DNA of 27,099 nucleotides from the IMG/VR virus record IMGVR_UViG_3300003972_000099, positions 1 to 27,099 of that record. One strand, given 5' to 3'. The notes below the pieces were generated by a model. It was not told the DNA's origin. It ran no database searches and was given only the letters and a program-made list of their open reading frames with translations. Made by a program: the position numbers and the translations under genes. Within the stretch, counting starts at the first letter, position 1. Every line of letters starts with the position of its first letter. This document shows positions 1 to 27,099 of this stretch, piece after piece. Source of the stretch: a virus. Taxonomy: Duplodnaviria; Caudoviricetes.

Positions 1-2099
1 AGGCGCACCCACTCGCCGGCGGGCACGGCCGTCGCCACCCCTGCTGCGATGGTGCCCTGCGCCGTGCCGCCGGTGCGCCCCGAGACATCCAGGTGCATCG
101 TGCATGCGACGGATGAGCGCACGTAGACCGAGACGGTCCATTTCTCCCCGATCGCCACAGGGCCAGGCGCTGAGGTGTAGTCGTACCAGCCGTAGTAGCC
201 GCTGGACTTGGCGGTGGTGATCGTGCGGCGCAGGTACTTGGTCACGCCTGACAGTGGGCCGTCCGTCGCTCCGGTGATGGTCGACGCCGAGGACGCTCCA
301 CCGGTGCCGTTGGCGAAGTTGTAGGAGCCGGGCACCGGGTCGAGCATGTAGTTCCGCCGGTACTCCACGCCCCCCGAGCCGAGCAGCGGCTTCGGGTTCG
401 GCACGAGGTTCGTGCGTAGGACTTCAGCCTCGGGCCATGCGTTGTTGAAGTCTGAAACAATGGTATCCAGGCTGGCCGTATAATCGATCACGTCTGGTTT
501 CGTCGTAGCCGTTGTGATCCTGAAATTAGCCTTGTCACCAAGAACCCGCGCGCCAATGGCGTTCCCGAACAACTGGTTACCGAAGAGTGCATCGACCTGC
601 TCTTGCCAGTACACGTTGAAAGCAGCGATGTCCCGACCCGACCATTCCGCGTTAAACGTAGCAATAGTTGTCCCAGAATCAACAGCGAGGTTAAAGTCAG
701 CAATTGTCGCCTGAATAACATCTCGGGAACCCTCGCCCCGGTTAAGGTCTAAAGCCGTTCCGGACACCGTGTAGTTCAATCCTGCGTATGCGCCAGCGAC
801 AATCATTCCGAGAGAATATGCTTCTTCTCTAGTTCTGATGAACGGGTTCTTGACAACAACCCCGACTTCATCGCTGCTCGATACGTTTGTAACACCAGTC
901 TTGATGTTGACCGTCTCTTCGGACATGACAATAGCCTCGCCCGTGATGTGGAGCGAGTTGTAGTAGTTTCCAGAGCCAGATGACATAGCAATGCGGTACG
1001 GAGCATAGTCAGGCATATTAGCGCCGCGTACGGTAACCTCGATGATGCTGGGGTCATCGGTGATAGCGACAGAGACGCTTCCGCCCTGCGCGAGCCACTG
1101 TGCAGCCGTAATCGGCAGACCGTCATTTCCAACGACAGAGTAAACACCATTAGTGCCGTCGTACCGGTCATCGTCAACCCAATCTTGCACAACGGGTTGA
1201 TTTACCGAGAACAGACTTGCATTTAGTCGTTCCTGAAAAACAATGGTTTCTCCCGCGTCCACTTGGAAAATCGTGGCGTCATCAAGTGTCGGAGGGTAGA
1301 CCTCCTTCTGCATTCCGTACTCGTGGTTATAGTACGAAATGTCGATGGAGCGTGCAGCATTGGACCCTTCGATGCTGAAAGATTCAGCCGTGGATCGATC
1401 GAGATGGGCTACCAATTTGCGAAGTGGACGAACGTGGATTCGGTCAAATACCAAGGCCATTTCGACTTGCTCTTTAGCGAGAATCTGCTTGATTCCGACC
1501 CAGACGTTTCCTTTCCATCCAGGGTAGACGACCGCGCGGGAAGCGATCTCCGAGTCAACCGTAACCCCGTTCGGAATGCCAACGAAGTCGCAGTAGTAAT
1601 TGATCGCGCCAGAAAGCGTCCCTCGGTATGGGGGAACTGTCCGATCTACGTTGAACAGACCTAAGATGCTGTCGGCGACAACGGAAAGACGCCCGTTGTT
1701 TCCTGAAATGCTCTTTACTGAACCTGAAGTCTTGCCGCGAGAGCCGTCAACGAGCGTAAGATTGCCAATGAGACGACGGCTATCCTCGTCTTCAAGCGTA
1801 TCGAAAGTGATCTGACCAACGCCACCAAAAGAACTACTCGGATCAATGGGGGTTGCATCCTCTTGAACGGAGAAATTCTCAAAATTAGAAAGAACTGTCC
1901 CGCCAGACCCCAAGTAAGCAACCGGTACCGAGTATAGACCTGAAAAAGCCGGGTTTTCCTTTAGGATAGGGGGAATCTTGAAGAGGCCGGAACCATCTGG
2001 GTCTTCTTCTAAGAAAGAAGGAACAGTAAAGTAATCAACATTTTCAGAAACGAACTTGTTGTCTTCCTTCTTTTCAAGAATAATCCGGGTATTTTTCAC
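1..2099 (-). CDS. Minor tail / baseplate protein, truncated by the left window edge (at least 699 codons)
   Basis: Read manually: GTG at 2099 overlaps the upstream stop (GTGA) and the frame stays open to the window edge (MKNTRIILEKKEDNKF...QEDATPIDPSSSFGGVGQITF...YPGWKGNVW...GEWVR). It is absent from the ORF track because no stop lies in the window. Position after tape measure and distal tail gene. Confidence 0.85.
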   Translation of the reverse strand, partial: MKNTRIILEKKEDNKFVSENVDYFTVPSFLEEDPDGSGLFKIPPILKENPAFSGLYSVPVAYLGSGGTVLSNFENFSVQEDATPIDPSSSFGGVGQITFDTLEDEDSRRLIGNLTLVDGSRGKTSGSVKSISGNNGRLSVVADSILGLFNVDRTVPPYRGTLSGAINYYCDFVGIPNGVTVDSEIASRAVVYPGWKGNVWVGIKQILAKEQVEMALVFDRIHVRPLRKLVAHLDRSTAESFSIEGSNAARSIDISYYNHEYGMQKEVYPPTLDDATIFQVDAGETIVFQERLNASLFSVNQPVVQDWVDDDRYDGTNGVYSVVGNDGLPITAAQWLAQGGSVSVAITDDPSIIEVTVRGANMPDYAPYRIAMSSGSGNYYNSLHITGEAIVMSEETVNIKTGVTNVSSSDEVGVVVKNPFIRTREEAYSLGMIVAGAYAGLNYTVSGTALDLNRGEGSRDVIQATIADFNLAVDSGTTIATFNAEWSGRDIAAFNVYWQEQVDALFGNQLFGNAIGARVLGDKANFRITTATTKPDVIDYTASLDTIVSDFNNAWPEAEVLRTNLVPNPKPLLGSGGVEYRRNYMLDPVPGSYNFANGTGGASSASTITGATDGPLSGVTKYLRRTITTAKSSGYYGWYDYTSAPGPVAIGEKWTVSVYVRSSVACTMHLDVSGRTGGTAQGTIAAGVATAVPAGEWVR

Positions 2100-2938
2100 T
2101 GTTCCCACGCACCAGTTTCAATCAGTGTCCCAGACGCCCCCACCTTATCCAACGCTGAAGGGGCAGAATACCCGGTAATGGACAGACCGTTTCCGGAGAA
2201 ACGACACCCACTGTGCCCACGACCACCAAAGAATCGACCGGTAGGAGCAGGCATTCCTGTCGGTAGAACCTTACCCACCAATCCTGCCAATGTAAGTAAT
2301 CCTTCACCACCAACAGAAATTGTTACACCGCCCGGCCCTTCGACTGTTGTATTAGTTAAAGTCGCCGTCGTAACCGTTAGTGGAGTAACGTCTGAAGCCG
2401 AGTCACCGTCCGGTTGAATCGTAACGGCCGCCGTTCCGGTAGCACTGCCATGCACACCGAAATGAAAGGTATACCCAGGCGGAATCGGAATCCATAGTGA
2501 TCTGAACTCATCGCCAGAAGTCAGTTCAAACACGGCACTTTTCGTCGGGTAAGAGAAGTTGTTCGCTGCTGTGGACACCAGAGTAGGATCGGCGTTCTTT
2601 ACCAGGGAAGGCGCACCCTCTGCCTGTAGCCTTGGTGTTGCCCAGAACTGAGGTAAGACGTTTACACGGCTAGCAAATGGATCAAGGAAATAGAGAAGGT
2701 CTTTTCCGTACACGCCGTCGTCATAGTCCGCAATCTCGTAGATGTCCTCATACGATGTGAGGTTCCATGAGAAGACATACTTCATATGAGCAGCCTGTGA
2801 TCTCTGCACGAACGCGCCACCATTGAGGAAGACACCCTCAGATGACCAACGAGCCTTGGACAAGTCGGCATTGATCGCTGGCATGGGAATCCATGTCATG
2901 CGCTCTTTGGTGCCGAAGTACATTCTCTTGTCGCTCAT
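2096..2938 (-). CDS. Minor tail protein (distal-tail position)
   Basis: 280 aa, TGATG-coupled directly after the tape measure gene; beta-rich G/T/S composition. Confidence 0.8.
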   Translation of the reverse strand: MSDKRMYFGTKERMTWIPMPAINADLSKARWSSEGVFLNGGAFVQRSQAAHMKYVFSWNLTSYEDIYEIADYDDGVYGKDLLYFLDPFASRVNVLPQFWATPRLQAEGAPSLVKNADPTLVSTAANNFSYPTKSAVFELTSGDEFRSLWIPIPPGYTFHFGVHGSATGTAAVTIQPDGDSASDVTPLTVTTATLTNTTVEGPGGVTISVGGEGLLTLAGLVGKVLPTGMPAPTGRFFGGRGHSGCRFSGNGLSITGYSAPSALDKVGASGTLIETGAWEQ

Positions 2939-5900
2939 CAGTTGTTTCCTCGTGTCGCTGAACCGTAGTTAGCCTTGTTCACGGATGAAGCCAATTCCTT
3001 CCCGTCCAACTCAATTCTAACGTACAATGCGTCGGCAAGTTGACGAATCTGGTTTGGCAGAAGTTCCACGAGTTGCACGGTGGGGGTACGGCTCACCGAA
3101 CCACCTGACGCCGGGCCACCAACAGCCAGATACTTAGGCACTTGCATGTTGTTGAGCGCATTCATAAATGGCAGGCCGTAGTATTCGGTCGCGCGTGGAT
3201 TGAGCACGAACTCACCAGGAGTGAGCCAGGCCGGAACGGTGTCGCTGCCCTTCGGACCACCTGGGTGTAGGCCGGAGACACCACCGCTGGCGAGGTACGC
3301 CGGGTTGACGTAACCACCTTTGTTCAAGAAGAAGTTAACGCCGTCGTAGGTGTACTTGACACCGCCGGTCACACCGGCATCCTTGATGACCTTCAACTTC
3401 CGGGTCAGGCCTTGACCAGCAGTCCACCCGAGACCGTATGCCTTGCCAGCCTCGTATCCAGCGTTGTAGCCGTCCCCGTTTGCACCAATGTTGACGCTAG
3501 CCGATGAACTACGTACCTTTGCCAAGAACTCTTCGACAGCCCGCACAGCGGGGTCGGTGTTGGCCGAGACGCTGATGTTTCGAGGAACGCGCTGGATAGC
3601 ATACGTAAGGTCATCGAACGCCCGAGCGTAGCCCTCAACCTCGGTTGAGTTGTACCCCAATTGAGTCATCTGTCGAACGAACTCAGCCCGCAACTCAGCG
3701 GTCTTTCGCGTGAGGTCCGCCTGGCTCATGCCGGTGTTGGCGAGAGCAGACACCTGTGCAGCGTACGCCTTCAGCAGCGACTCAACGAGATCGCGCTGTT
3801 CGCGTGAGGCTTCGGTGCCACCGTCGAGAGACTTAGCCATGCTGTCCTGCGCCTTGCGCAAGTCCTTCTGGGCATCAGCGCGGTCGTTCTCTGCCTCACT
3901 CAACTTGGCCTGATTCTCGGCCATCTCTGCGAGGATTTCATTCGTGCGCAGAACGTCGCCGTACTCTTGAGCAACCCGTAGTTGGTACTCTAGAGTCGTT
4001 TGCGCGGCGTTCAGGCCACGAATCTCGGCATCTGCTTCCCGGATAGCCTGAAGCGCATCTCGAACGCCCTGAGCGGCTTCCTCGGAGTTGTCACGGAGCG
4101 CCTGCCATGCATCGGCAACATCATCGAGAGCGTTGCCAAGGCCAAAGCGGAAATCAAAGGCAGCAGTGAATACACCCTCAAGGTCGCTCACATAGTCAGT
4201 GAGAGTCTTGACTGCCTTTGAAGCGCGGCCCGCTGATCGACCAGCCTTGGCAGCACCAGCAGAGAAGCCCTGGGACAGCCCATTACCAGCAAGTCGAGCA
4301 GCATAGTCTACGCCAGTAAGCCCTTTACCACCAGCAAGTTCGTTAATCATGGCTTGGACGAAAGCCAATTCATTAACCGCGTTGACACCATAGGCCGACA
4401 ACTGCTGCATAAGGCCAGCAAGAAGAGAAGCCAAAGTAGCCGAGTCACCGGCTGAAGCCGCGACCAGTGCAGAAATCGTCTTCTGCAATGCTTCCATGTT
4501 GGCACGACCACCAACAGAGAACACGTCGAAAGAAGTACCGTTCTCTGCGAGAGATTGACCCAGACCGTACAGTGCTCTCTGCATTTCAGCAGTGGAGTTG
4601 ACTCCATCGAATGCGGCATCAACGGTGTCTTGCAACTTGGTTAAGAGTTCATCAAAACCCCCAGATGCTGCATCTTCCGCAGCAGCACCACTGGCTTCAA
4701 TAATGGCCTTCTGGCGTTCTTGGGCATCAGAAATAGCGTCCGACTCAATGCCAACAAAACGAAGAACCTCGGCGAAAATCTCTGCTTTCTCGCTGGCGTC
4801 CCAGAAGGCGTCTTGGGCTGAAGCGTCACGTGTTTGCAACCACTGCTCTTCTAGAGGTCGAAGAGTAGCAAGAAGTTCCTGGTATCTCTGCTGAAGATTA
4901 TAAGCAGCAGAACCTTCTCCCAGGATAGCGTTTGTCAACTCGGTGACGGAAATCCCAATAGAGCGTGCTTTCTGGGCAATGCCCTCGTCCCATAGTTTAG
5001 AAGCAACGTCAGCCCGTGTGTTTGCGGTAATTGCAGCCGTGTTTTGGTCTAGAGAAGCCGAGTACATATCAACAGCAGCAGCAGCATCTTGGCTCTTGTT
5101 GACGAAATCGCTCAAGAGACCAATGCCGACTGACAGCACGGCAGTCCACAGAAATGCCCTAGAGGCTACCTTTCCGGCAGATGCCAAACCGTTTGTACCA
5201 GTAATAGCAGCCTTTGCACCAGCCGTATAGGCAGCCATTCGACCTTGCCCCTCAGAAATAGCAAGGTTGTAAGCCTTCTGAGCCGCAGCGGCTCGCTGAA
5301 GACCAATGACGTTTGCGGCCATTGTGCCTGTTAGGCTGCGCACCTTAACTTGATACGCGGCTGTCTCAGAACTCAGTGTCCTGTGCGCTGTCTCCATCGC
5401 ATAAAGAGAGGCAGTCATTAGAGCCTGCAATGCTCGATAGCCGAGCAGAGCACCCACGAGAACGGCAACGGCACCAGCAGTGCCCAGGAAGAACTGAGCG
5501 ATTGGATTACGAGACAGGACCAGAAGTGCCTCAGCGACGTTCTGCACAACGTCCAGCAATTGACCGAACGGACCCATCGCCTCGCCGCCGACAGACTCAG
5601 CAATAGCCTTGATCGTGTTCCCAAGAACGGTCAATTTGGCTGCGACAGTCTCGGCCACGACGCCGTATTGCTTGCTCAGTTCAGTCGCGTCCCGGTATCC
5701 CGTCTCGGCATCGCGGAACGCAGCACTGACTACCTCGGTAGCACCAGCAAGACGGAGAAGCAACGGAACGTCACGAACGGACGTGATGCCGAGTTCATGC
5801 AGAACCGCAACCGCCTGGTCCCCGTCCGTGCCAAGGTTGGCGAGGAACTGCTGGAAGATACCCGCGAATTCTTCCTTCCCCCAAGCGTTAGCAAACTGGT

Positions 5901-6999
5901 CAGCGGATACACCGGCTACAGCCGCGAACTTCTCTAGTTTCTCGCCGCCTTCAGCGATAGCCGCAGACATGAGGCTGAACGTGCGGGTGATCGTACCACG
6001 AGACAGTTCCGGCTGACCACCCACGGAAGCGAGCGCGCCAGAGAGACCAACGACTTGCGCAGCAGAGAACCCAGCAAGATCAGCCATCGATGAAATCTGG
6101 GTGGCGATGTTGACAATCTGTGTCTCGGTAGCAACCGAGTTAACGCCGACCTTAAGGATTGATGAAGCCAGGTTCTCGAACTCGGAACTCGGAACGTCAA
6201 GGAGCGCCTGGAACCGACCAAGCGCTGTACCGGCTGCCTCTGCAGAGAGGTTTGTGGTAGCCGTGAGCCGTGCGGTAACGCTGGTGAAGTCCTCAATACC
6301 AGAGGCCGCGATGTTCAACTGCCCACCAAGTGCGGCGATCTCAGTAATGGCCGCGAAGTCCTCGGGAATCGCGGTAGTGAGGTCTACGAGGTCGCGCTTC
6401 AGGTCTTGCGCAGCCTGCCCCACAACACCGGTCGTACGTGCGACGTTAGCAAAGTTCCGCTGGTAGTCGATGGACAACTTAGCGGCTGCACCAGCCGTAC
6501 CAAGGATTGCAGCCGAGACAACGGTCCACGTGCGGGCTACGTCATAGAGAGCATACCGCTGATTGGACAGGCTGTTGATCTGCTTGTCGATAAGGCGCTG
6601 AGATTCTCGATTGGCTTGCGCAACAGCGATGTTCGTTGTGTAGGTGCGGTATGCTGCGTCTTGAGCAATCTTCTGCGCAACAGGCAGCAAGTTTTTTGTC
6701 TTCTTTGTCCCGAGCGTCAACGCTGGGGTAGAAGCAGCCGCAGGTTGCGCAGACAAGAGCCGCGCGTTTTCTTTCTTTACACGCGCAAGTTCGCCAGCGA
6801 GGTTCTTGTACTCTCTGGCTGCTCTTTTTGCTGCTTGAGCAACACCTACTGCCTGCTTCTCAAGACGACTAAGAACACCAATGGCCTTGGTAGTTGCCGG
6901 GTTAATCTTTGTGATCGAATTAACGAGTTGGTTTGCCCGACGAGGAGAATCCCCTACGTCAAAGTCAAGTGTAGCCTTGACATCCATTCCGTCAGACAT
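2938..6999 (-). CDS. Tape measure protein
   Basis: 1353 aa, Ala-rich helical; TMP core-like segment (FANVARTTG...ITEIAALGGQLNI...EDFTSVTARL); typical C-terminal GSDTVPAWLTPGEFV motif; AGGAG SD; follows the chaperone pair. Confidence 0.97.
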   Translation of the reverse strand: MSDGMDVKATLDFDVGDSPRRANQLVNSITKINPATTKAIGVLSRLEKQAVGVAQAAKRAAREYKNLAGELARVKKENARLLSAQPAAASTPALTLGTKKTKNLLPVAQKIAQDAAYRTYTTNIAVAQANRESQRLIDKQINSLSNQRYALYDVARTWTVVSAAILGTAGAAAKLSIDYQRNFANVARTTGVVGQAAQDLKRDLVDLTTAIPEDFAAITEIAALGGQLNIAASGIEDFTSVTARLTATTNLSAEAAGTALGRFQALLDVPSSEFENLASSILKVGVNSVATETQIVNIATQISSMADLAGFSAAQVVGLSGALASVGGQPELSRGTITRTFSLMSAAIAEGGEKLEKFAAVAGVSADQFANAWGKEEFAGIFQQFLANLGTDGDQAVAVLHELGITSVRDVPLLLRLAGATEVVSAAFRDAETGYRDATELSKQYGVVAETVAAKLTVLGNTIKAIAESVGGEAMGPFGQLLDVVQNVAEALLVLSRNPIAQFFLGTAGAVAVLVGALLGYRALQALMTASLYAMETAHRTLSSETAAYQVKVRSLTGTMAANVIGLQRAAAAQKAYNLAISEGQGRMAAYTAGAKAAITGTNGLASAGKVASRAFLWTAVLSVGIGLLSDFVNKSQDAAAAVDMYSASLDQNTAAITANTRADVASKLWDEGIAQKARSIGISVTELTNAILGEGSAAYNLQQRYQELLATLRPLEEQWLQTRDASAQDAFWDASEKAEIFAEVLRFVGIESDAISDAQERQKAIIEASGAAAEDAASGGFDELLTKLQDTVDAAFDGVNSTAEMQRALYGLGQSLAENGTSFDVFSVGGRANMEALQKTISALVAASAGDSATLASLLAGLMQQLSAYGVNAVNELAFVQAMINELAGGKGLTGVDYAARLAGNGLSQGFSAGAAKAGRSAGRASKAVKTLTDYVSDLEGVFTAAFDFRFGLGNALDDVADAWQALRDNSEEAAQGVRDALQAIREADAEIRGLNAAQTTLEYQLRVAQEYGDVLRTNEILAEMAENQAKLSEAENDRADAQKDLRKAQDSMAKSLDGGTEASREQRDLVESLLKAYAAQVSALANTGMSQADLTRKTAELRAEFVRQMTQLGYNSTEVEGYARAFDDLTYAIQRVPRNISVSANTDPAVRAVEEFLAKVRSSSASVNIGANGDGYNAGYEAGKAYGLGWTAGQGLTRKLKVIKDAGVTGGVKYTYDGVNFFLNKGGYVNPAYLASGGVSGLHPGGPKGSDTVPAWLTPGEFVLNPRATEYYGLPFMNALNNMQVPKYLAVGGPASGGSVSRTPTVQLVELLPNQIRQLADALYVRIELDGKELASSVNKANYGSATRGNN

Positions 7000-7024
7000 T
7001 CCACGCTCCTAAGTTCACTACACC

Positions 7025-7033
7025 ATTTTATCA
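7025..7033 (-). promoter_or_regulatory. Extended -10 box TGATAAAAT (upstream of tape measure)
   Basis: TGnTAnnnT built on the upstream TGA stop. Confidence 0.6.
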
Positions 7034-7465
7034 GTGTTGCTTTGCTAATTCCTCGTAGTATTCCCGTCTTGACGGCAATTCACCACCAATGGTTTCGGGG
7101 ACATATGGTTCGGTGTAGTAATACCTACCCCACTCTTTCTTTTCAGACGCCTTGATCTTCTTGTTGCCCTGATTCTCCTTTTCTTTCAGGGCACGCTCGG
7201 CTGCACAATAGGCTTCTCTGACGCGGAACTGCACCCGGTTGCTTGTGCTTCTGCACAGCCAGACTGGATGCCCGCACTTGGGGCAAATCTCGTCCTGAAG
7301 CCGTTGATAAGCCTCAAGCAACTTGAAATCGAAAGGAATCCACGGATCAGTCGGCTGCTCGTAGAACAGCATGGCGCACGGACGAATCCCCGCAGTGATC
7401 GACGCCTTGATCTTTGTGATGAGGTACCTATTCGCGGGCCAGGTCAGTACCTCGACTAAAAATCC
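7031..7465 (-). CDS. Tail assembly chaperone, C-terminal (-1 frame) part of the G-T type fusion
   Basis: The -1 frame is open from the slippery site (FLVEVLTWPANRYLITKIKASITAGIRPCA) into the 7031..7372 ORF; contains CPKCGHP. Confidence 0.85.
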   Translation of the reverse strand, partial: GFLVEVLTWPANRYLITKIKASITAGIRPCAMLFYEQPTDPWIPFDFKLLEAYQRLQDEICPKCGHPVWLCRSTSNRVQFRVREAYCAAERALKEKENQGNKKIKASEKKEWGRYYYTEPYVPETIGGELPSRREYYEELAKQH

Positions 7466-8007
7466 GCGTCAACTACCTGATCGAAGTACGCTGCGGTGAA
7501 AACGAGTTCGGACATCTTTGAAGTAATCTTGTCGAACTCGCCGTCTGGCAAGATGAACGCCAGTTCCTCTACCTTTTCCGGGGTCCAGTGGGTGTGGTCT
7601 TCTGCACCGTCAGGGCGGGTCACCAACTGGATAGCCTCAGCAACGTACTTGTAGTTGCACCACTCAGCCGCGTCGCCGTTGCTGGTGTCTTCTACGTCGA
7701 ACTTGGCGCGGGCTTCGTCGTTGATTGCCTTGACGACCTCTGGCGCGTAACCGCGAAGGTGGAACGTGTAGGTGCTGTCCTTGATGCGCTGCTTGAGTTC
7801 GTCCACCTTGGCAGCAATCTCATCGACCTTTTCGGGGTCGAGTTCGTCTGCAGCCTGCATGTTGTAGTGCTTGATGAGATACGCAGCCTCGATGTCAGTG
7901 TAAACGTCAACCGTGTCCTTCGGGTAACCAATACCCCTAGCAGCGTCGAGAATGCTGAAGGTGCCTTTTTCGGTGGCCTTCTCAACCAGTTCAATAACGT
8001 CAGCCAT
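7456..8007 (-). CDS. Tail assembly chaperone (G-like)
   Basis: 183 aa acidic protein between tail tube and tape measure genes; strong SD AAGGAGG; ends at the slippery site. Confidence 0.88.
   Translation of the reverse strand: MADVIELVEKATEKGTFSILDAARGIGYPKDTVDVYTDIEAAYLIKHYNMQAADELDPEKVDEIAAKVDELKQRIKDSTYTFHLRGYAPEVVKAINDEARAKFDVEDTSNGDAAEWCNYKYVAEAIQLVTRPDGAEDHTHWTPEKVEELAFILPDGEFDKITSKMSELVFTAAYFDQVVDADF
7459..7465 (-). other. Programmed -1 ribosomal frameshift site G-GAT-TTT(T)
   Basis: GCG GAT TTT TAG ends the chaperone ORF; a -1 slip joins the downstream ORF; canonical position before the tape measure gene. Confidence 0.85.
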
Positions 8008-8038
8008 GTCCTGTTTCCTCCTTGGAAAATGTCAATTC

Positions 8039-8047
8039 ATCATACCA
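8039..8047 (-). promoter_or_regulatory. Extended -10 box TGGTATGAT (upstream of chaperone)
   Basis: Immediately after the terminator U-tract. Confidence 0.65.
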
Positions 8048-8049
8048 TG

Positions 8050-8094
8050 AAAAAGCCCCCGGTGATTTCCACCAGGGGCTTTTCACAAACTGCT
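8050..8094 (-). terminator. Intrinsic terminator after the tail tube genes (probably bidirectional)
   Basis: AAAAGCCCCTGGTG-GAAAT-CACCGGGGGCTTTTT hairpin with flanking A/T tracts. Confidence 0.9.
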
Positions 8095-8095
8095 A

Positions 8096-8863
8096 TCAGG
8101 TTACAGTAACCACGCACGGGGTCGTTGCACCGGTTGCGGCATTGTGCGTTGCGGTGATGTTGGCCGTACCCGCGCCAACAGCAGTCACGACACCGTTGGA
8201 CGAAACGGTGGCAACGGACTCATCGCTGGACGACCACTCAACGACCTGTGTAGCGCGGTGACCACCAAGGGTCGCCTTGACAACACCGTGGTCACCAACA
8301 TCCAGAGCGAGCGTAACCGGAGACAGCGTAACCGGACCAGCGTTCTTGACCTGGGTGTTGACCGCAAGGTTACCCTGCGGCATGAGCCCCACGACGAACT
8401 TAACGCTGTCCTCGCCCTCGGTGTCGTCGTTTACCGTGTCCGTGATGAACTCGTAGACACTGATCCAGTCACCAGCAGCGGCAGGAGTTGCGACGCTCGT
8501 AGTGCGCTGTAGAACTCGCGTAACGACGATGACCGGCACGCGGGGGGTCTTGAGCAAGTTCCAAGCCTCAGCAGCCTCGGAACTCGTGTCGTCCGGCTTT
8601 GGCCGGAAGAACGCGAGAGTGCCCTCGAACTGTGCAAAACCACGGCTGGTGGCATTGCCGCGATCCTCTAGGGAACGGTCGTCCACGTCGTTTGACTCGG
8701 TGTTACCGGGCCACGTGGTGCCATCCCAGGCAATAGCGGGGGTGACCCGAGTGCCGTAGGTGTTGATCTCAGTTGCGGTAGGGGAGCGATAGTCGGCTAC
8801 GTCAGCCTTGGGGATAACCCAGATGTCAACGTTACCGTTTGAAGTAACCTTCTCGTCAGCCAT
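8096..8863 (-). CDS. Major tail (tube) protein 2 with C-terminal Ig-like (Big_2) domain
   Basis: N-terminal ADYRSPTATEIN tube motif; C-terminal VEWSSSDESVATVSSNGVVTAVGAGTANITAT is a textbook Big_2 signature. Confidence 0.9.
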   Translation of the reverse strand: MADEKVTSNGNVDIWVIPKADVADYRSPTATEINTYGTRVTPAIAWDGTTWPGNTESNDVDDRSLEDRGNATSRGFAQFEGTLAFFRPKPDDTSSEAAEAWNLLKTPRVPVIVVTRVLQRTTSVATPAAAGDWISVYEFITDTVNDDTEGEDSVKFVVGLMPQGNLAVNTQVKNAGPVTLSPVTLALDVGDHGVVKATLGGHRATQVVEWSSSDESVATVSSNGVVTAVGAGTANITATHNAATGATTPCVVTVT

Positions 8864-8868
8864 TTATA

Positions 8869-9405
8869 TCACGCAGCCAGTTCGTAGTTGATGTTAAGAT
8901 TCCCGTTCGGCTTGAAGCGAGCACCGTGCTTCAACATTGCGTTGTCTTCAACCAGGTCAACCGGGAAGTCGGTGGTGAAGCCGTACATCGAGATCGTCTG
9001 ACCCGCAGCAAATGCGTCAGTCGATGCGAAGCCGATTCGCTTGATGATGTAGAACTCGCGGTCTGGACCTAGGGTAAGGTCTCGGAACAGGTTGAATACC
9101 CCGTTGTCGTCAACGTCCTTGTCCCGGAAACCATCAAGAGAACCCTCATAGTTCTGGAACGTCGGGTTTGACACGTTGCCGATGTCGCAGATGCTCATCG
9201 AGTCATCCGTGTCCGAATCCGTCATGTTCAACGTGTAGCCATCAAGAATCGCGCAGGACACGTTGAAGACCATTGCGTCTTCATTGGTGGTGTACGCGAA
9301 CTGATCGTTCAACTCAGCGGACGTAGGAGCCGTTGGATCAGCAAACGCCTGCGGATAAGCCAACAGAATCGTAACGTTACCCCGCAGCACCTTCTCAAAT
9401 GCCAT
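8869..9405 (-). CDS. Major tail (tube) protein 1, paralogue of the next gene
   Basis: 178 aa; FADPTAPTSAELN motif; aligns by eye along its length with 8096..8863. Confidence 0.82.
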   Translation of the reverse strand: MAFEKVLRGNVTILLAYPQAFADPTAPTSAELNDQFAYTTNEDAMVFNVSCAILDGYTLNMTDSDTDDSMSICDIGNVSNPTFQNYEGSLDGFRDKDVDDNGVFNLFRDLTLGPDREFYIIKRIGFASTDAFAAGQTISMYGFTTDFPVDLVEDNAMLKHGARFKPNGNLNINYELAA

Positions 9406-9623
9406 TAGATTTCCTCTGTTTCTAGTTCGTCCCCATACTCGTATTCGTATGAAGAGTCGGTCAGTTCGTTTTCGTCCACAGTCTCGACCGGCGGTAGACA
9501 GTCAAGACATTCCGCCTCTTCGTGCCCGATACGCTCAAACGTTGGTCGGGACGCAAATCGCGCAGGATACTTACCGACCTTGCCCGTCGCAGTGCTGCGG
9601 AACCACTCGAATTCAGTAGCCAT
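9405..9623 (-). CDS. Hypothetical protein (72 aa, CxxC, acidic tail), probably leaderless
   Basis: Fills the gap, TAATG-coupled to the tube gene; TGGTAAACT lies 6 nt upstream of its ATG. Confidence 0.75.
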   Translation of the reverse strand: MATEFEWFRSTATGKVGKYPARFASRPTFERIGHEEAECLDCLPPVETVDENELTDSSYEYEYGDELETEEI

Positions 9624-9629
9624 AGGTAT

Positions 9630-9638
9630 AGTTTACCA
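9630..9638 (-). promoter_or_regulatory. Extended -10 box TGGTAAACT (tube operon, leaderless)
   Basis: 6 nt before ATG 9623. Confidence 0.7.
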
Positions 9639-9649
9639 CGTCCTTTCAT

Positions 9650-10057
9650 TTATTCCGGGATCATATTGGTGAGATATGAATACCCATTCTCCCGGTAGTA
9701 CATCTGCGGGACAGACTCAATTGCGCTGCGAGAACGAGAAACCCCACCTTCTGCAACGATCGGTCCGCTGTCGTACGGGATAAATCCAACAAGAGCGCTT
9801 TTGACACGGTTCTTGATGTCCCTAGCCGCCTTGTCCGTCCTAGAAATGACCTGCACCGTGAAATAGCCGATCATCGTATCGTGACGTACGTTTTCTACGT
9901 GATGGTCGGTTGCAATCCGAATTGGGTCACCGAAATAAACCACGATGTATGGATCACCAGGATCGACACCAGACGGAACCTCGCTCACATACACGCGCGG
10001 GAGAACTGTCTTGATCTGGTCGAGAATGCTTTCTTCAGTCTGTGTCGTATCAATCAT
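9650..10057 (-). CDS. Tail terminator protein
   Basis: 135 aa; VPSGVDPGDPYIVVY...FTVQVIS pattern; position before tube genes; ATGA overlap. Confidence 0.78.
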   Translation of the reverse strand: MIDTTQTEESILDQIKTVLPRVYVSEVPSGVDPGDPYIVVYFGDPIRIATDHHVENVRHDTMIGYFTVQVISRTDKAARDIKNRVKSALVGFIPYDSGPIVAEGGVSRSRSAIESVPQMYYRENGYSYLTNMIPE

Positions 10058-10500
10058 CGTGAACTAGCACCCATCTCACTTCTCATTCGAGCGAAGAACT
10101 TGACCCGCATCTTGATAAAAGCATCGAGCATCGCGTGCATCGGTGGAACGTTTTTACCACTAAGCCAATGCCGGAAACCGTTCTCCTGGTAGTCGAAATA
10201 CTTCTCGTGGGGGCCACCAGCGACACCCCAGCCAAACTCACCACGCACGGACTTTGGGTTCCTATGCACCGCTGACTCAACATTTTTGAGCATCTTACCG
10301 GACTCGATACGACCTTCCTTAATACCGCCGTTACCATCGGAGGCAATACCACGGGTAGCGATATACTGCCGCATCAGGTCTGCGCCTTCGTCGGTCACTT
10401 CTTCCATGATCCGAGCAGCCTGATCCAACTTCTCTTGTGGAAGGTTCTCAATCCTCATTCGGAGTTTCCTCAGATCGCCCCGCCAACTGACTCTAGCCAT
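10054..10500 (-). CDS. Neck / tail completion protein (HK97 gp10-like)
   Basis: GRIESGKMLKNV...FGW...YFDYQENGF...VPPMHAM pattern; start moved to ATG 10500 (MARVSW) downstream of AGGAG. Confidence 0.7.
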   Translation of the reverse strand: MARVSWRGDLRKLRMRIENLPQEKLDQAARIMEEVTDEGADLMRQYIATRGIASDGNGGIKEGRIESGKMLKNVESAVHRNPKSVRGEFGWGVAGGPHEKYFDYQENGFRHWLSGKNVPPMHAMLDAFIKMRVKFFARMRSEMGASSR

Positions 10501-10930
10501 GAACCGTCTCCTGGTTGACCCTTGCTTCAAGAGTGCGCTCGAACGGGTTGGACGAGCCCACGACGCCGTGTAGGACGTACTCGAACTCTGTAAGTGTCGT
10601 GTTGAGTGGGGATGACGTTACCGTGACGAGCATCCCAGGCCGTAGATCATCAGCGAACGCTTCAATAGGAATCTGAAACCGAACACCCCGCACTGTGGAC
10701 GTGTTCCCCGGAGCCTCAGCAGTCAACACTGAGCGGATCGGTTGCACACGGGCCTTACCGGAGTAGTACGTGGTGGTCTCCGCAGTCCATGAGTCAGTGT
10801 CAGGGTCGTACGATGGCTCACCATCAACCTCGTAGATGGCAACCTCGGCCACCATCGCGGACTCAGCAGAAGCCCTGAGTCCGTCCACCCACTTCTGTGT
10901 AAACAGCGGTCGTGTCACGCCCAGGCTCAT
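10493..10930 (-). CDS. Head-to-tail stopper (head closure) protein
   Basis: YDPDTDSW...YSGKARVQ motif; ATGA-coupled start at 10930; synteny. Confidence 0.75.
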   Translation of the reverse strand: MSLGVTRPLFTQKWVDGLRASAESAMVAEVAIYEVDGEPSYDPDTDSWTAETTTYYSGKARVQPIRSVLTAEAPGNTSTVRGVRFQIPIEAFADDLRPGMLVTVTSSPLNTTLTEFEYVLHGVVGSSNPFERTLEARVNQETVHG

Positions 10931-11280
10931 ACGTAGTCCCAAGGTGCGGCTTCAGGTGGTGGTGTCAGCCGAGCAACAGGCGGGAACACGATCTCGAAGT
11001 CGTCGTTGACTGCGCTGAGTGACATCTCTCGCATGTCCTTGGCCCGCTGCATGATGAGCGCGGCTGGCTTGACACCATCAACCGTGAGATCATCGGTCTT
11101 GACGTACTTGTAAGTCAACGCCTGGTCTGTAGCAATAACCTCTAGAGCAAGCGCGGTGGAAAGGAATGGGTCGTCTCCCCCGAGTACGGCAAATGACGCG
11201 ATCTGCTCGTCGCTGAAAATCTGTTCTTCCCCATCACCGAGGTCTGGGATAAGCAAACGAATGTCGTCAGTAATAGCCAT
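10927..11280 (-). CDS. Head-to-tail adaptor
   Basis: IRLLIPD...IFSDEQI...VKTDDLTVDG motif; first connector gene after the capsid cluster. Confidence 0.8.
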   Translation of the reverse strand: MAITDDIRLLIPDLGDGEEQIFSDEQIASFAVLGGDDPFLSTALALEVIATDQALTYKYVKTDDLTVDGVKPAALIMQRAKDMREMSLSAVNDDFEIVFPPVARLTPPPEAAPWDYV

Positions 11281-11315
11281 GTAAGCCTCTTTTCTACAGT
11301 CCTATTCTAGCGTAC

Positions 11316-11397
11316 AAAAGCGGGCCGGGAGCGTAGGGAGGAACGCTACAACCGGCCCGCTAGCGCGGCTCGGGAGGAAGGAGGCAATACACCGCGC
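11316..11397 (-). ncRNA. Candidate 82-nt two-hairpin small RNA with anti-SD (UUCCUCCC) loops
   Basis: Own extended -10 (TGTTAGAAT, 11404-11412) 6 nt upstream; stems GCGCGG/CCGCGC and AGCGGGCCGG/CCGGCCCGCU; terminal UUUU; separate upstream terminator; no start codon at the predicted +1. Confidence 0.65.
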
Positions 11398-11403
11398 AGA
11401 ATC

Positions 11404-11412
11404 ATTCTAACA
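11404..11412 (-). promoter_or_regulatory. Extended -10 box TGTTAGAAT (candidate sRNA promoter)
   Basis: After the terminator, 6 nt before the first stem; a second -10 (CGCTAGAAT, 11304-11312) follows the sRNA U-tract. Confidence 0.7.
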
Positions 11413-11415
11413 CAG

Positions 11416-11441
11416 AAAAGGCCCGCCTGAGCGGACCCTTT
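11416..11441 (-). terminator. Intrinsic terminator after the capsid operon
   Basis: AAAGGGUCCGC-UCAG-GCGGGCCUUUU; the G-U pairs form only on the - strand. Confidence 0.85.
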
Positions 11442-11465
11442 CTTGGTAGCGAAATACATCGAGTA

Positions 11466-11732
11466 TTACTCAGAAGCCATGAGCCCCTGTGCAATGAGGA
11501 GGTCTAGAATCGCTGCAATAGCGGTTCGAGCCTCAGCGTCTTCTGTCTCTCCACCTGTCGGGTCTGCGATGAAGTCCCCAGGAGTCGGAAGAACCGCGAT
11601 GCCAGCGACCGAAGTCGTGGCCTCAGGCAGACTCTCAGAGGGCACCCCGCCCACGACGACCAGAGGCTCAGGAGCGTGGCCGTCAGGGGCGGTCGCAGCA
11701 GCCGTCAGGCTGACTGGACGGGGGGCTGCCAT
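11466..11732 (-). CDS. Small head-associated protein (head fibre-like)
   Basis: Directly after the capsid gene; C-terminal IADPTGG...AIAAILDLLIAQGLMA resembles head-fibre trimerisation helices; start at ATG 11732 or GTG 11738. Confidence 0.6.
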   Translation of the reverse strand: MAAPRPVSLTAAATAPDGHAPEPLVVVGGVPSESLPEATTSVAGIAVLPTPGDFIADPTGGETEDAEARTAIAAILDLLIAQGLMASE

Positions 11733-11734
11733 TA

Positions 11735-12871
11735 TCACTCGCCTGACCCGTCCGACCAGACAACTGCGTTAGCGGTCCACAGGGTACCGTTACCGATGAG
11801 ACGGATACGGAACTCAGCGGAGTCAGTGTCGAAGTCACCCTCGAACGGGCTGACCGCGCCGCCGCCAACGTAGTTACCGGTGAGGTTCTGCACACGGAGT
11901 TCAGGAGCCTCGTGACCGATCAACTGAAGACGCTCAAGCACTGGACGCCGGGTAGCGCCAGGAACAGGAACGAGGTACCACGCATCGCCCGTGACGTACT
12001 CGGACTCTAGCACGGTGATGTCGCTCAGTGGGTTGTACCCAGGGGCGGTGAACGCAAGGCTACCGTCCTGGATGGTGGCGAGGGTCTGGTTGAGAATGAA
12101 GTCCGCGTAAACACCGCGACCGACAGGAACAACCAACTTCCAACCACCGGTTACCTGGATCGGGCGACCGTTGATCGTACGCTGCGAAACCTGATACTTA
12201 GCAGCAATCAGAGCCTCGCGGGAGAGCGGTGCGTTTGCCGGGACTTGTGTGCCGTCAGGGTTGGTGTCCGCAGTCAACTGCTGTGAAGCACTGACGCCGT
12301 TGATGAGAGCCGTGAAGACCTCGTACTCCTCGGTGTCGAGAGCGACCTGAAGCATCTCGTTCGGAAGGTTCCGGAGGAACCCGATGGCGTCGTTGATGAA
12401 CGCCTCGAACGTGAACGCGGTCTTGAAACCACGCTTCTTGACACCAGCACTAGCCGACTCTTCCCCAGCCATCACGCTGTAGGGGTATGGCGCACCCTCG
12501 GGGACCGTAGGAGCAATGTGACGCGGAGAGCCGTCACCTAGAACGCCATCCTCCCACTGACCAACCAGGCTGTAGAGCACCGCCGGACGGAAGTCGGAAA
12601 CGGATCGAGTACCGGCAATCTGGTTCCAGACGCGGGGAGCCTCGTCGTACTGTGGGAGCACGTTGAGGTTGACGAGGTACGCGAGGTTGAGCGATGCGTC
12701 CGAAGTCGTCACCGCCTCCTGAAGCGTCCCCGCAGCAATCCGGTTGCCCCGAAGAGCCTTCTCGACTAGTTCACGCACGGCCTCGACCTTGCGCTTGGTT
12801 ACACCCGCTGGCGGCGTGAGCCGACCGTCAAGGGTGAACCAGTCCTTGTATTCCTTACTCATCGTTATCAT
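11735..12871 (-). CDS. Major capsid protein (HK97 fold, Mu gpT-like)
   Basis: 378 aa; EAVTTSD, RSVSDFRP, VPEGAPY, FTFEAFINDAIG, FEGDFDTD motifs; follows protease and cement genes. Confidence 0.92.
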   Translation of the reverse strand: MITMSKEYKDWFTLDGRLTPPAGVTKRKVEAVRELVEKALRGNRIAAGTLQEAVTTSDASLNLAYLVNLNVLPQYDEAPRVWNQIAGTRSVSDFRPAVLYSLVGQWEDGVLGDGSPRHIAPTVPEGAPYPYSVMAGEESASAGVKKRGFKTAFTFEAFINDAIGFLRNLPNEMLQVALDTEEYEVFTALINGVSASQQLTADTNPDGTQVPANAPLSREALIAAKYQVSQRTINGRPIQVTGGWKLVVPVGRGVYADFILNQTLATIQDGSLAFTAPGYNPLSDITVLESEYVTGDAWYLVPVPGATRRPVLERLQLIGHEAPELRVQNLTGNYVGGGAVSPFEGDFDTDSAEFRIRLIGNGTLWTANAVVWSDGSGE

Positions 12872-13299
12872 GCTCCAATTCGGATGGGGAGAGTGCCCGC
12901 AACCTTGTGATAGTCAGGCGGGTAGTCAACGTGACCGAACAACGTGTTGCCAGAATCTGACAGGGTTAGATCACCACCAGAAGTGATGTAAACCGCCGTG
13001 TCCTGCGGAGTGCTGGTCGGGGCCGGGGTCGTACCGGACGAAACAACACCCTCGAACTCGTACGTGCCGTCAAAAGCGACGGTCGCTGAGTTGGTTGCGT
13101 TACCAACGCCGCCACTCTCAACACCGGAGAGCGTGTAACCCTGCGGGGTCGTGAACGACTTGGTAGCGTCACCGCGAGAGGTCAGCGCAACGGCTGGCCG
13201 TCCACCAATGAGCAGCGGGTCACCGGAAACAGTGCCCTCTGGGACAACGCGCTCGCGGTTGTTGCGAGGGTCGCCACGGTAAACAAGGTTAAGTGCCAT
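12868..13299 (-). CDS. Capsid cement / decoration protein (DUF2190-like)
   Basis: VPEGTVSGDPLLIGGRPAVALT...ATVAFDGTYEF...VYIT...NTLFG pattern; between scaffold and capsid; likely start MALNLVY at 13299. Confidence 0.7.
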   Translation of the reverse strand: MALNLVYRGDPRNNRERVVPEGTVSGDPLLIGGRPAVALTSRGDATKSFTTPQGYTLSGVESGGVGNATNSATVAFDGTYEFEGVVSSGTTPAPTSTPQDTAVYITSGGDLTLSDSGNTLFGHVDYPPDYHKVAGTLPIRIGA

Positions 13300-13306
13300 T
13301 ACTTTC

Positions 13307-13642
13307 TCACCATCCACTTACACGGAAGTCGGTTGTTGCAGCAGAACCCTCACGAACTCGACCGGGGTCTTCGTCAGCAGGGGTGTCCGCCTTTAGTTCC
13401 TCGATGTACTTCTTCTCGGCCTCGATCAGCGCATTGACATCAGCGCCCTCGACCTTTAGACCCTCATAAACCCGCTCCCGTGCAGACTTAGGAAGGCCCG
13501 ACGTAGCGACGGCCTCCGCGACAGCAGCCACGTCGTGGCTGTCCGTCTCTTCGTCGGCAGAAGGAACCGGCTTGAGGGCTTCAATAACAGCAGCAGCAGT
13601 AGCCTCAGCAACCGCCTTGATGTCGTCGGCCTCTAGTGCCAT
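13307..13642 (-). CDS. Probable nested in-frame scaffold protein (111 aa)
   Basis: AAGGAG-AATGGA-ATG internal start in frame with the protease (MALEADDIKAVAE...). Confidence 0.6.
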   Translation of the reverse strand: MALEADDIKAVAEATAAAVIEALKPVPSADEETDSHDVAAVAEAVATSGLPKSARERVYEGLKVEGADVNALIEAEKKYIEELKADTPADEDPGRVREGSAATTDFRVSGW

Positions 13643-14455
13643 TCCATTCTCCTTGTTACTTTCGGTATTCACCGATTCCGTCGTCTGACGGACGCTTACA
13701 TATGTAGTTTCTACTCGGACTTCTTCTGGCTCTCCAAGCAGTTCCACAGCCACATCATCTAAAACAGAATAGGCTTGACGGAAAATGCCGAAATCACCAT
13801 CAGTACTCACATCAAAGTATACTACGTTTTCATTTTCATCGAAGTCACGAACCCAAACGTACTTCTTCTCCGCTCCATGAGTGTCATGCACGAGCGCAGA
13901 CAATTGCTCGCGGCGGTCATTGGCTAGTGCTTCGACGGCCTTGAAACTCTCAAGCATCCGACCGACCTTGCCACCAGCACCAGCGGCAACAACAAAGTCA
14001 ACGCTCGTATACGGGTCGTTCGGGTCGAAGGATTCAACGATGTAGCCCTTGCGGCCTTCGGCTTCTCCCTCGCTGACCTCACCGCTGGCGAAGATCGATA
14101 GGCCAATGGTGTCCTTGTACTCCTCAACGAAGTCAATCCACTTCTCATTGACCTTCATCTGCGCCCATAGTTCGACGCCTTCACCATCTTCACTCTCACG
14201 AACTTCGGGCTCTGAAATAAGTCGCCCCATGATTTTGGTGATATCCCTGCCGTTAGCAAATTCTTCTTCGGTCGGGTGGTTGGCAAACGATGGGCGCCCA
14301 GGTCGGAACGTCTGAGCGGTTGTGGCTGCCTCTAGCAACTGCGGACTGTAGTAACCCGAGGAACCCCATCCGGACTTGATGATGCAAACATCAAAGATGC
14401 CATTACCTTTGGACTGTGGCTTAGTGCCACCAGCCTCATATAAACGACGGCTCAT
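13307..14455 (-). CDS. Capsid maturation protease fused to scaffold
   Basis: IIKSGWGSSGYYS, FANHP, IGLSIFASG, SVDFVVAAGAGGKV motifs; acidic helical C-terminus. Confidence 0.88.
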   Translation of the reverse strand: MSRRLYEAGGTKPQSKGNGIFDVCIIKSGWGSSGYYSPQLLEAATTAQTFRPGRPSFANHPTEEEFANGRDITKIMGRLISEPEVRESEDGEGVELWAQMKVNEKWIDFVEEYKDTIGLSIFASGEVSEGEAEGRKGYIVESFDPNDPYTSVDFVVAAGAGGKVGRMLESFKAVEALANDRREQLSALVHDTHGAEKKYVWVRDFDENENVVYFDVSTDGDFGIFRQAYSVLDDVAVELLGEPEEVRVETTYVSVRQTTESVNTESNKENGMALEADDIKAVAEATAAAVIEALKPVPSADEETDSHDVAAVAEAVATSGLPKSARERVYEGLKVEGADVNALIEAEKKYIEELKADTPADEDPGRVREGSAATTDFRVSGW

Positions 14456-14479
14456 CAAATTACCCCATTCATCCTATGC

Positions 14480-14488
14480 ATTTTATCA
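14480..14488 (-). promoter_or_regulatory. Extended -10 box TGATAAAAT (protease/capsid operon)
   Basis: Built on the portal TGA stop. Confidence 0.6.
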
Positions 14489-15919
14489 CGATTCTCTGCT
14501 GGCATCGTCGTCATGGTTCGTAACACCCTGATTCGTTCCTCCGGGCACAACGCCGGTATTACCTTGCGCCGCTACTGACTTGGCAAGTCGCTCTTCACGA
14601 GCAGCCGGTGACTCAGGAAGTTCCAGGTGTTTCTTCTGCACGTCAAGAATTTCCAGAACCGTATCGCGGTACTCGTCCTGGTGGATAGCGCCGGTCTCGT
14701 AAGCCAAACTGAGAGATGCCTGGTTCCGGTAGGTCGGGTCTTGCGTGATGTTCGGGAATGATGCACGTCCATTGGGCGAACCGATGTCCGCGAGGATTTC
14801 CTCGTAGAACAACTTCCACGAGTCCTGAATTGCCTTCATGCCGTTCAGGGTCGGCTCATCGAGCGTCTGTGCAGCACCGTAGGAACCACCGGTAGCGCCA
14901 GGGGACGACAGCAGAGCGATGACCGGAACACCGAAAGACGCAGCCACGAGAGCAGCAAGAGGCTGCCCGTTGTTGAAGTCAACTTGCGCGCTGGGAACAC
15001 CGACGCTGGACAACTGGTTTCCGCTGCCCATGACCGCTGTGCCACCGATGCCTGTCTGAGTAGCCACCTGCATCGCTGCGTTGCTCTGCCCCGGCTTCGT
15101 AGACGTTGTAACAGCCCATGCCAACTGAGACAGGGCCTTGACCAACTGAGCGTTGTCAGTCAGGTAGTTCGTGTATGCCACCGACCACACGGCAGCGGCC
15201 AATGAGTCCGGCACTCCATAGGTCCACCCGGATTGTCGCTTCGTGGTGTGGTGGTACATGACGGCGCTCTGCGCCACAGGCACCTTTTCACCACCAATTG
15301 TGATCGTTTCCGGTAGTTTCGCACCCCGTCGTCCCCTTCCGACAATCGACTTCTTGTATCGAGCAATCGGGTACCAACGCTTGCGCGTCTCCTTACCGTC
15401 ATTCCACTGACGCAGGAAGTACCGAACTTTCGATGGGTCGTCTGGGTCTGTAATGTCGGCCTGAATCTGGCTGATCGGAACAACAGTGAAGATGTTGGTG
15501 TTCTCGTCCCGAATGACAAACAGGTTGCCGTCAGTGAATAACGCGAGGTTGTTGGTCTCATACGCCTGAACCGAGAACAACTTCTCTCGGTTGTACGGGT
15601 TGTCGATGATTTTCTGCGTCTTCTCTTCGATGTCGGTGAAGTTGATACCGCGCCCGAACACGTACGAGTGGCGTAATTGAGCGCCCCGAACATGCAGCGG
15701 GTTAATAGCAGCAGCATCGCGCAACTTCTCGGAGATGTGATCCCGCAAAGTCTCTAGAGACAGACCTGTTTGATCTGGGGACTTGCCGTTAAGCGGAATC
15801 CAACCGATGTCCTCGATGTCGAGAACCCGCCGGTCCATAGATTCCTTCAGAAATTCGATCTCCTGCACAGCCGCGCGGAAATCATTGACTAAACGTTCCG
15901 CAGTAGTGGCATTTACCAT
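14486..15919 (-). CDS. Portal protein
   Basis: 477 aa directly after the terminase; LDIEDIGW, NPLHVRGAQLRHSYVFGRG, DGNLF, GWTYGVPD, VAASFGVP motifs. Confidence 0.92.
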   Translation of the reverse strand: MVNATTAERLVNDFRAAVQEIEFLKESMDRRVLDIEDIGWIPLNGKSPDQTGLSLETLRDHISEKLRDAAAINPLHVRGAQLRHSYVFGRGINFTDIEEKTQKIIDNPYNREKLFSVQAYETNNLALFTDGNLFVIRDENTNIFTVVPISQIQADITDPDDPSKVRYFLRQWNDGKETRKRWYPIARYKKSIVGRGRRGAKLPETITIGGEKVPVAQSAVMYHHTTKRQSGWTYGVPDSLAAAVWSVAYTNYLTDNAQLVKALSQLAWAVTTSTKPGQSNAAMQVATQTGIGGTAVMGSGNQLSSVGVPSAQVDFNNGQPLAALVAASFGVPVIALLSSPGATGGSYGAAQTLDEPTLNGMKAIQDSWKLFYEEILADIGSPNGRASFPNITQDPTYRNQASLSLAYETGAIHQDEYRDTVLEILDVQKKHLELPESPAAREERLAKSVAAQGNTGVVPGGTNQGVTNHDDDASRES

Positions 15920-15925
15920 ATCAAG

Positions 15926-15934
15926 ACCTTATCA
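15926..15934 (-). promoter_or_regulatory. Extended -10 box TGATAAGGT (portal, leaderless)
   Basis: Built on the terL stop; 6 nt before ATG 15919. Confidence 0.6.
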
Positions 15935-18526
15935 TAGTTGACGCATAACGGTGAAGTAATGAGGTACATTCACCATGACTTCCTCTGGTGACATTCTAAT
16001 TTTATCGCCTTTGTTCAATCCAAGCAGCGGATCGTCCAAATCGATGTTGAGCGACGAGTAAATTGCAGCGTCCGCGTGGTCAGGAGACTTCAAGCCACGG
16101 TCGTTCATCTCTTCCTTGGACTCGATCACGAGACCACCGGATTGCTTGTTGAACGAGTAACGCGGACCCATCAATTCATCTTGCAGGCTTTCGTCTTCCG
16201 GATCAATGTCGATCTGCCCCTGCGCCATACGGAGTCTGAAGTAGTCCCACATAAACGCGCGGAAGTTGTGCCACTGACGCCGGTCAGGGCTCGCTCCGGA
16301 GCCGTGTACCTCGACTACCGTGTAGAGGCCGTTCGAGAGCAGCACCAGTTGGTCCTTGACGCCGCCACCGACACCATCAGAGTCTACGTATACGATCTCT
16401 GCACCCTTATCGAGCGCAAGTCGGTGAACCCTTGTGGCGGTCTCTGTTGTCTCGGTCTTTCCCCACGAGTCCACGTATCGGATACAACCGTTGTTGTTCT
16501 CGTAGACAACACTCTTGTCCGTGCCCATTCGGGCTACGTCAACACCAAGGACAGGCCGCTTTTCTAGGTCAGGCTTGATCTCACAAACCTTCGCTTTTTC
16601 CACGATTTCCTGCGTGATAAGCGTGTAGTCGTCATCGTTGGCGAACTCACCAAGAACACGAGCCTTGAATCGAGCGGAATTCTCGCCAAACTCTTTCTTC
16701 TTGTCTTCGACATACGTAGGGCCGGTGAGTCGTTCCAGAGCCTCTGGTGACATCTCATACTTCTCGTCCGTGAAGTTCGGAGAGTCGAGTACGGAGATGG
16801 TGTGACAGACCCACCCGAGGTCTTCCCGGAAAATCTTGGCGAAGTAGGAGCCGGGGTTGGTCGGGTTGGCGATGAGGATACGTCGAGAGCCTTCGTTCGA
16901 CGTAATGTTCGACAGTGCTTCGATCAAGTCAGCGCTGAGACCAACAGCCTCATCACCGACCGCGAGCACAGCGGAGTCGTGGATACCCTGGAAGGAGTCG
17001 TCTTCCTTGTTGTCCGGTGGCTTACGACCGAACCCGAGGATCGCCCCTCCGTCGGTCTTCCAGTGAGCGTCAGCGGTGATGTAACCGGGAAGTTCGTGGT
17101 CGATCAACCCTTCTTTGTATCGCTTGGACACGAGGCTCTTGAGTTTACGAACCTCACGCCAGACGATAGCGTTGATCTGAGCAGTGTTGGGGGCTGTCGA
17201 GGCGACGAAGGCGTTGGGATAGCGTGTGTCGATCCACCAGCAGATGAGCACAGCAACCAAAAATGAGTTGTGGGTAGGCACCAGGTGCTCGCCCGCAAGG
17301 AACAGGTGACTGTCTGACCCCACCTGAATGCACTGGCTGCGACCTGGGCCGATCTCCCGTACGGAAATAACCGTGCGCATCGTGCGCCGACTGGTCTGCG
17401 TCAGTGGGGTGTCCCGGTTGAACGCCTGGTCCTTATACTGTCCTTGCGTAAAGGGCGACCGTAGGGCGTTGAACACGATCCGGTAACGGGTGCCCACGTT
17501 ACGACCGTCCAGGTAAGTGCGCTCTGGACTGATGCTGGCGCGCATCCCCAACCCTCGGATAAGTTCCACGGTGTCATAAGCAAGTTCCTGGTTCATCAGG
17601 TCAATGCCGCACAGGTTCCCGTGGATAACGAACCCGTCTGTATCCATCAAGCCTCGCAGCAACTCCCACCGCTGGTGCTCGGAAGCACGCTGGTAGTCCG
17701 AGGGGATGTGCTTATTGTTCATCAGGTTCATGCCCTTGGCTACCTGAACAAATCCTTGGCGCGCAAACGTGTACCGGTATTTGCCGCCCGGCGTTTTATC
17801 GAGCGTGTAGCCTACCTTGCGAAACTCGTCAATGATATAACGTCCGTCATCGCCTAGAGTCATTTCTGCGCGGCAACTCGTGCCGTCCCCGAGCCACGCA
17901 CCTACCACGTAGGGGTCCAGCGGCAAGTCGGCTTCAGGCAACTGTAGCGCCCGGTTAATGGGAACGATGTGGTTGGAGGCGTGCTTGTTCGACCCGTTGA
18001 CATACGTCAGCGAGTTGGCGATATCTGTTGTCTCCTTAACACTTCCCGCATTCCAGTGATCCCGCCAGTCGGTCACAGGACCGTTGCGCCGGACCTTTTT
18101 GGCCTCGCGGTGGTCCAAGGTCACCCATTCGTGCGGTGCATTAGTGCGCAGCACGGCTCCGTCTGAGAACGTGACCTCGTACATCGGCATGTCAAAGACT
18201 TCTGACTTGGCTACGACCGGTGCGGGGTTGCCCTGCTCATCGAATACCATGTCTCCGACTTGCAGTGTCTCGATGGTCTTCCAGCCGAGAGTTGTGGCGA
18301 TAGGGGTGTCCAGGGCCAGAGCCTTGCCCACGCCGTGACCCGCCTTGACGGCGACGGACTTGTTCTCAACGACCGACCGCGCGATTTCGCGCTGCTTGGA
18401 CCATAGACGTATTCCGAGCATGTAGTCGGCCCACGCTACGGGGTCGTTGAAGTAAGATGCGGACTTTCCCTTACGTTCAACTTCCTCCGCCACGATCTCC
18501 GCGACTTTAGGGAGGAAGTTAGCCAT
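15932..18526 (-). CDS. terL: Terminase large subunit containing an intein (512 aa after splicing)
   Basis: Walker A GHGVGK/S split by the intein; Walker B AVGDEA; IANPT coupling motif; nuclease LGVDVARMGTDKSV and SPDHADA. Confidence 0.97.
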   Translation of the reverse strand: MANFLPKVAEIVAEEVERKGKSASYFNDPVAWADYMLGIRLWSKQREIARSVVENKSVAVKAGHGVGKALALDTPIATTLGWKTIETLQVGDMVFDEQGNPAPVVAKSEVFDMPMYEVTFSDGAVLRTNAPHEWVTLDHREAKKVRRNGPVTDWRDHWNAGSVKETTDIANSLTYVNGSNKHASNHIVPINRALQLPEADLPLDPYVVGAWLGDGTSCRAEMTLGDDGRYIIDEFRKVGYTLDKTPGGKYRYTFARQGFVQVAKGMNLMNNKHIPSDYQRASEHQRWELLRGLMDTDGFVIHGNLCGIDLMNQELAYDTVELIRGLGMRASISPERTYLDGRNVGTRYRIVFNALRSPFTQGQYKDQAFNRDTPLTQTSRRTMRTVISVREIGPGRSQCIQVGSDSHLFLAGEHLVPTHNSFLVAVLICWWIDTRYPNAFVASTAPNTAQINAIVWREVRKLKSLVSKRYKEGLIDHELPGYITADAHWKTDGGAILGFGRKPPDNKEDDSFQGIHDSAVLAVGDEAVGLSADLIEALSNITSNEGSRRILIANPTNPGSYFAKIFREDLGWVCHTISVLDSPNFTDEKYEMSPEALERLTGPTYVEDKKKEFGENSARFKARVLGEFANDDDYTLITQEIVEKAKVCEIKPDLEKRPVLGVDVARMGTDKSVVYENNNGCIRYVDSWGKTETTETATRVHRLALDKGAEIVYVDSDGVGGGVKDQLVLLSNGLYTVVEVHGSGASPDRRQWHNFRAFMWDYFRLRMAQGQIDIDPEDESLQDELMGPRYSFNKQSGGLVIESKEEMNDRGLKSPDHADAAIYSSLNIDLDDPLLGLNKGDKIRMSPEEVMVNVPHYFTVMRQL
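17267..18322 (-). mobile_element. Class 3 intein (352 aa) with LAGLIDADG homing endonuclease
   Basis: Starts ALALDTPIAT (Ala1), block B HEW, block F SQCIQV, ends VPTHN/S; endonuclease motifs VGAWLGDG and LRGLMDTDG. Confidence 0.95.
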
Positions 18527-19041
18527 TAGTCGTCCTCTTCCTGGGCGTATGACGCTTGCTTCATTCCCTGGTTGAACGCAGCGTCGATCTCTAGGAGGTC
18601 AACCATCGGGTACTCTTGCGCGAGCAGGTCGCGGGCTCGCTGGTAGCCAGCCTCGATCATGTCCATCATTGCCCTGGCGTGCGCCCGCGTGATCTGCTCC
18701 ATCTCGGCCTCAGTCAACTTGGTGCGCTTCTCAAGAATGCCGTCCATCGTCTTGAGCAACTTCACGTAAACGTCAATGTGCTTCGGAACGTCATCCAGCA
18801 AGTCGAGGTCATCGAGAAGTGCTTCCATCTTCTCCTTGACGGCGTACGCACTGTGCAGAAGCAATTGCTGCTTCTCGACCTCATCCCAGATGTCCCGTGA
18901 GGCGAGCATTTCCTTGACCCGCACAGCCGCTTCTGCGGGCGTTACGCTCGGGTACTTCCGCGACATCTCTTCCGGGGAGTACCCGTTTGCGGCAGCCTGA
19001 AGCAACCTCAGATCGAGGAGTTCCAGTTCCTTACCGGCCAT
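18526..19041 (-). CDS. Probable terminase small subunit
   Basis: 171 aa helical protein with an N-terminal HTH-like segment; TAATG-coupled to terL. Confidence 0.65.
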   Translation of the reverse strand: MAGKELELLDLRLLQAAANGYSPEEMSRKYPSVTPAEAAVRVKEMLASRDIWDEVEKQQLLLHSAYAVKEKMEALLDDLDLLDDVPKHIDVYVKLLKTMDGILEKRTKLTEAEMEQITRAHARAMMDMIEAGYQRARDLLAQEYPMVDLLEIDAAFNQGMKQASYAQEEDD

Positions 19042-19153
19042 GCGTCAAATCCTTGAGGTCAGTAATGAATTCCTCGGCCAGATTCTTTTCTGTCCAGTCA
19101 TCCGAGTTATCGATAACGTCTTGCCATTTCTCAATCAAGTCTTCAATCTCCAT
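19031..19153 (-). CDS. Small acidic hypothetical protein (40 aa), leaderless; below the ORF-track cutoff
   Basis: MEIEDLIEKWQDVIDNSDDWTEKNLAEEFITDLKDLTHGR; ATG 6 nt after TGGTAAAGT; overlaps the next start. Confidence 0.75.
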   Translation of the reverse strand: MEIEDLIEKWQDVIDNSDDWTEKNLAEEFITDLKDLTHGR

Positions 19154-19159
19154 AAATGC

Positions 19160-19168
19160 ACTTTACCA
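19160..19168 (-). promoter_or_regulatory. Extended -10 box TGGTAAAGT (terminase operon, leaderless)
   Basis: After the terminator; 6 nt before ATG 19153. Confidence 0.7.
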
Positions 19169-19170
19169 CG

Positions 19171-19201
19171 AAAAAGAGCCGCCCCGAAGGACGGCTCTTT
19201 T
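19171..19201 (-). terminator. Intrinsic terminator after the holin
   Basis: AAAAGAGCCGUCC-UUCG-GGGCGGCUCUUUUU with a cUUCGg tetraloop. Confidence 0.92.
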
Positions 19202-19225
19202 CCAGATGCGAGATCACCCCCAAGA

Positions 19226-19435
19226 TCAGGGCTGCCTCTCTCCTGCGGTGAAGTCCGCGTTACCAATCGAGGTAAGGATAGAGGCTACCGTGGCCGTACC
19301 GGCGATTGCTAGCCCACCGACGATATCAAGATCGAAGATAGGTACGCCGATGACAAAAACAGCAGCCAAGGACTGCGCAGCAGTCTTGATTGCTCGTTCT
19401 GCTGCACCCTTCCAAAATGCTCTAGTCCAAATCAT
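19226..19435 (-). CDS. Holin (r1t-like)
   Basis: WTRAFWKGAAERAIKTAAQS...ATVASILTSI signature; two hydrophobic segments; AAGGAGG 7 nt before ATG 19435; follows the endolysin. Confidence 0.9.
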   Translation of the reverse strand: MIWTRAFWKGAAERAIKTAAQSLAAVFVIGVPIFDLDIVGGLAIAGTATVASILTSIGNADFTAGERQP

Positions 19436-19467
19436 ACACAAACCTCCTTGGTATTGGTTACTCGTTC

Positions 19468-19476
19468 AGTGTATCA
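19468..19476 (-). promoter_or_regulatory. Extended -10 box TGATACACT (holin)
   Basis: Built on the endolysin stop. Confidence 0.55.
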
Positions 19477-20214
19477 CGCTTGGACGGTGCCCCACGCAAC
19501 CTGTTCTCCGAATGTTTCCGGGGAGGTTACGATGTCTCCGGTTGGGGTAATTCCGTTGTCAGATAAGACATCATCCCATTCCTTAACAGAATAACCGTCA
19601 ACCACTAAACCAAGCCAACGCATGACCATTCGATGCTTGTTCCAAATCTCTTCGCTAGGTGCGATAGCCCACTTGAAATCTCGTGGCACGGCTACAGCAG
19701 GTTTTCCTTCTGTCGTACGGAAATAAACAAAGATCGGATCAAGTCTTTCCATCTTGGTCTTGATCTGTTGCAGTGTTACACGGTCTTGCTGCTCAAACAT
19801 ATCGTCCTCTTCTAATGTTGGTGGTGTGGGGGCAGGTGACTGAAATCGACTCGGATCATTCCATTCTTCATACTCAAAATGCCAGGGTTCAACTTTAATT
19901 CTTCGGAACCACCCAAACGCAGGACCGTGCTTAGACATCCATTCTCGCGGCCCACCAGCAGGTAAGTCCAGGGCTCGGCCGCCTTGATCTTTAATATCGT
20001 TTGGGCGATATACGTGCTTCGATCTGTCCGGATGATCCGCCCACTTTGGATAGCCGGGTTTTCCTTGGTTTCTATACCATGTCATTTGAAGATCGTACGA
20101 GCGAGTTGCGGTGGTAATTCCGGGGGGCAAACCGGCCGATCTTGCTCTAAGATATGCAAGCCCCGCTGGCGTATTCAGTTGGAAGTTACCGCCTACCTTC
20201 ATAAGAGCCATCAA
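19474..20214 (-). CDS. Endolysin: peptidase M15 (VanY-like) domain, Pro-rich linker, unrecognised C-terminal domain
   Basis: TRSYDLQ, SKH, ALDL, EPWHFEY catalytic motifs; adjacent holin. Confidence 0.88.
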   Translation of the reverse strand: MMALMKVGGNFQLNTPAGLAYLRARSAGLPPGITTATRSYDLQMTWYRNQGKPGYPKWADHPDRSKHVYRPNDIKDQGGRALDLPAGGPREWMSKHGPAFGWFRRIKVEPWHFEYEEWNDPSRFQSPAPTPPTLEEDDMFEQQDRVTLQQIKTKMERLDPIFVYFRTTEGKPAVAVPRDFKWAIAPSEEIWNKHRMVMRWLGLVVDGYSVKEWDDVLSDNGITPTGDIVTSPETFGEQVAWGTVQA

Positions 20215-21356
20215 ACCACCTTCTTATCGGACCATCGTCCCTCGGATACCACCAATGTCAGCATTCCTGATCCGTTTGTATCACCCTTGAGATTAGCGTA
20301 CCAAGAACTTCCTCCATCGCTCGTGGGGGAGATGAAAACACGCCGGTCATCTCCGGAAGGGTACTCGGCGTCCTGGTGCCAGTGGCCGCAAATGAGCACA
20401 TCAGCGCGGTCCAACCCAGACCGTCGCCCATGGGACAGACCCTTCCACCACTCTCCGACCTTGTACCAGGCCCCTGCTTGGTGTCCGTGTACTACCCCTA
20501 CGTTCGTTCCGTCTAGTGTTGTGTAAACGACGGCTTCCTCGAACTGCGAAGGCCGCAAGAACTGAACGTGCGCGAACTCTGGACGCCCGGCGCAGCGCTC
20601 TTCCAAGTCGTAGTTCAGGTCGATGCCGAAGTCGTTGTCCGGACCCGCTGCGGGGGCCTTGGGGCCGTTTCTGACGCTAGCGTGGTTGCTGGGCACCGAG
20701 ATGACTGTCAGACGCTTCGTGATCGGGGCCAGTAACTCGATACCGGCCCAAAACAGTCGTCTGGCCGTCCTGATCTGCGCGGTCAGGTGCCGGTCGTTGG
20801 TCTCGCGCTGTGAGGACGTGTTGTAGAAGTTCTCGATGATGTCACCAGCATCGATCAGCACGATCTCCTGGCACCTGAGTTCCTTGGCTCGCTCTGCGGC
20901 CCGATGGAACGACCGCATGACTCGTTCTTGGAGTTCTGGCGTGCCGCCCTTCTCATCGACCTTACCAACCTGTAGGTCGGCCATGCTGATGATGAACGCT
21001 GAGTTGGTCGGGTTGCTCGGGGGATCAGGGACGTAAACGTAGTTCTCGATGGCCCGCTCGATGTCGTCGTACTCGAACGCCATCGCAGTAAGAACGCGAT
21101 TCGGGTTGTACGTGATCTTTTCGTAACTGCCATCACTTAGACGAACAGTCTTCCCGCGCGAAGTAATGTACTCACGGGGTACTCCGAAGAAGTGGTCCTC
21201 TCCCTCTTCTTCTACGAACGAGTTCTCGATCTGGTTTGCTGGTCGTGCGTTTCGATGCCTGCGAATCGTCGCTTCGGAAACACCTAGTTTGTCTGCATTG
21301 ACCGTGTGCGGTGCGCTCGGGTCAATCATCTCACATAGCCTACAGTGCGAATGCAC
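20211..21356 (-). CDS. Calcineurin-like metallophosphoesterase (Mre11/SbcD-like) with N-terminal HTH
   Basis: ADLQVGK, AGDIIE, SNH, VHGH, GHWH motifs; ADKLGVSEATIRRHR HTH; AGGAGG SD. Confidence 0.85.
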   Translation of the reverse strand: MHSHCRLCEMIDPSAPHTVNADKLGVSEATIRRHRNARPANQIENSFVEEEGEDHFFGVPREYITSRGKTVRLSDGSYEKITYNPNRVLTAMAFEYDDIERAIENYVYVPDPPSNPTNSAFIISMADLQVGKVDEKGGTPELQERVMRSFHRAAERAKELRCQEIVLIDAGDIIENFYNTSSQRETNDRHLTAQIRTARRLFWAGIELLAPITKRLTVISVPSNHASVRNGPKAPAAGPDNDFGIDLNYDLEERCAGRPEFAHVQFLRPSQFEEAVVYTTLDGTNVGVVHGHQAGAWYKVGEWWKGLSHGRRSGLDRADVLICGHWHQDAEYPSGDDRRVFISPTSDGGSSWYANLKGDTNGSGMLTLVVSEGRWSDKKVV

Positions 21357-21384
21357 AGGTCAGCCTCCTAATCTGTTTGAAACT

Positions 21385-21393
21385 ACCCTATCA
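21385..21393 (-). promoter_or_regulatory. Extended -10 box TGATAGGGT (HTH-phosphoesterase and endolysin)
   Basis: Built on the upstream stop. Confidence 0.5.
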
Positions 21394-22317
21394 CAGTAGA
21401 ACCGAGTGTACGGGGTTTCTCCACTGGCGAGAGCCGTGGTCTCGGTAGCGAACTTCTACTCTATCTGGCAGGATTGTAACGAGAGCCGTGACGATCGGTC
21501 CGTAAATTCCCGTGTCAGGGTTATGAAATGCTGGGCTTGATGTCACCACAGAGGCGATTGACACTGATCCGTACGTCATCTTTTTGACGATATCTACTTC
21601 TGTCGGGCGAGAGTGAGTGTGTCCCGCGACCCAAGCAACGATGTTGCTGTGCCGAGAAATCATGTCGCTAAGTGCGTAACCGGTATCCCAATGCGCGTGC
21701 CATCGTTCATCGTAAGAAGAGAATGCGGAGCCATCAAGTGGCCCTACAGTGTTAGGAAGTGGTGCGTGGAAGACGATAACTACCTTCATGTCAGGTACTT
21801 CATCGCATCGAGCATCAATCCATGCAACCGTTGCGGGATCAATCGTCAAACGACGAACAGACGCTTTTCCAACTGTTGCATCAGCAGCCGGAGATACTAA
21901 AAGAACTCGAACGCGGCCTTTAATATCAATGACATTATCCTTGTTCTGGTACCCCATTATCGCAGCCCATTGCGCAGGGGTTACCAAATCTGGTGTTCCG
22001 CTGGAATTATTTCCGATCAAATCGTGGTTTCCCGGAACTTCCCCCCAGGGAATACCAGGAAAGGCTGCCTTAATGTTGTCACGCCATGCTTTGTAATTTG
22101 TAAACTCGGAAGTCGCGGCAGTTGATGTGTGGTCACCTACTTGAATAAATGCATCAATGAATTGACGACCGAACATTGTTTTTAGATCATTTTGAACAAT
22201 CGTCGTACGATTTCTCCACGGATTTCCAGCCAGAGTATATTCATGCGTGTCTCCGATGCACAGGAGGTTTACTCCCTCATATTCAGCGATTCTGGGTTTG
22301 CGGTTAGTCTTTGTCAC
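21391..22317 (-). CDS. Calcineurin-like metallophosphoesterase (CpdA/Icc-like motif set)
   Basis: GDTH, VGDH, PGNHD, VFHAP, AGHTH motifs. Confidence 0.88.
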   Translation of the reverse strand: MTKTNRKPRIAEYEGVNLLCIGDTHEYTLAGNPWRNRTTIVQNDLKTMFGRQFIDAFIQVGDHTSTAATSEFTNYKAWRDNIKAAFPGIPWGEVPGNHDLIGNNSSGTPDLVTPAQWAAIMGYQNKDNVIDIKGRVRVLLVSPAADATVGKASVRRLTIDPATVAWIDARCDEVPDMKVVIVFHAPLPNTVGPLDGSAFSSYDERWHAHWDTGYALSDMISRHSNIVAWVAGHTHSRPTEVDIVKKMTYGSVSIASVVTSSPAFHNPDTGIYGPIVTALVTILPDRVEVRYRDHGSRQWRNPVHSVLL

Positions 22318-23369
22318 AGCGGCTCATACCCCACAGTAATCGTGATAGGCCCGACGATTGCTGTCGGGGTACCTTGCGCGGAAAAAACCATAGACACAAC
22401 ATCGTTGGCTTCTAAATTAGCGGAAGCAAATAGTGAACCGTCGTAACGCCACGGAGTGATAGGCAGAATTGCTTCACCGGCTGGTTCAGCCCCAGCGGTG
22501 GCTCTTGTAGTTTTGGTGGCAATGTTCACAGCCGCTGTTGAAACACTGGTCCTCGTGTAACGAATTCTGGTAAGCCACCAGTTTGTATCTGAGGTAGGAA
22601 CTGTTGTACCGACTTGATAACTAGAAAGAGCAACTGACGTGATTCTGAGGGGGAAAGGTGCGATGAAAATAGGAAGTGATGTAGTCCCAGACGTGAAACC
22701 CGTTTCTTTTGTCCACGATACGAATAGGTCTTCAGAGTCTACGAAAGAGTCTTGAATAGCATCGATTAATGCGTCTGTATCGCTGCCAGAATAAACACCG
22801 AGGGATTCTGGTGTATGCGTATGGTCGGAGAAAGAGACATTCTTCCAAGCACTCCAACTAGAACCGCTGTTGGACGTATGCCGAGAATACATCGAAGCAT
22901 TATTTACAGATGAAAAGGCGGTTTGAACTGCAAATGTTCCTGCTCTTTGCACTTGTAAAACGATGTTCCCTGGGGCGGGTGCGTTCGTGTAGGTGCTTGT
23001 GGCTAAGTACCATCCTGGGGTGATAAGAGAGTTGTAGTTAGTTCCCGCTTCTAATGTCGTCGGAACGAAACCACTGCCTAATCCAGCACTGAGAAGGGCC
23101 GCATAAATATCTGAGTCAGTATCCGCAATTAATGATGCTACAACCGAATCAGCATCTCCTGTTACTGCTGCAACCGCCTGATTCGCAGCAGTTTCAGCCT
23201 GGCTAGCATAGTTTGAGGCTTGTATCGCACTAAGAGAAGCCGCTGACGCAGCGTTTTCAACATCCGATATAGTGCTGCTCAAATCACTTTGAACGTCGGC
23301 TGCGATCTGATTTCTCACCGCTGTCGGCAGACGAAGAGAATCATCCACAGTAACAATTTTTCGAGCCAT
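22314..23369 (-). CDS. Fibre-like virion protein (coiled coil, pyocin-knob/gp53-like domain, HxH motif, beta domain)
   Basis: Ala/Ser-rich N-terminal helix; NSLITPGWY...TNAP...LQV...QTAF...MYSR...WSAWK knob-like pattern; DHTHTPESLGVYS. Confidence 0.6.
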   Translation of the reverse strand: MARKIVTVDDSLRLPTAVRNQIAADVQSDLSSTISDVENAASAASLSAIQASNYASQAETAANQAVAAVTGDADSVVASLIADTDSDIYAALLSAGLGSGFVPTTLEAGTNYNSLITPGWYLATSTYTNAPAPGNIVLQVQRAGTFAVQTAFSSVNNASMYSRHTSNSGSSWSAWKNVSFSDHTHTPESLGVYSGSDTDALIDAIQDSFVDSEDLFVSWTKETGFTSGTTSLPIFIAPFPLRITSVALSSYQVGTTVPTSDTNWWLTRIRYTRTSVSTAAVNIATKTTRATAGAEPAGEAILPITPWRYDGSLFASANLEANDVVSMVFSAQGTPTAIVGPITITVGYEPL

Positions 23370-23371
23370 TG

Positions 23372-23482
23372 TCAGTACACCTGCCTCAGTTGATCTATCT
23401 CGTACCAGATAACGTTTTCGGGTAATCCACTAGCCCGCGCTAGAGCAATCACCAAGGTCTCGACTATATCAGTGTCGGTCAT
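23372..23482 (-). CDS. Small hypothetical protein (36 aa); below the ORF-track cutoff
   Basis: MTDTDIVETLVIALARASGLPENVIWYEIDQLRQVY; fills the gap, GAGG upstream, stop 2 nt before the next ATG. Confidence 0.55.
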   Translation of the reverse strand: MTDTDIVETLVIALARASGLPENVIWYEIDQLRQVY

Positions 23483-23780
23483 CTCTGTGCCTCTGCGCTC
23501 GGTCCATTAGAATGGTTCGCCGGACAGCCGCGTACAAGGACCACAACAGCAATACGCTAGCGATACCTGTGAGCCAAGGGGTCCACTGGTCTACTGCGAT
23601 GTATACGACCAGCATCGTGTGAAGAGCAGCAATAGCGGCACCTACAGACATCAGATTTCGCCCATACGGGTTTTTCCACCACTTGCTGCGAAGGTGGTAC
23701 GCCAGGCAGAATACCCACCAAACGATTGCGGTACACACGAGAAGCACCGCCATGATTTGAAATGACATATCACCACGCAT
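23469..23780 (-). CDS. Membrane protein with 3 predicted TM segments (putative holin-type)
   Basis: Hydrophobic segments and WWKNPYGRNLM motif typical of actinophage lysis-cassette membrane genes. Confidence 0.72.
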   Translation of the reverse strand: MRGDMSFQIMAVLLVCTAIVWWVFCLAYHLRSKWWKNPYGRNLMSVGAAIAALHTMLVVYIAVDQWTPWLTGIASVLLLWSLYAAVRRTILMDRAQRHRDDRH

Positions 23781-23974
23781 CAGTTCTTTACTCCGAACAA
23801 CTTAGGACCAAGGTGATTTTCTATTTGCATTTTCAATAGACCACGTGCGATACGTTCCGAGATGAGTTGCAGGTTTACAGCGTCCATGTAGTTGATCGTC
23901 GCCTGAGCAACTGCCTCATCAGCCTCTCGTTGCTTTTCTTCTACTTCGCGCTTGAAGTTACGACGCCAACTCAT
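23780..23974 (-). CDS. Small helical protein (64 aa) of the membrane-gene trio
   Basis: Start moved to ATG 23974 (TGATG overlap; MSWRRNF...ENHLGPKLFG). Confidence 0.7.
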   Translation of the reverse strand: MSWRRNFKREVEEKQREADEAVAQATINYMDAVNLQLISERIARGLLKMQIENHLGPKLFGVKN

Positions 23975-24258
23975 CACGACGGCCCTCGATCCTGAGGCCG
24001 TGGCGCGGACTCGATAATGCGCAAGATCATGTCCGACGTGACTACGAGGTTGTTCAACGTCGGGACCACGGTTTCCCATTTCTTCTCAGACACTTCCCAC
24101 GCACGTAAGTAGGTGTCCGCTACCTTCTGCACTTGGTCGAGGTTTCGGCGCGATGTCCAAGTGCCCCGGATAAATTCTACCGCACCAAAGATGTTCAAAC
24201 CTAAAGACAGTCCGAGGATTCCCCACTGCCCCCAGATCGGGATTCCTTCTAGACCCAC
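23974..24258 (-). CDS. Single-TM membrane protein with helical tail
   Basis: N-terminal hydrophobic segment; GAGGAG SD before GTG. Confidence 0.75.
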   Translation of the reverse strand: MGLEGIPIWGQWGILGLSLGLNIFGAVEFIRGTWTSRRNLDQVQKVADTYLRAWEVSEKKWETVVPTLNNLVVTSDMILRIIESAPRPQDRGPS

Positions 24259-24298
24259 GTCAGTTCTCCTCGGATCGTTCTCGAATGATGCACGATAT

Positions 24299-24307
24299 AG
24301 TTTATCA
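24299..24307 (-). promoter_or_regulatory. Extended -10 box TGATAAACT (membrane cassette)
   Basis: Just after the terminator. Confidence 0.65.
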
Positions 24308-24312
24308 AACGA

Positions 24313-24344
24313 GAAAAGCCCCGGTTTTTATACCGGGGCTTTTC
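24313..24344 (-). terminator. Intrinsic terminator ending the small-gene cluster (probably bidirectional)
   Basis: GAAAAGCCCCGGT-ATAAAA-ACCGGGGCTTTTC, 13-bp perfect inverted repeat. Confidence 0.92.
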
Positions 24345-24354
24345 CCACGTTCCG

Positions 24355-24498
24355 TTACCAGAAGAAGATGTAGTTGTTCTTTGGGTCAATACCAGAGACA
24401 AGGTAATATGGGGTGTACGTGTCTTCCTCGGTCACTGTGACCCGCTTGACGATCTTTCCGTTTTCGTCAAAAGACTCTGTTACGGTCGTTTTCTTCAC
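24355..24498 (-). CDS. Hypothetical protein (47 aa); below the ORF-track cutoff
   Basis: MKKTTVTESFDENGKIVKRVTVTEEDTYTPYYLVSGIDPKNNYIFFW; GTGA overlap; ends just before the terminator. Confidence 0.7.
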   Translation of the reverse strand: MKKTTVTESFDENGKIVKRVTVTEEDTYTPYYLVSGIDPKNNYIFFW

Positions 24499-24752
24499 TC
24501 TTCCAGCACCTCCGGTAATGGGTTCTTTTGCTTCTGTTTAAACGGTACTTTCAGCACGTCTACCCGTCGAGCGTTGTAGATGAACTTGCCATCTTCGCTC
24601 CTGATGTACCGATTGCCGCTGACCCAGCCATTATGCACCGAAAACCGGCCGTCGTCCACGATTTCGCTGGGGTCAAGTCCCTCGCCTTTTAAGAACTCTA
24701 ACAAGGCTTCACGCTTTTCTTGTGTCATGTATTGTGCCGTTAGCCTGGTCAT
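24495..24752 (-). CDS. Hypothetical protein (85 aa)
   Basis: ATGA overlap with the upstream gene. Confidence 0.75.
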   Translation of the reverse strand: MTRLTAQYMTQEKREALLEFLKGEGLDPSEIVDDGRFSVHNGWVSGNRYIRSEDGKFIYNARRVDVLKVPFKQKQKNPLPEVLEE

Positions 24753-24886
24753 AGAATCACCGGCCTTTCACCGCAGTAACCACACCGACCGAGCCGAACG
24801 TACGCCAGAACGGTCCATTCGCGGCAACAGTACGCCTTGGTCACGATGAGGACAGTGTTCCCGATGCGCAGTTCTTCGGTGACCAT
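24749..24886 (-). CDS. Hypothetical Cys-rich protein (45 aa; CC...CxxC)
   Basis: Start moved to ATG 24886 (TGATG overlap, GGAGG SD): MVTEELRIG...YCCREW...CGYCGE. Confidence 0.7.
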   Translation of the reverse strand: MVTEELRIGNTVLIVTKAYCCREWTVLAYVRLGRCGYCGERPVIL

Positions 24887-25125
24887 CAGACGATCCCTCC
24901 TTCGCTCAAACGTGCTCTCAGCACCCATCTGAATCCCTGGTGCGTGTTCTTGGCAATCAGTGCAGCACCACACTTGGCACAGATGAGTCGAGCGCCTTCC
25001 GGGGTTCCTGGTAGTGGTTCTGTCTCGTGAACGTGCGGTTCGTAGTCTCGCGGGTCGTAGTCCAACGTGTAGCCCTCGGGCACCCAAGCGGGTGTTTTCT
25101 TCTTACGCGGTCGTCCCATCATCAC
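24886..25125 (-). CDS. Hypothetical protein with GRPRK (AT-hook-like) and HxH/CxxC motifs
   Basis: Overlap-coupled at both ends; exact start among 25125, 25122 and 25119 uncertain. Confidence 0.7.
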   Translation of the reverse strand: MMMGRPRKKKTPAWVPEGYTLDYDPRDYEPHVHETEPLPGTPEGARLICAKCGAALIAKNTHQGFRWVLRARLSEGGIV

Positions 25126-25280
25126 TCCATCAGGTCCAGGTATCGGTATCCAAGTTCAATCATGTGCAGCGTGTCAGCAAGTACGTCTGCCAAACTAGCG
25201 GTTGCTCGCTGTTCGGCCGGATATTCTAGCGCGTCAACCAGCATCAAATACGTGTCACGTAGTAGTTCTTGCGCATACAT
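25122..25280 (-). CDS. Hypothetical protein (52 aa); below the ORF-track cutoff
   Basis: MYAQELLRDTYLMLVDALEYPAEQRATASLADVLADTLHMIELGYRYLDLME; TGATG-coupled, GAGGA SD. Confidence 0.72.
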   Translation of the reverse strand: MYAQELLRDTYLMLVDALEYPAEQRATASLADVLADTLHMIELGYRYLDLME

Positions 25281-25543
25281 CAATTCTTGTCCTCAATATT
25301 GATTCTAGCGTTCTCGATATACCTGCGGGTCAGTTCTACTGCCCACGTTCTCTCACCGATCTCCGGCACATCCGTGAAGTAGTATTCACCCGCGTAGTTA
25401 CCCGCAAATGTCTCAGTTACGAACGCAGCGTCCAACTCGCGCCAGTTACCCGGTCCGAAGAACTTATCAGCCCTTGCAATAGCGGCTGCCTCCAAACCCG
25501 ACTTTGTGCTACTTACTACCGTTACTCGAAACTCGTGATTCAT
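25280..25543 (-). CDS. Hypothetical protein (87 aa)
   Basis: Start moved to ATG 25543 (ATGA overlap, AGGAGG SD; MNHEFRV). Confidence 0.75.
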   Translation of the reverse strand: MNHEFRVTVVSSTKSGLEAAAIARADKFFGPGNWRELDAAFVTETFAGNYAGEYYFTDVPEIGERTWAVELTRRYIENARINIEDKN

Positions 25544-25887
25544 TCTTCCTCCTGCTCCATAAACTCGTCGCGGTTCCTCACTAGGAACCACGGCGGACCA
25601 AACGGAGAGAACCGACGCCGGGTGTTAGTCAGAAACACAGCGTTACGCCAACCGTCTGAATCCTCTGGTCCTGTCCGCTCGATTATCTTTTTGCCGTTCT
25701 CATCGAGAATGAACTCTCGGTAGATCAGGAACGGCCAGCGATAGTCCATGCCATCAACAGCGATATTGCTCGGGTCAAACCCGCGCTTCTTCCACCAGTC
25801 GATCAGGCTGTCCGTTCCGGGAGCAGACCAGCGAACCTTGTACCTTGTCACTTCTCGTCCTTCATCTTGCTCATAGCGCATCCCCAT
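25540..25887 (-). CDS. Hypothetical protein (115 aa)
   Basis: TGATG overlap; (GGA)n SD. Confidence 0.78.
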   Translation of the reverse strand: MGMRYEQDEGREVTRYKVRWSAPGTDSLIDWWKKRGFDPSNIAVDGMDYRWPFLIYREFILDENGKKIIERTGPEDSDGWRNAVFLTNTRRRFSPFGPPWFLVRNRDEFMEQEEE

Positions 25888-26159
25888 CAGTCCTCCTCCT
25901 CCTCCTTTATCAGCAGACGACGCAGCGACTTAACCTTGATCCCACGCTTCGGTCTCGGGCCAAACGAGGCCCATGCTGCCGGGAGGGAGATCGGCCAGAA
26001 AAGCGCCATTGCGGTGTGAATCAACACATCTGTGTCGCTAACACCGTTGTCCCCGAAATTATCGCGCCACCAACGCAGGGTAGCGCGTGCCGAAACGACA
26101 GCAATAAAAAACCACGCTACTACTGCTAATGCGAGCGATACCCAAATCACGTTATTCAT
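25887..26159 (-). CDS. Hypothetical membrane protein (90 aa)
   Basis: Start moved to ATG 26159 (ATGA overlap, GGGAGG SD); two hydrophobic segments, ALFWPISL motif. Confidence 0.75.
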   Translation of the reverse strand: MNNVIWVSLALAVVAWFFIAVVSARATLRWWRDNFGDNGVSDTDVLIHTAMALFWPISLPAAWASFGPRPKRGIKVKSLRRLLIKEEEED

Positions 26160-26293
26160 TCTTCCTCCCACATCTTGTCGTATACGTCGCGTGAAACTAC
26201 AATGACCCCGAGGTCTTCGAGAGCAACCTCTGGGTGCAGCATGAGGTAGACCCATACCGCTTCGTACAATTCATCGTTCACGATGATGTCCAT
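26156..26293 (-). CDS. Hypothetical acidic protein (45 aa); below the ORF-track cutoff
   Basis: MDIIVNDELYEAVWVYLMLHPEVALEDLGVIVVSRDVYDKMWEEE; GGAGGAGG SD. Confidence 0.72.
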   Translation of the reverse strand: MDIIVNDELYEAVWVYLMLHPEVALEDLGVIVVSRDVYDKMWEEE

Positions 26294-26460
26294 CCTTCCT
26301 CCTCCACCACGAGTCTCCAAGCGTCTTCCACTAAGCCATAACCCAGGTTCTCAGCCGCGATGCTGATTGCATCATCTGTCAGGGACACACCAAGTTCCTC
26401 GTCTGATACTGTCGCCCCATTCTCAAGGCGCAGAATCACCTTCACGTCAACTGTTGTCAT
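26278..26460 (-). CDS. Hypothetical acidic protein (60 aa), leaderless
   Basis: ATG 6 nt after TGCTAGGGT; no SD. Confidence 0.75.
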   Translation of the reverse strand: MTTVDVKVILRLENGATVSDEELGVSLTDDAISIAAENLGYGLVEDAWRLVVEEEGWTSS

Positions 26461-26466
26461 GGGTCC

Positions 26467-26475
26467 ACCCTAGCA
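26467..26475 (-). promoter_or_regulatory. Extended -10 box TGCTAGGGT (small-gene cluster, leaderless)
   Basis: 6 nt before ATG 26460. Confidence 0.65.
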
Positions 26476-26574
26476 GTCGGTGCAGGTGCGTGCGAGAGCC
26501 ATCTCAGGATTTGAGACACTACGTTCTCATGCCGTCGATGTGGCAATAAGTTCCCGCTGACGGCGAGGAGGCAG

Positions 26575-26615
26575 ATACGCGCGCGTATACGCGAAAAAAT
26601 TTGAAAATTAAAAAT
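26575..26615. repeat. Overlapping perfect palindromes followed by an A/T tract
   Basis: ATACGCGCGCGTAT (26575-26588), CGCGTATACGCG (26582-26593), then 22 bp with a single G. Confidence 0.7.
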
Positions 26616-26631
26616 CTGTCCGTGGGTACAG

Positions 26632-26706
26632 AAAACCCCCAGGCAGCCCGTAGGCATCTGGGGGTCCAACGCGCTGTCGGCTTCTGCGGAGGGCGCGTTG
26701 TTCTCT
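26632..26706 (-). ncRNA. Candidate 75-nt two-hairpin small RNA (second hairpin is terminator-like)
   Basis: TGCTACACT (26713-26721) 6 nt upstream; stem CAACGCGC/GCGCGUUG with loop starting CCUCC; stem ACCCCCAG/CUGGGGGU with cUACGg loop and U tail. Confidence 0.5.
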
Positions 26707-26712
26707 GCCGTC

Positions 26713-26721
26713 AGTGTAGCA
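26713..26721 (-). promoter_or_regulatory. Extended -10 box TGCTACACT (candidate sRNA 2 promoter)
   Basis: Intergenic, CGTG context shared with several other boxes; no start codon follows. Confidence 0.6.
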
Positions 26722-26752
26722 CGAGGGCCAAGTCGAAAACTTGGGTCTGCAC

Positions 26753-26965
26753 CTACTGCGTAACAGTCTTGGTCTCCCAATCGAAGTAGGGAGGACTCAA
26801 GTAGCCCAACTGCATCAAGAACCACATCGTGAAAGGCATTCTTTCATCATCTAGGTGCTCGGGAATGTAGCGCTCCCTGAAAGACCGATCGCACGACATC
26901 GCAAGTTCTTCGAGTCGGTTCGGTTTGTGCATCTTACTGAGGTAGATCTCAAGTTCAGTAGCCAT
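26753..26965 (-). CDS. Hypothetical protein (70 aa), leaderless
   Basis: ATG 6 nt after TGCTATGCT; no SD. Confidence 0.72.
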   Translation of the reverse strand: MATELEIYLSKMHKPNRLEELAMSCDRSFRERYIPEHLDDERMPFTMWFLMQLGYLSPPYFDWETKTVTQ

Positions 26966-26971
26966 GGGGTC

Positions 26972-26980
26972 AGCATAGCA
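26972..26980 (-). promoter_or_regulatory. Extended -10 box TGCTATGCT (leaderless)
   Basis: 6 nt before ATG 26965. Confidence 0.7.
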
Positions 26981-27099
26981 CGTGGCTGGCTACCACGGCG
27001 TTCGGTGGGAATCGGGTGTGGGGCCACTGTCGGGATTTTGGCAACTTGGGTGTATGGGTACACCCGCCCCCCCGCCTCCGACCCCCCATGCATCAATCC

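Follow-up and report, generated by a model that had tools for sequence, protein, structure and literature searches.

The window, as we call the whole 27,099-nt stretch of viral DNA analyzed here, is that half of a tailed phage genome which holds the packaging and structural genes. Its major capsid protein, which served as the anchor for gathering the loci of relatives, is 43–44% identical to prophage capsids in Leifsonia, Frigoribacterium, and Lacisediminihabitans. The host of the phage is likely actinobacterial, given this likeness and the capsid identity to cultured Microbacterium phages. The features between and including the capsid gene and the first connector gene, all on the minus strand, are as follows.

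11735..12871, minus strand: major capsid protein gene, 378 aa (PF25209; 33–40% identity to annotated Microbacterium phage capsids)
11466..11738, minus strand: 90-aa ORF 3' of the capsid gene, the last before the terminator; without a family match, with a similar ORF in L005
11416..11441, minus strand: intrinsic-terminator-like hairpin and U run at the end of the capsid operon; a hairpin of this type precedes the unit in many relatives
11404..11412, minus strand: extended −10 (TGn-TAGAAT, hexamer 11409–11404), predicted promoter of the RNA
11397–11316, minus strand: two-hairpin unit of 82 nt, defined by sequence and fold
11363..11397, minus strand: hairpin 1, a 7-bp stem with a 21-nt open loop holding two CCUCC copies, the predicted seed
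11316..11361, minus strand: hairpin 2 and U run, with a covarying lower stem and a lineage-specific CU apical loop
11304..11309, minus strand: second −10 (TAGAAT), predicted promoter of the connector/tail genes
10927..11280, minus strand: first connector-block gene, 117 aa, putative head-tail adapter (phrog_18316), with its ATG at 11280 and led by a Shine–Dalgarno (SD) sequence in the window

An earlier note, made from the letters of the window, had drawn this region as a terminator, an extended −10, a gap of 6 nt, the 82-nt unit, and a second −10, and had pointed out that the capsid operon already possesses a terminator. All of these minus-strand coordinates were confirmed in the sequence, including the hairpin and U run upstream of the unit (11441–11416) and the 6 nt between the first −10 hexamer and the first stem, whose G lies at 11397. 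Folding of the 82-nt unit returned the two hairpins as drawn (−40.4 kcal/mol, z −5.66), with none of 200 shuffles equally stable, and left the three CCUCC copies exposed as proposed (unpaired probabilities 0.96, 0.95, and 0.99). The note has one octamer exposed on both hairpins; in loop 2 its first U is paired and seven of the eight nucleotides are exposed. The window loops contain CCUCCUUCCUCCC and UCCUCCCU, and TTCCTCCC occurs four times in the window against 0.86 expected (0/100 shuffles). Hairpin 2 carries a UU bulge (11351–11350), which is the conserved bulge discussed below with one extra U, under G-C and A-U pairs, and it is likely to serve as both terminator and protein site. A strict sigma-70 scan of the window listed neither −10 promoter, and a terminator scan of the window listed neither the upstream terminator nor hairpin 2. 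A consensus −35 is absent from both −10 boxes. The window has no tRNA and no tmRNA.

Three other minus-strand regions of the window deserve mention. The terminase large subunit (15932–18526, 864 aa) includes a segment, residues about 43–420, that matches terminase-labelled profiles apart from the main block and ends in an H-N-S junction. We take such a junction to be typical of inteins, and the insert is probably an intein. At 7031–8007 two consecutive ORFs match a single tail assembly chaperone profile (phrog_20192), one its N-terminal and the other its C-terminal part, which would fit a programmed frameshift, and two tandem major-tail-protein paralogs (phrog_2491) occupy 8096–9405, the second with an Ig-like C-terminal domain.

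Relatives of the element and covariation of its stems

Judged by comparison of sequences and predicted folds, the window element is one copy of an uncatalogued folded-RNA family conserved in many phages. A fixed detector, requiring a stem of at least six pairs topped by a pyrimidine loop with CCUCC or CCUUCC, no more than 300 nt before the adapter gene, was positive at 25 of 52 distinct loci before this gene (including close kin and one terminator-loop match, L150), as against 0/52 in antisense and 0/51 in the next 310 nt. At the 27 loci where it failed, some relatives are clearly without the unit at the adapter site, and copies plain by eye, for example at L060, L075, L094, and L099, were missed. 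Adapter homologs lie downstream of the unit in 28 of the 32 copies clustered. Cultured phages with a copy, Microbacterium and Arthrobacter phages among them, are Lupine, Necrophoxinus, Jacko, Wolfstar, Fork, ISF9, Amigo, and Molivia; three Microbacteriaceae prophages have one as well.

Two main layouts were found, either two hairpins as in the window or one long hairpin topped by a CU loop, the latter in Lupine, Necrophoxinus, Jacko, Wolfstar, Fork, and ISF9. In the Arthrobacter phages Amigo and Molivia a CCUCC-loop hairpin occupies the same seat before the adapter, and in Pioneer3 the stem is kept and the loop lost. Loop length ranges from about 7 to 23 nt across copies. The twin loops of the earlier note did not prove to be a feature of the family, since relatives usually have one CU loop and the second is mostly restricted to the window lineage and a few others such as L115. 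A search by the twin-loop pattern gave 43 loci, L049 being the sole known relative among them, and model R1 matched none of the 34 of these that were searched. Models R1–R3 are weak, missing the single-hairpin layout of phages such as Lupine, and a non-match in G004 or G006 does not mean absence. When the intergenic region was compared with 50,697 phages by blastn, seven short chance matches resulted.

Among close copies, all 82 nt of the unit in L005 are identical to those of the window although the terminator and −10 differ. The unit of X19 differs from that of the window at four places, each of which lies in loop 1 or in the pair that closes it (U-G to U-A), and the X19 terminator is heavily changed; hairpin 2 is unaltered in L005, X13, X14, and X19. 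The changes to the −10 of L005 and X19 are confined to the variable NNN positions.

The unit is also found away from the capsid operon. In WaterT it lies between genes 20 and 21, complete with the two motifs and a −10 of its own, and the gene that it precedes is the one upstream of terminase; G009 and G003 carry it at non-capsid sites. IMG/VR was also scanned with patterns that asked for CTCC and, after it, the bulged helix; a filter for extra base pairs outside the pattern kept 4/116, 15/91, and 20/113 matches (covering 6/64, 33/64, and 57/64 parts). The 15 kept of 91, three of which were known before, have 6–9 extra pairs and the remaining 76 have 0–3. These pattern-found copies follow capsid, terminase, ribonucleotide reductase, or thioredoxin genes, or sit elsewhere, in unrelated phages, and were barred from the bulge and CTCC counts because both features had selected them. 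In a shallow search of Microbacteriaceae genomes, with 33 candidates scored per genome, matches were obtained in 2 of 151, both in prophage context.

Individual loci have peculiarities of their own. At L095 (3956–4350) an unrelated 131-aa ORF, HNH-like by eye, is inserted between the element and the adapter gene and begins directly after the second −10. tRNA genes lie beside the element at L066 (3029–3367), and a tRNA lies downstream of it in a Leifsonia prophage (L173, 4593–4664). L171, a contig of the phage clade with 53% capsid identity found in a Prevotella-labelled bin, is probably misbinned. The copies at L476, L485, and L531 sit amid repeated TACTTTACCGGCG motifs, and two of them are followed by a palindrome that is presumably parS-like. 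In Molivia (L186, 4180–4330) and Amigo (L187, 4180–4360) the CCUCC hairpin ends a structured stretch of roughly 150–180 nt with its own −10, possibly a larger RNA.

The earlier note had named stem covariation set against loop conservation in related phages as an informative comparison. The stems do covary and the CCUCC loop stays open, being more than 80% unpaired in 28 of 41 copies, where the 41-copy counts here and below omit three hairpins of Arthrobacter and Curtobacterium phages with undelimited 5' ends. Pairing of hairpin 2 in 17 two-hairpin copies reaches 89% versus 68% when shuffled (0/500) and 42–59% in slid controls; 8 of its 11 pairs vary on both sides in these copies, and G-U is among the covarying pairs. 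A model-fitted alignment of 37 copies agrees with the covariation, but leans towards its own structure. The flanking −10 boxes, covarying stems, and open CCUCC loop bear out the view of the element as an insulated, conserved, structured noncoding RNA unit, and we regard it as highly probable that the element is some kind of functional structured RNA.

Predicted pairing of the loop with ribosome-binding sites

The 16S tail of four Microbacteriaceae genomes, taken from Rfam-located 16S genes, is GAUCACCUCCUUU, and its core is common with the loop CCUCC. Four GGATCACCTCC matches considered as 16S genes were rejected, not being 16S. The match to the 16S anti-SD core given in the earlier note stands, but close mimicry of the tail is not supported as a feature of the family; exact CACCUCC occurs in 3 of 41 copies.

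In Lupine, mean loop pairing is −9.6 kcal/mol for 27 structural genes versus −12.6 for 59 leftward and −14.7 for 23 left-arm genes, both groups non-structural (p = 3e-4), with annotated starts used for all genes apart from the adapter, whose start was moved 9 nt to the ATG after its −10. The portal, protease, and adapter genes of this phage are flagged leaderless and two more look leaderless by eye. It may be that late genes of phages commonly have weak SDs, and their occurrence does not prove targeting. Many non-structural starts of Lupine (L628/L629) share an ACACAAC-AGAAGGAG motif, and the Lupine loop complements up to 10 nt of it.

We also scored each loop against the predicted ribosome-binding sites (RBSs) of every genome and removed loop and genome means, a comparison that uses heuristic gene starts and partly hand-picked loops. 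The own-RBS advantage in a first set of 10 genomes was −0.52 kcal/mol (0/20000 permutations; 10/10 genomes negative; p = 0.026 on medians). ORFs overlapping the element were ruled out as its source, the signal being unchanged without three such sites. RBSs on the strand opposite to the RNA, which is the strand of most early genes and stands here for the non-structural genes, gave −0.74 (p = 0.0002, 9 genomes), same-strand RBSs −0.19 (p = 0.07), and internal SD-like sites −0.10 (p = 0.12); an antisense SD-like control was weakly positive (−0.16, p = 0.014). A second set, in which the loop rule chose the wrong loop in four genomes and Jacko and Molivia are kin of phages in the first, gave −0.33 over all RBSs (p = 0.005, 18/21 genomes with enough sites) and −0.51 on the opposite strand (p = 0.005, 11 genomes). 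In this set neither same-strand RBSs (p = 0.22) nor internal sites (p = 0.31) were significant, nor was its capsid-clade subset, either on the opposite strand (5 genomes, −0.19, p = 0.22) or over all RBSs (13 genomes, p = 0.09). G015, a close relative of the window phage, has a positive residual, the window itself being the late-gene half of its genome only.

The loop therefore pairs better with the non-structural RBSs of its own phage than with those of others, a signal that is real and modest (about 0.5 kcal/mol) and of which shared tuning to the host could be the source. The earlier note had envisaged host or phage mRNAs as targets, a choice that can be narrowed in that the loops track the phages' own non-structural RBSs. 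A duplex scan of loop 1 across the window revealed no single standout target. Among the RBSs of the window, the one that matches loop 1 best (−21.5 kcal/mol) consists of GGA repeats at about 25890–25910 (minus strand) and serves the ORF at 25540–25887; these repeats also encode the acidic tail of the upstream ORF, and the match may be due to chance.

The reading that we favor, with somewhat better than even confidence, is that the element is a late, trans-acting small RNA that would mask strong SD sites, mainly those of the phage's own early genes, and block their translation late. If instead it were a general host shut-off RNA, host SD-led mRNAs would be masked, leaderless phage mRNAs would win the ribosomes, and the phage RBS match would reflect common host tuning. 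CCUCC being the core of the host-family 16S tail fits this alternative, as do the leaderless-looking first genes of late transcripts in Lupine, the 22 of 41 downstream genes of the same appearance, and the multi-target precedent of 6C RNA. It nevertheless seems to us unlikely, since only 3 of 41 loops copy the exact tail, SDs are still present on many late genes, and the loops follow their own early RBS variants, as in Amigo (GUUCCUCC vs GGAGGAAC). An example of a phage's own early RBS is GAAGGAGGAG.

The bulged helix and the predicted transcription unit

The earlier note had stressed hairpin 2 for its CU loop; its most conserved part is instead a U-bulged helix, which had been missed. Variation is lowest in this helix at a bulge whose first nucleotide is U and in the two pairs, G-C and A-U, that lie above the bulge. 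The motif G-U-N-G-A / U-C-C occurs in 24 of 44 hand-delimited copies and in none of 44 reverse complements, or in 22/40 once four copies first spotted by the bulge pattern are dropped, and most of the 20 copies without it keep the CU loop. With a bulge pyrimidine after a Watson–Crick pair, followed by G-C and A-U, the helix has the secondary-structure signature of the arginine-sandwich motif of HIV TAR and 7SK, in which, according to the available text of PMC6189040, bulge U23 triples with A27-U38; the A-U of the phage helix would correspond to this triple partner of TAR. The TAR and 7SK motifs belong to eukaryotic and viral transcription control (PMC6189040, available text), and the likeness would be convergent. 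By this analogy with TAR we predict a protein that would contact the U-bulged helix through an arginine; no obvious arginine-rich small protein was found among the 21 window ORFs scanned.

This helix raises the question of a protein-binding or decoy RNA, in which the bulged helix and pyrimidine loop would be protein sites, for instance to hold back a translation or defence factor of the host or to act as a scaffold for a phage protein, and mRNA pairing would play no part. The low variability of the bulge and of the pairs above it in a TAR/7SK layout (PMC6189040, available text) agrees with such a role, and the prophage copy L578 retains the bulge and is without CCUCC. We consider it improbable all the same, because 20 of 44 copies are without the bulge, most of them with a CU loop, because loop length is variable (about 7 to 23 nt) and covaries with the phage's own RBSs, and because an arginine-rich candidate partner is not obvious among the 21 window ORFs scanned.

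Turning to transcription, 35 of 41 copies have a TANNNT box at a distance of 2–12 nt from the first stem, on its 5' side, versus 3 of 41 at 22–32 nt; the former count is partly circular, since the boxes were visible when the copy spans were delimited by hand. A second −10 follows within 75 nt downstream in 39/41 copies, and in 22/41 the next gene starts 5–8 nt after a −10 box and so looks leaderless; in WaterT and G009, by comparison, that gene is led by a strong SD. The U tract is weak at many 3' ends (at least five T in 14 nt in 29/41). The element is likely transcribed as a separate small RNA of 60–85 nt, and its own −10, the second −10, the leaderless next gene, and relocation among gene contexts together argue that this RNA would be made separately and act in trans. 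Contigs assembled from RNA runs (X15, X16, and X18) cover the capsid operon and adapter but not 11309–11409, and their ends differ; they are uninformative, as standard libraries lose short RNAs; the X19 contig spans the unit and may be DNA.

A cis-acting leader or attenuator of the connector/tail operon, with read-through from the first −10 and control of termination or of the adapter RBS by the loop or hairpin 2, appears decidedly improbable. In favor of it, the usual seat of the unit is immediately 5' of the adapter gene, long-range folds of the window allow loop 1 to pair with the region of the adapter RBS (−12.6 kcal/mol), U tracts are weak, and the next gene of WaterT and G009 has its strong SD. 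Such a leader is nonetheless hard to accept for a unit that moves between unrelated gene contexts and sits before genes without an SD to hide; the next gene has its own −10 in 39/41 copies, its leaderless look in 22/41 disfavors cis control, and same-strand RBSs give no significant own-loop match. It is very improbable that the unit is without RNA function, being just a further terminator or insulator whose loop is of low complexity, or an element that acts as DNA: hairpin 2 does look like an intrinsic terminator, the loop is lost in Pioneer3, and the unit is absent at the site in several relatives, but the open CCUCC loop (25 vs 0) and the bulge (24 vs 0) are strand-specific, G-U pairs are among the covarying ones, and a dedicated −10 is present where there is already an upstream terminator.

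Known small RNAs and the proposed role

Covariance search of Rfam, which the earlier note had suggested, gave no family match to the window unit at gathering thresholds, and at E up to 10 only unrelated terminator-like scraps. The unit likewise drew no match in 20 loci of the capsid clade searched at gathering, in 18 loci searched at E 0.5, or in 10 searched at E 2. The families regarded as leads (6C, cuckoo, RsaE, C4, and Mu-gpT-DE) were covered by these searches. RsaE is a staphylococcal small RNA (sRNA) with a C-rich loop, and membership in it was rejected because there is no Rfam hit and the nearest named relatives are actinophages. Of the resemblance to 6C, cuckoo, and RsaE RNAs drawn in the earlier note, the open anti-SD loop on covarying stems remains, whereas the defining features and the Rfam scores do not agree.

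The cuckoo RNAs of Alphaproteobacteria (RSs0680/CcsR1-4, ar14) are likewise short hairpins with variable, covarying stems and an anti-SD-like CCUCC loop, for which RBS masking has been proposed (PMC4615179, available text), and the phage element shares this open anti-SD loop on variable, covarying stems. Cuckoo RNAs comprise 2–4 adjacent hairpins, each loop with CCUCCUCCC (PMC4615179, available text), a combination that was not found in the phage element, which unlike them is phage-borne and usually has one loop of variable sequence together with the U-bulged helix. The Rfam models of ar14 and CcsR1 gave no hit in the window; the best score, 22.5 bits on CcsR1 against a gathering threshold of 65.3, came from extra hairpins beside the L330 copy. 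Extra C-rich hairpins lie beside the pattern-found copies at L330 (2527–2601) and L517 (2416–2475), below gathering on CcsR1 and SorX, which suggests small-RNA clusters in proteobacterial-type phages.

The 6C RNA (B11) of Actinobacteria is of the same two-hairpin size class and likely from the same host phylum, and pairs C-rich loops with G-rich RBSs without a chaperone (PMC6486639, available text); this Hfq-free pairing is borrowed here as a working model. It is a bacterial gene, conserved across high-GC Gram-positives, with six conserved cytosines in its stem-loops (PMC6486639, available text), where the phage loops have CCUCC repeats and no C6 run, and the copies that the shallow search of 151 Microbacteriaceae genomes found were those of prophages. 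Staphylococcal sRNAs with C-rich loops, such as RNAIII, also direct unpaired UCCC/CCUCC motifs against RBSs (PMC4615179, available text), but they are chromosomal, with other hosts and another architecture, and the phage element is without an Rfam match. HnrS and the Hfq-bound sRNAs of lambda are phage-encoded short RNAs that block RBSs, as proposed here, acting on specific host mRNAs in Hfq-containing enterobacteria or vibrios (PMC13502914, available text); the present element has in contrast a generic anti-SD seed, lies among late genes of lytic actinophages, and has phage early mRNAs as its predicted targets.

No description of this RNA family was found in the literature searched. The available text of PMC7302621 gives repeated motifs for clusters EC, EF, EG, and EI and no RNA for ED. 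Six contig identifiers sought in three supplements of PMC10690425 (10,006 viral candidate RNAs) and four motif strings sought in one gave 0 matches in those files, and an unnamed entry in its alignments is possible. The element would be a new, phage-borne kind of anti-SD small RNA with an added TAR-like bulge that, from its sequence features, lacks what defines cuckoo, 6C, and staphylococcal sRNAs.

In the late, trans-acting small RNA that we favor, host RNA polymerase would transcribe from the first −10 and stop at hairpin 2, and late timing would follow from the place of the unit in a late-gene region and from its −10, which is of the type that those genes have. The open CCUCC loop would then cover strong SDs, chiefly on phage early mRNAs, and block their translation, by loop–RBS pairing that would need no Hfq, as for 6C RNA. 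SD-led host mRNAs would also be affected, and late genes would be spared inasmuch as the genes that open their transcripts have a leaderless look or a weak SD. More tentatively, and as a possibility that we consider less probable than not, these parts may form a translational early-to-late switch, in which the late RNA masks co-evolving early SDs, leaderless late mRNAs escape, and the TAR-like bulge recruits an arginine-rich protein in hosts without Hfq.

Early-gene shut-off in lytic actinophages is poorly known, and in the available text on the transcriptome of mycobacteriophage Kampy an active lowering of early expression is left open (PMC4626039). SEA-PHAGES isolates cultured on Microbacterium foliorum and Arthrobacter carry the element without annotation, which makes the proposal directly testable, with Pioneer3 as a natural loop-less comparison. 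The bulged helix could also be used as bait for the sRNA-binding proteins that are still missing in Actinobacteria. If the proposal is true, a small RNA directed at SD-led mRNAs as a class, combined with leaderless late genes, would provide these phages with a translational mechanism for the early-to-late switch.
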